NCBI GenBank assembly: GCA_000146465.1
Contig: CP001946.1
Strand: one strand, 5' to 3'
DNA: 64,000 nucleotides
The first letter of the stretch is position 1; the number at the start of each line of letters is the position of its first letter. This document shows, piece after piece, positions 1-64,000 of the stretch. The notes below the pieces were generated by a model. That model was not told the DNA's origin. It searched no databases and was given only the letters and a program-made list of their open reading frames with translations. Position numbers and translations under genes: made by a program.

Positions 1-3
1 GTA

Positions 4-765
4 ATGTATAGATATCTTCTGGTGAATGAGTCGTCTCTGTACTTAGACATTTTCGAAGAGTTAGGGGACGAGATGTTCTTCCCAAACGAAAGAACGGTTG
101 CCAAGATGAATGCCATTCGAGAGTCGAAGAATGCGGAGGGCCTTATCTTTAGAAGATCGGATGTGCCCACCAACAAGTATATCCTGGAGATTTTGAATAC
201 CAAGATGGAGGCCTGCCAGGAAAGGCATCTTACTATGCTACAGCTCCTGACTGTCGAATACACTCCATCGATCCTCAGGAATTTCTTGTCACCAAGAACG
301 GTTTCTGAGCTGGAGATAATTTTTAGGTTCCTATTTACACTTACTGGGTTGTCATACTACATGAGCAGATTCAAAGGGTTTTGGTTTGCAAGGATGGCGG
401 CAATGGTTGTGGACAAATTCAGGTTTTCGATCCATTCAAGAATGAAGCCTGTTAGGGTAGAAAAGGATATGGATTACATAAGAGACTCCATGCTCTCAAG
501 TACTAAGAAGTGGCTTCGAGACATGTATCTTACAAGCGGGAAGGCGTATCATGCATGGAGCAATTTTTTTGATCTTTGTTTCAACTTCTTGGACGTCGAG
601 TACAAGTCTGCCCTTAGCAAGGAAGAGATAAAGATGTTTGAGGGTCGATTGGTTGGAAGTATAGTACTTCTTAAGGATGTATTGGAGGTTACCGAGCACA
701 GTGACTTGTTTGTTCACTTCCTGGGTAGCACCCAATGGATAGACATAGGCGGTGGTTCTGTGTAG
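4..765 (+). CDS. hypothetical protein; may be 5'-partial, since the frame is open to the window edge
   Basis: 253-aa ORF with no in-frame stop before position 4. No family recognised by eye. Confidence 0.4.
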   Translation: MYRYLLVNESSLYLDIFEELGDEMFFPNERTVAKMNAIRESKNAEGLIFRRSDVPTNKYILEILNTKMEACQERHLTMLQLLTVEYTPSILRNFLSPRTVSELEIIFRFLFTLTGLSYYMSRFKGFWFARMAAMVVDKFRFSIHSRMKPVRVEKDMDYIRDSMLSSTKKWLRDMYLTSGKAYHAWSNFFDLCFNFLDVEYKSALSKEEIKMFEGRLVGSIVLLKDVLEVTEHSDLFVHFLGSTQWIDIGGGSV

Positions 766-928
766 AACTTAAAGTTTTCCGAGTTTGTGAAGTTTCAGCT
801 ACTAAAACCTATAGAATTAATATTGGAACCTACTCTTCCAATATCAGGCTACTTTTATAAATGAGTGTCAGTGCTGTTTCAGATTGTGGTGATTTACATT
901 CAGAAATACACTGGAAGATAAATAAACA

Positions 929-1792
929 ATGGAGAGAAAGTCTCTAGGCAAGCCTTTTGAAAGAAACCTAAGGACTGTGAATGGCCTTGCAGATGGGGAC
1001 TTTGAGATTTACAAAAAAAGCTTCTTCGAATACTACGACGACCTGATACGGAAGTACTTTGGGACCTTTGAGAGATTTAAACTGAGGCAGGGTAAGTTGG
1101 CAAGGGTATTCTTTTCACACGACACCTTGAAGCTTCATTCCAAATATGAATGGGTTGTTACGAGGCTCAGCTATGGAAAGGAGGGAGAGCTGATGGTTCC
1201 CAGGAACTTCTACATACTGACAGAAACGGTTCTGAGCCTTGACTGCAAGGTTGGAGGGATCTTCCGGGTCCGAAACTCAATTACTACCATTAAGGAATGT
1301 GTAGATGCAATCAACCAGTATGTCAGCAGAAACCTCTCTTACGGGGAGGCTCGAAGACTTCTCATCCGGGATTTCAATGTGATTGATCTCACGACAGCAT
1401 TTAAGGAGATTCTTAGAGAATACTCCACCACCATTATTCCAGAGAGCTTGATAGACACTATGTTTAAAATAGCAAGGATCGAGAATAGAGACGATCAAAT
1501 CATTCTTTGCCAGATGCTATTTATATCAATGCCAAAAACAAATAGACATGTCCTGGAAGCAACAATTTACTTTTTATATGTGATGCATGACATTGCAACA
1601 GACGGAGGAAAGAACCACAAGAATAACATGAACATGGAGGGGATTTCCACCATAATGATGCCAAATCTTGTGATCAAACCCCACAATGAACTGGATCTAG
1701 AACAAGTTGGAGTTCTTGTAAATTTTATGAAGATGTTCTTTAGAGACTTTGCAAAGATTATCCAGCTTGATCCGAACATCATGGAACTTTAG
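929..1792 (+). CDS. RhoGAP domain protein
   Basis: ATG start verified. Motif 'KVGGIFRVRNSITTIKECVDAIN' matches the RhoGAP 'GIFRxSG' arginine-finger block. A later 'MNMEGISTIMMPNLV' resembles the conserved RhoGAP helix. Confidence 0.65.
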   Translation: MERKSLGKPFERNLRTVNGLADGDFEIYKKSFFEYYDDLIRKYFGTFERFKLRQGKLARVFFSHDTLKLHSKYEWVVTRLSYGKEGELMVPRNFYILTETVLSLDCKVGGIFRVRNSITTIKECVDAINQYVSRNLSYGEARRLLIRDFNVIDLTTAFKEILREYSTTIIPESLIDTMFKIARIENRDDQIILCQMLFISMPKTNRHVLEATIYFLYVMHDIATDGGKNHKNNMNMEGISTIMMPNLVIKPHNELDLEQVGVLVNFMKMFFRDFAKIIQLDPNIMEL

Positions 1793-1886
1793 CAGCCTAA
1801 CTATTCGACCAATAAATTCAAAAAAAGTTATTTATCTCTTTGCTGGTTTCCAAAGGTTATAACCGAACAAAGTAGTCCCTGGACGG

Positions 1887-2957
1887 ATGGGATTGCTTCC
1901 GTTGGATAAAAGGGCCAGAAGAATGAATCTCTTTGATGTGGGAAGGTGTATACTTGAAGGAATTGAATACATTGAAGAGATTCTTGAGTCTGGAATCAAC
2001 ATTACAAAGGAACTCGAGAAGGATCTTTATGTGCCATTGCTACTCTCGAGGCTGAAGACAGATGGATTTACAGAAGAGGACCATAGAAACAGCACATCCA
2101 TTGTTTGCTTGACGCCTTTGGGCCCGGGTTCGTTGAACAAGTTTCTACTGCGCTTCTTCAAGGGCTTTGCACTTAGTAGCAGAGATGGCCAAATCGACAT
2201 TGAGTTTTCCTCGAGACAGGATGCTACAAAGTGCTTGTATCTGAGTAGCAGAGATTTTACCTTTCTTCGTCCATCTGGCTATATAGAGTTCCCTGGGGAT
2301 GGAGAAGTAAGAGAGGCAGGAAGCAAGTACTGCAAAGATGTTCCATGCACTGTAGACAAGATTCTGCTGGGCCCGCTGGACATTTCCGCTTCTATCCTTC
2401 GGGATGCTCTTGACGAAATATCTCCCTTGCAAAGCTTTAGAGAATGTGGAAATCCCTCATATTTTGTCTTTACATTCAGGAACCCGGAACTTTGTGATCC
2501 TTTTGTAAAGGCCACAAGCCATATTTTTATCTCGGATGTGGGACGGCCTTTGGCCTCTGTAAGGGCTTACAAGGGTTGTTCAATACTGAATCTCGGCAGG
2601 AGCATTCCTTCTCTTATGCCAAGAAGAATGGCAGGGCCTATTGCGCTCAGCAAGGAAAAGACCAGGATAGTAGTGCTTTTAAATGTTATAGGCCCGTGGG
2701 ACGTAGATGTTTCGGAAATCATCGAGGCAATTAGAGGAATGTGTTCTAGAAACGAAGGAGTAAAAAATGTGATGGTACCTCGGAGCAAACACTTTCCTGG
2801 AAGACAGCCTGGGAGTTCTCGAATATTTATAGAATGCAAGGACTTGGAAACGTCCCAGAGGATTCACAATGAGTTTGGAGGGCTTGTTTATAAGGATCGG
2901 ATTGTTGCAGCAGGATACTATCCCGAGCTGAATTACTTTGCTGGAGAATATGAATGA
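1887..2957 (+). CDS. hypothetical protein with a C-terminal RRM/UHM-like domain
   Basis: The C-terminus 'RIVVLLNVIGPWDVDVSEIIEAIRGMC...RIFIECKDLETSQRIHNEFGGLVYKDRIVAAGYYPELNYFAGEYE' has the pattern of a U2AF-homology motif (SPF45/PUF60-like). No G-patch seen. Confidence 0.4.
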   Translation: MGLLPLDKRARRMNLFDVGRCILEGIEYIEEILESGINITKELEKDLYVPLLLSRLKTDGFTEEDHRNSTSIVCLTPLGPGSLNKFLLRFFKGFALSSRDGQIDIEFSSRQDATKCLYLSSRDFTFLRPSGYIEFPGDGEVREAGSKYCKDVPCTVDKILLGPLDISASILRDALDEISPLQSFRECGNPSYFVFTFRNPELCDPFVKATSHIFISDVGRPLASVRAYKGCSILNLGRSIPSLMPRRMAGPIALSKEKTRIVVLLNVIGPWDVDVSEIIEAIRGMCSRNEGVKNVMVPRSKHFPGRQPGSSRIFIECKDLETSQRIHNEFGGLVYKDRIVAAGYYPELNYFAGEYE

Positions 2958-3007
2958 CATGACGTTTATTAAACAAAAGACATGCAAAGGAATCCAAACA
3001 AACCAGG

Positions 3008-4435
3008 ATGAGCGAGAACAAGATTCCTTTGCATGTAATGTTGGTTACCTATTTGTTTTATCTTATTGTTGTTTTATTAGGGCATGCCAGAGACACATTT
3101 GGAAAGTGGCTTTTTCCCAAGATACAGAAAAGAAACAAGCTGGACGACAACAGGGTGCCGTTGTACAGCAACTTCGAAAGCTTCTTCAGACGTCGGATTT
3201 TCAAACGATTCCAGGACTGCTGGGAAAACCCCATTTCCGGAGTCCCGGGGAGGTATATCACTGTCCTGGAAAGGATAATAGAAGACTCCAATGAAAGCTT
3301 TCGCCTAACAGGAAAGAAGCTAAAGCTGCTCAATCTCGGGTCTTATAATTATCTCGGCTTCAGTAACAACGAGGGATCTATTGTGGAGAAGGTTGTGGAA
3401 GTGGTACACAAGTACCCTCTTGTACTGACGGCACCTGCAAGGGAGGTGGGAAGCTACGACATAATCAGGGAGTTGGAGGAGGAGATGGCGTCTTTTCTAC
3501 ATCAAGAGGACTGTATGGTGTTTTCGATTGGATATGGTACAAACTCCTCAAACATACCTGTGATATGTGAGGAGGGGACTCTCATCCTGTCGGACGAGCT
3601 TAACCATGCGTCTCTGATAACAGGGGCAAAGATCAGCAAAGGAGTTATAAGAGTATTTGAGCACAATAATATGAAGGACCTAGAGAGTAAGCTTATCTTC
3701 AACATTTCCCAAGGCCAGCCCTTGACACACAGAGCATGGAGGAAGATTGTTGTGATTGTAGAGGGAATTTACTCTATGGAGGGAACTATTGCCAACATAA
3801 AGAAGCTTGTTGAGTTGAAAAAGAAGTATAAGTTCTACATATTTGTTGATGAAGCACACTCGATAGGGGCACTAGGGGCCACGGGAAGAGGAGTATGCGA
3901 ACATGCAAATGTGGATTTCAGGGAGGTTGATATTCTTATGGGAACATTTACAAAGTCTTTTGGGGGGATGGGAGGATACATAGCAGGATCGAAGAAGCTG
4001 GTGACATGGCTAAGGTTCTATGGTGATTTGTCTCTATATGGAGACCAAATGCCACCATTTGTATGTTCGCAGATACTGGAGAGCTTGAGATGCATAAAAT
4101 CTACGGAGCTTGGAAGGTTGAAGATCGAAAAGCTCAGGTCGAACACGGTTCTCATGAGGCAGAACCTTGTGAATGCTGGCTTTTTTATACTTGGAGACGA
4201 ATTCTCTCCAGTCATTCCGATTCTGATAGTGTGCCCTGGGAAGCTGGTTGAGTTTTCAAGGCTCTGCATGATGGAGGGGATTGGGATTATTGTTGTTGGA
4301 TATCCAGCAACTCCTATATTGACAAGCAGGGTTCGGCTATGTATTTCGGCCTCACACACCACAGAGGATGTGATGAAAGCATTTGAGATCATCAATAAAG
4401 TGGGGGACAAGCTTGGAGTGAAGATTTGTAAATAA
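3008..4435 (+). CDS. LCB2: serine palmitoyltransferase subunit 2 (alpha-oxoamine synthase family)
   Basis: PLP-lysine block 'GTFTKSFGGMGGYIAGSKKLV'. N-terminal TM region followed by 'GHARDTFGK', as in LCB2. ATG verified. Confidence 0.85.
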   Translation: MSENKIPLHVMLVTYLFYLIVVLLGHARDTFGKWLFPKIQKRNKLDDNRVPLYSNFESFFRRRIFKRFQDCWENPISGVPGRYITVLERIIEDSNESFRLTGKKLKLLNLGSYNYLGFSNNEGSIVEKVVEVVHKYPLVLTAPAREVGSYDIIRELEEEMASFLHQEDCMVFSIGYGTNSSNIPVICEEGTLILSDELNHASLITGAKISKGVIRVFEHNNMKDLESKLIFNISQGQPLTHRAWRKIVVIVEGIYSMEGTIANIKKLVELKKKYKFYIFVDEAHSIGALGATGRGVCEHANVDFREVDILMGTFTKSFGGMGGYIAGSKKLVTWLRFYGDLSLYGDQMPPFVCSQILESLRCIKSTELGRLKIEKLRSNTVLMRQNLVNAGFFILGDEFSPVIPILIVCPGKLVEFSRLCMMEGIGIIVVGYPATPILTSRVRLCISASHTTEDVMKAFEIINKVGDKLGVKICK

Positions 4436-5434
4436 ATGGGGCTACAAGCAATAAAGATGAGGAGAGGGGATCCCATGGAGACAGAAGTATATGCAGTGGA
4501 CTTCAATCCGAGTAAAAACATACTAATATATGGAGGGGGGGACGAGAGATGCATTGTTATGGATCTCGGGACCGGCGACATTATCAGTATAGTAGAGAAT
4601 TTTAACGACTCGATAATATTTTGTAAGTTTGTAGATGATGAGAGATTCATTGTTGGATCGTTGAATGGAACGATATCTCTAATGACATTAGAAGATGAGA
4701 TTAATAGTGTTGAGGTGGGAGAAGACATCTCAAAAATGAAAATAGATGGAGATAAGCTTCTAGTGGGGACAGCCCAAGGAAATGTGCATCTATTCAGCTT
4801 GGACCTGTGTATTCAGAATGTCTGCATTGGCCAGCACAACGAAATACAAGACATATGCTATGAAAGAGGCAAGGCATACACCCTCAGCGAGGCAAACTTC
4901 ATGGTATTTGATGCCAAGAGCCACCAGAAGCTTATGGACTTGTACGTGAGGGATGGAAGTGCCATGGACAAGATCCCTGGGAGCGATGTAGTATGCCTGG
5001 GGTTGAAGGGATGTGCTCTAATACGAAAGAACGCTCATCTTCTGGGAAGGATCGAGATTGAAGGAAGTCCGGAATGTATCCTGTACATGAACAACTACTT
5101 TATTGTTGGTGGGGATTTTGATCATATCCTTCTCATTAACATGCCTATGGGAATGCGCACATTCAAGATACCGATTGAGGGAATGTCAGGGATATCGAGG
5201 ATAAGAGGAGATGGAGAAAATCGGATTGTGTTTGGAACGTTTGGAGGAGTGGTTGGCTTTGGCGACATAAGGGATGAGAAAAGTTTTAAGCTTGTCGAAG
5301 GTGGAGTGGGATGCATCTTTGATCTGTGCTTCAAGGACGGAATGATATATGTTGGAGGAGAAGAAGGATTTAATGTGGTTGATGTAGGAAAGGATTACAG
5401 TGGAGCAGCAAAGGAATACTTTCCTTCGAGCTAA
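4436..5434 (+). CDS. WD40-repeat protein (hypothetical)
   Basis: Repeated beta-propeller-like blades. The ATG directly follows the LCB2 TAA (taaATG), a 0-bp spacer. Confidence 0.5.
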   Translation: MGLQAIKMRRGDPMETEVYAVDFNPSKNILIYGGGDERCIVMDLGTGDIISIVENFNDSIIFCKFVDDERFIVGSLNGTISLMTLEDEINSVEVGEDISKMKIDGDKLLVGTAQGNVHLFSLDLCIQNVCIGQHNEIQDICYERGKAYTLSEANFMVFDAKSHQKLMDLYVRDGSAMDKIPGSDVVCLGLKGCALIRKNAHLLGRIEIEGSPECILYMNNYFIVGGDFDHILLINMPMGMRTFKIPIEGMSGISRIRGDGENRIVFGTFGGVVGFGDIRDEKSFKLVEGGVGCIFDLCFKDGMIYVGGEEGFNVVDVGKDYSGAAKEYFPSS

Positions 5435-5450
5435 TACTAATAAAGACGAA

Positions 5451-5828
5451 TCATTCAAATGATCTTGAAAACAGCTCTTTGGATATTAGTCCATCGGAGT
5501 TGAACATGTCTATCATTATTGATATATCTTCGTCTGGGATGTTCATGTCAAGCTTGGACGTGGCCTTTTTCAGTGTTTGGAAGGAGATGCAATCCTCTCC
5601 TGAGGAGAGAAAGTCAAACACACCGCTAATCTCTGTATCGCATGACGCAAACTCTACTGCATTATATTCTATTCTGTTTCCCATCTTCTTTTTTCCCAGC
5701 GGTTGTTTGAGTATACTCAGGCAATATCCTCTGTATTCCTCGTAGCTCAGAAACCCTTTCTTACCAATATCAAATGAATGTGGATCATTCGGGAGGCTCT
5801 TCTTTTCCATTAAAGTATGGGCACTCAT
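5451..5828 (-). CDS. EF-hand calcium-binding protein (centrin/calmodulin-like)
   Basis: Three EF-hand loops: 'DIGKKGFLSYEEY', 'DFLSSGEDCISFQTL', 'DMFNSDGLISKELF'. ATG verified. GGGG lies 10 nt upstream on the coding strand. Confidence 0.6.
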   Translation of the reverse strand: MSAHTLMEKKSLPNDPHSFDIGKKGFLSYEEYRGYCLSILKQPLGKKKMGNRIEYNAVEFASCDTEISGVFDFLSSGEDCISFQTLKKATSKLDMNIPDEDISIMIDMFNSDGLISKELFSRSFE

Positions 5829-5860
5829 ACTATTCTCCCCAAATAGCTATAGACACTTGG

Positions 5861-6649
5861 ATGAACGAAAAGGAGCCAGGAAAAGAAGATCATCGGAGTA
5901 CAGGAAACAGATGTCCAAGCGCTAGTAGAATGATTCCTACAGAACTGGAGCAACTGGATGCCGTTGCAGATGCTTGTCTCCGGGTATCCACGCCCATTAA
6001 GAGAGAAGGATATGAACTGTTCTCCGAAGACTTACAGAGAACAAAAGACGGGTCGATGCTCAACGACAAAATAATCAATGTGTACTTCGAGCTCCTTGCC
6101 AAACACTCGAAGACTCCTATGTATGTCTTTTCCACATTCTTCTACACAACCCTGAGCAAGAAAGGAGTGGAATGGGTGCAGAGATGGACTTCAAGCGCAA
6201 ACATATTTGAGAACAGATTGATATACATTCCAGTGTATGTTCCAGGGCATTGGATGTTTGTGGCTTTCGATGTCAGAGAGATGGTGCTTGAGCACTACGA
6301 CTCTATGGGGAATGTCTACACAGATGTAGTCCTGAGGATACTAGAGTATCTGAGAAGTGAGTGGAACAGGATCTACGGGAGAAAACTCTCTGTGTGTGTT
6401 CGGATTAAAAGAAAAATACCCTTGCAAAGAAACGGGAGGGACTGCGGGGTATTCGTGTGCATGTTTGGAAGATACAGGTTAGACGGAGATGGCTGCTGGT
6501 TCTCTTCGAACGACATCCCAATGTTTAGGAAGATGATGTTGCATGAAATTATAGATGGAAGGATTCTGTACCAGACATTCCATTGGTCTAGCCAGATTCC
6601 CTGTCCAAAAGAAGATACAAGCACTGTAATTGTAGATACGAAGCCTTAG
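5861..6649 (+). CDS. ULP1: Ulp1/SENP-type SUMO protease (peptidase C48)
   Basis: Catalytic His/Asp/Cys blocks 'GHWMFVAFDV...EHYDSMGN' and 'QRNGRDCGVFVCMF'. The upstream ATG at 5774 would overlap the divergent EF-hand gene, so I chose the ATG at 5861, which has a CCCC context. Confidence 0.7.
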   Translation: MNEKEPGKEDHRSTGNRCPSASRMIPTELEQLDAVADACLRVSTPIKREGYELFSEDLQRTKDGSMLNDKIINVYFELLAKHSKTPMYVFSTFFYTTLSKKGVEWVQRWTSSANIFENRLIYIPVYVPGHWMFVAFDVREMVLEHYDSMGNVYTDVVLRILEYLRSEWNRIYGRKLSVCVRIKRKIPLQRNGRDCGVFVCMFGRYRLDGDGCWFSSNDIPMFRKMMLHEIIDGRILYQTFHWSSQIPCPKEDTSTVIVDTKP

Positions 6650-6661
6650 CCCTTCAAGGTT

Positions 6662-6940
6662 ATGAAGAAGACGCCAAAGAGGAAAGAGACTGAAGATAAG
6701 AAGGAGTCCGTAGAAGAAGAAGGAGAAATCATCGAGCAGGTAGGACATCTCAGAAGGGAGATGTGTGAAAAGAAGCTTGGGTTTATAGATAAAAGTGTTG
6801 CAGATGAAATAAGGGAGTTGGTAAGATATTCTCTATACGAAGATGTAGAGGAGTTTGTAAACCCTTGGGCTGCAAATGAAGTGCATGGGATTTCAAACGA
6901 CATAGCTGCAATCCAAGCAGCTCTAGACGACCAGCAATAA
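6662..6940 (+). CDS. small acidic hypothetical protein (92 aa)
   Basis: ATG verified. It fits exactly between the Ulp1 stop and the MCM stop. Composition is non-repetitive. Confidence 0.4.
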   Translation: MKKTPKRKETEDKKESVEEEGEIIEQVGHLRREMCEKKLGFIDKSVADEIRELVRYSLYEDVEEFVNPWAANEVHGISNDIAAIQAALDDQQ

Positions 6941-6995
6941 ACATTCTGTCTATATCTATACAAAGAAGATAAATATTGGAAAGAGGCTCTTTATT

Positions 6996-9143
6996 TCATA
7001 CATCATAACTAGGATGAATGTGGATTTTCCCATCGCTGATAAACAAGACACCTTCCTTACCTATAAGGAAAGACAGGACGTTTTCTGCCTTTTTCTGTTC
7101 CTCGATTAAGGCTTTCTCGCTCTCTATGCATGACTCGCTTTCCGATAGAAATGCCTCGACCAGCTCATGTCTTTCCATCGGATCCCTCGTCTTTATAAGG
7201 TATATGAAAGAGTTTGTTATTCTTATGTAGTCCTTGCTGTTTATCATGAATCCGGGCTCGTCGGCAGTCTTGGGAACTATTTCTATGTCCTCCCCCTTGA
7301 CCTCAACAACACTGCTTTTCACCAGCCTGTACGCCTCCTCCACATACTCCTTTGTTACAAACTCGTTGTCATGGATCTTTGCAAGCGCCTCGCTAAGACG
7401 AATCAGACTCTCCAAATGCCTGACAGTCATCATGTAGTTGTTGCTGTGAACAAGACTATCCTGCCTTATCCCAATGTACTTCTTTATAAGCATCTCCTTT
7501 GCTTCATCCGTCATTTTTGGGGTCTTCCTTCTTGCATAGCGAAGATACAACTTTACTTGCTCCTTTGTAAAGTAACTTGCTAGCATCCCTTTGTCTGTAA
7601 TAGATGCATGGCTGTTGAGTATGTGTGTTGCAACATTCCTGTCATTCTCCATATTTGCATCGTCGATCAGTACAAAGTACAGATCAAACCTGGACATCAC
7701 TGGTGCACTGAGATTTATGTTCTGTCTTAGAGTCTTTTTCTTATCGTATCTACCCTTGATTGGATTTGCAGCTGCCAAGATGCTGGTTCGGGCATTCAGG
7801 GTTGCATTTATTCCTGCTTTCGAAATGGTTATTGTCTGCTGCTCCATTGCTTCATGGATGCTCACCTGATCCCGAACATTCATCTTATCAAATTCATCGA
7901 TACAGCATATCCCAGTGTCGCTCAACATCAGTGCCCCTGCCTCAATTGTAAACTCTCCTGTTTCTCCATCCTTTATCACACTTGCAGTAAGCCCTGCAGC
8001 ACTACTGCTCTTCCCAGAAGTATAGACGCTTCTAGGAAGGAAGGAACTCGCCTGCTTCAGAAACTGGGATTTTGCAGTTCCTGGATCTCCTACAAGCAGA
8101 ACATTGATGTCTCCTCGGAGGCTGGTTCCTCCCTCAGCCTTCTTTCCAACCCCTCCAACAAGAAGAAGTAGGATTGCGTTTTTGATTGAGTAGTGCCCAT
8201 GAATCGACGGAAACATACTCTGGCTCAATTTGTAATAGAGGTCAGATGCAGATCTCATTTCGTTTATCACAGCTAGTTCTTCGTTAGTAAACTCTCCATC
8301 TTCCACAAGACTGCAATCAGCATGTATGCACATAAAGCTTAACTTGTAGTTCAGATCCTTGATGTTTATGTTCCTTTTCTTTTTGATCTCGTCCAGCTCT
8401 CCGCTCTGTACAGGAACAGTCTTACTCTGAGGCATCATCAACTGTATCACATCGGGAACAACTATCAGATATCCTGTCATCACAACCTTGTCTCCAGCCC
8501 TTATCTTTTCAACCAAGTCGTTTCTGACTATCACATCCATGCTCCTTGGAAGTGATCCAGGAGGAATCTCTTCTGTATTTTCTTGCACATGTATCTTTTG
8601 CCAATTCAAAAACTTACTTTTGTCAATCTCGAGCTTCCATAGCCTCCTATTTGTGCAGAGGTGGTTTGGACATACCAAAGGCTCGGTGTACTTGAACTCC
8701 TGGAAAACATCACTGACAACTGAATTACAGACCTTACACACAAAAGTCCCCTGCGAAAGTTCCGGCCTTACTTGCGTCGTTCTGGTAACCGTCCCACTAA
8801 AGCTCAGAAGCTGCCCCAGCTTGTCGCTCTTCAGCTCTCGGATCTTGTAGACCACCTGACTGTTGTGGAACGACACCTGTTCAAGTGCAGTAGAAAACTC
8901 TCGCATCGTATATACAGCTATGCTTCTGTTAATCCTATCCACGTCCCTTGAAAAGTTTCTCACCAGGTCCGTGTACAGATCCACTGAATAGGAATGGACA
9001 TCCTGAAGATCAACCAATAGTACTGTTTCATTCCTGTATATGGCCTGTTCAGCCTCTGTCCTGATCTTCGATGTGTTGTCGAGGAATTCCAGGAACTTGC
9101 TGTGAACCTCCTCTGTCATTTGAGGATAAAATTTTTTCCTCAT
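6996..9143 (-). CDS. MCM2-7 family replicative helicase subunit (possibly MCM7 or MCM5)
   Basis: Zn finger 'CKVCNS...CPNHLC'. Walker A 'GDPGTAKSQFLK', Walker B 'CIDEFDKM', arginine finger 'SRFDLYFV'. ATG verified. Confidence 0.85.
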   Translation of the reverse strand: MRKKFYPQMTEEVHSKFLEFLDNTSKIRTEAEQAIYRNETVLLVDLQDVHSYSVDLYTDLVRNFSRDVDRINRSIAVYTMREFSTALEQVSFHNSQVVYKIRELKSDKLGQLLSFSGTVTRTTQVRPELSQGTFVCKVCNSVVSDVFQEFKYTEPLVCPNHLCTNRRLWKLEIDKSKFLNWQKIHVQENTEEIPPGSLPRSMDVIVRNDLVEKIRAGDKVVMTGYLIVVPDVIQLMMPQSKTVPVQSGELDEIKKKRNINIKDLNYKLSFMCIHADCSLVEDGEFTNEELAVINEMRSASDLYYKLSQSMFPSIHGHYSIKNAILLLLVGGVGKKAEGGTSLRGDINVLLVGDPGTAKSQFLKQASSFLPRSVYTSGKSSSAAGLTASVIKDGETGEFTIEAGALMLSDTGICCIDEFDKMNVRDQVSIHEAMEQQTITISKAGINATLNARTSILAAANPIKGRYDKKKTLRQNINLSAPVMSRFDLYFVLIDDANMENDRNVATHILNSHASITDKGMLASYFTKEQVKLYLRYARRKTPKMTDEAKEMLIKKYIGIRQDSLVHSNNYMMTVRHLESLIRLSEALAKIHDNEFVTKEYVEEAYRLVKSSVVEVKGEDIEIVPKTADEPGFMINSKDYIRITNSFIYLIKTRDPMERHELVEAFLSESESCIESEKALIEEQKKAENVLSFLIGKEGVLFISDGKIHIHPSYDV

Positions 9144-9174
9144 CTAAGTATCTCCCCAGACGTCCCGGCCCTCC

Positions 9175-9417
9175 TCACTTTACAGGTATGACCTTTCTGG
9201 TCAGTCTGCCTGGCGCCACTCTTCTGATGTTCGCCCCAAGGAGAACAAATGCATAAACAAAGGTGTATACAAACAGAGATGCAAATCGGAGACATACCTT
9301 TGGAGAGACGTAAGGTATGGAGATAACCACTGGAGCATGAAAGAGAACAAAAATACATATTGCAAAGTTTATCAATGCTATTCCCAAAAACCTTCTGTTC
9401 CTCTTTATATTTTCCAT
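9175..9417 (-). CDS. small two-TM membrane protein (hypothetical)
   Basis: 80 aa with two hydrophobic segments. ATG verified. Packed tail-to-head between two minus-strand genes. Confidence 0.35.
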   Translation of the reverse strand: MENIKRNRRFLGIALINFAICIFVLFHAPVVISIPYVSPKVCLRFASLFVYTFVYAFVLLGANIRRVAPGRLTRKVIPVK

Positions 9418-9441
9418 CCAGGGTCTAATGGCACCCCAATA

Positions 9442-10230
9442 TCATGTGTTCTTCTCATTGTAATCCCCACAATAATGCTTGTAGAATTCGGGGGAGAATC
9501 CAACTCTATGGCTTCCCACACATAGAAAGCCCCCCTGTCTGTCGAGACTTTCTGGTGGAATCCCAATGGTGCCCTTCGACGTGTCAGATTCAATCAATCC
9601 CGGGCATTCTACCTTCAAAACACCGCTCCTTGGCCTTGCAACGAAGTACACCATACTTGAAGTGCTCCAGAACTTGAAGTAAAATGGACACGCAAAAACA
9701 CATCCAGGCCTAAGCCGGTATATGAAACCCTTTCCAAAGATCACATATTCCTGATCGTATCTCTTGTCTGGATATACCCTATACACAGACCCTTTCTTTT
9801 CCATGCGTTCGTTTCTCTCACTGTACAGTTCATACTCATCTATCTTACCCTCCCCAAATAGCTCTTCTAGCTTGAGAAACAGGAATGTCCCATCGAAGTA
9901 CTCTTGGATTCTAAAAGGAGGGAGAACTTCATATATCTCCGACTTTAGTATCTTCTGCTTTGTAACCTCAATGCCCTCGAACTCTCTGTATGACAGGATC
10001 CCCCTCTTTTCCTCGAATGAATAGGACTGTATATAGTTTACAGTCATGAGGCTTGGCTTGCCTGTATGTACACAGAGGTTGTCGAATATTGAATGGCGAC
10101 TGAGACGCACAGGAATGTGGTACTCTTCACGAGGGGGAATTCTAATTGTGCTGTGGTGTACTATCTGGACAAAGGTACAATCTGGAGGACAGTCTGGAAG
10201 GAAGATCATCCCCTCATACAACCTAAGCAT
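9442..10230 (-). CDS. hypothetical protein
   Basis: 262-aa ORF with ATG verified. It starts divergently from NOG1. No family recognised. Confidence 0.45.
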   Translation of the reverse strand: MLRLYEGMIFLPDCPPDCTFVQIVHHSTIRIPPREEYHIPVRLSRHSIFDNLCVHTGKPSLMTVNYIQSYSFEEKRGILSYREFEGIEVTKQKILKSEIYEVLPPFRIQEYFDGTFLFLKLEELFGEGKIDEYELYSERNERMEKKGSVYRVYPDKRYDQEYVIFGKGFIYRLRPGCVFACPFYFKFWSTSSMVYFVARPRSGVLKVECPGLIESDTSKGTIGIPPESLDRQGGFLCVGSHRVGFSPEFYKHYCGDYNEKNT

Positions 10231-10348
10231 CCGCCTATGGGTTAAAGAATCTCTGGATCTATGGCTGTTTGCTCTTAGAGGAGAAGAGGTATGGAATGTC
10301 TAGGCCCAAGGACTCTTGCAATTTTTTCATTCTCTGAAAGTACCCCAA

Positions 10349-11935
10349 ATGAAGATAAACTTTGGATACATAACTCCTGTGCCGTTGAACACGGAGCTGA
10401 TAGACACGTCCCTTAGTAAAACCCAGAGGAGAACACCAACAGTCATCCACCCCCAATACAACATTATCAAGATAAGGATGTTCTATATGAGGAAGGTAAA
10501 GCATGCAGGAAGTGAGTTTGGATCGAGGCTTGGAACCATTCTTACAGACTTTCCAAGGATCGAGGACATCCATCCATTCTACAGGGATTTGATCAATGTT
10601 TTGTACGACAGAGACCATTACAAGCTTGCCCTTGGGCATGTAAACTCGGCAAGGAATGCCATCGACAAGATTTCAAAGGAGTTTGTAAAGCTCCTGAAGT
10701 TTGCGGACAGCTTGTACAGATGCAAGCAGCTGAAAAGAGCAGCTCTTGGGAGAATGGCATCTGCAATCAAAAGGCTTGGAAAGACTTTGGAGTATCTGGA
10801 GGAGGTTAGGATGCACATGAGCAGGCTGCCGTCGATAGACTTATCTGGAAGAACTCTCCTTGTGTGTGGATTTCCAAATGTTGGGAAGAGTTCGTTTGTT
10901 AGGAAGGTGTCAAGGGCGGATGTGGAGGTCCAGTCTTATCCGTTTACAACAAAGAGTCTTTATGTTGGTCACTTTGACTACAAGTATCTTCAGTGGCAGG
11001 TGATTGACACGCCGGGAATCCTAGACCAGCCTCTTGAAAACAGAAACACTATTGAGATGCTCAGCATCACTGCACTTGCACACATCAAGGCTGTTGTTCT
11101 TTACTTTATCGATCTGAGTGAGACATGCGGATATTCGATCAGCGAGCAGATAGACCTATTCAACACTCTGAATCCACTCCTGAATTCGAGCATGGTGATT
11201 GTTTTGAGTAAGAGCGATGTGGTGAAATTGTGTGATCTGGAGGATAAAGAAATGATCATGGAGTTTCTGTCTGGGAAGAAGTACATGGAGATGAGCTGTG
11301 AAAAGGAAGAAAACATAGATGTGGTCAAGGGGATGGCATGTGACCTCTTGCTCGACGAGCGATTTGAGAAGAAGATCAACAGCGACAAGCTCTGCGAATA
11401 CATCAACCGAATCACGATTCTCAGGCCGAAGGAGGTCCGAGAAAAGGCAGAATCGTTTGTTTGCTCCCGGGAGATAACAGAGATTGAAAATGAGCAGGAA
11501 AGGTATCTTGTCCCTTCCGAGTACAAGTACGACATCATACCCGAGATTATAGACGGAAAGAATGTAGCAGACTTCTTTGACCCAGATATTGAAAGAAAAC
11601 TTGTGGAGATTGAGAAGGAGGAAGAGGACATGCTTCCGATGTACTGCAAGACTTACGATGTGTTGTCTCCTGAAGAAAGAGCTCTGAAGGAAGAGATTAC
11701 AGTAGGGATAGAAAGAAGGAGGATTATCAACAGGCTTCGGGAAAAGAAAAGACTTCCGGATTCATGGAAGCTGAGGACGAAGAACAGTGGAGAGGAAGTG
11801 GAAGTGAGTGTGAAGAAAGACAACAAGACACAGATAGTGCAGCCACCTCGGCAGCCAAGCAAGAAGAAGGCTAGGTTTGATGACAAGCACTATTATGACA
11901 GAAAGCCAAAGCATCTTTATAGAGGGCGAAGGTGA
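10349..11935 (+). CDS. NOG1: nucleolar GTP-binding protein 1
   Basis: 'TQRRTPTVIHP', G1 'GFPNVGKSS', 'YPFTTK', 'DTPGILD'. The track start at 10316 is TTG. The ATG at 10349 ('gtaccccaaATG') aligns with the Nog1 N-terminus. Confidence 0.9.
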   Translation: MKINFGYITPVPLNTELIDTSLSKTQRRTPTVIHPQYNIIKIRMFYMRKVKHAGSEFGSRLGTILTDFPRIEDIHPFYRDLINVLYDRDHYKLALGHVNSARNAIDKISKEFVKLLKFADSLYRCKQLKRAALGRMASAIKRLGKTLEYLEEVRMHMSRLPSIDLSGRTLLVCGFPNVGKSSFVRKVSRADVEVQSYPFTTKSLYVGHFDYKYLQWQVIDTPGILDQPLENRNTIEMLSITALAHIKAVVLYFIDLSETCGYSISEQIDLFNTLNPLLNSSMVIVLSKSDVVKLCDLEDKEMIMEFLSGKKYMEMSCEKEENIDVVKGMACDLLLDERFEKKINSDKLCEYINRITILRPKEVREKAESFVCSREITEIENEQERYLVPSEYKYDIIPEIIDGKNVADFFDPDIERKLVEIEKEEEDMLPMYCKTYDVLSPEERALKEEITVGIERRRIINRLREKKRLPDSWKLRTKNSGEEVEVSVKKDNKTQIVQPPRQPSKKKARFDDKHYYDRKPKHLYRGRR

Positions 11936-12006
11936 GCTATATTATTAAAAGATACTAGCAATTTGTTGGGAGCCTGGCGGCAATTTTTTAATAAAAAATC
12001 CTTGAT

Positions 12007-13110
12007 ATGGGTAATAACAAGATTCCAATGTGGGAGCAGTGCAAAGCCTTTACTCTTGAGTTTAATTCCTTGGAGAATAAGGAAAGGACAACCTCTATGC
12101 AGTATGGGGAGCGCCTATACATAGGGTGTGGAGACGGACGTGTGGAATGCTATGGAGACAAGAAGCTGTACTCCTTCCAGGGATTTGAGTTAGAGTTCGA
12201 CTATCTTGAGAGCTGTGATGTAGCCGAGAAAGTGCTGGCGATTGAAAAGCTAGATTGCGGAGGGCCTGAGGAGCTTCTTGCCGTTGGAAACGAGCGAAGC
12301 CTGAAGATATGGAGGATCAGGAACAAGGGTCCTACCAAGGAAGTTGTGGAAGGAAGATTTTCGGAAGAGTATGATTACACATGTGTAAAAGAGTGTAAGA
12401 ATGTGCATCCGTGTATTTTGAATAGCTTGAGTCTTAATAATGACAAGCAGTATCTTCTGTCCTCCGACTATCTAAAGATAAATCTGTGGAAGCCCGAAAA
12501 GATCGAAGGATGCTTCACGATTGTGGATGTGAAGCCACACAAATACAGTGATCTGATGTTTGTAATCAACTCAACGAAGTTCAGTAGCGAAATGAACATG
12601 GTGTTTGGGTATTCAACAAGCTCTGGAGTAATCCACATAAACGATCTAAGACTCTCCTCGAAGTCGTTGGAAGTCCTAAAAATAGACGGGGTGGATGTGG
12701 ATGGAATTGAAGGGGCAGTGAAGTCCATTTCCGACTTCCAGTTTGTTGATTCAAACCTGATTCTTGCCAGATGTCTCAACTCTGTCACACTCTATGACAT
12801 GAGAAATCCCAAGGATAGTGTTTTTACTACTGTACTGTGCGACGATACAGACGAAATCAGTTCTGTTTATGAGTCTGATGCAGTGTATACAAGGTTCAGG
12901 ATTTCCTGTTCAAACGGCTATGGGTTCACAGGAGGATTTCAGGATGCAGTCCATATCGTCAATCTCTCGGACGGATCGAAGGAGGATTTGGAAATACCTT
13001 GTGAGCCAAAGAATACAGAGAAGAAAGACAAGCTCAAGCTAGTGTGCTCGAATGGAGAGAGGTTTGTTGTTGCTTGTGAGGACAAACTGTTTGAATACAA
13101 GCATGTTTAG
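12007..13110 (+). CDS. CDC55: protein phosphatase 2A regulatory subunit B (B55/Cdc55 family)
   Basis: 'EFDYLESCDVAEKVLAIEKL...LLAVGNERSLKIWRI' matches the B55 'FDYLKSLEIEEKINKIRW...KTVKLWKV' block. 'LYDMRNPKD' is also B55-like. Confidence 0.75.
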   Translation: MGNNKIPMWEQCKAFTLEFNSLENKERTTSMQYGERLYIGCGDGRVECYGDKKLYSFQGFELEFDYLESCDVAEKVLAIEKLDCGGPEELLAVGNERSLKIWRIRNKGPTKEVVEGRFSEEYDYTCVKECKNVHPCILNSLSLNNDKQYLLSSDYLKINLWKPEKIEGCFTIVDVKPHKYSDLMFVINSTKFSSEMNMVFGYSTSSGVIHINDLRLSSKSLEVLKIDGVDVDGIEGAVKSISDFQFVDSNLILARCLNSVTLYDMRNPKDSVFTTVLCDDTDEISSVYESDAVYTRFRISCSNGYGFTGGFQDAVHIVNLSDGSKEDLEIPCEPKNTEKKDKLKLVCSNGERFVVACEDKLFEYKHV

Positions 13111-13261
13111 TCAAGCTCTTGATGTGCCGAGAGTCCAGCTTCTTCCCAAAGCAACACAGTAGCAAACCAGATGTTTTGTTTATATAAAAAGTTGTTTAGA
13201 AAGAGGCAAGAAATGCCAACCACCAAAAACAGAACCTTATCCTTTAATTAATTATGCAAAG

Positions 13262-13984
13262 TCATCTTCTTAACATCCAAAAAACCAGTGCGAGCACCAT
13301 CCAGAACACCATGAACTTGATTATTGCAGGGCGAGTGCCAGATACATTCTTCCAAGTCTTCCTCATAAGGTCCAGGCCTCCGAAGATAAGACCTTCCGAG
13401 GTCTCCATGAGGTCGTCGATTCTTCTGAAGCTTTCCTCCTGAAGAGATATGTGCATGCTTATCTCTTCCATGATCTGACCTATCTCGCTGATCTGCATTG
13501 ATATCTTCTGCCTCTCTTTGATCCTCTCAGTTACCACTTCGCTTTCCATTAGCACAGCATTCTGTTGCTCTTGCGAGCACTCTGAATCAAACTCTTTTCT
13601 CCTCTCAGACACAGCCTGGGCCCGAGCATTCTTTTTTCTGGTAAGCTCCTTTAATCTTATATGGTGTCGTGTCGCCTTGTTTTTGATTATTCCATCGAGA
13701 TTTGCATATGAAGAAGCCTCCTGGTCATTTTGGAATCTTATCTCCAGCCCAGAAATCTCTTGCATCTCTCTTATCAGCTCCCGGGCCCTATCTATCTTTG
13801 ACTGCAGAGCAAACGACTCGTATACTCTCCCATTCTCCAGCATTCTACTCACCTCGGAAAGTATTTTCTCCACCGTGGCCTCTATCTCGAATGCCTTTGT
13901 GTATGGGGACGAAGAAGAAGGCCTTCCCTGTTGAGGAATGAGTGTGGCCTGGATAACCTTCATAAACTCGCCGGTTCTGTCCAT
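13262..13984 (-). CDS. syntaxin (Qa-SNARE, Sed5/syntaxin-5-like)
   Basis: SNARE heptads with a central Q ('ISMHISLQEESFRRIDDLME') and a C-terminal TM anchor 'IIKFMVFWMVLALVFWML'. Confidence 0.7.
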   Translation of the reverse strand: MDRTGEFMKVIQATLIPQQGRPSSSSPYTKAFEIEATVEKILSEVSRMLENGRVYESFALQSKIDRARELIREMQEISGLEIRFQNDQEASSYANLDGIIKNKATRHHIRLKELTRKKNARAQAVSERRKEFDSECSQEQQNAVLMESEVVTERIKERQKISMQISEIGQIMEEISMHISLQEESFRRIDDLMETSEGLIFGGLDLMRKTWKNVSGTRPAIIKFMVFWMVLALVFWMLRR

Positions 13985-14051
13985 GCAGGGCCTTGCCTAT
14001 GAAATTTAATGTATTTGTTTATGTCTTCTGGGCCTTGAAAGTCCCTCGGAG

Positions 14052-14621
14052 ATGTTTGAATACTATGAGGAACCGGTTCTCACCAACGATCTTCTGTCGC
14101 TGGCGTACATTTTGGATGGGAATGTCGGGAAGATTGTCTTTACATCGGAGATGGATCCAAAAGTTTTTCCTAGAGATCCCATTGTTCCCTCGAAATATGC
14201 AGAAGCCCTGTCCTCGTTTGAAAGCTTTCTGGACTTCTACAGAAATCTGAAGGAAGAAGGGGACTATTCAGAAATAATAACCTACTATAAACTCAAGCAT
14301 AGGAAGCTGTCATTCATTGCCTTGCATTTGAAGTATGTCCACCTCAAGAAAGGGGCAGAAAAGATAGATCAAGGAGAAGATGCCGGCTACTACAACGAGG
14401 ATCTTTATAAAACTTTACTAGAGTGCAACCAGTATGTCTCCAGGAGAGAATCCAAAGATATGTTCTTGGCTCCCCTTTACATGAGCCGATTCTATAAAGA
14501 GAATGGGGAGCTTGTGAAGTCTAGAAGACTGAAAAAAGAAGCACAAAAGATGGCTGGGGCCTCAAGGAAGTTGGACGTTGTCTGGGAGGCAGATGACAAA
14601 ACATACAGGTCTTTTCCGTGA
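14052..14621 (+). CDS. hypothetical protein
   Basis: 189-aa ORF, ATG verified. No family recognised. Confidence 0.4.
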   Translation: MFEYYEEPVLTNDLLSLAYILDGNVGKIVFTSEMDPKVFPRDPIVPSKYAEALSSFESFLDFYRNLKEEGDYSEIITYYKLKHRKLSFIALHLKYVHLKKGAEKIDQGEDAGYYNEDLYKTLLECNQYVSRRESKDMFLAPLYMSRFYKENGELVKSRRLKKEAQKMAGASRKLDVVWEADDKTYRSFP

Positions 14622-14653
14622 AAACGCCTTCTCGAAGCCTTTCTAAATAAACA

Positions 14654-15028
14654 CTAACCATCAAGCTCGGGATCTTTACCTTGTATGAAGTCTACAATGT
14701 CTGCCTCTATCTTTCCAGAGGCTTCTCTATCCGACAGAATCTGGTCGCACACAAACTTCATGTAGATTGGAAGCATTCTCATTCTTTCCTCCACAACATC
14801 CCCACTCATTTTGTTCCACCTCTTTCTTGGAAACTCCGGAAGTACTTTCACAAGGCATCTGAGCCTGGAGTGAAGTTTGTAGAAATCTCTGTATCGCTTA
14901 AAAACCTTTGTGTAACGCTTCTTGAAGCTTTTGTTATTAGTGACACATACAACCTCATACTCGGTATATTTGCCCTCGACATTTCTTGTTCCGGGAATCG
15001 TTATTTCTAGAACACTCTCTTCTTCCAT
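14654..15028 (-). CDS. PX-domain sorting nexin (Snx3/Grd19-like)
   Basis: PX signature 'RYTKVFKRYRDFYKLHSRL...LPEFPRKRWN' (R-[RK]-Y-x-D-F ... P-x-x-P-x-K). Confidence 0.65.
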   Translation of the reverse strand: MEEESVLEITIPGTRNVEGKYTEYEVVCVTNNKSFKKRYTKVFKRYRDFYKLHSRLRCLVKVLPEFPRKRWNKMSGDVVEERMRMLPIYMKFVCDQILSDREASGKIEADIVDFIQGKDPELDG

Positions 15029-15118
15029 CGGGTTTGTTTCCTCATCTAGGCTTTATAACCTCTGTTTCAATTGTTTTAGATCTGAATCTTGTCCTTCAGT
15101 TTCTCCTGGGCACGTGTC

Positions 15119-16012
15119 CTAGACCTCAATAACTTCGTTCTGAGCACTGTAATTTTGTTTTGAGGAAAGGTAATGTCTTACAGATACAAGCATCAGAACT
15201 CCGGCATAGAAGTCCCCGTCCTCGCTTTCCTTTGCCTCTCCAGAAATACTTTTTTCACTGCTTTTCAGCTCTACAAACAGACGCTTCTTCAAAGATTCAA
15301 GCTCTTCTATGCCACAGCTCTCAAAGTATTCCTTGAGGACAGAGAACGAAAAACATTCGAAAAGCCCCGAGGAAGCCAAAGGTCTTTCCTCTTTGAATTC
15401 TTTAAGTCTCTTCCTCAGCCTCTCAGACTCCCATGGAAATAGTTTCAGGAAGATGCATAGCTCCTGCCGAACCATCGATCTGAACAGAAATTCCCTGTTG
15501 TTCTTTATGTACACAGACTTCCGGAGACATTCCACCTTTCTCGACTGCAAAATCTTCACCTGTGTTCTGTAAACAAGATCTTCTTCCAGTAGCCGGACAA
15601 ACTCTCCAAAGCTTGGATCCACCATCAGCGACTCTACAGACCTGTAGATGATCTCGTTCAATCTAAGAAATCCAATCCTCCTTATTTTCTTTTGCAGGCC
15701 TTTGCATCTTTCCAGATACTCTGCCGAGCCGTCCTTCTGGAACTGGCGGCTGGCAGACATAACATCCTTCATTGTGGAAACAACCATGTCAAGCCCCATT
15801 GAATTCATGTCCACAGCCTCATCACTCAGAAAGTCCACAAGATCATATCCCACCATCAATGTGTTTATAGTCTGTATCCGACTATTCAAAGCTTCCAGCC
15901 TCTCCATGTATTCTCTTATCCGGGTGCTTAGAATCTTAAAACCTTCCGACTTCCTACGAAGTTGCTCGGCTCCTGAAAGTTTTTCTTCCAGACTCTTGAT
16001 CTTTTCCTCCAT
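15119..16012 (-). CDS. hypothetical coiled-coil protein
   Basis: The track start at 16024 is TTG. The first ATG is 4 codons in, with CCC upstream. N-terminal coiled coil. Confidence 0.45.
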   Translation of the reverse strand: MEEKIKSLEEKLSGAEQLRRKSEGFKILSTRIREYMERLEALNSRIQTINTLMVGYDLVDFLSDEAVDMNSMGLDMVVSTMKDVMSASRQFQKDGSAEYLERCKGLQKKIRRIGFLRLNEIIYRSVESLMVDPSFGEFVRLLEEDLVYRTQVKILQSRKVECLRKSVYIKNNREFLFRSMVRQELCIFLKLFPWESERLRKRLKEFKEERPLASSGLFECFSFSVLKEYFESCGIEELESLKKRLFVELKSSEKSISGEAKESEDGDFYAGVLMLVSVRHYLSSKQNYSAQNEVIEV

Positions 16013-16084
16013 GGAAACTAACAATTAGGGCTGTTCTTATGTCTTGGAAGACAAAGTACAAATTCAGGTCCTTGCACCCCATTG

Positions 16085-17443
16085 ATGGAGATCGGGTTAA
16101 TTGGCCTGGGAGTTATGGGGCGAAACCTTGCACTAAACATTGCCGCAAAAGGATACAAGCTCCATGTTTTCAACAGAACATCCTCAAAGACAGATAGCCT
16201 TATCCAGGAAAGACCGGATATCTGCCCTCATTATTCTGTAGAGGATCTGGTTAAAGGGATGAAAAGCTCACCAAAGATCATTCTTTTGATGTTGACCTCT
16301 GGGAAAGTAGTAGACATTTTTCTGGAGGAGCTTGGAAAACACCTGAGCAAAGATGATATTGTAATTGATGGAGGAAACTCCTCGTTCAAGGACACTATCC
16401 GAAGAAACAGCTATGGGTTTGAGTTTGTTGGGTGTGGGATCTCTGGAGGGGAAAAAGGAGCAAGGAATGGAGCGTCCATAATGGTAGGATGTGGCAGAGA
16501 AACCTGGGAGAAGGTTAGGGGGTTTCTCACAGACATTTCGGCAACCAACAGCTCCACGGGAGAGAACTGCTGTGTATGGCTTGGAGAAGATGGGGCTGGG
16601 CACTTTGTTAAAATGATCCACAATGGAATTGAGTATGGAGATATGGCAATAATCTCTGAGACCTACCTTATTCTAAGGTCACTGGGGCTTGATAACAGAG
16701 AGATCTCCTCACTGTTTGACAATTGGGACAAGAAGGAGTCGGAGAGCTATCTCCTCCGGATTTCATGCAGCATCTTAAGAATGAGAAACGAGAAGGGGAG
16801 TGTGATTGATCAGATAATGGATGTCTCTGAGCAGAAGGGGACAGGGAAGGAGACAGTGGTGACTTCTATGGAGATGGGGGTGGCTGTTCCTGCAATAATG
16901 GAGGCTGTTGCATCTCGGATTGTGTCGCATATGAAGGATAAAAGATGTAAACTCTCCTCAAAGCTGGAGAGTATTAAGGGGGAGAAAAGAATATCAAGCG
17001 ATGCTGTGAGAAAAGGATTTTATCTTGCAAGGATAGTTTCATACATCCAAGGGCTTAATCTGCTGATGGAAGGGAAGGAGAAATATGGATGGAAATATAC
17101 AATTAGGGACATTTCCAGGGTTTGGAGCGACGGATGTATTCTCCGGGGAAAGCTTATAAATGCAATTGAAGAGATGGGAAGGGGGCAGGAGGGAGATTTT
17201 GAACTTAGCCCGGGATTTGTGTCCTTGTGCAACAAGAACTTTCCGTATCTGAAGGAGATGGTGTTATACTCGGTCGAGAACGAGGTGGCGGTTCCAACGA
17301 TTGCGTCTTGCTTGATGTACTTGAGCGGAATCAAGGAGAAAGAGGGGGGAGGAAGTATGATCCAGGCGATGAGGGATTATTTTGGGTCGCACATGGTAAC
17401 GATGGAGGGGGAGGCTAAGGCCGAGCACATTGAATGGGCTTAG
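16085..17443 (+). CDS. GND1: 6-phosphogluconate dehydrogenase (decarboxylating)
   Basis: 'IGLIGLGVMGRNLA', 'GGNSSFKDTIRR', 'GISGGEKGARNGASIMVG', 'GAGHFVKMIHNGIEYGDM'. The track start is TTG. The ATG is one codon later, with 'cacccc' upstream. Confidence 0.9.
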   Translation: MEIGLIGLGVMGRNLALNIAAKGYKLHVFNRTSSKTDSLIQERPDICPHYSVEDLVKGMKSSPKIILLMLTSGKVVDIFLEELGKHLSKDDIVIDGGNSSFKDTIRRNSYGFEFVGCGISGGEKGARNGASIMVGCGRETWEKVRGFLTDISATNSSTGENCCVWLGEDGAGHFVKMIHNGIEYGDMAIISETYLILRSLGLDNREISSLFDNWDKKESESYLLRISCSILRMRNEKGSVIDQIMDVSEQKGTGKETVVTSMEMGVAVPAIMEAVASRIVSHMKDKRCKLSSKLESIKGEKRISSDAVRKGFYLARIVSYIQGLNLLMEGKEKYGWKYTIRDISRVWSDGCILRGKLINAIEEMGRGQEGDFELSPGFVSLCNKNFPYLKEMVLYSVENEVAVPTIASCLMYLSGIKEKEGGGSMIQAMRDYFGSHMVTMEGEAKAEHIEWA

Positions 17444-17523
17444 GCGGGGTTATGTTTGATTAAACCTTTGTAAATAGAATTAACAAGAGTTTATAAAGAA
17501 TTGTTAGATCGGTACCCGTGGAA

Positions 17524-18198
17524 ATGGAATGTCCGAAGATTGAATTAGAAACGAATTCAGATGCGTGCAATTGGACTAAAGAGGTTAAAGGAGGACCTCG
17601 GGATGCAGAAAAAGATAGATCAGAACTGCCTCAGATACTGTTTATAACGTCGAGTCTCTATAAGTACAATGCATTTCGGGGGTTTTTAGGAGTTCCTGTG
17701 AAACTGGTCAGCTTAGAGATGGAGGAGATACAGGGGAGCAAGGACGAGATAATCATGGACAAGCTTCAAAAGGTAAGGCATCTTGTCACCAAATCGAACT
17801 TTGTGTTTGTAGATGACACCAGCATCCACATGGATGGACTAGGAGGATTTCCAGGGCAGTATGCAAAGGACTTTCTAAAGATTGGAATTCCAAAAGTATT
17901 GGAGATTGCCTCAAAGGTTGGGGGAGGATGTGTGTACTCTACTATTATTGGAGTGATGCATATGGAGGAAGAGAAGATTGTTAGCAAATTGTTTTCTGGG
18001 GAGGTTACAGGAAGCATCATACAGAGGGAGGGATTTGAGTCCAATGAGTTTAAGGATTTCTTCCTTCCTAAGAAGGAAGAGTGTGAGGGAATTCCAAGCT
18101 CGATAGGAAGGGTTAACATAGGAAGATACAAGGCTGTTGAAAAGGCCAAGAAATATTTAATTGGAATTGGAGTGTATGGGCTGTTGGGTGGAAATTAA
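17524..18198 (+). CDS. HAM1: inosine triphosphate pyrophosphatase (Ham1 family)
   Basis: 'ILFITSS..K', 'LEMEEIQGS', 'DDTSIHMDGLGGFPGQYAKDFL'. The track start is GTG. The ATG is at 17524 with 'taCCCgtggaaATG'. Confidence 0.75.
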   Translation: MECPKIELETNSDACNWTKEVKGGPRDAEKDRSELPQILFITSSLYKYNAFRGFLGVPVKLVSLEMEEIQGSKDEIIMDKLQKVRHLVTKSNFVFVDDTSIHMDGLGGFPGQYAKDFLKIGIPKVLEIASKVGGGCVYSTIIGVMHMEEEKIVSKLFSGEVTGSIIQREGFESNEFKDFFLPKKEECEGIPSSIGRVNIGRYKAVEKAKKYLIGIGVYGLLGGN

Positions 18199-18292
18199 AG
18201 GTATTTTGTTAAGTGTGTCTATTTAGCTGTATAGGCTCTAGTGTGAAGGGAAATGGATTTGGAAAAAGAAGCCCTTAAAGTATTTTTGCAGG

Positions 18293-19111
18293 ATGCTTGA
18301 GGATTTGGATGGGTTTATTTTCAGGCGAAATGGCAGGCAGGGAACTAAGGGACGAAGGCTCTTCTCTGAAGGAAAGGGGGAGTTGGAAGTGGCTCGGGGA
18401 AACACCGATGGGATCTTCAGTTTTAAATTTGTCCGGGAAAAGAAGAGAAAGGTAGACTTGGAGGTAGAGAGCTTAGGGAAGAAGTCCAAGGGAAAAGATG
18501 TGGTATGGACAGAAGAAAAGGGCAAAGAAGGGATGGAGGTATGCGAGGAAGGAGATATATGCAGCAGCATAGTAATTAGGGAAGTGCCAAAGAAGAGAAT
18601 GAGTGTTTCCTCTTTGCATGAAAAACTTGAAGAAGGAGGGACACTAGGGGGCTTAGTTAGATTATGTGTTGAATATGTGCTTGAGAAGAAGAAAACAGGG
18701 TATGGAATGGATTTGGGGAGGAAGCTCCATCAGAACGAAGACTTGATTAAGAAGAGGGATGTTGAAAAGGAAGTCGAAGAGGCAGAGAAAAAGATTGAAT
18801 GGGCTTCCTGCGAAGAGGAGAAATGGAACAGCTTGAGAAATGAGGTGGAGAACTCTAATTTAATCGAGATTCGGGAGCCCAAAAAAAGAGTTCGGGATTT
18901 TGGATATGAAGAGAAGATGGAAGGGGTGCGGCGAGAGTTTTCAGCAAAGATAGAAAGGCTTGAGTTTCTAAAGGAGTCTGCTTTGGCCTGTGTTTCCCGG
19001 ATAAGAGAGCAAAGCGAGGATCTTCTTGGACGGATCTTAAGAATCATGTGTAAAGAAAAAGAAGTGGATACGCTTTTCCTGCTCAAGACCTTATCTAGAA
19101 CAAGCAAGTAA
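18293..19111 (+). CDS. hypothetical K/E-rich protein
   Basis: 272-aa charged ORF, ATG verified. Confidence 0.4.
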   Translation: MLEDLDGFIFRRNGRQGTKGRRLFSEGKGELEVARGNTDGIFSFKFVREKKRKVDLEVESLGKKSKGKDVVWTEEKGKEGMEVCEEGDICSSIVIREVPKKRMSVSSLHEKLEEGGTLGGLVRLCVEYVLEKKKTGYGMDLGRKLHQNEDLIKKRDVEKEVEEAEKKIEWASCEEEKWNSLRNEVENSNLIEIREPKKRVRDFGYEEKMEGVRREFSAKIERLEFLKESALACVSRIREQSEDLLGRILRIMCKEKEVDTLFLLKTLSRTSK

Positions 19112-19227
19112 GAGGTTCTGAGGGAGTGTTTTATAGAATAAAAGTCTTCTGTAGTCTTTTGAGTTTGTCCTTGGAAAAGGCAAAGGAGGGGAGTTTGGCC
19201 GTATGAGATTGGAAGGGGCTGAGGCCA

Positions 19228-19300
19228 GCCGCCATAGCTAAGTGGTTATAGCGCCAGTTTAGTAAACTGGAGGCCCCGAGTTCGAATCTCGGTGGTGGCT
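19228..19300 (+). tRNA. tRNA-Thr (anticodon AGT)
   Basis: Cloverleaf by hand: acceptor GCCGCCA/TGGTGGC, D-arm GCTA-AGTGGTTA-TAGC (A box), anticodon stem CCAGT/ACTGG with loop TTAGTAA, T-arm CCGAG-TTCGAAT-CTCGG (B box), discriminator T. No intron. Confidence 0.85.
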
Positions 19301-19310
19301 TTGTTTTTGT
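19301..19310 (+). terminator. Pol III T-run terminator after tRNA-Thr
   Basis: TTGTTTTTGT lies directly 3' of the tRNA. Confidence 0.5.
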
Positions 19311-19368
19311 ATCCCAGGTTCTTCCATTTGGTTTGGCCAACAAAATAATCTGGAAGCCATAGCCCTAA

Positions 19369-19590
19369 ATGTCACAGAAGTCTCAGAGAGCAAGCCTTCT
19401 ATCAGAGTACTGGAGATCCGTCCAGACCTTCTTAAAAAAGTGCATCCGACCTTCAAGAAAGGAATTCTCGGCATCGATGAAGCACCATGCCATTGGAATA
19501 GGCTTTCTCGGGATTTTGGGATATGGAGTAAAGCTAATACACATTCCAATTAATAACATTATTGTGAGTAGTAACCCAAACAAGGAATAA
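19369..19590 (+). CDS. SSS1: Sec61 translocon gamma subunit (Sss1/SecE)
   Basis: 'FLKKCIRPSRKEFSASMKHHAIGIGFLGILGYGVKLIHIPINNIIV' closely matches Sss1 'FLAKCKKPDLKEY...VGIGFIAVGIIGYAIKLIHIPI'. The ATG sits in a 'gCCCtaaATG' context. Confidence 0.8.
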   Translation: MSQKSQRASLLSEYWRSVQTFLKKCIRPSRKEFSASMKHHAIGIGFLGILGYGVKLIHIPINNIIVSSNPNKE

Positions 19591-19640
19591 AAGATGTGTT
19601 TCAAAGTATTTACTTTCGATTCTAAAGTTACAGCTTTTGG

Positions 19641-20270
19641 CTAGGACTTTGCCGCTCTTCTGAACATAAGAAAAAGAATGAAGAAAAATCCTATTGTCAG
19701 AGAGCTCCTTACAGAAAACTTTCTGACAAATCCGTCTATGACGTCTCCAAAAACCTCAGCTATGATTCGGGTGTACCCCACCGATCCGTATCCATTCTTG
19801 ATCACACATTCCCATTTGTTGCACAACTCTTCTATTGCTGGCACTCTTGTGGCTGGGTCGCATCTATTAATTCGGTAGGCCTCTCTTGCCTCCTCTATCT
19901 GATGCTTTATCTGTGTCCTTCTGTTGGTTATCTTATACCTTATGTCTCTTTGTAATCCTATCAACATGTATAGAACAATGTAGCACACAAATCCTATCAT
20001 AACCAAATTCAATGCCAGATGGAGGTATCCTATTGCCACCATAGGCAGCTGCCCAATACTCGAAGTAGAAGGCCATCTTATCCTCTTCAGAACCGCCTTT
20101 CTTCCAATACTTGAGAGCTTGACAATCTGAGTATGGTCTTCTCCAGCAATAGAGACGTCGATCTTACGTTTCTTCAGTGGCGACAAATGCGAGCACTTTG
20201 GAGTCCTCTGTTTGCTTGAACACTTCCAGTTAAACTCATGCTCCACATCCATAGGCGTCTCTCCTCCCAT
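19641..20270 (-). CDS. Brr6/Brl1-like nuclear-envelope protein (candidate)
   Basis: Two TM segments flank 'NRCDPATRVPAIEELCNKWECV', a C..P.....C..W.C arrangement like the Brr6 disulfide domain. Confidence 0.5.
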   Translation of the reverse strand: MGGETPMDVEHEFNWKCSSKQRTPKCSHLSPLKKRKIDVSIAGEDHTQIVKLSSIGRKAVLKRIRWPSTSSIGQLPMVAIGYLHLALNLVMIGFVCYIVLYMLIGLQRDIRYKITNRRTQIKHQIEEAREAYRINRCDPATRVPAIEELCNKWECVIKNGYGSVGYTRIIAEVFGDVIDGFVRKFSVRSSLTIGFFFILFLMFRRAAKS

Positions 20271-20367
20271 TCGAAGGATTCCAAATTCTGCTTTTTAAAA
20301 CATCGGAAATGGAAGGGACCATCTCATCATCAAGCTCTCAAAGACACTGTTCAATAAACTGGTTTTA

Positions 20368-20850
20368 TTAGAAGATCACTATATGAGGTTCGTAGCCAAC
20401 CTCAATAGGCTGATTGTTTTCAAGAGATATCACCATTTCCTTTCTTGGGCCCTCGATCTTCCTTTTGATTGGTGGAAGCACCATTCCCTTGGATTCGGCC
20501 TCCTTGGTCATCTCGGATATCTCACGGATCCTCTTCTGGCTCTCCTCGCAGCATCTGCTCTTTCTCACATGCTCAACACGTGCAATCACCTTCTTGATCA
20601 CATACTTCCCTCGAACTCTCTTGTAAAGGGCAATACCAACAGATCTGGGCTTTACGTCATAGACACGCCCTGTTCGCCCGTGGTAGTACTTGTGAGGCAT
20701 TCCTTTCATCATGGATGGATTCACCAAAATATCCACCATGTCTCCTATCTCATACTTCTCAAGATACCTTGATACATGTGCAACCCCATGTTTCCTGTGG
20801 TCTTGAGAAAACAGCGACCTGGTTCCTCTTCTGTATCCCTTGCTCCTCAT
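20368..20850 (-). CDS. RPL21: 60S ribosomal protein L21e
   Basis: 'MRSKGYRRGTRSLFSQDHRKHGV...GMPHKYYHGRTGRVYDV' aligns with RPL21. The track ORF begins at a TTG (20955). The ATG at 20850 has 'aaatttttc...gCCCtagaaATG'. Confidence 0.9.
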   Translation of the reverse strand: MRSKGYRRGTRSLFSQDHRKHGVAHVSRYLEKYEIGDMVDILVNPSMMKGMPHKYYHGRTGRVYDVKPRSVGIALYKRVRGKYVIKKVIARVEHVRKSRCCEESQKRIREISEMTKEAESKGMVLPPIKRKIEGPRKEMVISLENNQPIEVGYEPHIVIF

Positions 20851-20951
20851 TTCTAGGGCTGTTTTTGGAGTTTGAAAAATTTGCATCCCATGGGCATGCC
20901 AACCCAGGATTCCAAAGTTTATGACCCCACCAGTTCCAACCATTCTACACT

Positions 20952-21170
20952 TCAAGATGTTTCCTCCACCAGCACTATATCCTCTATAAACTCTCCCCGC
21001 ACAACAGCAGAGCTTTCGACATCATCGGGCTCGGTAATTTCAGACAGTACAATATTCATAAACGCATCGTATCCCGCCAATCGCCCCTTGATTACTTGCC
21101 CTCCTCCAATCCTCACTACAACTCTTTTATGCAGTAGTCCCGTTAGGTTTGGAACAGCTCTCTTTCCCAT
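20952..21170 (-). CDS. Sm-like protein (SmG/LSm family)
   Basis: Sm1/Sm2 blocks 'VVVRIGGGQVIKGRLAGYDAFMNIVL' and 'IRGEFI'. 'tatCCCCgATG' context. Confidence 0.7.
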   Translation of the reverse strand: MGKRAVPNLTGLLHKRVVVRIGGGQVIKGRLAGYDAFMNIVLSEITEPDDVESSAVVRGEFIEDIVLVEETS

Positions 21171-21321
21171 CGGGGATAGGAAGACATTTCATTTAACAAT
21201 TGATATGGGCTTCTTGGTTCCAGAATGGCACTCCCGGCCCAGATACACATTCATAATATATTCCAAAGGCACATGCAGGATGTCCGGGCCGATAGAATAG
21301 AACAAAAAATTTTCACCCTGA
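21171..21321. promoter_or_regulatory. divergent promoter region between the Sm-like gene and RPS9
   Basis: 150-bp spacer between head-to-head ATGs. It contains a GC-rich inverted element (CCCGGCCC ... GTCCGGGCC) and a CCC just 5' of each ATG. Confidence 0.4.
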
Positions 21322-21876
21322 ATGGCAGGCAAGAAGGGCAGCAAGAGAGCAAACACCCCGAGAGACCCGTTTGAAAAGGAAAGACTGATAAGAGAAATCC
21401 AGTTGGTTGGTGTGTATGGCCTGAAGAATAAGCACGAGCTCTGGACGATGGAGAAAATATTTTCAAAGGACAAGGAACGTGCACGTACACTCCTTACATC
21501 GACAAATCCAGAGGACATCCCTATCAATGGAAGGTGTCTTCTCAAGAAGCTGATGAAGTACGGAATACTCAATGGAATCGATCTTTGTGACAAGGAAAGA
21601 GTTATTGATGGTCTGAACAAGGTTCTTGACCTCACAATCAACCATTATCTGGAAAGACGTCTCCAGTTCCGAGTGTTTGCAGCAGGCCTAGCAAGGTCTG
21701 TGCACCACGCAAGAGTTCTTATCAGAGGAAGATGCATCTCAATCAAGGACCAGATTGTCGATGTCCCAGGCTTCATGGTAAGGGCAGATAAAGAGCCGCT
21801 CATCGAATACAACCCATACTCACGCTTTGGAGACAAAGGTAAAAAGAAAGCAGAGGCTACTGTGGAAAGGGGATGA
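21322..21876 (+). CDS. RPS9: 40S ribosomal protein S9 (uS4)
   Basis: '[28 protein letters not shown]' and the S4 domain '[32 protein letters not shown]'. 'tcaCCCtgaATG' context. Confidence 0.9.
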
Positions 21877-22629
21877 TTATTTAATAAAACTTTTATCCTT
21901 TTGACTTTCTTCCCGGATGCTATCAATGCTTTTCCCATACCACTTGTCCATTGTACAGAATACCCTTTGCTGGACAGATGTTATAACGCTTCTCATGGCC
22001 TTTTCTATCTCTGCAGAAACCCACCCCATCATGTAATTGTTGATCTCCACTGTTAAATGCTTATAGGACACCATCATCGGCATTCCTCTATTCTTGTATG
22101 TTTCTATCCAATTTTCATCCAGCCTTCCACGGCCACTCTCCTCATGGTAATAAACAGAAGGATCAAAGATGGGATTGATTGGAGGGGAGTTTAGATCCAA
22201 TCTGATGCTTTCGACCCCACTGATGCGTGCAGGATCGTACTCAAACGGATTCTCAAGAATCTCTGCTCCATCCTTGTTAACTGTGTTGAAAACCATGTTG
22301 AATGTGTCATTGGAGAAGTATCTATTTCTGTAGAATGTATGGCATTTAGTGTAGGCATTGTATGAGATTTCCTCGACTATGCATGCATCCTCTGGAATAA
22401 GGCTGTGAAGCATACGCGGGAACCGGGATTTTAAGTACATGACTTTATGTGTTTTGCTGACCTTTCCAAGTGTCTCGTGCACAACACTTTCTGCTTTCAG
22501 GATCTCTACCTTCAAGCCCCCGGCATTTTCTGATTCGGTCATTGCTGTGACTGTATAGAAGTGGCCCACTGCATACTCGTCGGTGGTCATCGGAAGAACT
22601 GTTACATATATCTTCTCCACCTTGGCCAT
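21877..22629 (-). CDS. phosphatidylinositol transfer protein (PITP)
   Basis: 'KIYVTVLPMTTDEYAVGHFYTVTAMTESENAGG...VEIL' aligns with the PITP-alpha N-terminus; 'CHTFYRNRYFSNDTFNMVFNT' also matches. The upstream ATG at 22827 adds 66 low-complexity residues overlapping the helicase 3' end, so I chose M67. Confidence 0.8.
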   Translation of the reverse strand: MAKVEKIYVTVLPMTTDEYAVGHFYTVTAMTESENAGGLKVEILKAESVVHETLGKVSKTHKVMYLKSRFPRMLHSLIPEDACIVEEISYNAYTKCHTFYRNRYFSNDTFNMVFNTVNKDGAEILENPFEYDPARISGVESIRLDLNSPPINPIFDPSVYYHEESGRGRLDENWIETYKNRGMPMMVSYKHLTVEINNYMMGWVSAEIEKAMRSVITSVQQRVFCTMDKWYGKSIDSIREESQKDKSFIK

Positions 22630-22744
22630 TGTGTTCCGGAGTCTCCCTTTATTTATCATAGAAGCATCCAGCAGCATTATGAACTTGACAATTAAAATAA
22701 GCAAAAGGAGGTAGTCAGGATGACGTGAAATAGAAAGTTTTAAT

Positions 22745-25700
22745 CTAGGCGAACATGGCCTTGAACTTGGGCTCGAACATAGAATGGAAGCGCACAATCT
22801 TTGATCTGTCCTCGTCACATAGACCATAGGTGTCGTACAGCTTTATAAGAGACAGAATAACATTGTTAACTACATTCAGCGACTTGAAAAGCTCTCCTGT
22901 TCCAATGCAGTTCTCTTCTGCAATTCGGTTCCAATTTCCGTGGCGGAAGAAGTCTACTAGATATGAGTTCTTTACCTTGTCGAGATTCTTCACACTTAAA
23001 AAGGAGTCGATAATATGAAGGGGTGTATCCGACATCTCCTGCAAAGACTTCAGAATTGGAGAGTATAGCCGGGTGACGCAAGCCTTGGAGATACTGTTGA
23101 TTTTCTTGCAAAACTCGTAAACAGCCGGGTCCAAAGGAGGGAGCGTGCATCCCATATCAAATAGAAGAGGCTTTGTTTCAAAGAAATGTGCCAGTGCATT
23201 CATAAGGGTGGTAGGGTCCAGAGGAAGGACTCTGCTCTCCAGAAGAAGTGCAAACGACAGGATCTCTGGATCAGAGTCCCTGTTTCCTATAACAAGGTCG
23301 CAAAGATAAGACCTTGGGAGGAAGTATGGATTGAGGAGTCTGAGTTGGTAGTCTACAAGCTCGGCTCTCTTTTCCTCGGATTCATATATGTTACTTAGGT
23401 CGTAAGAAGATGAGCTGTTCTCAGATATGGAAAGCTTTCCAATAGACCTTCCAAGCTCGTCTTGATTGCTATAGAGAGTACTCTCGAGCAAAGGATTCTT
23501 TACAAGGGAATCCTTCATATTAAACCCGACAAAGCTTGTGTTTGTGTAGGTGTAAACACCTTTTATGTTCGGCAGGAGAGACACCATGAGGTTCTGCACC
23601 CGTTGCTTTGGTATTCCCATGAACACTACATTTCCTAGAGTGTCAAAACCCCTTCTTCCAGCTCTCCCCGCCATTTGCTTGTAATTCATTGGGTCCAGCT
23701 GCAAGGAGTCCCCGGCAAAAACAACGGTTCTGCAGGGCATGTTAATTCCAAGAGCTAGAGTCTCCGTTGCAAACAGAACTTGCAGGTGCTTCTGCCTGAA
23801 CAGGATTTCAACAAGAGATCTATACTTCCTATTCAGATGTGCATGGTGAACCCCTATTCCGCGATAAAGCATGTCAATAAACTCAAAGTCTGTGTTCTTT
23901 ATGAACTTCGTCTCTTCCGAGATCTCGTAATCAGTCAGCTTTGTAAGAGGATCAAGAAAGGTATATTTGATGTTCTTCTTATCACTCCTCATCTGGAAGC
24001 TCTTCTCTGCTGCAATCGACTCTTCAATCCAGCTTTCCTTTGTCTTCTCCACATCTCTGGTCCTCTTTGCTTCCTTCTTCATCTTTTCTATTAGCTTGTT
24101 CTTCTTCTTTTCCATATCCTGAGACTCTAGCTGCCTGTATACTTTCAGGGCAAGCTTACTAGCAAAGTCCCTGTCTGTGTTAAAGACAATGCATGGAAAC
24201 ATACCCCGCTCCTTAAGCTCCATAAGAAGATCCAGAATGTTTTCAAGAAGATAATCGGTGCTATAGTCCACAACAGTCTCAAAAGCCTTTCTTGCTTCCT
24301 TTGTCTGTAACTTATAAACATACTTCACCTGCTTTTCATTTAGTAGGTCTCCTTCAATCATCTCCTGAAAAGTTTCAAGAAGATACTTTCCATACTCGCG
24401 AACCTCTTTCTTCGTCACTATGTTACTTTTGAAAAAGTTTTCGGGCGTTATTCTGTCTATAAGATGCTCTTGATCCTTACTAAGCACAGCACATATCGAA
24501 TCATATAGATGGAGAAGCTCTTCGGGAAGGAAGCTCATGTCATTTCCAAACCCAAACTTCTTGATATGTGAATACGAATATGCAAACAGATTGTTTATCG
24601 CCACCATCTTGGGCTCAAATCCATGGGAGTAGACATAAGGCTTCAGCTCGCAGTATCTCTCATCATAGGAAACAAGCTCGCATTCCCTTCCCTTTTCTTT
24701 CTCAATCTTCTTCATCCATCCATAAAATCCCTCGATGTTTCCAAGCGTTGCACTAAGAACCAGCATAGGACATGGCGACAGATGAATTATCCTCTCAATC
24801 GGAATCCCCATCTCCTCGCTGCTAATCTTATGCACTTCATCAATAATTATATACCTGACTCTTTCGATAAAGCCCTTCGGGGGTGTGTTCAGCACAGACT
24901 CCAGAAGAGAAGGAATCACTATTAGCACCTGGCAGTTCCAAGGTGCTATTGAAAACTCCTTCATAAGGCTCCCTTGTAAGAAGGTCTTGGAATTCACTTT
25001 CGGAGTAAACCGGGCATAGATGTCTGCAGACACCTGATTGACAAGGGCCTTGGTAGGAAGGCAGAAGATTACCACGTCTGTGTCACTCTCCTTCAGAACC
25101 TTCTCAATTGCGTAGAAGCAGATAAACGTCTTTCCAGCACTTGTCGGTGCAGATATTACTGCACTCTTGTTCTGGTCGACAACATCAAGAAGTCGCACCT
25201 GCCACTCGTCTGGATTGAACAGAACACGTGGATCCTTCTTTGAATTCACACTTCTTTGAAGCTTGTCTCCAGTATGCTTCAGTTGGAAGCAAATGTCAAA
25301 CTCACTAGGCGCACTTGTGTCGTCAGTAAAGAATTCAAGATTCAGGCCTTCCAGGCCATTCTTCTCAACTAGCTCTCTAACAGTGGCCTCAAATCCACAT
25401 CCAATAAGATTCTGGAACACAAACTCCAACTCTGCATCGGGTGCCTGATCCTCCTTCCCGAGCCTTCCAAATTCACGGATGTACTCCATGCAGCTTAGGT
25501 AGCAGGGCACAATGATACCTTCATCACAATCTTCCGATCTCTTCTTAAGATTCCACATGTCTGCATAGAACTCTATCTTCAGGAGAAGAACCCTCCTGTA
25601 GATCCCAGACCCGTCCCGTTTGACGCTTTCCAACAGACTTCTCTTTCCTTGGTAGTCAAGAACCTTGTACTTTCCAAAAAAGTTCCGGAGCCAAGATGCC

Positions 25701-26752
25701 TCCTTTACTTTTCTTTCTTCCTTCATTCTTTTCTCATTTTCTTCTATAATTTGCTTTTGCTTCTGTGATATTTTAGGAGGCTTCCCTCCCTTGGTCCTGA
25801 CAATCGGAGTGTATAATAGCTTCCCGTCAAACAGAGACTGTGCTGACTTTCTTACATTCTTCATATGTGCTGCTGCCGATGCTGGGCTCACCTCCTTTCC
25901 ACTTATAAGCAAGTCTAATTCCATCTCGAGATTTTTACTTTCAATATCCCTGTGGTTGTTTCCAATCAAGTCTTGATATTCCATACACTTTGGATCTTCT
26001 CCCATCTCCATTTCCCCAAGAAGAAGCCTCCCATCAAAGTCCATGGTCCTCTCAGGACTTTCATTCCTGAACATCCAGACAAGCTTTCTGCATAATTCCA
26101 TAGGCACCGAAAGCTTGCAAGGCCCAAAACTCTTGGTTCTTGTCTTGAACAATCTGTCAATTGTCTCAATGCTCATTTCTGCATTAATCTTCTTAATTTC
26201 CGTGTCCACATCCCCGTCGCTTCCTTCATCGCTTTCCTCGTCTAAAGGTTTCGTGGCCTTCCTCCCGGTCTTACGGTCAAGAGGAGAATAGACAAATGCA
26301 TAGACACTCGGGATCCTAAATTCCATCTGATCTAGAACCCCACAGTACAGGCTAATTCCAAGACATTCGTACAGGAACTCAAGCTCGCCCTTCTCAGTCC
26401 CTCCAAGAACAAGAGCAACTCTTTCATTCTCAATGTACTCATAAACCTTTGAAATGTCCATGCAATCAAATCTTCTCATCAAACATTCCTTGATAACCCT
26501 TCTGTGCCCAGACTCTGCCCGGAAAAACATCATGATGTTATCAAACCCAACCTTCTGTAGGTTCGACATCATAAATCGGATCCCATGGATGTATGTATGT
26601 AGAGGAAGACTCTCATAGCTAACCCCATATCTCTTGCTGATACTGCTTATAAGAGCCCCTCCATCCACTATGAGATGCCCTATCCCTGTGAACTGTGCAG
26701 AGATGTTCGTATACACCGGATGCTTTGTCCTGAAGTATTCTTCATAGTCCAT
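22745..26752 (-). CDS. Ski2-like DExH-box superfamily-2 RNA helicase with a long N-terminal extension
   Basis: Motif I 'ISAPTSAGKTF', II 'IIIDEVHKI', III 'LSATLGN', V 'FATETLALGINMPCRTVVF', VI 'QMAGRAGRRGFD'. The track start is TTG. The ATG at M17 has 'aaatttttgCCCtgaaaATG'. Confidence 0.75.
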   Translation of the reverse strand: MDYEEYFRTKHPVYTNISAQFTGIGHLIVDGGALISSISKRYGVSYESLPLHTYIHGIRFMMSNLQKVGFDNIMMFFRAESGHRRVIKECLMRRFDCMDISKVYEYIENERVALVLGGTEKGELEFLYECLGISLYCGVLDQMEFRIPSVYAFVYSPLDRKTGRKATKPLDEESDEGSDGDVDTEIKKINAEMSIETIDRLFKTRTKSFGPCKLSVPMELCRKLVWMFRNESPERTMDFDGRLLLGEMEMGEDPKCMEYQDLIGNNHRDIESKNLEMELDLLISGKEVSPASAAAHMKNVRKSAQSLFDGKLLYTPIVRTKGGKPPKISQKQKQIIEENEKRMKEERKVKEASWLRNFFGKYKVLDYQGKRSLLESVKRDGSGIYRRVLLLKIEFYADMWNLKKRSEDCDEGIIVPCYLSCMEYIREFGRLGKEDQAPDAELEFVFQNLIGCGFEATVRELVEKNGLEGLNLEFFTDDTSAPSEFDICFQLKHTGDKLQRSVNSKKDPRVLFNPDEWQVRLLDVVDQNKSAVISAPTSAGKTFICFYAIEKVLKESDTDVVIFCLPTKALVNQVSADIYARFTPKVNSKTFLQGSLMKEFSIAPWNCQVLIVIPSLLESVLNTPPKGFIERVRYIIIDEVHKISSEEMGIPIERIIHLSPCPMLVLSATLGNIEGFYGWMKKIEKEKGRECELVSYDERYCELKPYVYSHGFEPKMVAINNLFAYSYSHIKKFGFGNDMSFLPEELLHLYDSICAVLSKDQEHLIDRITPENFFKSNIVTKKEVREYGKYLLETFQEMIEGDLLNEKQVKYVYKLQTKEARKAFETVVDYSTDYLLENILDLLMELKERGMFPCIVFNTDRDFASKLALKVYRQLESQDMEKKKNKLIEKMKKEAKRTRDVEKTKESWIEESIAAEKSFQMRSDKKNIKYTFLDPLTKLTDYEISEETKFIKNTDFEFIDMLYRGIGVHHAHLNRKYRSLVEILFRQKHLQVLFATETLALGINMPCRTVVFAGDSLQLDPMNYKQMAGRAGRRGFDTLGNVVFMGIPKQRVQNLMVSLLPNIKGVYTYTNTSFVGFNMKDSLVKNPLLESTLYSNQDELGRSIGKLSISENSSSSYDLSNIYESEEKRAELVDYQLRLLNPYFLPRSYLCDLVIGNRDSDPEILSFALLLESRVLPLDPTTLMNALAHFFETKPLLFDMGCTLPPLDPAVYEFCKKINSISKACVTRLYSPILKSLQEMSDTPLHIIDSFLSVKNLDKVKNSYLVDFFRHGNWNRIAEENCIGTGELFKSLNVVNNVILSLIKLYDTYGLCDEDRSKIVRFHSMFEPKFKAMFA

Positions 26753-26824
26753 TTTCAGGGCAAAAATTTCTCCTGTGTTTTGCCGCCTTGGAAAAGACAA
26801 AAAGACATCTAAAACCGTATTTAA

Positions 26825-27571
26825 TCATCTTCTCGATCTTTTCTTACCTGTATACCTCGTGTTCCGTGGAACTTCGACGCCTTTAAGCTTTAGTTTCTCT
26901 TTTCTTCTTAGAATTGCATCTATTCTTCCAATCCCCTTCTTCTTCCTCTCCTTTCTGCATCTTGCTTCCCTGTTAGATGTAAGAACCAAAAAGCTCTTGA
27001 CATTTCGTGTTCCTTCGTTGTCTATTTGTATCCCTCCACTAAATCCTGCACGAATAGCCTCACTCTTCAACATCTCGATCTGATTTTGGCTCTTCAGATA
27101 AAATTGAAGGACACATTTAGCATCGGGCTTACAGACAGAATAGAGGGTTGTGAAGAATGTTCTGATTCTGCGCACAGGATGATCTTCCGATGAGTACGAG
27201 TGGAATAGCCATTGGATTGCACTGACACTCACCACTCCGTCAAATGTCCCGGGTTGAAAGTCCAGTCCCTTTCCCATATCCATTCTTATGTATCCAACCC
27301 CTTCTTCTCTTTCCATTCCGAGCTTCAACATTTCCATGCTTATGTCAATCCCAACCCATGGATATCCGTTTTCTGTGAGAACAGACCCACTAAGTCCAGA
27401 CCCACAGCCAACATCTAGGAGTAGTCCTCCATCCTTTGCCTCAAGGAGCTCAAGACATCTAAGAGCAAGTAGTCTTTGGATATAGACTATTCTGCTGTTT
27501 TGCGTATACTTCAAAGATTCTTCTTCGTCGTAGTACAGTTCTGCCGGCCCAGAATGCTCGGGAATCCCCAT
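26825..27571 (-). CDS. BUD23: 18S rRNA (guanine-N7)-methyltransferase Bud23
   Basis: SAM motif 'LLDVGCGSGLSG', 'IDISMEML', 'AIQWL', and a basic C-terminal tail. The internal ATG with 'tagCCCtcATG' fits the Bud23 N-terminus. Confidence 0.85.
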   Translation of the reverse strand: MGIPEHSGPAELYYDEEESLKYTQNSRIVYIQRLLALRCLELLEAKDGGLLLDVGCGSGLSGSVLTENGYPWVGIDISMEMLKLGMEREEGVGYIRMDMGKGLDFQPGTFDGVVSVSAIQWLFHSYSSEDHPVRRIRTFFTTLYSVCKPDAKCVLQFYLKSQNQIEMLKSEAIRAGFSGGIQIDNEGTRNVKSFLVLTSNREARCRKERKKKGIGRIDAILRRKEKLKLKGVEVPRNTRYTGKKRSRR

Positions 27572-27679
27572 GAGGGCTAAATTCATGCTTCAGATAATGG
27601 GAAGGAGTAAGACATACCTCCCAAGCATACTCCAAGGAACCAAGCATTTAAAAATAAATCAAACCGAATACTCCCACCC

Positions 27680-28432
27680 ATGAGTATAGCATACGAGGTT
27701 CTTGGCGTGAAAAGATGCGCCCGCTCCGGTGCCGAATTCGAAAGAGATTTGAAGAAGTTTTCCATAGCAGAGAAGATAATGATATTGATATTTTACTTAC
27801 TTCCAATTCTTATTCCCTCCACCGCCAAGTCGATAGACACACTCACTAATCTTGTCTTTCCCCTCTCTATGGGGTTGTCCACCTTTTCGTTCATGCCGAT
27901 AGCTACCAGAGCAGCCCGCAGATTCTTTGACTCAGATGTTGTTAGGATCGTCACTCTGCACAGCTTGATAGTTACAATCTACATACTCATGGTGTTTGCC
28001 TCTTCTCTTCGTGTGTCTAATATCTTCTACAGCGACAACTTCCTCGAGTCAAGCGGGTCTAGCGGAGAAATGGCATACAGAATGGTTATCCTTATTTCAT
28101 ATCTATTCTATGAATCAGGAAGACTCATTAATCGATCCAAAGGGCTTTGCAAACGATTTGTAGTGGTGTCTCAGCTTGCCGGAGCTCTTCTAACGGGAGT
28201 ATCTGCAGTTGTATGCAGGATGGGGCTTATCCCTGATTCCTTACTTCACCAACTGTTCTTCTGCTGTGGTGTTGTTTCGATCATAATGTCCTTAGCATTG
28301 GATAGTTTCCCAAGCATGATAACTCTGAAGAAGGATTTGGACATACTTCCACTCATTGGAGCAGGCGGATGTCTTTTTAATGCATTTCTTGGAACTTATA
28401 TGATACTTCCCAGCCTCCCCCTCAACCAATAA
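27680..28432 (+). CDS. multi-pass membrane protein (hypothetical)
   Basis: About six hydrophobic segments. 'CCCaCCCATG' context. Confidence 0.45.
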   Translation: MSIAYEVLGVKRCARSGAEFERDLKKFSIAEKIMILIFYLLPILIPSTAKSIDTLTNLVFPLSMGLSTFSFMPIATRAARRFFDSDVVRIVTLHSLIVTIYILMVFASSLRVSNIFYSDNFLESSGSSGEMAYRMVILISYLFYESGRLINRSKGLCKRFVVVSQLAGALLTGVSAVVCRMGLIPDSLLHQLFFCCGVVSIIMSLALDSFPSMITLKKDLDILPLIGAGGCLFNAFLGTYMILPSLPLNQ

Positions 28433-28459
28433 ATCTCTCATTAATAATATCTTGGCTTC

Positions 28460-29533
28460 TTACCAGTCAACCTTGAAATCTATTCTTTTTACACTTACCG
28501 GTCTAAACGTCCTTTTTTCTTCCAACCCCGGGTCCGAGTAATAGATCTCAGGCTGTTCCTTTCCATAGATGTTATATTCTGCAGAATCTACCTCGACACT
28601 ATTGATTCTTTCTTGCCCAGGCCCTCCAATGCAGCTGTTCTTGCATAGAAATACCTCTGCCATTTTGTATTTTGGGCCTTTCGTCTTACTGATCTTGAAA
28701 TAGTTAATGGAGTTCTCCAGGCCTGTTATTTGAGATACTATTCCACCATCATCTACCATGTACTCCCTGATTCCGTTTCTATCCTTTATTTTCTTTACAG
28801 AACGATGTTTGGAAAGTATGAACTCCGCATATCCCCCCGAGCTTGTTCCAATGTTCCATTGTGTTACCTCCATATCTTCTATCTCATGGTGATTCCAGGA
28901 ATTGGCTTTGAGAAACAGTTCAAACTCAAGCTCGTCAAGAACCCTCCGGAATTCTCTTGTGGTAAGGACATGATCAAACTTAACTCCATCTCTTCCACTT
29001 TCCAGTTTCTTGTCTTGGCAAGGCATCACACTTACTGTTCTGTCTCCTTTCACAAGGGAGAAGGCCATCTGTTGGGGAGACTTAACTCTCGACAGATAGT
29101 CTATGAGGTGGGGAGCAGTTCTCTCAACATAGGCAACAACACCCGGACATGCGCTGATCACCAGATGGTCTGTTGCCAGATACTCCTTGTAGATCTCTTT
29201 GTAGATTTTTCTTCTCATGCTAGAAGTGTCAACTATCCTGCGTACATTGAGCTTAGCTCTGAGGAACGAGGAGAGAGCACCTTCAAATTCTCTGTAGCTC
29301 ATATTTCCCTTTCCGTAGATGTTAAAGATGTTTACTTTCGATTGAGGAGAAAGAACAAAAGATGTTTGCGGGGCAGAATCTCGGACAAAGGAAATATCAG
29401 CAGAGAGTGCGCCAGCCTCATCTGTGGTCACACATCCACTACATGCAAGGCAATCGCTTAAAGATAAGTTGAATGGTGTATCTGTCTTAATGCATTTCTG
29501 ATTGTTCTTCGAAAGACCTGCAAAGAAGGACAT
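28460..29533 (-). CDS. NAR1: cytosolic Fe-S assembly factor Nar1 (Fe-hydrogenase-like, NARFL)
   Basis: N-terminal cluster 'CLACSGCVT', 'ISACPGVVAYVE', and H-cluster-like 'VMPCQDKKLE'. Confidence 0.85.
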   Translation of the reverse strand: MSFFAGLSKNNQKCIKTDTPFNLSLSDCLACSGCVTTDEAGALSADISFVRDSAPQTSFVLSPQSKVNIFNIYGKGNMSYREFEGALSSFLRAKLNVRRIVDTSSMRRKIYKEIYKEYLATDHLVISACPGVVAYVERTAPHLIDYLSRVKSPQQMAFSLVKGDRTVSVMPCQDKKLESGRDGVKFDHVLTTREFRRVLDELEFELFLKANSWNHHEIEDMEVTQWNIGTSSGGYAEFILSKHRSVKKIKDRNGIREYMVDDGGIVSQITGLENSINYFKISKTKGPKYKMAEVFLCKNSCIGGPGQERINSVEVDSAEYNIYGKEQPEIYYSDPGLEEKRTFRPVSVKRIDFKVDW

Positions 29534-29587
29534 TGTGGTTTTGCAGGGGATTTCGCTTCTGAAGAATTGTTGCCATGGATCCCTTGA

Positions 29588-29998
29588 ATGGAGATTAGAC
29601 TAAGCTCTTTCAAAAGAGAGCATTCTCTTCGAGAACTGTTGTCAAAGGATATGTCCGAGTATTGGGCAACAGACGATGTGTTGCCACACTCCATCCAGAT
29701 ATCTTTTGACAAGGTCCGATATGTCCAGTCCGTACAGCTGTTTCTGAGCTTCACACAGGACGACAGCTATACTCCCGAAAAGATAGAAGTCAGGTCGGGG
29801 TTGACCAGAGAGAGAATCAGACCAATAAGCTCTGTTGAACTTGTGGAGCCGGAGGGGCTGTTGACCCTGAATGTTGCGAGAAATTGTCTTTATGTCCAGA
29901 TTGTAATCAACTCGAACCATCAGGAGGGGAAGGATAGCCATGTCCGCCATTTGAAAGTTTTGGAGTCGTCGACAAAGGAGATTTACTACAAGATATAA
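29588..29998 (+). CDS. DOC1: anaphase-promoting complex subunit 10 (Doc1/APC10 domain)
   Basis: 'YWATDDVLPHSIQISF...SYTPEKIEV' ... 'EPEGLLTL' ... 'NHQEGKDSHVRHLKV' matches the DOC domain. Confidence 0.75.
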   Translation: MEIRLSSFKREHSLRELLSKDMSEYWATDDVLPHSIQISFDKVRYVQSVQLFLSFTQDDSYTPEKIEVRSGLTRERIRPISSVELVEPEGLLTLNVARNCLYVQIVINSNHQEGKDSHVRHLKVLESSTKEIYYKI

Positions 29999-30056
29999 AC
30001 TACTCTTGTACAAAAACCAAATAAACCTTTGTTCATAGGATTTGGCCATACAGCCA

Positions 30057-32918
30057 ATGAAAAGCGATATGCTTGGATATCCCATGTATTTCTATATACT
30101 AAACATTGAGCAGGTAAATGAAACAACGGTCATGCTTTATGGAAAGCAACTGGACGGTCTTCCTAAGGAGCCGCCTGTAGATGCATCTTTATGTAGTTCG
30201 ATATCTGGAAAGATCCGTGTGGAAAATATACATTCGCCAGTCTTCCTGAAGGCAGTCAAGGGTAAGGACGAGGAGTTGAAGAGAGATGTCGAGTTGTTCA
30301 TGAGATCCAAGGGAGTTGAGTGTGTGTTTGAGTCTACATCAAAAGAAAATGTGTTCTATAGTAATATGGATCGAAAGGTCGATTTAATCAAGGTCCTCCC
30401 CAAAAGAAACATTTCCTTTGACAACTTCTTTTCAGATTACTCAGAAGCGATCATAACAGAGTTTGGCAATCCAACAGAAAACATTGTTATATCAAGAAGG
30501 CTTAGAGGGCCTTGCATAGTTCGAATTGATGGACACTCCATGTCTTCTGCAAGGGAAACTGTTGTGAGGTCTCCCTCAATGATCCACTTTGTTTGCAATT
30601 CAAGTCTCCCTAAACTGGTCTTTGGCTCACTAGCAGTGAGATTTGACAAGACGGGAATTACCAAGTATTGCCTGTATGCACAAGGGACTTATCATTGCGG
30701 AGGAGTGAAACTTCCGGATTGCAAGGAGAATTTTGAAGGAAAGGGAGTTGAGTATACACACCATCAATCCTCGGATGCATTAGTGAAGGATCTCAATAAT
30801 TTGATGTCTAGCAAAGGCATTGATTGTATAGTCTATCACAATCTCCCTTCTCTGGTTCTCAAGAAGCTGGATATATCTGGAATGGTGAGATGTGATTTAT
30901 TTGTCTTTGCGAGCGGAAGCATAAAAGGATGTGATTTTTCCATTGGGGAACTACTTGGAACACTGAATCTGGAGGTTCCTGGGGAGCTGAAGGAAATCCA
31001 AGAACACACAGATGGCCAGCCCAAAAACTTATTCAAGACACTTGCTTTAGAATCCAAAGCAATACTGGAGATATTTGAGGCCACCGAAGCATTGCATCTA
31101 TCAAAGGAAATGTGTGAGATTTCAGGATATATTCTAAACAGAACTCTGCAGAACCTACGTGCTGAGAGAATTGAATATACTCTCCTTCATGAGTTATACA
31201 ACCGAGGATATCTATTTCCCTCATCTGTAAGTCGTCGAGAGGTGAAGTATACAGGAGGGCTGGTTTTATCTCCTCAAGCAGGGTTCTATGAGGATCTCGT
31301 CCTTCTCCTGGATTTCAACTCCTTGTATCCGTCGATTATCCAGGAGTTCAATGTATGCTTCTCGACGATAGGGATGTTTGATAAAAGCGTCTCGGGGGAT
31401 ATGAGTCCTGAGAAACTGGCAGTTCTGACCGAGAAGAGCAGAATGTCGGAAAGAGGGTTTCTCCCAAAGATTCTTGAAGGATTTGTTGGAAGAAGGAAGG
31501 CAATCAAGGACCTGATGAAGCAGAGCAGGACGCCAGAGGAAGCAAAGGCTCTAGACATAAGACAGAAGGCATTGAAGTTGACGGCCAACAGTATATATGG
31601 ATGTCTTGGGTTTACAGGATCAAGGTTTTGTAACTACACGATGGCAGCATATATAACCAACAAGGGGCGGGACCTTCTTCTGGAGGCGAAAAGAATTGCT
31701 GAGGAAGAGTGTGGGATGAGGATTATTTATGGAGATACCGACTCTGTGATGGTTTACACTGGTCTTTGTGGAGAGAAGTCCAACTACAAAAGAGCACTGG
31801 AAATGTCAAGAAAGCTGAGAGACACAATCAATTCAAAGCATCAGAAGATAGAGATTGAGGTGGACAAGGTTTTCAAAAAGCTTTTGCTATACAAGAAGAA
31901 GAAGTATGGAGGGCTCTACATGGATGAAGATGGGAAGACCTATGTGGAGTACAAGGGATTGGATCTTGTCAGAAAAGACTTTTGTGAGGTCAGTAGGAAG
32001 ATATGCAAAATTGTATTAGAGCTGTTACTTGCAGACAGTGAAGATCCTATGGTCTACGAAAGGTTTTATAAGGATAAGGGAGAGGCAAAGACCATCTTAA
32101 ACAATGGAAACACCAAGATCATCGAGGCGGTTTATGACGAGCTAAAGAATCTAAGCAGCAATCTTGAGAGCATTCCTTCAAAGGAGTTTGTCATTCATAA
32201 CACCCTGTCGAAGGCGCCGGAAAGCTACGATCCCTCGGTGGGGCTTCCGCATGTTTCTTTAGCCTTGAGGTTGAAGGAGTCGGGAATGAAGTTTGATCAG
32301 GGAGATGTTGTTTGCTATGTCATAGGAAAGGGAGATTTGAGGGAGGCTGTCCATAAGAGAGCATACCATTTGAGCGAGAGCTTTACCATTGACTATGGAT
32401 ATTATGTGTCTAACCAGATCCTCCCGCCTTTGCTCAGAATTGTGGGTGTGGTTAAGGGCTTTCACCCGGAGAAAATAGGAAAGATCTTTGGAGTCGAAAA
32501 GGCAGTGAAGCAGGGGGTGGAAAAGTCCATATCATTCTTAACACCTTGTTGTGAAATTGCTCAAGGAGCATCTTCGAAGTGTAGAGAATGCGGGAAGCCT
32601 GTTTCCAGGGAATTCTATGTATGGAAAGTTATGGAGATGGTTAGAAAAGAGGTTGAGTGCTTGTATAGTGCTGAGTCAAGATGTCTTGAGTGCGGGATAT
32701 CCTCTTATACTCATATGAAGAGATGCTTCAACTGCAACTCAGAACTATCCTTTGAGCCCCTAAACTATGACTTCGATCGCCTCTTGAGTAAGGTGCAGTC
32801 TATGTTTACAGGATGGGTTGAGATAGAAGATATTACAAAAAAATATGCAGCTGCTTCGGAGTATAGGCGAATCGACCTGTCTAAGTATTTTGAAAAAGAG
32901 ATTGGTAGAAATCATTAG
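30057..32918 (+). CDS. POL1: DNA polymerase alpha catalytic subunit (family B), shortened
   Basis: Motif A 'DFNSLYPSIIQEFNVCFST', motif B 'KLTANSIYGCLG', motif C 'YGDTDSVMV'. Two C-terminal Cys clusters 'CRECGKP' and 'CLECG...CFNCN'. The track start is TTG; the first ATG is at 30057. Confidence 0.85.
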   Translation: MKSDMLGYPMYFYILNIEQVNETTVMLYGKQLDGLPKEPPVDASLCSSISGKIRVENIHSPVFLKAVKGKDEELKRDVELFMRSKGVECVFESTSKENVFYSNMDRKVDLIKVLPKRNISFDNFFSDYSEAIITEFGNPTENIVISRRLRGPCIVRIDGHSMSSARETVVRSPSMIHFVCNSSLPKLVFGSLAVRFDKTGITKYCLYAQGTYHCGGVKLPDCKENFEGKGVEYTHHQSSDALVKDLNNLMSSKGIDCIVYHNLPSLVLKKLDISGMVRCDLFVFASGSIKGCDFSIGELLGTLNLEVPGELKEIQEHTDGQPKNLFKTLALESKAILEIFEATEALHLSKEMCEISGYILNRTLQNLRAERIEYTLLHELYNRGYLFPSSVSRREVKYTGGLVLSPQAGFYEDLVLLLDFNSLYPSIIQEFNVCFSTIGMFDKSVSGDMSPEKLAVLTEKSRMSERGFLPKILEGFVGRRKAIKDLMKQSRTPEEAKALDIRQKALKLTANSIYGCLGFTGSRFCNYTMAAYITNKGRDLLLEAKRIAEEECGMRIIYGDTDSVMVYTGLCGEKSNYKRALEMSRKLRDTINSKHQKIEIEVDKVFKKLLLYKKKKYGGLYMDEDGKTYVEYKGLDLVRKDFCEVSRKICKIVLELLLADSEDPMVYERFYKDKGEAKTILNNGNTKIIEAVYDELKNLSSNLESIPSKEFVIHNTLSKAPESYDPSVGLPHVSLALRLKESGMKFDQGDVVCYVIGKGDLREAVHKRAYHLSESFTIDYGYYVSNQILPPLLRIVGVVKGFHPEKIGKIFGVEKAVKQGVEKSISFLTPCCEIAQGASSKCRECGKPVSREFYVWKVMEMVRKEVECLYSAESRCLECGISSYTHMKRCFNCNSELSFEPLNYDFDRLLSKVQSMFTGWVEIEDITKKYAAASEYRRIDLSKYFEKEIGRNH

Positions 32919-33002
32919 CATGCCGAAGATACCCAATGTGATGGAGTAATGATGAAGCCAATTGGATGTATAGGGTTTAAAATAAGATGGGGGATATGAA
33001 GT

Positions 33003-33626
33003 ATGGATGGAGTATGGGGAAGTATTAAAAGGAAATTGAAGGACATGTATGACAGGATATTTGTTGTTCGAATGAGAGTTGCAGTGATTGGGCCAGAGAA
33101 AAGCGGAAAATCTTCAATTGTGATGAAGATGTTTGGAGACGGATTGAGATATCAAGGAAAGCAGAATGATGCAGAGGTGTATAAGTACGACGAAGATTAC
33201 ATGAGCTACGTAGTATATGATTTGAAAGGAAAAAAAAACACCCGAAGGAAATGGGACTATTTTCATGGGATGTGCGATGTAATATTGTATTGTGTGGATT
33301 CTTCTGGGGATGAAGAGGAGTGGGGAGAAGCAAGAGAAAAGCTGAAGTCAATGGTGTATCGAAACTTACGATCAAAAAAAAACATCTTGGTTCTTGGGAC
33401 AAAGAATGAGAGGGGAAATGCATTGGAATGCATAGAGATTGTTCTGAAGCTTGATCTTTTAGACATAGAAGGGAGAGAAGTTGCCTGTTTTTCGGTTTCT
33501 GCAGAAAAGAATGTTAATGTGGAATGCATAAAGACGTGGCTGAGAGGGCAGAGTTCTTTTGTGAGATCCAGATGGGGATCAAGAGTTGTGAGAAGCTGGT
33601 GGAAAGCGGGTTTTGTAGAAAATTAG
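33003..33626 (+). CDS. Sar1/Arf-family small GTPase, divergent
   Basis: P-loop 'GPEKSGKSS'. Switch II reads 'DLKGKKNTRRKW' where Sar1 has 'DLGGHxxARRxW'. 'ILVLGTKNE' stands in for the NKxD box. Confidence 0.6.
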   Translation: MDGVWGSIKRKLKDMYDRIFVVRMRVAVIGPEKSGKSSIVMKMFGDGLRYQGKQNDAEVYKYDEDYMSYVVYDLKGKKNTRRKWDYFHGMCDVILYCVDSSGDEEEWGEAREKLKSMVYRNLRSKKNILVLGTKNERGNALECIEIVLKLDLLDIEGREVACFSVSAEKNVNVECIKTWLRGQSSFVRSRWGSRVVRSWWKAGFVEN

Positions 33627-33683
33627 CATGATTTGGGCTTCTAGAAGCATTTGGTAGATAAATTTTGGGAGGATTAGCCCTGG

Positions 33684-34700
33684 ATGGAAGTGCACCGGGA
33701 CTCCTCGGGTTCAGAAGAAGAGGCTACCGAGTTTTCAAGCAACGATTATGAGGTTTATGAGCCACAAGCCGACGATGAGAATCTTGAGGTTTCTGAGGAA
33801 GCATACAATGTTATGGAATACATTTCCCTTGACTGGCCGGCACAAAGCATTGACATCTTGAGGGGATTTACAGTTGTGCTTGGAACAAACCCGTCTGAGG
33901 GAGGTACACCTGGAATGGTGAGCATTGATCTGTTCCCAACCAATGGAATGAAAGCTCCGGAGAAGATGAGGATTTCCAAAAGAAAAGTAAAGGAATCATA
34001 TAACAAAGTCCGGGTGAACGGAGAGATGGTGTACTGCCTATCGGATGACAAGCTTGTAGTCCACAACTCGAAATTCGACGAAGTCTATAGAAGAGATATT
34101 GGGCAAGGGCTTGGATACGGGCTCTGTTTTGGGAATTCCGGATGTGTTTTTGGAACGAAGGAGGGGGAGATATCCATTAACGATTGGAAATTCAATGAGG
34201 TTGGGACGATGAAGATCCATGAGGGTTCTATTGAGAGTCTTTGCTACCATGGGGGCATGGTTTTTTCTGGATCATGCGACCATAGTGTCAAAATCACAGA
34301 CATTCGGAGTGGGAGCAATATCTTCCAGAAGAAGTTTGAGGTTGATATCAATGCCGTGGACTTTAACGGGGACTATCTCCTTGCTTTTGGGGACGACAGT
34401 GGGATGATCCGACTGATGGATATCAGGAACCATATGATTGAAGAGGTTCAAAGGCATAAGACACCTATCAGCTGCCTGAAGTGGAGAGATTCCGATATTC
34501 TTGTCTCAGGAAGTGATGAACAAGTATGCATATGGGATGTGTCTCTTGATGCAAGCGAGGAGGGAGGATATCTTCTATTTGTTCATCAAGGACAGAGGTT
34601 TTACAAGGACATTACGTTTTGCCGAGGGGATAACAATTACGTTGTTACAACATCGATAGACGGGCTTTGTGTCTTCTATCCGATTTCTTTTGATACTTAA
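33684..34700 (+). CDS. RRB1: glutamate-rich WD-repeat protein (Rrb1/GRWD1-like)
   Basis: Acidic N-terminus with 'EEAYNVMEYISLDWP', then WD blades. 'agCCCtggATG' context. Confidence 0.6.
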   Translation: MEVHRDSSGSEEEATEFSSNDYEVYEPQADDENLEVSEEAYNVMEYISLDWPAQSIDILRGFTVVLGTNPSEGGTPGMVSIDLFPTNGMKAPEKMRISKRKVKESYNKVRVNGEMVYCLSDDKLVVHNSKFDEVYRRDIGQGLGYGLCFGNSGCVFGTKEGEISINDWKFNEVGTMKIHEGSIESLCYHGGMVFSGSCDHSVKITDIRSGSNIFQKKFEVDINAVDFNGDYLLAFGDDSGMIRLMDIRNHMIEEVQRHKTPISCLKWRDSDILVSGSDEQVCIWDVSLDASEEGGYLLFVHQGQRFYKDITFCRGDNNYVVTTSIDGLCVFYPISFDT

Positions 34701-34801
34701 AGAATAAAGCTTTAATCCATAATGACAGTCTGATTTAACACTCTAGCGGGACAGACACATCTCTTTAAAAGTAAAATTTTCTCTTTGGCAATGGCCCTAT
34801 A

Positions 34802-35875
34802 ATGACTGGGAGCTCTGGGCACCTCGGCAAGGAGACAAAAGAAGATGAAGAGAAGGCCTGGGATTTTCTTTTGACGGATATGGATAAGATGATTGTAAAG
34901 ACAAATCATTACACACCACTTGGATGTGGAAGCATGCCCTTAAACAGGAAGATTGACGAGTACATTAAGTATGGGATAATCAATTTGGACAAGTCGTCCA
35001 ACCCAAGTTCGCACGAGGTTGTGACATGGGTAAAAGAGATTCTGAAGTGTGAGAAGACGGGGCATAGCGGAACACTGGACCCCCAAGTGAGTGGAGTTCT
35101 GACGGTCTGTATTGATCGAGCAACCCGCCTGACAAAAAGCCAGCAATCCCTAGGAAAAGAGTATGTGTGTGTGATTGAGTTTCTAGAGGAACCAAGTGAA
35201 GAAGGATTTCGTAAAGCAGCCGAAAGGCTTGTAGGGTCTTTGTTCCAAAGGCCTCCTTTGATGTGTGCAGTCAAAAGAGAACTAAGGATAAGGAACATCT
35301 ACAGTATCGACATTCTCGAGTTTAACAAAGAGAGAAGGCTTGGTCTCTTCAGGGTGTCGTGCGAAGCTGGGACTTACGTCCGAACCCTCTGCATGCATAT
35401 GGGGATACTAATGGGGTGTGGAGCCGTGATGAAAGGACTTCGAAGAACAAGAAGCGGGAGAATCTCTGAAAAAGATATCTTTACACTGCATGACCTACTT
35501 GATGGAGTACACATATTCAATTCCACAAAAGACGAAAGGGTGATCAGAAGGGTGATACGGCCTTTGGAAAGCCTTCTTGTGGGATATCCAAGGATCATGA
35601 TAAAAGACAGCTGTGTTAACGCCATATGTTATGGAGCAAAGTTGAGTATTACAGGAGTCCTCAGGTTTGACAGAAACATCGATGTTGGAATGGACATTGT
35701 GATTGTTACAACGAAGGGAGAAGCTGTTGCTCTTGGAATTGCTCTTGTCAGCAGCCCCGAGATGAGCATCATCGACCATGGGCTTGTATGCAGAACCAAA
35801 AGAGTTATTATGGAAAAAGATCTATATCCGAGGAGTTGGGGGTTTAAGAGCGAATATGAGATACTTAGTGAATAG
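34802..35875 (+). CDS. CBF5: H/ACA snoRNP pseudouridine synthase Cbf5/dyskerin
   Basis: 'INLDKSSNPSSHEVVTWVKEIL..EKTGHSGTLDPQVSGVLTVCIDRATRL' (TruB catalytic Asp), followed by a PUA domain. Confidence 0.9.
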   Translation: MTGSSGHLGKETKEDEEKAWDFLLTDMDKMIVKTNHYTPLGCGSMPLNRKIDEYIKYGIINLDKSSNPSSHEVVTWVKEILKCEKTGHSGTLDPQVSGVLTVCIDRATRLTKSQQSLGKEYVCVIEFLEEPSEEGFRKAAERLVGSLFQRPPLMCAVKRELRIRNIYSIDILEFNKERRLGLFRVSCEAGTYVRTLCMHMGILMGCGAVMKGLRRTRSGRISEKDIFTLHDLLDGVHIFNSTKDERVIRRVIRPLESLLVGYPRIMIKDSCVNAICYGAKLSITGVLRFDRNIDVGMDIVIVTTKGEAVALGIALVSSPEMSIIDHGLVCRTKRVIMEKDLYPRSWGFKSEYEILSE

Positions 35876-35940
35876 ATGTCCTTGGGAAGAAAATCCCTTT
35901 TTTATTAGTCTGTAAGGCAGCTATTTCGGAGGATTTGACG

Positions 35941-35959
35941 GTTAAAAATTTACCCTTTA
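35941..35959 (+). promoter_or_regulatory. AAATTT-like plus CCC start-proximal motif upstream of PCNA
   Basis: 'gttaaaaatttaccctttaATG'. The same arrangement recurs at many genes in the window. Confidence 0.4.
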
Positions 35960-36760
35960 ATGCTTGAGCTGGAATTGGCAGCAAAAGAAAAAAGCAATGG
36001 GGGAGCAGCATCTGAGGTTTTGACACTGATGAAAAGGATGTTGGAAAGTCTGAATGAGATTGTAGAAACGGCAGATATAAAGGCTACAGAAAAAGGCCTT
36101 TCGATTCAGGTGATGGATGTGACGCATGTGGCCTTTGCAGATATTTTCTTGTCATCAACGATGTTTACGAAGTACCGGTGCGACAGGGATCTGGTGATTG
36201 GAGTCCAGCTCAAGACCTTTACGAAGATAATAAGAGGAATGAGTGTTGAAGGAGGGGGAATATTCAAGATGGAATGTGATGATGCCATCACCAACCTGAA
36301 TGTTAAGAACATCCGAGAAGGGAATGTTCTCAGCTTCAAGCTGAAGTTGTTTTCCTCTGATTCTGAGGTCTATAATATTCCTGACTTCGAATTTGATGTA
36401 TCTGCATCCATACCGGCAGATGAGTTTATGTACGTTCCTAGGCTTGTGGGTACATTTGGAGATGTTGTTGGGGTTCAGGCAGAGGGAAAGACTCTGATGT
36501 TCTTTCAGACCGGAGAACATGCGGATGCATCTATGAGCTTTGAAGAGTCACCGGGAAGGGAGGGGATAAAGATTGAGGCAAAAGAGCTCATAACCCAAGA
36601 GATTGCTATGAAATACGTTAACCTTATTAGCAAGGTTGTACCTCTTTATAAGGATGTGAAAATCTCTTTGGGAGTAGGAAAGCCTGTGTTTTTTGGGCTT
36701 TACCTGGACGGCACAGCCCATATGAAGCTCTATGTGGCACCCAAGTTCGAAAATGAATGA
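35960..36760 (+). CDS. PCNA: proliferating cell nuclear antigen
   Basis: 'YRCDRDLVIGVQL', 'LAPKFENE' C-terminus, and overall collinearity with PCNA. Confidence 0.9.
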   Translation: MLELELAAKEKSNGGAASEVLTLMKRMLESLNEIVETADIKATEKGLSIQVMDVTHVAFADIFLSSTMFTKYRCDRDLVIGVQLKTFTKIIRGMSVEGGGIFKMECDDAITNLNVKNIREGNVLSFKLKLFSSDSEVYNIPDFEFDVSASIPADEFMYVPRLVGTFGDVVGVQAEGKTLMFFQTGEHADASMSFEESPGREGIKIEAKELITQEIAMKYVNLISKVVPLYKDVKISLGVGKPVFFGLYLDGTAHMKLYVAPKFENE

Positions 36761-36841
36761 CCATTAAAAACAAACTATTCCAGTCTATAACTGTTCCATG
36801 GTATGAAATAAACATCTTTAGACCTTCGTTTTATTTCCCAG

Positions 36842-37573
36842 TTAGTCCCTATAGTAGTTTATGTAAATTATTGAAAGCAGCTTCTGATATAACTCTTCTC
36901 TACTTTTGAGCTTTTCCTCGGCCTTCTTGACCTCCGAAGCCATGTAGTTCCATTTGTCCCTCAGAACCCTCCACTCCACAGGGTTAGTGACCTCAAGGAC
37001 ATCAAGTAAATCAATCTTTTTTTTCTTGTTGAACGTCATATCCAACCAGAAACATACCATGTCCACTAGAACATGTATGTTAAGAACACTTGCTCTGTCT
37101 GGGTTCTCAACATAGTCATGATAGAAGAATGACACCTTTTGTAGATTAATGTAGTTTACGTCACTGTATACTTGGAATATCCCTCTAGGCCTGTATGGGT
37201 TACGCCCGGGGCCCTCAAAGATCCTTAAATAGGATGTATTATGAAGCACAGTAGCCGTCACGGCCGCTAATTCGTATTGCCTCGTGCTACAAAACTCATA
37301 AAGGAAGTTTAAAACCATTACAATGTATTCGCTTCTTTCTTTGGTTATTTGCATTCCTATCCTCTTGTATGCTGGAACACACATTCCAAAATACACCCTA
37401 TGAAGATATTCGCCTTGGGAAATCATCTTATTTTCATCACTCGGAGGATTCAGCTCTTTAAGCGGATTAACATAGTTCTCGTTTATATACACGTCGTATA
37501 AATGAGAGATGTACTTCGCATGTAATCCCCGAACTGCAAATACAAGAACACCTAGAAGCGGTAGTCTTTGCAT
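36842..37573 (-). CDS. secreted GH19 chitinase/lysozyme-like protein (candidate)
   Basis: N-terminal signal peptide. 'ELAAVTATVLHNTSY' aligns with GH19 'EIAAFLAQTSHETTGG', 'YRPRGIFQVYSDVNY' with 'YYGRGPIQLSWNYNY', and 'MVCFWLDMT' with 'ALWFWMT'. Confidence 0.45.
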   Translation of the reverse strand: MQRLPLLGVLVFAVRGLHAKYISHLYDVYINENYVNPLKELNPPSDENKMISQGEYLHRVYFGMCVPAYKRIGMQITKERSEYIVMVLNFLYEFCSTRQYELAAVTATVLHNTSYLRIFEGPGRNPYRPRGIFQVYSDVNYINLQKVSFFYHDYVENPDRASVLNIHVLVDMVCFWLDMTFNKKKKIDLLDVLEVTNPVEWRVLRDKWNYMASEVKKAEEKLKSREELYQKLLSIIYINYYRD

Positions 37574-37812
37574 AGGTGGCGATTTTAAGGTTTCTTAAAT
37601 ACTTTTCTAGAAATATTTAATACAATCGCAAATTTTCGACGTTAATTATCATTTCCAAGTGATACTCCGCGTGGAATTAATATACCTGAAAGTAATACTG
37701 GAATTTAATTTCAATCACTCTGTGATGTTTTAATTAACAGCACAAAGGATTTCTCTCAATCTTCTGGACTCACGTCAATCCTCGGGTTTGTGCAGCTAGG
37801 GCCTCTACATTG
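37574..37812. promoter_or_regulatory. long AT-rich divergent intergenic region
   Basis: 239 bp between head-to-head ATGs, against a 50-100 bp norm in this window. Contains the palindrome TTAATTAA and 'gggcctctacattgATG'. Confidence 0.4.
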
Positions 37813-39069
37813 ATGCAGACACATTATACATTAGAGCTTGCGTCGGAAAGCCTTATGGAAAGCGAGGATAACATGAAGGAATATACAATGATTTCGGGAA
37901 TGGTTAAGAACAGATACTACACAATTTATGGAGTGATAGTAGATTGGCTGGAGTGGAAAAGATGCCGAGGAGGAGATTACATGATGACCTTGGATCTGAT
38001 TGATGAATGTATGAAAAAATTATCTGTTAAGATTTTCAGTCCAAAGAAAATATTCTCTAAAGGATTCTGTGTTGGAGAGGTTGTAAAGATAAGGAACCTA
38101 AGGATTTACGATGCATGCAGGGCGGTGACTGATCGTAGCAATGACATTGAGGTGATATTCACGCCATACGAATCTCCCAGCGATGTTATTGCTCCTTTTC
38201 CAAAGCGGCTTATGGAGTTTTTTAATCAGAACAGGGAAATTTTTGTGAAAGAAAGGAAAATATCTGAAATAGAGGAGGGAAGGTATTTTGATTTCAACGG
38301 AGAGTTGATAGACAAACAGAAGGAAAGATGCAACTTAATTCTCCTTAGATTTGTAGATTATAGCAGAAACAAGCGGGTTCAGGGCCAAGACACCACCGAG
38401 AACTATCCAAAGGACATGGTTCTGATTGTGAAAGCATGGGGATGCTTTGCCATGGAAGCCGAGAAGTGCGAAATTGGGGGATGGTATAGACTTAGGAATC
38501 TGAAGGCAGACGAAGTGGGATATCGTTTGTATGCAAGTCTGTCTGAGTCAAGCAAGGGGAGCATTTCCAACATAGGAAGAGACACGACTCTCGGGAAGTA
38601 CTTCCAAACAAAAAAGGACAAGTACATGGAAGGTTTTGCACTCCGGCAAGGAGGAATGAAGGTTCCGGATGGAATTGCAAGATACAGACTGACTGAAATT
38701 AAGGACATACTTTTGCCAGGTGTGTACCGGATTAGGGTTTGTATAAAAAGATATATGCCATCTGGAGGAATGGAAGTGTTTTTCTGCAAAACCTGTGGAT
38801 CGGAAGACAGAGGAGTAGATGGAGATTGCAAATGTAGTATTCCCGAGATAAAGAAAATCAAGGTAGTAAAATTGCTGCTCTGGGATGGGAAACAGGAGAT
38901 AATAGCTGTATGCCGAAACAAGCTTGTAGAACATATATTTATCAAGGAAAACGATGGATATCTAAGCAGAAGAATGTTTGATTGCATGATTCTGAACGTT
39001 AGGGGTGTGGAGGGAATGGTCTACCATCTTATTGATCTTGGCTTTTTTGAAGTCGAAAAGGAAGGTTGA
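37813..39069 (+). CDS. OB-fold protein, POT1-like telomere end-binding candidate (alternative: RPA-like)
   Basis: N-terminal 'YYTIYGVIVDWLEW..GGDYMMTLDLIDE...KLSVKIFSPKK...GEVVKIRNLRIY' has the POT1 OB1 pattern. C-terminal 'VYRIRVCIKRYMP...FFCKTCGSEDRGVDGDCKCS' resembles the POT1 C-terminal zinc region. The track start is TTG; the ATG is the next codon. Confidence 0.45.
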   Translation: MQTHYTLELASESLMESEDNMKEYTMISGMVKNRYYTIYGVIVDWLEWKRCRGGDYMMTLDLIDECMKKLSVKIFSPKKIFSKGFCVGEVVKIRNLRIYDACRAVTDRSNDIEVIFTPYESPSDVIAPFPKRLMEFFNQNREIFVKERKISEIEEGRYFDFNGELIDKQKERCNLILLRFVDYSRNKRVQGQDTTENYPKDMVLIVKAWGCFAMEAEKCEIGGWYRLRNLKADEVGYRLYASLSESSKGSISNIGRDTTLGKYFQTKKDKYMEGFALRQGGMKVPDGIARYRLTEIKDILLPGVYRIRVCIKRYMPSGGMEVFFCKTCGSEDRGVDGDCKCSIPEIKKIKVVKLLLWDGKQEIIAVCRNKLVEHIFIKENDGYLSRRMFDCMILNVRGVEGMVYHLIDLGFFEVEKEG

Positions 39070-39099
39070 GAAGGGAGCCCATTTGTAGACCAAAATCAT

Positions 39100-39423
39100 T
39101 TATTTATCATTTTCGAATAGACCTAGTATCTTAAAGAGGTCTCCCTCGGAGAATCTCTCTTCCATGTCTTCTATTACAAGTTGGAGACAAACAATCGACC
39201 TGGGGTTGAGATCTATCAGTTGTATTGACTCAAACTCTGTCAAGCCCATGTTCATCAAAGCTTCTCTGACCTTTCCGGCCTTATCTCTGGTCATGGAGAA
39301 GGTGCAGAATAGCCTTACCTTTTCCAAGAATTCGGTCTGGCCGGGATGACTTTCCATGGAGTTATCTATTATATCTAATGCATCTATCTTTGACAGTAGT
39401 CGAATTCTCCCCGTTATTTTCAT
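39100..39423 (-). CDS. RNA polymerase Rpb4/Rpc9-family subunit
   Basis: 'LMNMGLTEFESIQLIDLNPRSIVCLQLVIEDMEERFSEGDLFKILGLF' matches the Rpb4 core 'LTEFE.AQL.NL.P....E...LIP'. Confidence 0.55.
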   Translation of the reverse strand: MKITGRIRLLSKIDALDIIDNSMESHPGQTEFLEKVRLFCTFSMTRDKAGKVREALMNMGLTEFESIQLIDLNPRSIVCLQLVIEDMEERFSEGDLFKILGLFENDK

Positions 39424-39495
39424 TGGGAGTATCTGACAAGCGTTAATTTATTAACGGGGGAGATGTTGTAAAGTCTAGAGTTCGACCCATGAAAA

Positions 39496-40656
39496 ATGAA
39501 GGAAACCCGTCCGGAAAGGAGGAGGAAAGATAAATCTGATAGAGCGACAGTAGATAAGGTCCTTGACAAAAGGACCCTGAAGGTCTTGGAGAGGCTGCAG
39601 GCTAGAGGAAAACTAACAAACCTCTGGGGAAGTCTTTGCACGGGGAAGGAGTCTAATGTCTATCTTGCAGAAGCTAGCACATCCCTGTGCAGCAAGTTCA
39701 TCAAGAACAGATATAATGAATTGGAAGAGACTGGAGATTTAGAAGAAATGATTCCGGTGGCTGTGAAGATTTTCAAGACGTCGATTATGTCATTCAGAGA
39801 TAGAGAGAGATACATAAGAAGTGAAAAGCGATTTCAAAGATTTTGCACATCGAATCCACGGAAGTTAATTAAGTTGTGGGCTGAGAAGGAAGTGCGAAAT
39901 CTCAAGCGGCTGGGAAATGCCGGAATCCCCTCTCCAGAGCCCATTTATCTAAAGAACAACATTCTTATAATGACACAGATAGGAAGGCAAGGAGAGGTAG
40001 CACCCAAGTTGCGTGATGCGGAAATAGAAGATATCGAAGGATGCTACTTGCAATGTGTAGAAATAATAAAGAACATGTATAAGAAAGCAGGTCTTGTGCA
40101 TGCAGACTTGTCAGAGTTCAATCTCCTATATTATGAGGGAGTGGTTTATGCGATAGACGTTGGGCAGAGTGTAGAGATTGACCATGATAACGCTCAGAGG
40201 TTTCTGATAATGGACATAAACAATGTCAATAGTTTCTTCGGTAAGAAAGGTGTTAACACAATTAGAGGAAACGATCTGTTTGAAGAGATTACGGGAAACG
40301 TCATTCCATCCTACCTGAAAGACATGGACATTGTCAAGGATGTTTTTATCCCATCCAGGGTTTCTGAAGTGGGAAACCTAGAAGATCTTGTAGCTTTCAA
40401 AGCAGAAAGAGAGGATTCCGAGTCTATGGAGTCTTTATCGTGCCAGTCTTCAATTGAAAGCGAAAGTTGTCTTGAGGATTCCAGTGCAAATCTTGAGGGA
40501 GAAGCAAAAGATGGAGGGGATTCAAAGGAAGAGAAGAAAAAAAAGAAAAGAGCTGTTAAGGAATTGAACCGAATCAGAAGGGCATCGAGAATCAGTAAGA
40601 AGGAAAAGAAAAAGATATTCAAGAAGTATATAGGAATGAAGAAGAGAAAAAGCTAA
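39496..40656 (+). CDS. RIO1: RIO1 atypical serine kinase
   Basis: 'CTGKESNVYLA', 'VAVKIFKTSIMSFRDRERYI', catalytic 'LVHADLSEFNLL', metal-binding 'IDVGQSVEIDHDNAQRFLIMD'. K/E-rich tail. Confidence 0.9.
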   Translation: MKETRPERRRKDKSDRATVDKVLDKRTLKVLERLQARGKLTNLWGSLCTGKESNVYLAEASTSLCSKFIKNRYNELEETGDLEEMIPVAVKIFKTSIMSFRDRERYIRSEKRFQRFCTSNPRKLIKLWAEKEVRNLKRLGNAGIPSPEPIYLKNNILIMTQIGRQGEVAPKLRDAEIEDIEGCYLQCVEIIKNMYKKAGLVHADLSEFNLLYYEGVVYAIDVGQSVEIDHDNAQRFLIMDINNVNSFFGKKGVNTIRGNDLFEEITGNVIPSYLKDMDIVKDVFIPSRVSEVGNLEDLVAFKAEREDSESMESLSCQSSIESESCLEDSSANLEGEAKDGGDSKEEKKKKKRAVKELNRIRRASRISKKEKKKIFKKYIGMKKRKS

Positions 40657-40699
40657 CAGCATTTTAGTTATTAAATTTCTTATTCTATTTTAAACCCAT

Positions 40700-40963
40700 A
40701 TGATTATTGCAGATCTAGACAGAATATCTATCAGCTCGGAGACAAGGCCAAGACAGCAGCATATAGAGGAAGCAAGAAAAATAGTGAAAGCAAACTCGAA
40801 ATACAGGGGAGATCCTGGATATAAGCACTTCCTTGACGAGACAGTCAAAGGTCTTTGCAAAGGATGTAGCAACGAAGACATTTTCCATGTGATCCGATCT
40901 TTGCAGAGGATGATAAGGCCTAAAGCTAGGATCCTTGGAGAGGATTTGTATTACAGAAAATAA
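40700..40963 (+). CDS. small hypothetical protein (87 aa)
   Basis: ATG in 'ttttaaaCCCatATG' context. Charged, non-repetitive. I prefer it over the antisense ORF at 40715..40975. Confidence 0.4.
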   Translation: MIIADLDRISISSETRPRQQHIEEARKIVKANSKYRGDPGYKHFLDETVKGLCKGCSNEDIFHVIRSLQRMIRPKARILGEDLYYRK

Positions 40964-40976
40964 AGATAAACCCACA

Positions 40977-42173
40977 TTAACTTCTTTTAATAGAGAGCTT
41001 AAGCCGCTCCTTATGTATAAGGTGATTACACTTGATTAGCTTGTTCATCACATCATCAACGCTGTCATTCCACTTTCTCTTCCTAAATTCGATAATCCCT
41101 GTCTTTTGATTGATCTTACATTTTGTAAACTTGTTGTTGACCATGAAGGATATCTTTCGGATGACGTTTTCTGAGGAGCTTTGCATCACCATTGAGATCT
41201 CTTGGATGCTGATAGACGAGTAAAACCTTTCAACAATTCTGAAGTTGTGCTCATCGATTACAGAGCCAAGATCATTCAAGTAGATTGAGACATCTAGGAC
41301 AGAGGAAAAGGCCTGTTGTATCTCATTGATCATTGACCTGTCTATAATGATACGTGACAAGAACCTATTTACAATGGATCTGGAAACCTCATCGTTGTTT
41401 TTGTCCAGGCTGAGCTTTCTCAACATTTCTATCCTTCTGTCAACCACATCTTCCATTTCTGTTTCGCATGTTGTTAGGATACAAAAGAACGAGCTCAGTA
41501 CAACATAGCAGGTAGAGTTTTCTCCAAGCTTACTGAGGGAGTAGTAAACGTCGGATGCATTGAAATATCTCCTCTGCCCAAGATGGAGCAATACGATAAG
41601 CTCATAGAACTTGATCTTCTCAGCAACAGTATCGTTCTCTTCAAAGTACTTTCTCCTGATCTTCTTCATGCTTATGTCTGCCCTTATCCAATCTTGGTTC
41701 TGCACACACAGCCTTAGTTGCTCAAGCTGGTAGTTGACCACAACACTTTCCTTAACCATTGTAAATGTTTCCACCGGAACATTTATAACCACATCCAGTG
41801 CACTCTTGATGTCTCCAGACAACTCGTATCTTTTCTTAAGCTCTTCTGTGATGTATATCCTTTCCTCTTCAAGAAAAATCCTCCCTTCAATCACTTCTCT
41901 CAAGATAGAGCTGAAAAACACAACAAACCCTTTCTCTTGCTTCTTCCTTTCAAATAGCTGCCCAATCATCCATTTGATTGCCATTCGGTTCTGGCCTCTC
42001 TTTATTGTAAGGACCCGGGCGAGCCCAACAAGTTCCTCGTCAGACTTACAAAGATTCATCAGGTCTTCAAATGTCTTTAAAAGTGTCTCGTAGTCATTTT
42101 TTACCCTGGCCTTTCTTTCCTTTTCTAAAAGTTCCTCCATTCCCAAGGGCTGCCCAAGATCACAAAAATCCAT
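40977..42173 (-). CDS. RPN5: 26S proteasome lid subunit Rpn5 (PCI domain)
   Basis: 'LEQLRLCVQNQDWIRADISMKKIRRKYFEE' against Rpn5 'LEQMRLCL..KDYIRTQIISKKIN.KFF'. C-terminal PCI/winged helix 'ISIQEISMVMQ...VNNKF..CKINQKTGIIEF'. The track start is TTG; the ATG is 3 codons in. Confidence 0.7.
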   Translation of the reverse strand: MDFCDLGQPLGMEELLEKERKARVKNDYETLLKTFEDLMNLCKSDEELVGLARVLTIKRGQNRMAIKWMIGQLFERKKQEKGFVVFFSSILREVIEGRIFLEEERIYITEELKKRYELSGDIKSALDVVINVPVETFTMVKESVVVNYQLEQLRLCVQNQDWIRADISMKKIRRKYFEENDTVAEKIKFYELIVLLHLGQRRYFNASDVYYSLSKLGENSTCYVVLSSFFCILTTCETEMEDVVDRRIEMLRKLSLDKNNDEVSRSIVNRFLSRIIIDRSMINEIQQAFSSVLDVSIYLNDLGSVIDEHNFRIVERFYSSISIQEISMVMQSSSENVIRKISFMVNNKFTKCKINQKTGIIEFRKRKWNDSVDDVMNKLIKCNHLIHKERLKLSIKRS

Positions 42174-42198
42174 TTCAAACAATAGCTCAACAAAGACT

Positions 42199-42705
42199 TT
42201 AATTCCTGATGTTTTTCCTTGGCTTCCAGAAAATGTTTTCTGGACGGCAGTATGTTTTCATTATAAATGTAAGGAGTATTCCAAAGCTATTGAAGGCCAC
42301 AAACTGCACAGTGAAGTCGGGAATCACAATCCAGTCTACAACCCTGTTCCCCCACACGGCCTTACCTTCGATGACTCCGACGGCTTTGATCACAACGCCT
42401 TCATCAATATAGGGCGAGCACTCCCACACTCTACATAGATTCTTTTCCCAGAGAATGTCAAGCACTCTCTTTCCCTTCAGGCAGAAGATAACAATGGTTG
42501 AAGATTTCTTCTCTACTATTCTATATACAGGCATGGATATAAGGTGTGGTATGACATTTGAAGGATACTCAATGGCCAAGAAGTGTGTGGTTGGATGTGT
42601 GGTTGTGTATCTTATGATGCTCTTGGAACAGTCTGTAGAAATTATCTCGCATGAGAAACACAATACTGACGAGGCCATAACTAACCATCCAAACAGAATA
42701 AACAT
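42199..42705 (-). CDS. signal peptidase complex subunit 3 (Spc3)-like membrane protein (candidate)
   Basis: N-terminal signal anchor. 'RVLDILWEKNL' resembles SPCS3 'QVVLWDKIVL'. Size 168 aa. Confidence 0.4.
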   Translation of the reverse strand: MFILFGWLVMASSVLCFSCEIISTDCSKSIIRYTTTHPTTHFLAIEYPSNVIPHLISMPVYRIVEKKSSTIVIFCLKGKRVLDILWEKNLCRVWECSPYIDEGVVIKAVGVIEGKAVWGNRVVDWIVIPDFTVQFVAFNSFGILLTFIMKTYCRPENIFWKPRKNIRN

Positions 42706-42768
42706 CTAGGGATCCCCTTGGGTGCTTCGCAACTTTCATTTATGAAAAAGGAATGGATGGGGCCCTAG

Positions 42769-45700
42769 ATGAATCCGTTTGCAGAGGACATACAGTTTGA
42801 CCCCAGGCTCTATGAGGTAGTTTCTAGAGCCGGGAAAAAGAATGACAAGACAAAGCTTAAGGGACTTCGAGAGCTAAATGACATGCTGGACGGTGTTGAT
42901 TTAGAAGCAAACATCGATACATTGTTAGAGGTGGTAGAGGATGCAATGAAGTCTCAAGACCTCCAGATAAAGAACCTATCGATCGATATTCTCTACAGGC
43001 TTCTCTCTTCGGTAAAGGATAGGCTGAAGTTCAAGAGGGTGCTCTCTATTTGGCTTTATGGATTTATAGAAAACCCTGTATATTCCACCTCAAAAAAGAT
43101 CTTCACTGAGTTTGTGAGGATTGAAGAATTGGAAGACGAATTCGTGCAGATATTAAACTTTAAGGAAAACCCTGTGCTTGGATTGTCCTGCTTGCAGCTC
43201 CTGGTAAAGAAAGGAAGAAAGGACTACTCAGGAGTGATTTCAGAAAACATCAAGTACCTAGATTTAAACTCTGCAAGGGAGTTGAGGGAAATTTACAAGC
43301 TATGCAAGATGCAAGGGAAGATTGAAGGTCTTTACAAAAAGGTTGTCGAAGTTAGGGGGCCTAATCTTGCAAATCTCAAATGGAAGATTCTCTTAGATAT
43401 ATTTGGTTCGGTCCCAGAGTGTATTAAGAGCGATGGAAAGTATCTTGACTCTGAAACGCTTTCAAGGGCTGTGGAGAAGTTGGATGTATGTGATGATATA
43501 CCGGTGAGGACCATTGATGCACTTCGTATAGTTTTCCCTAAGATTAAGGACAAGAGACATTACATGAAAGGATATCTAAAAAACGGATCTATAGAGGAAA
43601 TATGTATTCTTGAGTTCCTTAACGACTTCCACTTTCTGAACGAGAATGCAGGTTTTGAGACGGTTAACAAACTGATTGAGAATGTGATGAACATCCATTT
43701 TCAAAGCGACAGAGATGTAGAGAAGTCAATCAGCAAAATGAACATAGAGGTTCATTCAGAAAGTTGTCCTTCTCCAAACGAGAAGCTTAGGGAAAGCCAT
43801 GAACACATATGCTCCTTGGACGAATCGGATTTCAGAGGAAGTATTCTTAGAATGCTTTTATCTTCGCTAGATGGGCTCCATGGAAAGAAGAAGATAATCC
43901 GAGCAGATATCTTGGGGATAGAACTTAATCCAGATGAGTTTTCAAAGGAAGAGATAGAGGAAGTGTTTCAACATTCGGTTAATGTGTTTCCAAAGGACTA
44001 TATTCTGAACTCATCTTTTAGCTGCAATCTTCTTCCTTTGGTGCTAAAGTATCCTGAAGATGTAGGAGAAGAAAAAATAAGGAAAACAATATGCAAGGAT
44101 AACCTCTTTCTATTTATTCCTGTGTGCAAGGATCTAGATTTTCTAAGGTCACTTGTATTTTCATATGATAACAGGTCTATAAACGAGATCTATCTATCTT
44201 CGGATATCCCTTCTGAGCTAGATCTGGATTTTTACTACAGACTCGGAGATAAAATAGATAAGCCTAGGATTGTGGACTACAAAAGAGTTCTAGAACAATA
44301 TCTGGACCGTGAGTTCATAAGTGGTATGATTGAGAGTGAAATAATGGACAGAAATGTATTGTACACTACAGTGGTTGAGCAGTTGAGTTTGACAGATGTT
44401 CCCATTAGTACCAGCTATACAAGTGCGTTTTATGATTGGGACGAATGCTTTTATAGAGATATTAAGATTCGAGAGCAATCGCAAATGGTTCTGGGGCTTA
44501 GAGATGTATATATATGTATACACAAGGGGGCTTTGGAGGCATTTCTTCTACTTGTTCTAGATGCCATGTGTGATGATGAGGATGAGTCCTTAGACGAGAA
44601 GCTGAAAAGTATGGGAGTACCTGGTGGAAAAAAAGCATTAGCAGAAAGTGTTCTTGGAAGCCAGTCTGCAATAGAGAAATGGAAAAACACCGATTTGGGA
44701 ACAAATCAGCACTTTGTTGAAAAGGTGTTTTTCGATCTAGGTCTTCCATCGAGAAGATGTGGTGATAAAAAACTTGAGCAACTTCTGGAGGAAGGAGGGC
44801 CACGAGCGATTGATTATGTTTTTAGGAAGCACATCATTCCTCCACGATTTGTTGCATCGGTGGACTTTAGTTATCTCAGTAACAAGGCGCTTATGTATGT
44901 AATCGGTATCCTGGAACGGGGATCTAGGAATGGCTTCCCAATAAGATTTGAGGAATTCCCAGTGGAAGATCTGGAAAGTTGTTTCTGCGTGGATAGAAAG
45001 GCTATAGATACCCATCTTTTAGAGTCTCTCGGGCTGGTAAGGACTCTTGAAGATCTCGGTATAGAAGAAGTTGTCCAGATGATAGAAAAGGATCAGCAGC
45101 TGCAAAGAAAGGAACTTTATAAGAAAAGATACTCCATTTATTCTCCATTGCTAAGGACCATTTATATCCATGTAGCAAATTCCATACTCAACATGTACAG
45201 TATATCGAGGTTGGACATAAACTCTGTCGATGACGAGGTCTATTCTCTCTTAAGGGGATGTCTCTTTGAATCGGAGATTTTGTTCTGGAACCTCCTCCTC
45301 AATTCTCTTCTAACCATCAGAAACATTAGGGTCAATGCCTTCCTAGAGAAGATGGTTGGGAAAAACGAGAAATGGAAGGAATTTCTTCAAGATGCAGATC
45401 TCGAGCAAAGGTCTCTATTTGCATTTGTATTTCCAAATTTGTTTGCCACAGCACCCAAGATGGAGATATTTTTGGACCCGTTTATACTAAAGGAGACGTC
45501 CATAGGAGTAATAGATGTTTCTGCTAAGACCCAGAAGCTTACCAACGGATTCGACATCAGAATTACCTATGAAGCAGGAGGCACTCAATTTACAGCTCTT
45601 ATATCGATTCCATCAGACTATCCATACAAAAAGCCTATATTTACCTCCGAGATGGGAAAGAAAAGTCTTCTTAATCTCAAAATCAACGAGATGATCAAGA

Positions 45701-45954
45701 GATGTTCAAAGTTCATGGAACTTGTGGGGTTGTGGAAGATCAACATTGACGAGAAGCTTTCTGGCCATGGAGAATGTCCCATATGTTATCTCGTCATAGA
45801 CATACATGACTCGTCATTTCCAAATGCCCAGTGTGAAACGTGCAAAAATAAGTTCCATTCACGATGCATTGTAAAATGGGTTGCTGCAGGAACAAGAAAC
45901 AACTGCCCGATGTGCAGGAGACCTATAGAAGTGATTCCAGGAAAGGGTACGTAG
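42769..45954 (+). CDS. LTN1: E3 ubiquitin ligase listerin (Ltn1/Rkr1), ribosome quality control
   Basis: C-terminal RING 'ECPICYLVIDIHDSSFPNAQCETCKNKFHSRCIVKWVAAGTRNNCPMCRRPI' matches the listerin RING almost motif for motif. It is preceded by an RWD-like region and a long helical-repeat N-terminus. 'ggggCCCtagATG' context. Confidence 0.75.
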   Translation: MNPFAEDIQFDPRLYEVVSRAGKKNDKTKLKGLRELNDMLDGVDLEANIDTLLEVVEDAMKSQDLQIKNLSIDILYRLLSSVKDRLKFKRVLSIWLYGFIENPVYSTSKKIFTEFVRIEELEDEFVQILNFKENPVLGLSCLQLLVKKGRKDYSGVISENIKYLDLNSARELREIYKLCKMQGKIEGLYKKVVEVRGPNLANLKWKILLDIFGSVPECIKSDGKYLDSETLSRAVEKLDVCDDIPVRTIDALRIVFPKIKDKRHYMKGYLKNGSIEEICILEFLNDFHFLNENAGFETVNKLIENVMNIHFQSDRDVEKSISKMNIEVHSESCPSPNEKLRESHEHICSLDESDFRGSILRMLLSSLDGLHGKKKIIRADILGIELNPDEFSKEEIEEVFQHSVNVFPKDYILNSSFSCNLLPLVLKYPEDVGEEKIRKTICKDNLFLFIPVCKDLDFLRSLVFSYDNRSINEIYLSSDIPSELDLDFYYRLGDKIDKPRIVDYKRVLEQYLDREFISGMIESEIMDRNVLYTTVVEQLSLTDVPISTSYTSAFYDWDECFYRDIKIREQSQMVLGLRDVYICIHKGALEAFLLLVLDAMCDDEDESLDEKLKSMGVPGGKKALAESVLGSQSAIEKWKNTDLGTNQHFVEKVFFDLGLPSRRCGDKKLEQLLEEGGPRAIDYVFRKHIIPPRFVASVDFSYLSNKALMYVIGILERGSRNGFPIRFEEFPVEDLESCFCVDRKAIDTHLLESLGLVRTLEDLGIEEVVQMIEKDQQLQRKELYKKRYSIYSPLLRTIYIHVANSILNMYSISRLDINSVDDEVYSLLRGCLFESEILFWNLLLNSLLTIRNIRVNAFLEKMVGKNEKWKEFLQDADLEQRSLFAFVFPNLFATAPKMEIFLDPFILKETSIGVIDVSAKTQKLTNGFDIRITYEAGGTQFTALISIPSDYPYKKPIFTSEMGKKSLLNLKINEMIKRCSKFMELVGLWKINIDEKLSGHGECPICYLVIDIHDSSFPNAQCETCKNKFHSRCIVKWVAAGTRNNCPMCRRPIEVIPGKGT

Positions 45955-46012
45955 GCCAGTTCTTTGGTTTCTATCAACAATTTAATTGAATTTTATATCA
46001 AGATCACTGCAG

Positions 46013-47704
46013 CTACTTCCTTGTTCTAATAAACTCTTTTAGTGTTTCTGGATCTAGGCACAACGAATTGTTCCTAAGGAACTTGAATAGCATTTGGAAG
46101 GTCGATGATCTTCTGAATGTTCTGGAATCCCCAATCACCACCAGCCCTTTTTTACACCGGGTTAGAGCAACATTGAGTCTTTTCTCGTTGTCCAGAAACC
46201 CAAATTCGTCTCGGTCGTTGCATCTCACCAGTGTTATTATTATATAGTCTCTCTCCTGCCCTTGAAAGCCATCTACGGTAGAGACCTCTACATCCACCAT
46301 ATCCCGAAGAAGTAATACCTGGGAAGTATAGGGCGCTATGATTCCAACCTCCTCTCCTTGGAGAGTCTCAACAATGCTTTTTACTATCTCAGCTTCCCCT
46401 ATATTGGATTTTGAGACCCCGTCGCTTTCATAAAGCTCGAAGTACTGAGTGTCGACAAACAGAATTAAGCTCTTTCCAAACACCGATGTGTGCTCCTCGG
46501 TGATGCTTTTGACTCGTCCATTATAAAATACTTCGTTACTGAACTTCAAAAGGCCTGAGGGCATTCTGTACTGCTCATTCAAAAGCATAGTTGGAAGATT
46601 AAGGGATTCATATAGAGAGGATGTTTCCGGGCATAGCTGCATGGGGTCACCAACAAGGATGAATGTGCTTCCTTTAGAAACAGCAAGAAAAGACTCGGCC
46701 TCACATGCCTGGCATGCCTCATCAATCAGAACCCAATCGAACTTAGTCTTCTCCTTAAGAGAAGAAAATAACGTGGCAAACACAACAGAGGAGTTTGCTT
46801 GCTTCTCTTCAATGAATTTTTTTTGCTTCTCTCTTTTGTCTTTATAGAAGTTCTTGTCATTTCTCTCTTTCTTCATAAACTTAGTGTGCAACTCTGCCTG
46901 CGAATCCAGGTTCAGGTGGCTAAAACCTTTTTCAGAGCTTCCGAGGCGATAGAAGGAGGGTTGGTTACATGCGAAGTATTTACTCTTCAAAAACCTTTCT
47001 ATAATGTTGTCGACAGACACATTGCTGGGCCCACATACAAGAACCCTTTTGTTGTTGACCAAAAGTTGAGATATTATTTCTACCACTGTTCTTGTCTTTC
47101 CAGTCCCCGGAGGCCCGAGTATTTTGTATGGATTGTTGTATTTTAACATCTCCACTGCTTTCCTTTGGCTTTCGTTCAGAGAGGAGTCATATAGATTGAG
47201 ACTCCAACTCTCAGCTATTTTGCTGTTTCTTATATCCAGAATATCTTTTTTTAGGTTGTGTGCTTCTTTTGCCCCTCTCCATGATTCTACTATGAAATCA
47301 TTGAAAGGTTTCCCCAACTTAACAAATCTCTCAAGATTGTCTAGAAGGACTCTGTTAGTATACTTGAGGTCAAGGACAGCTTCAAAGTCATATCCTTTGA
47401 GCTTTCTATTCCCAACGGCCCTAACTATATCCCCTTCAATTCCCACAACAGTACATCTCACTGGGCCGCTAGGAGTTTGCACGAATAGTTTTTCTTCCTC
47501 CTTCAACACTCTAGATATCTTAGTTCTTCTCGACATTGACACCACCCTCAGGGAATACAAATAAGCTCCTCCTCTATTTTCCATTGAAGCAAGTTTACAC
47601 TTGAACTTGGTTGTTGGGCTCTCCTTTTCCTGGGCTTCCAGAATTCCTTGTAGATCCTTGCACAAGTGATCCAGATATTCCTTTCTTCGGGAATCTATCT
47701 CCAT
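46013..47704 (-). CDS. SF1 Upf1-like helicase (IGHMBP2/Hcs1-like)
   Basis: 'ILGPPGTGKTRTVVEIISQLLVNNKRVLVCGPSNVSVDNIIERF', 'VLIDEACQA', 'LVGDPMQLCP', 'NEQYRMP', 'TVDGFQGQERDYIIITLVRCN', 'LNVALTRCKKGLVVIGD'. No Upf1 CH domain. Confidence 0.75.
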   Translation of the reverse strand: MEIDSRRKEYLDHLCKDLQGILEAQEKESPTTKFKCKLASMENRGGAYLYSLRVVSMSRRTKISRVLKEEEKLFVQTPSGPVRCTVVGIEGDIVRAVGNRKLKGYDFEAVLDLKYTNRVLLDNLERFVKLGKPFNDFIVESWRGAKEAHNLKKDILDIRNSKIAESWSLNLYDSSLNESQRKAVEMLKYNNPYKILGPPGTGKTRTVVEIISQLLVNNKRVLVCGPSNVSVDNIIERFLKSKYFACNQPSFYRLGSSEKGFSHLNLDSQAELHTKFMKKERNDKNFYKDKREKQKKFIEEKQANSSVVFATLFSSLKEKTKFDWVLIDEACQACEAESFLAVSKGSTFILVGDPMQLCPETSSLYESLNLPTMLLNEQYRMPSGLLKFSNEVFYNGRVKSITEEHTSVFGKSLILFVDTQYFELYESDGVSKSNIGEAEIVKSIVETLQGEEVGIIAPYTSQVLLLRDMVDVEVSTVDGFQGQERDYIIITLVRCNDRDEFGFLDNEKRLNVALTRCKKGLVVIGDSRTFRRSSTFQMLFKFLRNNSLCLDPETLKEFIRTRK

Positions 47705-47749
47705 TGACCCCTACATCAGATCAAATTCTATACTACGAAGCCCATTGGA

Positions 47750-48763
47750 ATGAGTGTCGAGCAAAAGCTTCATTTGATTACAAGAAACCTCCAGGAGGTT
47801 CTAGGACTGGAAGAACTGAAAAAAATTGTTTCTGAGAGAAATCTAAATGTTTATTGGGGAACAGCCATAACGGGAAGACCACATATAGCCTATTTAGTTC
47901 CTCTTATGAAGGTGAAAGATTTTCTAGATGCAGGATGTAATGTAAAGGTTCTTCTTGCAGACATCCATGGGTTTCTCGACAATCTCAAGGCGCCCATCGA
48001 AAAGGTTCAGGACAGATGCATATATTACGAAAAGTTGATAAAGTCCTGTTTGAAGATGTTGGGAGTAGACCTTGGAAGAATCCAGTTTATCAAGGGAAGT
48101 GAGTTTCAGAAATCTAACGAGTATACAATGGACTTGTACAAGATCTTGTCCATAACATCTGAGCACGATGCAAAAAAGGCAGGGGCACAGGTTGTCAAGC
48201 AGGTCAAAAATCCGATGGTGAGCTCTCTAATATATCCGGCTATGCAGGCTCTTGACGAAGTGCATCTATCAGTAGACGCACAGTTTGGAGGAGTCGACCA
48301 GAGGAAGATATTCACATATGCCAGGAAATACCTTCCTCTTCTCAACTACGAGAAAAGAATACATCTGATGAGTCCGATGCTCCCAGGATTGAACTCCGAG
48401 AAGATGAGTAGTTCGGACGACCTTTCAAAGATCGATCTTATGGACTCAAAAGAAACCATCTTCAAGAAGATAAAAAAGTGTTTTTGCGAGGAAGGAAACA
48501 AGGAAAATGGGTTAATGAAGATTTTCTCGCATATAATATTTCCTATCTTTCAACACAAGGGAGAGAACGTTAAGATTACGGATAAAGATGGAAGGGAAAT
48601 GGAGTTTGAAAAGTACCAGGAATTCGAAAGCGAATTTGTCAGCAAATCCATCCATCCCGGAGATCTCAAGAGCAACGCAGCAAGGCTCATTGATGGCATC
48701 ATAAGACCTATCCGAGAGGAGATGGAAGAAGATTTGTCTATGGTCAGGCGAGCTTACAATTAA
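47750..48763 (+). CDS. TYS1: tyrosyl-tRNA synthetase (cytoplasmic)
   Basis: 'YWGTAITGRPHIAYLVPLMKVKDFLDAGCNVKVLLADIHGFLDNLKAP' (HIGH region) and 'KMSSS' (KMSKS). Confidence 0.9.
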   Translation: MSVEQKLHLITRNLQEVLGLEELKKIVSERNLNVYWGTAITGRPHIAYLVPLMKVKDFLDAGCNVKVLLADIHGFLDNLKAPIEKVQDRCIYYEKLIKSCLKMLGVDLGRIQFIKGSEFQKSNEYTMDLYKILSITSEHDAKKAGAQVVKQVKNPMVSSLIYPAMQALDEVHLSVDAQFGGVDQRKIFTYARKYLPLLNYEKRIHLMSPMLPGLNSEKMSSSDDLSKIDLMDSKETIFKKIKKCFCEEGNKENGLMKIFSHIIFPIFQHKGENVKITDKDGREMEFEKYQEFESEFVSKSIHPGDLKSNAARLIDGIIRPIREEMEEDLSMVRRAYN

Positions 48764-48818
48764 AGACAGGGCTGATGTTTTACTTGCTTGTTAAAAACAA
48801 ATCTCACATTACCCTGTG

Positions 48819-49940
48819 ATGGAAATACGCCTCTGGCCAAACCAGGAGTTCCGAATCGAGGTTAGTGAAACACAAAAGCTGAAAGTGATGGTTGTGTCTG
48901 GCTTAGCAGAAATCAAGGGCCAGGAGCTTCTCAATGAAAAGTGGTACGCATTCAAGGACATAAAGACATTTATATTCACGTTTTCTGGATGCAAGCTCAA
49001 AGTGGAGGGAGCATGTGATCTACAATATGTGTCTGGCACGACGAATGTCCCTTCGATATTTGGGATCGTCAATTTTTTCTCGAAGAATGGGTTTGACTAT
49101 AGCAAGCTTAGGACATTCATGGTGGTAGGAAATGGAAGATCAACCCTGTGCTTCACACTGATCAACTTCTTTGTGCGAATGGGAAAGAAGGTACTATTCA
49201 CAGAGATAGATCCATCGAGGGGAAACATATTTCCTGGAGCGCTAAGCACCATGCACGTAGACACCTTAATCGACTGTATTGAAGGTCTCCGTCTGAAGAA
49301 CCCGTTATCCTTCTTCTACGGATCCACAGAGATAACAAACATGGAGTTGTATGATCTCCAAACAACGAAGCTCCAGGAGGCTATAAAATCCAAAAACATC
49401 GATGATCTTCATCTGATACTTTGTCCGGAGGGTGCATCTGCGTTTTATAACACGTTAATAAAGAGATTTGAGGTCGATAGAGTTATTGTTGTAGGGAATG
49501 AAAGGTTATACCACACTCTGGACGTGATAGTGGAAAAGTTGATGATCAGTAGAAGCGGTTTTGTTGAAGAAAAGGAAATAGGAAAGAGCATATCCAGATA
49601 CTTCAAAGGGGTGAATAATGAATATACACCATTTACATTCAATGTGAAATACAAGTGGAGGGTTGTGAGAATAGGAGAAATGTATGTTGCACCTGCTAGT
49701 GCTTTGCCACTGGGGAGTGCAAGGAAAGTAGGGTGTGTGGAGGCCTCTGAAGTGGAGATTTCGGAGAATTCTGTCTTAGGGATTTCAGAAGCTAGAGAGA
49801 TAGAAGATGTTGCAGGATCTCCGGTTCTTGGATATGTGGTTGTGATTGATACAGGGACATTCAAAATATTATGTACCCAGCCAAGGCTTCCTAAGTATGT
49901 TTTTTTGATCCAGGGAGACCTCAAGCATATCGAGTACTAG
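48819..49940 (+). CDS. CLP1: mRNA cleavage/polyadenylation factor Clp1 with a degenerate P-loop
   Basis: N-domain 'EFRIEVSETQKLKVMVVSGLAEIKGQELLNEKWYAF...TFSGCKLKVEG' follows the Clp1 pattern. The Walker A position reads 'MVVGNGRSTLC' with no GK[ST]. 'EIDPSRGNIFPGALS' matches Clp1 'ELDVGQGSVSIPG'. The track start is GTG; the ATG is the next codon ('taCCCtgtgATG'). Confidence 0.7.
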   Translation: MEIRLWPNQEFRIEVSETQKLKVMVVSGLAEIKGQELLNEKWYAFKDIKTFIFTFSGCKLKVEGACDLQYVSGTTNVPSIFGIVNFFSKNGFDYSKLRTFMVVGNGRSTLCFTLINFFVRMGKKVLFTEIDPSRGNIFPGALSTMHVDTLIDCIEGLRLKNPLSFFYGSTEITNMELYDLQTTKLQEAIKSKNIDDLHLILCPEGASAFYNTLIKRFEVDRVIVVGNERLYHTLDVIVEKLMISRSGFVEEKEIGKSISRYFKGVNNEYTPFTFNVKYKWRVVRIGEMYVAPASALPLGSARKVGCVEASEVEISENSVLGISEAREIEDVAGSPVLGYVVVIDTGTFKILCTQPRLPKYVFLIQGDLKHIEY

Positions 49941-50000
49941 CTTTCTTAATAAAACATTACAGTTCTCCGACTTTATCCAAACGGAAATTTTGTAAATTCG

Positions 50001-51533
50001 ATGATCCCTTGGATGAACAGAAAGAATCCAGTAAGAGATGCAGGCTCTATTCTCAGAGATAAATACATTACCTCTCATCTGAACGAGAGTTTGAAGATTG
50101 ATCATGAATATCCTCCTCTCCAGAAGGTGGGAGGGATAAAATATCTACTACCAAAGATAACAGAGCTTGTATACAACCCACTGTTTGCTAGGGCGAAGTA
50201 TGACGAGATTGGGATCCATCCGCCCAGTACTCTCCTGCTGCATGGTGTTTCTGGGGTTGGGAAGACGTTTCTTGTAAACTGCATAAGCCAGGAGTACAAG
50301 CTTCCGATTGTCAAGGCGTGTGTAGACTCCGATAAGGAGCTTCGTGAGTCATTCAGGAAGTCATCCTTACTCGAGAAGTCGATTGTGCTCATTGAAGACA
50401 TCGACACTTTAGGAGAGGATGATAAGAAGGTGATATCCCAGCTTTCCGAGTATCTTGAGAACTACAAAGGAAAGTCGATTGTGATTGCTACTGCTCGAAA
50501 CCCCGCATTTATTCATGAAAGTCTCAACAAGTTTGAAAATTCGCTACTGGTGAAAATACCAACGACATCGGAGAGGAGAGAGATCTTGGCCAGTATTACC
50601 GACAGAATGAAATGCCAGGATATTGACTGGCTGGAACTTGCAAAACTTATGCCAGGATTTGTTGGAAGAGACTTGAAGAGAGCCCTTAAGATTGCTTCTA
50701 CAAAAGCCGTGACTGACGGATCACATGTTATCCGGATGGTGGACTTTGAGATGGCGCTAAAGGAGATAAGGTGGAAGGGCACAGACATCACCTTTGATAG
50801 TATTGGATCTCTTGAGGAAGTCAAAGACGAGCTCAACATGAGCATCATCTTTCCGTCCCGATTTCCAGAGAAATTCCACAAGCTTGGGATCACAAGGCCT
50901 TCTGGAATACTTCTTTATGGACCTCCTGGATGTGGAAAAACATTACTTGTTCGGGCTGTGTCGAACATGAGCCATTGCAACTTCTTGAGCATCAAAGGCC
51001 CAGAGCTCATAAGTAAATATGTTGGGGATTCAGAGAAGGAGATAAGGAAGCTGTTTGATAAAGCTAAGCAGCTACAGCCATGCGTGTTGTTTTTTGATGA
51101 GATAGATTCCCTTTGTGGAGAGAGGAATGGAAACGAATTCACCAGTCGCATAGTCAATCAGATATTGACGCTCTTGGACGGGCTTGATGATAGAGGAGAT
51201 GTGTATGTAATTGGAGCCACCAACAGAATCGAGAGCATTGATAAGGCCATATTACGTCCTGGAAGATTCGACAAGATTCTTAAAGTCCCCCTACCATCTA
51301 GAGAAGGATGCGTGGATATATTTAGAAAGTGCACCAAGGGAATACCCATCGAGCCCTTTGATTTTGAAGGATTAGATTTGGAAGGGTTTAGTGGAGCAGA
51401 AATAGCAGGTTTAATTAGAGATGCAGCAATGTTATGCCTGAAACGCAACTTCAATGCAGATTCTTTTTTAATATCCAAAGTGGACATCTTGGAAGCGTTG
51501 AAGGCCGCAAGAGTTACCAAGGACTTCCGGTAG
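50001..51533 (+). CDS. two-ring AAA+ ATPase (Afg2/Drg1-Cdc48 subfamily) lacking an N-domain
   Basis: D1 'LLHGVSGVGKTFL...VLIEDID'. D2 'ILLYGPPGCGKTLL...GPELISKYVGDSEKEIRKLFDKAKQLQPCVLFFDEIDSL' and arginine fingers 'ATNRIESIDKAILRPGRFD'. Confidence 0.7.
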   Translation: MIPWMNRKNPVRDAGSILRDKYITSHLNESLKIDHEYPPLQKVGGIKYLLPKITELVYNPLFARAKYDEIGIHPPSTLLLHGVSGVGKTFLVNCISQEYKLPIVKACVDSDKELRESFRKSSLLEKSIVLIEDIDTLGEDDKKVISQLSEYLENYKGKSIVIATARNPAFIHESLNKFENSLLVKIPTTSERREILASITDRMKCQDIDWLELAKLMPGFVGRDLKRALKIASTKAVTDGSHVIRMVDFEMALKEIRWKGTDITFDSIGSLEEVKDELNMSIIFPSRFPEKFHKLGITRPSGILLYGPPGCGKTLLVRAVSNMSHCNFLSIKGPELISKYVGDSEKEIRKLFDKAKQLQPCVLFFDEIDSLCGERNGNEFTSRIVNQILTLLDGLDDRGDVYVIGATNRIESIDKAILRPGRFDKILKVPLPSREGCVDIFRKCTKGIPIEPFDFEGLDLEGFSGAEIAGLIRDAAMLCLKRNFNADSFLISKVDILEALKAARVTKDFR

Positions 51534-51614
51534 GCACTTTAAGCTGATGCCTTCTAAGTTCTCCAAAACCCAATGCAGATAGAGCTACCTAAGATGGAAA
51601 TGGCTCGTTTATTT

Positions 51615-54524
51615 TTAATAAAAGGTATTGAGCCTATCCAACGCCATAATTATTTTGTTTCTATCATATTTTCCAGCTTCAATAAAGTCTTCCAAATCTG
51701 CGCTGTTCATGTTGTTTATCACATCGACGTTTATGATTCTGGTTGTCTTTTCCTGGAAAAATGGTGCCAGTCTACCAGCATGTCTTTCCAGTTCCGTAAG
51801 GAGCCCAAGTTCCTCGTTACCCAGAGTAAGGCTCCCTAATATTCCAATCCCTCCGTTTCTTGTTGTGAAATAGACAGAGTCAGACCGGGGTAATGACAGA
51901 GACCCTGGACACATGCTTGTTATTCTGTCTCCAATAGAAAGCGTCTCCATATTATAATTTCTGTCCAACATCAGAACCTTCCCATCTGTGGTTGTAAGAA
52001 TAAGACTTTCTAGGGCGAAAACCATGGATTCTATCTGTTCTTTACCATTTGAAAGGAAATCTAGGGATAGATGGTTGGTTTCCTCGTTAAATGTAAAGAC
52101 CCCAAAAGATCTGTAGATACATGAACAGGCAATCTTGCTTCCATGCATTGCTATTCTATACGGTATAAAACCTATTTTCATTACACACAGCTCTACAAGG
52201 ATTCGTGCTTGTCTTTTGTATACATATACATTGTGGTTTCTATGTGTTGCCAAGTAATCCCCGTCGGAATCCAATGCATGCACAACACCCTCCCCTGTGC
52301 TTTCGTAGACAAGCTTGATACAATTCCCTCTTGTAGAAAACATAGCAAGCCTTGAAAAGCTGCCCTCTCTCGAAAGGTTACTTACAACAACAAAGTAATG
52401 TCTTGACAGAAACCTTCCATCCATTACTATCTCATCTTGGAGGAAGAGATTGTGTACATGCCTTTTCACTTTCAAAGAGAGATAGGAATTGATTATCGGA
52501 TCATTGTCGATGTTGAGGATTGGGCTTACGAGCCCTGTAACTTCCTTTTCATCATTCATGGCAGAGAACTTCAGCACATATCCATTCCTCGGATCCGTTT
52601 CTTGTAGCTTATCTTCAATAGAAATCTTAATTTTGGGAATGGATCCAAGATGGCATCTGTAAATGGACTTCCCTACAGAAACATACAGATGATCGGCAAC
52701 TAAGGCATAAGATATGCCTTCTAGGGAGCATTTATAGCACGAAAAGTCCTGGAGGTCTATAAATATGCTGGATACCCCAATTCCCATTATGTGCCTTCCA
52801 ACGGGAATCATGGTTTCAATCATTGTATCAGAAAAGAATGAAGGCTTAAGAAATAGAAGCTCCCATTTGTTCTCTTCTTCTGTCTCTTTTAATATTGATA
52901 AGATGCTTCTGGAACTTGTTTCGGGCTCTTGCCCAAAAGTAACTTCATATCCCACCCCATGCATGTCTCCAAAAAAGAGTCTCCCGCCTGCAATGCATAC
53001 CGATTTCAAGATTTCATGTTTTCTTCTATGAACCACTTGGAGGTGTTTGTTCATAATAATAAACTCGTCGTAGTATGTTGATATAAACAGGTAGCTATGG
53101 AGATAGAGAAGGCTAACTTCGTAAGGGCATTCTACACACTCAATGCATTCCATTGTCTCAAGGCATATTGCCTTAAGATTCCTGTCTCCAGTAAACACAA
53201 TACATAAGCCTTGATGGTAGGAAGAGAGTACTATGTCCTTTATCTCCAAACTTGAAATATCCCTTCCTTTCAGACGATACATGTGGTTTTTTGTATTGAA
53301 ATAGCAGTAGCCATCTATATGTATGTTAAGGATTTCTCCAAAGTCCTGTTCTTCACTCATACCTTCTCTTAATACTTTCCCTTGGTTTGGATGTGACACA
53401 ATCAAGACTCCATCTGCTATCCCGAATCTTCGGATAACTCCAGAAAGATTATATCTTGGTTCTACCGAAAGATCAACTGAATATGTGATCTTCTTAATCG
53501 AATTTCTTGAAATATATCTAAATGAAGTCCCAAGGTACGATAGAGACATTGGACAGGCACCACCTTCAAATGTTTTCAGAACCCTTAACTCTTTTCCTAT
53601 TTCGAGATGGTAAGAATTTCCACAAGGTGATCCTCCATAGTACAGCTTGTCTTCAAGATGAAGCAGAACACTAAACCAGGACCCAAGGTTTCCCAAAACC
53701 TCGGTTTTTAGAGATAAACCTTTGTAAGATGCAATTTCATTTTCACAGGTTTTGTTACTAGTTGGAATATTTCCTTCCAGGGATATGCGTATAATCTCTC
53801 CGTCCTCCATTGAGAGCAAAATACTTCCGTCTGCCGCCAGAGTGTTCTTGATCCCGGGATTTGCAAATTCGCTCTCAAGTACAAACTTGCCTCTCACATA
53901 GTAATATAACTTCCCTTCGCCTATAAGGAGCAACCCATCCCCTATGGCCCTTGCAGATACAAGCCCCTTTCTAAGGAGCATCTTTTCTTTTAGAATCATT
54001 TTAGGTTTGGAAGGCGCCATTTGATATCTCGAATAAAAGACGTCTCCAGAAATGTCTTCTAGCAAAAACCCGACATCACCCTTATTGGAAAATCCGTCAA
54101 GAATCTTATAGTATCCAAAGTCATTTACATCATCTCCAAAAACAAGTCCTTCGTGGCCCATACTTGCAACAGTAACTGTATCATTTTCCGCAATAAATAT
54201 AAAATTCTTCGAAGTTCGGATGCATTTGATATAGGATAGAGGAGCTGGCATCCTTCCGCACACAACTGGCTTGTCTCTACCCATAATGGCATAATCTCCC
54301 CTATTGGAAACCAACAGAAATCTTTTTGAACTCCTAAATACCACTGGCACAATAAGTGTTACATATCCATTGGGATATATCACATCCACAGGCCTCAGGT
54401 CCAGATTGTATATCTCGACTATCATTCCTCTAGTTACCGCGATACACGGTTCCCTCTCATATTCAATCCTTGCTCCGGAAACCGCAGAGTCAGGGTCGTT
54501 GATGGTTCTCATTGCATAGTGCAT
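51615..54524 (-). CDS. SF3b130/CPSF160/DDB1-family triple-propeller protein (closest to SF3b3/Rse1 by N-terminus)
   Basis: N-terminus 'AVSGARIEYEREPCIAVTRGMIVEIYNLDLRP' against SF3b3 'GISFAIHGNFSG..QEIVVSRGKILELLRPD'. Repeated propeller blades. C-terminal 'DVINNMNSADLEDFIE...RLNTFY' resembles the CPSF_A tail. Confidence 0.55.
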   Translation of the reverse strand: MHYAMRTINDPDSAVSGARIEYEREPCIAVTRGMIVEIYNLDLRPVDVIYPNGYVTLIVPVVFRSSKRFLLVSNRGDYAIMGRDKPVVCGRMPAPLSYIKCIRTSKNFIFIAENDTVTVASMGHEGLVFGDDVNDFGYYKILDGFSNKGDVGFLLEDISGDVFYSRYQMAPSKPKMILKEKMLLRKGLVSARAIGDGLLLIGEGKLYYYVRGKFVLESEFANPGIKNTLAADGSILLSMEDGEIIRISLEGNIPTSNKTCENEIASYKGLSLKTEVLGNLGSWFSVLLHLEDKLYYGGSPCGNSYHLEIGKELRVLKTFEGGACPMSLSYLGTSFRYISRNSIKKITYSVDLSVEPRYNLSGVIRRFGIADGVLIVSHPNQGKVLREGMSEEQDFGEILNIHIDGYCYFNTKNHMYRLKGRDISSLEIKDIVLSSYHQGLCIVFTGDRNLKAICLETMECIECVECPYEVSLLYLHSYLFISTYYDEFIIMNKHLQVVHRRKHEILKSVCIAGGRLFFGDMHGVGYEVTFGQEPETSSRSILSILKETEEENKWELLFLKPSFFSDTMIETMIPVGRHIMGIGVSSIFIDLQDFSCYKCSLEGISYALVADHLYVSVGKSIYRCHLGSIPKIKISIEDKLQETDPRNGYVLKFSAMNDEKEVTGLVSPILNIDNDPIINSYLSLKVKRHVHNLFLQDEIVMDGRFLSRHYFVVVSNLSREGSFSRLAMFSTRGNCIKLVYESTGEGVVHALDSDGDYLATHRNHNVYVYKRQARILVELCVMKIGFIPYRIAMHGSKIACSCIYRSFGVFTFNEETNHLSLDFLSNGKEQIESMVFALESLILTTTDGKVLMLDRNYNMETLSIGDRITSMCPGSLSLPRSDSVYFTTRNGGIGILGSLTLGNEELGLLTELERHAGRLAPFFQEKTTRIINVDVINNMNSADLEDFIEAGKYDRNKIIMALDRLNTFY

Positions 54525-54600
54525 TGATACAATTTCTGGGTTCCACTGGAATAAGTTACAACTATTTCATTAAAAATTTTGTTGAGTAAACAAAGGTTGG

Positions 54601-55068
54601 ATGAAGGTTACATATGACTTTGCCGAAACAAAGGACACCGCAATAGTGTTTGTATATAAACCCTCTGCAGAAAACATGCATATAGACCCTGTGCTTGAGG
54701 GCCCTAGAAGACTCAGACTATCCGAGAATATCTCTATAGACCTTTATGGAGATGTTTATCCCGAAATCAAAATTAACGAGTCGAAGTTAAGAATGGAAAT
54801 TCACCTAAGAAAGGTAGAGGCAATAAGATGGGGAGGTATCAGAGGAAGGCCGATCGAAGAGCCTCAAGACAGCAATAAAGAAAGTGTAATAGAAGATTCC
54901 GAGGACGAAGAGAATACTTCTGTAATGGACCTGTTCAGAAAGATTTATCAACGATCTGGAGAGGATGTCCGAAGAGCGATGGAGAAGTCTTTCTATGAGT
55001 CTGAAGGAACTGTTTTGAGTACAGATTGGGACCAAGTCAAATCAAAGAAGATTACCCGGGAAGATTAA
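54601..55068 (+). CDS. SGT1: Sgt1 homolog (CS + SGS domains, no TPR)
   Basis: CS/p23-like N-terminal half. SGS domain 'VMDLFRKIYQRSGEDVRRAMEKSFYESEGTVLSTDWDQV' matches the Sgt1 SGS 'LFQQIY..DEVKRAM.KSF.ES.GTVLSTNW'. Confidence 0.7.
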   Translation: MKVTYDFAETKDTAIVFVYKPSAENMHIDPVLEGPRRLRLSENISIDLYGDVYPEIKINESKLRMEIHLRKVEAIRWGGIRGRPIEEPQDSNKESVIEDSEDEENTSVMDLFRKIYQRSGEDVRRAMEKSFYESEGTVLSTDWDQVKSKKITRED

Positions 55069-55205
55069 ATCCTTATTTCTAGAATCTACGCATTAGACTA
55101 TCATTGGCACTTTCAAGACATTAATAGACAAGAAAGAATTAAGAAGCCATTGTACAAAGTTAAAATCTTTTGCTAGCGAGCCATTCAAGAGATCCCGAGA
55201 TCACC

Positions 55206-55484
55206 CTATTGGTTTATTTCGTTCTGGTGGTATGCTTTCTTCAACTTCTCGGCTAGGGCATATATATCCCCTTCCGAGCTCTTGAGGGCCACTTTTTCCA
55301 TGGAATTTCTGAACATTTTTAGATGGTTTTCTCTTTCTGCCTCTCTGTCTCTTATCTTCGAAAAGTACTCCCAATTTCCTATCGAGTCAATTATCGCCTG
55401 GTCTGTCAAAAGAGAATGATCAAGCCCCAGATCTCTTCTTATGTCCTCTTGGAAATACTCTATTTCCTCAATAAGCTCCTTCAT
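55206..55484 (-). CDS. small hypothetical protein (92 aa from the first ATG)
   Basis: The track ORF (55206..55541) starts at TTG. The first ATG has a 'gtgCCCtcATG' context. It lies in the same frame as the upstream ORF but is separated from it by two stops. Confidence 0.35.
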   Translation of the reverse strand: MKELIEEIEYFQEDIRRDLGLDHSLLTDQAIIDSIGNWEYFSKIRDREAERENHLKMFRNSMEKVALKSSEGDIYALAEKLKKAYHQNEINQ

Positions 55485-55640
55485 GAGGGCACATCCATTA
55501 TTCCAAATGTCATCTATGTTAATTGTAGTCACACAATACAAAAATATATTGAGATCAAATTTAATTGCCTGTCAACCATTACACCCACCAAAATTAAATC
55601 CGCAAGATACTTTTTGGGAGAGTAAACAATACTCTGATTC

Positions 55641-56339
55641 CTACGATGTAACAATACCTAGCAGATGGAACTGTATACAAAACTCTAAGTAAGGGATTAC
55701 CCAACTATTATATTTTCCGTTAAATATTTCAGATACACCCTTCATTAATTCAAGAGGAACTCCTTTCGGCACCGAAAAAAACACTTGCTGAACAAGATAT
55801 TTAACCTCGCTTGAAGCCCTTATGTCGTCTCTTATCCTCTCCAAAATCTCAAAAATACTCTTGTCTTCATTGGTAACAGCATTTTTCCGGATGTCCATTG
55901 CGAGTTGCTGGAACTTTTCCCAAATGTATCGAGAATTTTTCTTTTCTGGATTGTGGATTAGAAAAGAGTAGTAGGGATCGATTTTGGATCCAAGATTCTG
56001 GAACTCCTTAAAATCCTCGGGACTTATACGATAACAAACTTCAAGTCCTGTACTTATTTCCCATGATCTAACATCCAACAAGAGCCTATCAATATTAGAT
56101 TCCGTTTCTTTTATTGTTCGCTTAATCTTATTGCCAAAAAGATCCTCTCTTGAAAGATATAGCTTTATATCTTCTGAAAAAGAGAATTGAACCATATTTC
56201 CATCCGACATGTTCTCCAAAAGATTTCTGATCGTTACCAAAATAGAATATACAACAAAGAGCAAGGAGTTCTTACGTGAAGCCATTTCGTTTCCTATATC
56301 ATCGAGAGCACGAATAATTTCTGCAGTTTGTCCATCCAT
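55641..56339 (-). CDS. hypothetical protein
   Basis: 232-aa ORF. ATG verified with 'tagCCCATG' context. Confidence 0.45.
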   Translation of the reverse strand: MDGQTAEIIRALDDIGNEMASRKNSLLFVVYSILVTIRNLLENMSDGNMVQFSFSEDIKLYLSREDLFGNKIKRTIKETESNIDRLLLDVRSWEISTGLEVCYRISPEDFKEFQNLGSKIDPYYSFLIHNPEKKNSRYIWEKFQQLAMDIRKNAVTNEDKSIFEILERIRDDIRASSEVKYLVQQVFFSVPKGVPLELMKGVSEIFNGKYNSWVIPYLEFCIQFHLLGIVTS

Positions 56340-56454
56340 GGGCTATGATGAATAGTTTTATCAAATATAGAAAATGATTAATCCATTTATTTCTTGATCA
56401 AACTCCGTTTCGATTGATATGGAAAGACGGATGCTTAGAAGTAGAGCCTTAAAT

Positions 56455-57414
56455 TTAGACTGTCTCTCTAAGGACTTTAGATATGGTCTGTTGAAAATCC
56501 GAAGGTCCATCGATGGCTTGTAATATGCGAGACGAAACATTAATAATATTGCAATCCTTTGTGATTAATTCTCCATTCCAGCCTATCTCCTTTGCCTTAA
56601 CAACATTACTATTGGAGTCATCGAAGAAGTAAACATTTCTAGGTACTTCTATTCCCAGAGCCTTTGTCACAAATTCATAGGATTTATAGTGCGGCTTGCA
56701 GCAGAAGGTTGTGTCATACTTTCCTATACATATCACAACCTCAAAACAATCTAAAATTCCTATCTTTGCAAGAATATTTTCTGCTCTGTCTCTAGGCCCA
56801 TTTGTAAAGCAGCACCTTCTGACATTCTTCATGGAAAGGAGAAACTCCCTCAAGCTTGGATCTGGAGAAAGATATTGAAGATAATCAAATTCCGAAAGCA
56901 TCTTCCAGTACTCCTCAAGGGAAATTCCCACATACTTGTAAAAAAGAAATGAATACAGTAATGATATGGCTAGGTGCTCTTCAAACATCTCCTCGGTTCC
57001 TCCTTCCTTCAGGGAAATATACTTCTCCATAAGAAATTTCTTCTCCATTTCCTGGAGGTTATTTGATGGATGATAAAGAGTGTCATCTATGTCGTACAAG
57101 AACAGAGTATCGCTTCCTATCTTTTTGAGCTTGATATCCAAAAGAGATAGATCCTGCCCCATCTCAATGAAAACAGGACTTTGAAAAGGTTTCTCATCCC
57201 GAAAGTCCTTGGAACTTGGTAGGCTATCTTCTAAGTGTTGTTTCTCCTCTTCCATAGGAAACGACATTTTCTCAGACTTCTTTGCAAGTTTGGTCGGGAT
57301 CTTTCCTTTATCACAAGAACTGGACATTAACCTTTTGGCCTTGCTCTCAGCTTTCTTTATCCCGCTAGAAAAAACCTTGAAAATAGCCTTGACCACATTC
57401 CCAATTCCTCTCAT
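56455..57414 (-). CDS. HAD-superfamily pyrimidine 5'-nucleotidase (Sdt1/Ssm1-like) with an N-terminal extension
   Basis: HAD motif I 'FLYDIDDTLY', 'CFTNG', 'CCKPH', motif IV 'FFDDSNSNV'. About 100 aa of extra N-terminal sequence. Confidence 0.65.
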   Translation of the reverse strand: MRGIGNVVKAIFKVFSSGIKKAESKAKRLMSSSCDKGKIPTKLAKKSEKMSFPMEEEKQHLEDSLPSSKDFRDEKPFQSPVFIEMGQDLSLLDIKLKKIGSDTLFLYDIDDTLYHPSNNLQEMEKKFLMEKYISLKEGGTEEMFEEHLAISLLYSFLFYKYVGISLEEYWKMLSEFDYLQYLSPDPSLREFLLSMKNVRRCCFTNGPRDRAENILAKIGILDCFEVVICIGKYDTTFCCKPHYKSYEFVTKALGIEVPRNVYFFDDSNSNVVKAKEIGWNGELITKDCNIINVSSRILQAIDGPSDFQQTISKVLRETV

Positions 57415-57494
57415 CGGGGTAAGTAAAGTTGTTTTAGCTGTACTAAAATTTTTCTTAGAAACATATAAAAATAACTCACAAGGGAGATCTTTAT

Positions 57495-58085
57495 TTACTC
57501 CTGGCCGTGGTCGACAGGCTTGGTCGGCATCTTGGAGGAGAGACTAGACTCATTCTTTTCTCCATTTACAACTGTAGAGTCAATGGTAGAGAACCCCGAG
57601 TCCGAAACATCTTCCATATGGGAGTTGTTGGGGGACATCTTAGAGATGCCTTCTTCGTTCTTTATCCCGAGGATTTCCTCTTCCATCTCTTCAGTCCCAC
57701 GCCCTCGGTAGTTTTTTTGAGCCTTTTCGTAGTACTCGTTGAAATACCTGAATATTGCAGACCTTGTTCTCTCAACTATTTCCTCGAGATCTCCTTGGTA
57801 CTTCTCCATAAACCCACGAATATAGAACTTGTAAACAAACACTGCGCCAGTACAGGCAGGTATGGATATCCATGCAACCACTATAAGCTTGAACAGCTGG
57901 TAGAAAGGTATGAAGTCAAGCACGAATGAAAACAAATTGTCTAGAACAAGAAACACGGCAATAACCATGAAATACTTATTGTATCTCTTATAAACCCTTT
58001 TATCTTCTCTGCATGCTCTGAATGACTGAAGAACATTGTAAAGAACCAACATTGCCACAAAAGCATTAACAAGAAAGCTTATCAT
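57495..58085 (-). CDS. YOP1: Yop1/REEP/HVA22-family ER-shaping protein
   Basis: TB2/DP1 hairpin TMs with 'FIPFYQLFKLIVVAWISIPACTGAVFVYKFYIRGF' (Yop1 'IPFY...K...L.WL..P...GA..IY'). 'ggaaCCCtgaaATG' context. Confidence 0.7.
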   Translation of the reverse strand: MISFLVNAFVAMLVLYNVLQSFRACREDKRVYKRYNKYFMVIAVFLVLDNLFSFVLDFIPFYQLFKLIVVAWISIPACTGAVFVYKFYIRGFMEKYQGDLEEIVERTRSAIFRYFNEYYEKAQKNYRGRGTEEMEEEILGIKNEEGISKMSPNNSHMEDVSDSGFSTIDSTVVNGEKNESSLSSKMPTKPVDHGQE

Positions 58086-58499
58086 TTCAGGGTTCCTTCC
58101 TTTCTATTTTAAAAACAAAGAACCACAGAAAGAAAAGTTCCCTTTCAGGGAGCTAAAGAGGTCTTTTTAAGCCTGATTGGCAGTATTGCCCGGATTCTCT
58201 GATTGGTTTAAGCCAAATCAAACATCACACAGATTCTTCCGCCAAAGAATTCAATAGGGCCATTCACAAAGACAAAAACAAGATCACCTAGGAACTATAC
58301 CTGATAGATGAACAACAGAAAGAAATTTGAGGAAATAAAGCAGCAGCTTGAGTCCTTTCTTACTCCAAAACATCTTAGGAACGAGTTTCCCCAAGAGAAG
58401 GGATGGATGATGCCCGAAAACTCCCCATACAAGAACGAGTACAGAAAAGAAGGCTGAGCACAGTAGTCTTTTAGTAAACATATTGTAAGTGATCTTTAA

Positions 58500-60167
58500 T
58501 CAGATGTTCAATCCTTTCTTATACTCAAGGATGCTTCCATAGAACCTCTTGATGTTTCTATTTTCGCAAACATATATTTCCTTAAAGACCGAGTCAATGA
58601 AGCTTAAGTCATGACTGACACAAACAACAGCTCCTTCAAACCTTCGGAGTGCTTCTGCCAGTGCATCTATGGATTCCATGTCAAGGTGGTTTGTGGGCTC
58701 GTCCAGAACTAGAAGGTTTGGCCTTAGCCCATTGATGATTGCAAACCCTAGCCTACTCTTTTGTCCTCCCGAGAGCGTTCCAATACATTGGTTGTCAACA
58801 TTTAATCCGAAAGAGGCAAGGACCCGTCTACTCTCTTCTTGGCCATAAGACTTCATCATAAAGTCTAGCACGTTTTCATTGATCTTTAGTTGATCTACAT
58901 GGTGCTGAGCAAAGTATCCAACTCTCAAAGAAGGACTTCTTATAAGATTCCCCTCTGTGGCCTCTATCTTTCCAGCTAAGAGCTTGAGAAATGTACTTTT
59001 CCCTTGTCCATTGGCTCCAACCACCACTATTCTGGAGTTGGACATGATTCTTATGTCAAGACCCTGAAGAGTCTTTCCAAGACCATAAGAAAATCCAACC
59101 CCAGACATCTCAAGCAATATGCCCTGGGATGGAGTAGAAGAAAACGAAAACTTGATGATGGGATCTTGCTTAGGAGGAACAAGTGTTGGCATTTTTGCAA
59201 GTGCCTTTATCTTACTCTGCACAAGAGATGCCCTTTTAGCATTGTATCTAAACCTATCAATGAAAGTCTGCATGTGTTCCCTAACTGTAAGCTGGTTTTC
59301 ATACTCTCTTTTGGCTGCTGTCATCCTCTCCTTTCTTTGCCTCACGAAGTTCTCATAGTTCCCCTTGTACATATCAATCTTCAAGTCGTTAAGATGAAGT
59401 ATCATCTCTGTGGTACTGTTAAGAAAATTCCTGTCATGGGACACAATAATAACCGTCTTCAATTCTTTCACCTTTTTTTCTAGCCAGCTTAAAGCATTGA
59501 TGTCAAGGTAATTGGTAGGCTCATCAAGTAACAGCAAATCCGGGTTCATATTTATCGCCTTCGCCAGATGTGCACGCATTCTCCATCCCCCACTCAAATC
59601 ATTCATCTTCTTCCCAACCATATCTTTTGTAAATCCTAATCCATTTAGTGTTCGCCCGGCCTCAGCCCCAACAAATTCTTCCACTGTTCCTTCAGAGAGC
59701 AGATCTTGCCTTATCATATAAATCTTCATTCCTCTTGGAATCCCAAACTTTCTTTTTCTAATTGCCTTCAAAAGTGTTGTCTTTCCTATTCCATTCCTCC
59801 CTACAAGACCGTACTTCCTTCCTTTGATAATGGTAAGAGGCGTCTCCCGGACAATCTCCTTCCCTCGTACAAAGAGGTCAATATTCAAATGGAGATCTCC
59901 TTCAAACTCCTCGGAGTCTGTGTCTTCCCCTGATGAGGATGACTCCAATAGATATTCCTCTTCTGCTATTGTGTCAGGTATTGCCTCTTCCTTTCTGCTT
60001 TCTATCGATCTCATCGAAAATGGTGTTTCCAATGGAATGGGATTCCTTCCATAATCCACAGTGTAGGATTCCACCCCCACTGCAATGGCCTCTTCTTTCG
60101 ACTCAAACGGGAATTTCTCAAGCTTTCCTAAGTACTTGGATTTCAGAGAAGAGATCTTTCTGTCCAT
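58500..60167 (-). CDS. ABC-F family ATPase (Arb1/ABCF2-like; two NBDs, no TMD)
   Basis: NBD1 'GLVGRNGIGKTTLL' and signature 'LSGGWRMRAHLA...LLLLDEPTNYLD'. NBD2 'VVVGANGQGKSTFL' and 'LSGGQKSRLGFA...LLVLDEPTNHLD'. The track start is TTG (60275); the first ATG is at 60167. Confidence 0.85.
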   Translation of the reverse strand: MDRKISSLKSKYLGKLEKFPFESKEEAIAVGVESYTVDYGRNPIPLETPFSMRSIESRKEEAIPDTIAEEEYLLESSSSGEDTDSEEFEGDLHLNIDLFVRGKEIVRETPLTIIKGRKYGLVGRNGIGKTTLLKAIRKRKFGIPRGMKIYMIRQDLLSEGTVEEFVGAEAGRTLNGLGFTKDMVGKKMNDLSGGWRMRAHLAKAINMNPDLLLLDEPTNYLDINALSWLEKKVKELKTVIIVSHDRNFLNSTTEMILHLNDLKIDMYKGNYENFVRQRKERMTAAKREYENQLTVREHMQTFIDRFRYNAKRASLVQSKIKALAKMPTLVPPKQDPIIKFSFSSTPSQGILLEMSGVGFSYGLGKTLQGLDIRIMSNSRIVVVGANGQGKSTFLKLLAGKIEATEGNLIRSPSLRVGYFAQHHVDQLKINENVLDFMMKSYGQEESRRVLASFGLNVDNQCIGTLSGGQKSRLGFAIINGLRPNLLVLDEPTNHLDMESIDALAEALRRFEGAVVCVSHDLSFIDSVFKEIYVCENRNIKRFYGSILEYKKGLNI

Positions 60168-60284
60168 CCGACCGTAGCGTGGGTCATAAGGCCAGAAGAA
60201 TTCAAGTCTTCTTCCTGAATAAAGACCGGGGTGGGTCGAAAACGCCTGAGTAAATAATAGAAAGAGATTTACCAAATACCACTA

Positions 60285-60980
60285 TTAACTAACAAGACGC
60301 TCCATCAGATTGCAACAGTGGGGTAGAATCCAGAAGTCAAAGAGATGGCCTTTGTCTTCTCCCTCAATCAGAATTCTTCTAATGGCCTTCTTTTTCTTTT
60401 CAAATTTCTGGCCTGTATAAACAATTTTGTTGTTGTTCACAAACTTAACATACTCCGAGGCAAGAAATTCTTCTTTGAATTTTTCTGTCCATTCTGTGAT
60501 ATTTTGATTTTGATTTGTCTTTGTTGAATTGCAGGCATCAAGAATAGAGAGAAGCTTTGCCCACCAAGCTTTCTTATCGCTATTAAAAGGACTGCTGATA
60601 TCATATAGTTGGGAAAAAATTTCTTTGAACTCTTGTCCAATATACAAGTTAAATTCCCTCAGGCTTGCTTTTCCTATCTCCTTCTCGATCAGCTTGTGTG
60701 CATCGATATACCATAAGCACACCTGCATCTCAAGCCCCTCAAGATCGTTCCGTATCTTGGATAGAATTTCTGTCATTTCCTGAGCAAACTCAGGTGTGTC
60801 TTCTCCCTTAATGTTCTCTAGGATGTTGTTGTTCAAGATGAAAAAAGAAAACTCGTTCGAATGTACTAAGGCCGATGCCTTCCAGGCCATCTCCAACAAA
60901 TTCACAAGAATGAGAATCTTGGGCTCTTTGGTATAAGCAACACATCGGAGAATAAGATTAAGGCGTGATTTTTCACTCAT
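60285..60980 (-). CDS. hypothetical protein
   Basis: 231-aa ORF. Its ATG overlaps the TGA of the upstream PriL gene (ATGA). Confidence 0.45.
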   Translation of the reverse strand: MSEKSRLNLILRCVAYTKEPKILILVNLLEMAWKASALVHSNEFSFFILNNNILENIKGEDTPEFAQEMTEILSKIRNDLEGLEMQVCLWYIDAHKLIEKEIGKASLREFNLYIGQEFKEIFSQLYDISSPFNSDKKAWWAKLLSILDACNSTKTNQNQNITEWTEKFKEEFLASEYVKFVNNNKIVYTGQKFEKKKKAIRRILIEGEDKGHLFDFWILPHCCNLMERLVS

Positions 60981-62218
60981 TTGTTAGGGCTTTTTACAAT
61001 ATCTCTTGAATCTCTCGGGCTGTCTTCCCCATCATTTCTATCAATACTTCTACATTCAATATAATATCTAATAGGAGTTACAACCAACTTGTCTTGTTTC
61101 CGTTGGACCAACTTTTCAAGAAACCTTGTGCATCTCCCGCTAAAAGTTCCCACACCCATTATATCTTCAATATCAACCTCTAATCCTTCAATCTGACTCC
61201 GAAGATACTCCCCGTCCTCAACAAAAGGACAATTGCTTTTTCTCTCCTCATTCGTTGTGTTTGCTATCTTCGAGCAGGTGAAGCAGGTGTAGTTCGCCCT
61301 TTTTCCTTCAAGACCATAGTTGTGCCTAATTGAATATAGATATTCTTTATCAAAGACTTCTTTTCCTGCCTTGAACGATCTTCGAAAAAAATCTATTCCA
61401 TCTTCAACACTCATGCCACAGTCCTTTAGGAAGAGACATAATGTTTGTCTGTCGTTGTATTTAAGATGTCTATTCTTTCTCAGCCTTTGCATTATGGCCT
61501 TAATACATAGCGGAAAGTATTTCTCGGCGTCCTCTAATGAAAACACAGTGTTCTTCTCACATGTTGTAGGATTCAGAAGTAATTTTGTGGCAAGGCTTTT
61601 CATCCTTTCGTCTGGATTTCTTAAAAACATCTCCACCAGCTCATTCATCTTTCCTTCCAAGTACCTTCTGAACTCATTACCAAGTAGTGATCGGATCCCC
61701 TCGTCATTCAGCTTGAGATATCCTCCCTCAGGTATAACTATTCTTCTTCCAACCATATCAATCACCTTTGTAAAGTGGACGAGAACCTCAGAGCTCATCA
61801 TCCCAATTGCACAATCTGGATTGTATTTTGCTTTCATTCCAAGCACCAAGACCCCATTCCGAATCTCGGCTCCATCCATGTAAGGCAACACCTCTGTAAG
61901 GAAAAACTCCTTTGCACCCTCCGGATTTTTGGCCATTCTTAACCGCAGTAAATTCACTTCTGCATTTACAAACCAAGTAGCTGCCCACGGATCTTGAGAA
62001 CACACCATTCTACAGAAAAAGTGGGAGAGAGTATCATCTTCCGTGTCCATCTCAAAGCATCTGGAAACCGAAGGATTTACTTCTTCGCGCTTCAGAATTT
62101 CTATTCTTCTTTCTGCACACTTCCTGAACGTTTCGTAGTCTACTGAACTCTTGGAAAGCATAGTATAAAATTTAATTCCAGGCAATTCGTCTCCCTTTGC
62201 AGCCTTTATTCTCTTCAT
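60977..62218 (-). CDS. PRI2: DNA primase large subunit (PriL/Pri2)
   Basis: 'HLKYNDRQTLCLFLKDCGMSVEDGIDFF' and the Fe-S domain 'IRHNYGLEGKRANYTCFTCSKI...CPF' match the PriL C-terminal 4Fe-4S region. Confidence 0.85.
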   Translation of the reverse strand: MKRIKAAKGDELPGIKFYTMLSKSSVDYETFRKCAERRIEILKREEVNPSVSRCFEMDTEDDTLSHFFCRMVCSQDPWAATWFVNAEVNLLRLRMAKNPEGAKEFFLTEVLPYMDGAEIRNGVLVLGMKAKYNPDCAIGMMSSEVLVHFTKVIDMVGRRIVIPEGGYLKLNDEGIRSLLGNEFRRYLEGKMNELVEMFLRNPDERMKSLATKLLLNPTTCEKNTVFSLEDAEKYFPLCIKAIMQRLRKNRHLKYNDRQTLCLFLKDCGMSVEDGIDFFRRSFKAGKEVFDKEYLYSIRHNYGLEGKRANYTCFTCSKIANTTNEERKSNCPFVEDGEYLRSQIEGLEVDIEDIMGVGTFSGRCTRFLEKLVQRKQDKLVVTPIRYYIECRSIDRNDGEDSPRDSRDIVKSPNK

Positions 62219-62266
62219 CCTTCCTAACCCTAGGAAACCGGGAAATATTTCCTATTCCGAAGATCT

Positions 62267-62968
62267 CTATTTTCTCCGTGCTACCTTTAGAATAGACATA
62301 AGAACAAGTACAACAGAAAGAAGTAACATAAAATACATAATCTTGTCCTTCATCCGGCGATGAGAGGCGGGTATCTTCTCCAGCTCGCAGTTGGCTCCCT
62401 CAAGGTAAAAGTTTACCGACTCGAGATAGAAGTCTAATCTATCTATTTGAAGTGTTTGTTGCCCAACGGCCATTTTCATGTCTAAGAGAACGGAGGTGAG
62501 ATCATAAATCGACTTCCTTAAATCCTTTACATTTTCAAGGAGCATTCTACTTCCCTCGTTCTCCTCATCTTCCTCCTCTATCTCTTCATAGATGTCTATG
62601 TTTTTTAGGAATTTCTGTTGTAGCCCTCTATAGTCATGGACTATCGACTTCAGCTGTCCAACAAAATAACCATACATGCACTCTGTCAGAGTTTTCGAAG
62701 GAGAGATTTCTCGGATCCCCTCGATGTTTTTCTCTGCATTATGGATATGTTCGACTATACATCTCTTGATATCCTCGATCTCTTCTTTCTTTTTCCTTTT
62801 TGGCGAAAACGAAGGCATACAATGTTTTTCCTGCACGATACCTAGTCTGCAGATACTTTTCCTTACGTCTTCCAAAAACACTCGAAGCCCGGATGTCGAA
62901 AGCGGATTAAACCTGACATCCTTTCTTTTTGTAAATTTTTTATATTCCAGGGTTCTATTCACAAGCAT
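62267..62968 (-). CDS. syntaxin-like Q-SNARE with a C-terminal TM anchor
   Basis: SNARE motif 'LLDMKMAVGQQTLQIDRLDFYLESV', then TM 'IMYFMLLLSVVLVLMSIL'. Confidence 0.6.
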   Translation of the reverse strand: MLVNRTLEYKKFTKRKDVRFNPLSTSGLRVFLEDVRKSICRLGIVQEKHCMPSFSPKRKKKEEIEDIKRCIVEHIHNAEKNIEGIREISPSKTLTECMYGYFVGQLKSIVHDYRGLQQKFLKNIDIYEEIEEEDEENEGSRMLLENVKDLRKSIYDLTSVLLDMKMAVGQQTLQIDRLDFYLESVNFYLEGANCELEKIPASHRRMKDKIMYFMLLLSVVLVLMSILKVARRK

Positions 62969-63069
62969 CTGTGCTCTTTATTTGTCTTAGAGAGGAAGGT
63001 GTTATCACTCTTATGAAACAGTGTTTTATTTGATTACTTCCTTGGAGCATACAGAAATAAAATCCATTT

Positions 63070-63492
63070 TCAGTATCCAGAACATCCTCTACATCCACAG
63101 TTGTCGCATCTTATAGCCCTCGCAACGTCGATACTTCTCTCGGGAACTCTGCATATGCATACATTTCCATGCTTGCTGTCAATGGGCTGGATGCATCGGA
63201 GGCAGCATAGGTCTTCATATCCCTCTTTTTTCCAATAACAAACTAATTCATGGTCCACAAATCGGTTTAGTGAAAGATATTTGTATAGCTCATTACTTAT
63301 CTCGCCTTTTTTATCTAAATTATATATGTATCTAGATCTCTGGTGATGGAGCTGGAAAATCGGCCAATAGTTTTCGGGAGGATTTGTAGCAAGAGGAGCA
63401 TTCTCCGCTTTTCTCATTTCTGTCTCTATTTTCTCTAGGAAAGCCTTTACTTTCTCAAACTCCTCTGGTGGATTGATTGGAATTCTTGTCAT
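63070..63492 (-). CDS. BUD31: pre-mRNA splicing factor Bud31/G10
   Basis: 'WPIFQLHHQRSRYIYNL', 'YWKKEGYEDLCCLRCIQPIDSKHGNVCICRVP', 'CDNCGCRGCSG' (G10 zinc-knuckle signature). Confidence 0.9.
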   Translation of the reverse strand: MTRIPINPPEEFEKVKAFLEKIETEMRKAENAPLATNPPENYWPIFQLHHQRSRYIYNLDKKGEISNELYKYLSLNRFVDHELVCYWKKEGYEDLCCLRCIQPIDSKHGNVCICRVPERSIDVARAIRCDNCGCRGCSGY

Positions 63493-63593
63493 TCAACCCA
63501 ATCCGGGGCTCCACACAATAAATAAAATTGTGCTGCATCCATGTGCTTGTCGTCACAGATCTTGTCTTCTTGTTTCAGATTTTTTTGAATAAA

Positions 63594-64000
63594 ATGGATA
63601 TTTTATTCTTTAAAACAATGCAAGGAAAACTTACAGGGCTATTGACTTTGCTGTTAGGATCGATAGGAGCTTCAATAGTTAAGGAAAATACCCTTGGAAG
63701 CCCAGACCTTAGAACTTCAGAAGTATTATACTCCAATGGAGCCTGCAGCACAGAAGTTCCACTGTGCTCGAGGCTTGGAGTCAAAAAACTCATGGAGGGT
63801 GGAAATGCAATCGATGCAGCAATCGCATCTGCCATATGTATTGGAATAATAAACTCTTTCTCGTCGGGAATTGGAGGTGGTGGGTTTGTCCTAATCAAAG
63901 GCCCAGATGGAAGCAATATGTTTGATATGATAGACTTTAGGGAGGTAGCCCCTAAAAGCCTTTCTTCAGACAAACTTGAGGGAATGGGAAGGACAAAGGT
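63594..64000 (+). CDS. gamma-glutamyltranspeptidase, N-terminal part (3'-truncated by the window edge)
   Basis: N-terminal signal anchor, then 'GGNAIDAAIASAICIGIINSFSSGIGGGGFVLIKGPDG...IDFREVAP', which matches the GGT N-terminal block. It is absent from the ORF track because there is no stop in the window. Confidence 0.75.
   Translation, partial: MDILFFKTMQGKLTGLLTLLLGSIGASIVKENTLGSPDLRTSEVLYSNGACSTEVPLCSRLGVKKLMEGGNAIDAAIASAICIGIINSFSSGIGGGGFVLIKGPDGSNMFDMIDFREVAPKSLSSDKLEGMGRTK

Follow-up and report, generated by a model that had tools for sequence, protein, structure and literature searches.

A collapsed P-loop in the Clp1 protein of Encephalitozoon intestinalis is shared across Microsporidia and Rozella and suggests an ATP-independent scaffold

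The Clp1 protein of the microsporidian Encephalitozoon intestinalis carries a P-loop that is three residues short and lacks the Walker A lysine, and it shares this lesion with a whole clade of relatives. We favor the explanation, with a probability of about 0.7, that these proteins are ancient, clade-wide pseudokinases acting as an ATP-independent scaffold in 3′-end processing. Clp1 is a subunit of the machinery for cleaving and polyadenylating pre-mRNA 3′ ends, belonging to CF IA in yeast and to CF IIm in mammals. The protein has long been puzzling: animals and archaea have it as an RNA kinase, yeast as an ATP-binding nonenzyme.

The gene, whose features are compiled in Table 1, lies in the 64,000-nt stretch of DNA analyzed here (the window). 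It is the single-copy Clp1 ortholog of E. intestinalis, and its product is a 100% match to the NCBI Clp1 protein of strain ATCC 50506. The identification as Clp1 made in the initial annotation was borne out by three Pfam domains, that is, CLP1_N (PF16573; E-value, 6.5e-23) and CLP1_P (PF16575; 3.6e-17), both above their curated cut-offs, and the Clp1 C-terminal domain (PF06807; 1.2e-7, with 32.6 bits versus a curated cut-off of 27.9). It is further backed by phmmer matches in the PDB to human CLP1 (2.2e-33) and C. elegans Clp1 (1.9e-24), yeast Clp1 being a marginal match (~0.1). When we searched Foldseek with an AF2 model of the protein (pLDDT 89.5, pTM 0.88), TM scores reached 0.85 for C. elegans Clp1, 0.83 for yeast Clp1-Pcf11, and ~0.63 for Grc3. 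The gene next to Clp1 encodes a CPSF_A-domain protein, for which a PDB search gave no match.

Table 1. Features of the E. intestinalis Clp1 gene, in coordinates of the window
Feature	Position	Strand	Basis
Clp1 coding sequence, Encephalitozoon intestinalis ATCC 50506 (373 codons plus TAG; product of 373 aa)	48819..49940 (start ATG at 48819, TAG ending at 49940)	+	ORF list and sequence
N-terminal beta-sandwich domain, residues 5-83	48831..49067	+	Pfam CLP1_N; all-beta in AF2 model, pLDDT >90
Collapsed Walker A / P-loop remnant G104-N-G-R107-S-T109	49128..49145	+	Alignments, AF2 model, clade conservation
R120, aligned with human CLP1 R140	49176..49178	+	phmmer alignment to 8hmy_E
Walker B remnant T128-E-I-D131-P-S-R134	49200..49220	+	Alignment to human D151/Q154
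Clasp-equivalent L201-C-P-E204	49419..49430	+	Aligns with human T230-C-G-W233 (phmmer versus human and C. elegans Clp1, MAFFT)
Shortened lid region S244..G264 (SRSGFVEEKEIGKSISRYFKG)	49548..49610	+	phmmer alignment, MAFFT
C-terminal Clp1 domain, residues 270-371	49626..49931	+	Pfam PF06807
Near-invariant loop A291-P-A-S-A-L-P-L-G-S-A-R302	49689..49724	+	Family conservation, AF2 pLDDT

At the P-loop position, the translated ORF reads MVVGNGRSTLCFTL (residues 101 to 114, nt 49119 to 49160), a stretch without any Walker A lysine, just as the initial annotation had noted. Its statement that the canonical GxxxxGK[ST] is destroyed likewise held in alignments to Clp1 homologs. The description of the lesion needed correction, though. 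The annotation had proposed a two-residue deletion removing the GK dipeptide, whereas three alignment methods (phmmer against human and C. elegans Clp1, a MAFFT alignment of 210 homologs, and profile-profile comparison by hhalign) pair G106-R107-S108-T109 with G-K-S/T-T. The change is therefore one from GPTDVGKST to G---NGRST, in which a three-residue gap separates the two glycines, the second Gly is kept, and the Lys is replaced by Arg. An intact GxxxxGK[ST] displaced by a few residues, which the annotation had allowed for, is present near the strand-helix junction neither in E. intestinalis Clp1 nor in 111 short-loop relatives, and a search of the E. intestinalis Clp1 sequence for a frameshift that restores GK found none.

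The AF2 model places a strand at residues 99 to 104 and starts the following helix at residue 107, leaving two P-loop residues compared with five in the model of a canonical control from the chytrid Batrachochytrium. Even the full-length P-loop of the ATP-binding but inert S. cerevisiae type of Clp1 is missing from E. intestinalis Clp1 and its clade.

We compared the remaining elements of the active site with the kinase motif definitions for the Clp1 family, which include Walker A and a Walker B of the form [D/E]hhQ (PMC6777427). Within EIDPSRGNIFPGALS (residues 129 to 143), the Walker B aspartate is kept as D131 and the Gln of DhhQ is changed to R134. The short-loop clade has K, N, S, T, or R here; among 87 canonical proteins, 56 carry Q. 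In addition, the RNA-binding Trp of the clasp is lost, with xxGW found in 0/72 microsporidian sequences. The lid region is seven residues shorter than that of human CLP1, whose R288 and R293 both stand opposite gaps, and the lid helix comprises 10 residues (254 to 263) in the AF2 model versus 17 in the canonical control. Thus, E. intestinalis Clp1 lacks the Walker A GxxxxGK[S/T], the clasp [T/S/L]xGW, and the lid RxxxxR that characterize an active Clp1-family 5′-hydroxyl kinase. Given these losses in P-loop, clasp, and lid, the protein could hardly act as an RNA 5′-kinase and most likely does not bind ATP in the canonical manner. From the P-loop, the initial annotation had inferred that nucleotide binding is probably lost and that the protein acts structurally; the absence of the clasp Trp and of both lid arginines, together with the modeled two-residue loop, strengthens that inference.

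The annotation had also suggested checking whether the deletion is lineage-wide, and its spread indeed turned out wider than expected. The short loop is present in 111 of the 210 aligned relatives, including all microsporidia sampled, Amphiamblys, Nematocida, and Rozella allomycis, and in no named true fungus. Besides these, the named members are Encephalitozoon, Ordospora, Nosema, Vairimorpha, Nucleospora, Hepatospora, and Antonospora. GxxxxGK[ST] is intact in all named Mucoromycota, Mortierellomycota, Glomeromycota, Zoopagomycota, chytrids, plants, and animals. In a neighbor-joining (NJ) tree, a simple distance tree from which the P-loop columns were left out and whose match list is biased toward the query, a single split placed 98 of the 99 full-length short-loop proteins together on one side. 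A group of 440- to 450-aa short-loop proteins with Asn-rich inserts (P0053 to P0059; metagenome/Logan sequences) had been considered amoebozoan, an assignment that we dropped because the tree groups them with Rozella allomycis. The "FRR" arginines of the lid are distributed differently from the short loop, being kept by metchnikovellid-like and mostly (17/23) by rozellid-like members and absent in core microsporidia. Literature searches on Clp1 and microsporidia yielded no description of the P-loop change, and a large survey of the Clp1 family leaves microsporidia unmentioned (PMC6777427).

Purifying selection on the gene is strong, with a dN/dS of 0.036 relative to an Encephalitozoon-like ortholog. 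Its reading frame is intact, its length equals that of its orthologs, synteny is conserved, and the protein is 86 to 89% identical to other Encephalitozoon proteins and 76% identical to that of Ordospora. Within the short-loop clade, G104 (100%), G106 (92%), R107 (84%), T109 (83%), and D131 (89%) all belong to the top ~10% of conserved positions, and residue 107 is positively charged (R or K) in 98 of 102 sequences. Co-variation between positions 107 and 131 (R+D in 84, K+D in 6, and K+N in 6 sequences) rests largely on one subclade, so that the independent events behind it are few. Likewise preserved is the Ser/Thr that usually ligates Mg2+. The high conservation of the loop remnant disfavors simple decay; together with that of the Walker B Asp, it would suit a surviving ligand site equally well.

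In the explanation we favor, the nucleotide site of Clp1 would have been remodeled in the ancestor that Rozellomycota and Microsporidia share. With three P-loop residues deleted, the loop that wraps the phosphate would have become a tight beta-alpha turn of two residues, and the Walker A Lys would have become Arg; the clasp Trp probably disappeared at roughly this stage, too. Later, within core microsporidia, the lid probably lost its ATP-sensing arginines and part of its helix. Judged from the motif and the loop geometry, ATP binding has most likely been lost. Arg107, Thr109, and Asp131 would probably satisfy each other internally, forming a putative Arg-Asp pair at the former place of ATP-Mg2+ that would stabilize the domain without a cofactor. 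Clp1 itself would have been retained by purifying selection as an ATP-independent scaffold bridging 3′-end processing factors.

Such a scaffold fits what is known from yeast and from a related parasite. Yeast K136A T137A P-loop mutants show normal growth and 3′ processing, and they lost Pcf11 binding in pull-downs and bound Ysh1 better (PMC3245249); the ATP site of Clp1 modulates Pcf11 binding (PMC3273803, PMC3273802). Pcf11, in turn, was reported absent from E. cuniculi by an in silico survey of 2009 covering this one species (PMC2803860). Moreover, a 5′-kinase would not be needed, since the RtcB ligase of microsporidia joins 5′-OH ends (PMC13247085).

The conservation of the loop remnant can also be read to mean that the short loop is a working, noncanonical phosphate or nucleotide site, which together with Asp131 could bind ATP, another nucleotide, or an RNA 5′-phosphate. 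The G-x-G-R-[ST]-T at the strand-to-helix turn is then likened to the Rossmann-type GxGxx[G/A] turn, and Clp1 would be a factor regulated by a ligand or even what is left of an enzyme. Consistent with this, G104, G106, R107, T109, and D131 rank among the most conserved residues of the clade, nearly all sequences are positive at position 107, both the Mg2+-ligating Ser/Thr and the Walker B Asp persist, and the "FRR" lid is still present in rozellid-like and metchnikovellid-like members. We nevertheless regard a working site as rather unlikely. To our knowledge, no described P-loop NTPase functions with GxGK/R[ST]. The models offer two loop residues where a P-loop needs about five to wrap the beta-phosphate, no microsporidian has the clasp Trp and core microsporidia lack the lid arginines, the Walker B Gln is replaced, and yeast Clp1 is without kinase activity despite its intact loop (PMC3245249).

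A related and similarly improbable idea is that the G-x-G-R-[ST]-T turn and Asp131 constitute a new, P-loop-derived site rather than a scar. This could be a self-contained Arg-Asp "internal cofactor" replacing the structural ATP-Mg2+ of fungal Clp1 in ATP-scavenging parasites, or else a Rossmann-like short glycine turn for a phosphate ligand (for instance, a nucleotide or an RNA 5′-phosphate), bound in a non-P-loop mode. Were the Rossmann-like version true, a ligand-responsive Clp1 would persist in a lineage reportedly without Pcf11.

The reported absence of Pcf11 from E. cuniculi (PMC2803860) also invites the proposal that Clp1 was repurposed after Pcf11 loss, joining another complex, e.g., one with a lineage-specific partner or, as in animals, the tRNA splicing endonuclease. 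Animal CLP1 is indeed matched better than yeast Clp1 (2.2e-33 versus 0.1; TM 0.85 versus 0.83). Furthermore, R120 is 98% conserved within the short-loop clade, and its human counterpart is the site of the disease mutation R140H, which alters pre-tRNA splicing (PMC13247085). The loop of residues 291 to 302, at least 90% conserved family-wide yet the part of the AF2 model with the lowest confidence (pLDDT <50), resembles a partner-binding element, for which sequence and model make it a candidate. However, this loop and R120 are kept in all Clp1 proteins, including those acting in 3′-end processing, and therefore give no pointer to a new role. E. cuniculi is reported to have other 3′-end complexes (PMC2803860), and yeast Clp1 makes Pcf11-independent contacts with CPF subunits and Rna14 (PMC3273803, PMC3245249). 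Hence, we consider repurposing unlikely.

That the gene might instead encode the nucleolar paralog Grc3/Nol9, a pre-rRNA processing kinase, is suggested by the naming of UniRef clusters of its homologs (for example, "Polynucleotide 5′-hydroxyl-kinase GRC3"). This is very improbable, given that both the N- and the C-terminal Clp1-specific Pfam domains were found and that Clp1 chains are the top PDB matches, with Grc3 chains ranking below all of them at TM ~0.63 and 10 to 11% identity. Finally, although many genes have been lost from microsporidian genomes and the motif loss looks decay-like at first sight, there is next to no chance of a sequencing or assembly error (the annotation had considered one that would restore GK) or of a pseudogene in a shrinking genome, both being ruled out by the intact frame, an identical protein on five contigs, the orthologs, synteny, the low dN/dS, and ~100 homologs with the same short loop.

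The role of the nucleotide site of Clp1 in 3′-end processing has so far been argued from point mutants. With an ATP-independent scaffold as the preferred reading, the short-loop clade amounts to a natural experiment, probably running since the ancestor of Rozellomycota and Microsporidia, in which Clp1 has remained strongly selected despite deletion of the P-loop core and, later, of the lid. This supports the view that the conserved, selected function of Clp1 is independent of nucleotide binding. The lineages also provide a stepwise series for the ligand-free stabilization of a P-loop domain, leading from canonical fungi through Rozella-like forms and metchnikovellids to core microsporidia. In practical terms, the database names "pre-mRNA cleavage complex GTPase subunit" and "polyribonucleotide 5′-hydroxyl-kinase" probably assert activities that short-loop Clp1 proteins do not have. 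We see the advance as incremental rather than surprising, since the catalytic inertness of fungal Clp1 was already known and pseudoenzymes are frequent in reduced parasites.

Among characterized proteins, S. cerevisiae Clp1 (PDB 2npi, 4c0b, 4oi4) has the same three-domain fold (TM 0.83) and likewise no RNA kinase activity, its P-loop playing a structural rather than a catalytic role (PMC3245249). It differs in having a full-length GxxxxGK[ST], bound ATP, and Pcf11 as a partner; relative to it, the E. intestinalis protein is ~70 residues shorter, lacks the lid arginines, and has a loop that is three residues short and carries Arg instead of Lys. The yeast G135R variant (PDB 4c0h, entitled "structural basis for ATP loss") offers another parallel, with an Arg in the P-loop and ATP lost according to the entry title. 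It was crystallized folded with Pcf11, from which it follows that a nucleotide-free Clp1 fold is viable. However, G135R is a laboratory point mutant with a loop of full length and its Arg at a Gly position rather than at the Lys position, whereas the microsporidian change is natural, ancient, and clade-wide and includes a deletion in addition.

The nearest proteins by both sequence and fold are the active RNA 5′-hydroxyl kinases human CLP1 and C. elegans CLPF-1 (PDB 8hmy, 4ohv-4oi2). They have in common with E. intestinalis Clp1 the Walker B Asp, the helix residues N116 and R120 (human N136 and R140), and the C-terminal "S-x-LP-x-G" loop. In contrast, their intact Walker A (K127), Walker B Gln, clasp Trp (W233), and lid R288/R293 are all altered or deleted in the E. 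intestinalis protein. Finally, Clp1 of Rozella allomycis (RKP21191.1 / EPZ31615.1) and rozellid-like environmental Clp1 proteins have the same three-residue-shorter loop with Arg (GSGRNT), lack the clasp Trp, and, in the tree, fall with the microsporidian short-loop proteins to one side of the split. They differ in their full length of ~400 to 450 aa and in mostly keeping the "FRR" lid, which marks them as a stage that the same degeneration passed through earlier.

The window represents a compact, intron-poor genome (∼40 to 45% GC) with genes only tens of bases apart; a tRNA-Thr(AGT) gene at 19227-19301 (+) was the only tRNA gene detected in its 64 kb. The 373-aa product of the Clp1 gene is 100% identical to the NCBI entry 'pre-mRNA cleavage complex GTPase subunit [Encephalitozoon intestinalis ATCC 50506]'; its identity to E. 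cuniculi ECU05_1130 is 89%. All three Clp1 domains pass their curated Pfam thresholds (CLP1_N, 6.5e-23; CLP1_P, 3.6e-17; Clp1 C-terminal, 1.2e-7), and the top sequence matches among solved structures are human CLP1 (8hmy_E, 2.2e-33) and C. elegans Clp1 (4ohv, 1.9e-24), yeast Clp1 being a marginal match (E ∼0.1). In Foldseek, an AlphaFold2 model built from a 54-sequence alignment (mean pLDDT 89.5, pTM 0.88) reached a TM of 0.85 to C. elegans Clp1 and 0.83 to yeast Clp1, versus only ∼0.63 to the paralog Grc3. Domains, structure-sequence matches and model superposition together make the identification secure: in architecture and fold alike, the protein belongs to the Clp1 family, which the initial annotation had proposed for it.

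The same annotation rightly pointed to a missing Walker A lysine, which is absent from the corresponding segment, 'MVVGNGRSTLCFTL' (residues 101 to 114, nt 49119-49160). The lesion, however, is not the two-residue deletion of GK that it described, but a three-residue gap between the glycines. Specifically, phmmer paired MVVGN---GRSTLC with human MVVGPTDVGKSTVC and C. elegans LLVGPTDVGKTTVS, and the same gap was returned by MAFFT with 210 relatives and by profile-profile comparison of a microsporidian alignment with a canonical fungal, plant and animal one. The second glycine is kept, and Arg107 falls under the Walker A lysine; the codons of the remnant (GGA AAT GGA AGA TCA ACC) leave the frame undisturbed. 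In the model, only N105 and G106 separate strand 99-104 from helix 107-120, whereas a canonical Batrachochytrium control model obtained by the same procedure (pLDDT 88.7) shows strand 117-122 and a helix from 128, that is, five loop residues. From what is established about the fold of P-loop NTPases, a two-residue turn would be unable to provide their anion hole around the β-phosphate.

Active Clp1-type kinases are described by four motifs: Walker A GxxxxGK[S/T], Walker B [D/E]hhQ, clasp [T/S/L]xGW and lid RxxxxR (PMC6777427). Placing these via the human CLP1 alignment, we found that within residues 129 to 143 ('EIDPSRGNIFPGALS') the Walker B aspartate is kept (D131, human D151) and Q154 is replaced by R134. 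The clasp tryptophan is lost, since L201-C-P-E204 stands in place of human T230-C-G-W233. The lid is 7 residues shorter, with human R288 and R293 both in alignment gaps and a modeled lid helix of 10 residues versus 17 in the control. As read from the sequence, three of the four kinase motifs are gone and the fourth is half retained, and the protein is very probably not an RNA kinase.

The annotation had also asked whether the change is lineage-wide. It is, and the short-loop clade extends deeper than the microsporidia. G-x-[G/S]-[R/K]-x-[S/T] occurs in every microsporidian homolog recovered, including those of Encephalitozoon, Ordospora, Nosema, Vairimorpha, Pancytospora, Enteropsectra, Nucleospora, Hepatospora and Antonospora. 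Screening 1.84 billion representatives exhaustively with HMMER brought in further homologs, among them ∼25 longer short-loop proteins (400 to 450 aa); three of the newcomers could be named, the loop reading GSGRNT in Rozella allomycis, GKGKTV in the metchnikovellid Amphiamblys sp. and GEGRGT in Nematocida sp. When non-microsporidian short-loop proteins were used to seed a profile search, the named Clp1 proteins retrieved came from Mortierellomycota, Mucoromycota, Glomeromycota, Basidiobolus, Conidiobolus, Dimargaris and Coemansia, and likewise from Batrachochytrium, other chytrids, plants and animals, all with canonical GxxxxGK[ST]. The loop is short in 111 and canonical in 89 of the 210 aligned sequences. 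In a neighbor-joining tree made after removal of the P-loop columns, which is a simple distance tree of hits biased toward the query and of rozellid-like sequences mostly lacking a taxon name, 98 of 99 full-length short-loop proteins are set apart by a single split, and the part of the tree they occupy holds no canonical protein. The exception, homolog P0210 (447 aa, GPGKST), sits inside the canonical group and, despite a loop shorter by three residues, keeps the lysine and the Walker B glutamine; this looks like either an independent event or a gene-model error. The simplest reading is a single deletion in the stem of Rozellomycota and Microsporidia, after their split from the remaining fungi. 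Decay looks stepwise: in the rozellid-like proteins, which are still full length, the loop residues and the clasp tryptophan are missing but the lid 'FRR' is kept in 17/23, and in core microsporidia the lid is shortened too and length falls to ∼372 aa.

Two side observations concern these homologs. The 1,430-aa R. allomycis model EPZ31615.1, in which Clp1 sequence is fused with a '14-3-3 domain' protein, has probably arisen from the merging of genes during prediction; RKP21191.1 is a 403-aa Clp1. At Walker B, most true fungi among the named homologs (P0228-P0281) read D-x-x-E, while animals, plants and protists read D-x-G-Q and Batrachochytrium keeps the Q; D-x-x-E may mark a loss of kinase activity within Fungi, independent of the P-loop deletion.

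Comparison with the ortholog on an Encephalitozoon-like contig (L001) gave a dN of 0.080, a dS of 2.24 and a dN/dS of 0.036, which shows the gene to be under purifying selection, the ratio being an order of magnitude only because dS is saturated; dN to the Ordospora ortholog is 0.166. Within the short-loop clade, the loop remnant is among the best-conserved parts of the protein (G104, 100%; G106, 92%; R107, 84%; T109, 83%; Walker B D131, 89%; mean top-residue frequency, 0.47). In 98 of 102 sequences, position 107 carries R or K, combined with position 131 as R+D (84), K+D (6) and K+N (6). Two of the three sequences without the positive charge have lost Asp131 as well. This covariation, which concerns homologs P0088-P0098 and P0110 and has few independent events behind it, hints at a direct contact. 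R120 corresponds to the residue of the human neurodegenerative disease variant R140H (PMC13247085); its 98% conservation in a clade without kinase motifs suggests a structural or partner-binding rather than catalytic role. Loop A291-R302, where AlphaFold confidence is lowest (pLDDT below 50), looks like a candidate conserved partner-binding element.

Positions of the Clp1 gene, its key residues and neighboring genes in the window
Feature	Position	Strand	Remarks
Upf1/Sen1-like SF1 helicase (AAA_11 + AAA_12)	46013-47704	-	563 aa; Walker A GPPGTGKT
Clp1 ORF	48819-49940	+	373 aa
Residue 107	49137-49139		Former Walker A Lys position
R120	49176-49178	+	Aligns with human CLP1 R140
Residue 131	49209-49211		Walker B Asp
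Loop A291-R302	49689-49724	+	'APASALPLGSAR'; nearly invariant in microsporidian, fungal, plant and animal Clp1
Double-AAA ATPase	50001-51533	+	Walker A GVSGVGKT and GPPGCGKT
CPSF_A-domain protein	51615-54524	-	969 aa; two genes downstream of Clp1

The order class-Ib (Tyr/Trp-type) tRNA synthetase, Clp1, double-AAA ATPase, CPSF_A-domain protein is kept in E. intestinalis, the Encephalitozoon-like contig and Ordospora pajunii (window 47750-54524 versus L001 and L003 1-7122), with spacers of only ∼55 to 60 bp flanking Clp1. The change in Clp1 is gene-specific, because the neighboring helicase and double-AAA ATPase have textbook Walker A motifs. The CPSF_A-domain protein, whose sole Pfam match is CPSF_A (PF03178, 1.1e-7) and for which a PDB sequence search gave no match at E≤0.01, could be CPSF160/Cft1 (a 3′-end factor), SF3b130/Rse1 or DDB1.

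We propose, with a probability of roughly 0.7, that E. intestinalis Clp1 has lost ATP binding and would serve as a nucleotide-independent scaffold of the 3′-end machinery, with an internal Arg-Asp pair and the conserved Arg107, Thr109 and Asp131 filling the former ATP-Mg2+ site. Yeast Clp1 binds ATP without kinase activity; neither its K136A T137A nor its D161A mutant has an apparent growth defect, and both process 3′ ends normally in vitro, whereas their binding of Pcf11 is lost in pull-downs and that of the endonuclease Ysh1 is improved (PMC3245249). The Clp1-Pcf11 contact is modulated by the ATP site, and Clp1 is also a bridge to CPF (PMC3273803, PMC3273802); going by the title of PDB entry 4c0h, the G135R mutant without ATP still crystallized with Pcf11. 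E. cuniculi is reported to possess the 3′-end complexes and to lack Pcf11 (PMC2803860). Microsporidia reportedly have RtcB (PMC13247085), a ligase that acts on 5′-OH ends and for this reason does not itself depend on a 5′-kinase. A working noncanonical phosphate site would fit the strong conservation but is unlikely given a loop of two residues and the loss of clasp and lid. Slightly less likely still is repurposing of Clp1 to another complex, e.g., TSEN, for which nothing specific speaks, since all Clp1 proteins have the conserved surfaces in common. A Grc3/Nol9 identity is refuted by the Foldseek scores and the Clp1-specific terminal domains, and an artefact or pseudogene by the intact frame, low dN/dS, conserved gene order and clade-wide short loop.

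Within the short-loop clade, 'GTPase subunit' and 'polyribonucleotide 5′-hydroxyl-kinase' are probably misnomers as database names. A literature search of incomplete coverage found no paper describing a short-loop Clp1, and a clade-wide Clp1 without a P-loop, as seen here, would be new. Clp1 proteins devoid of catalytic activity and P-loop mutants that are viable were known before; what sets E. intestinalis Clp1 apart from the yeast-type ATP-binding protein is that the defining feature of the latter is absent.
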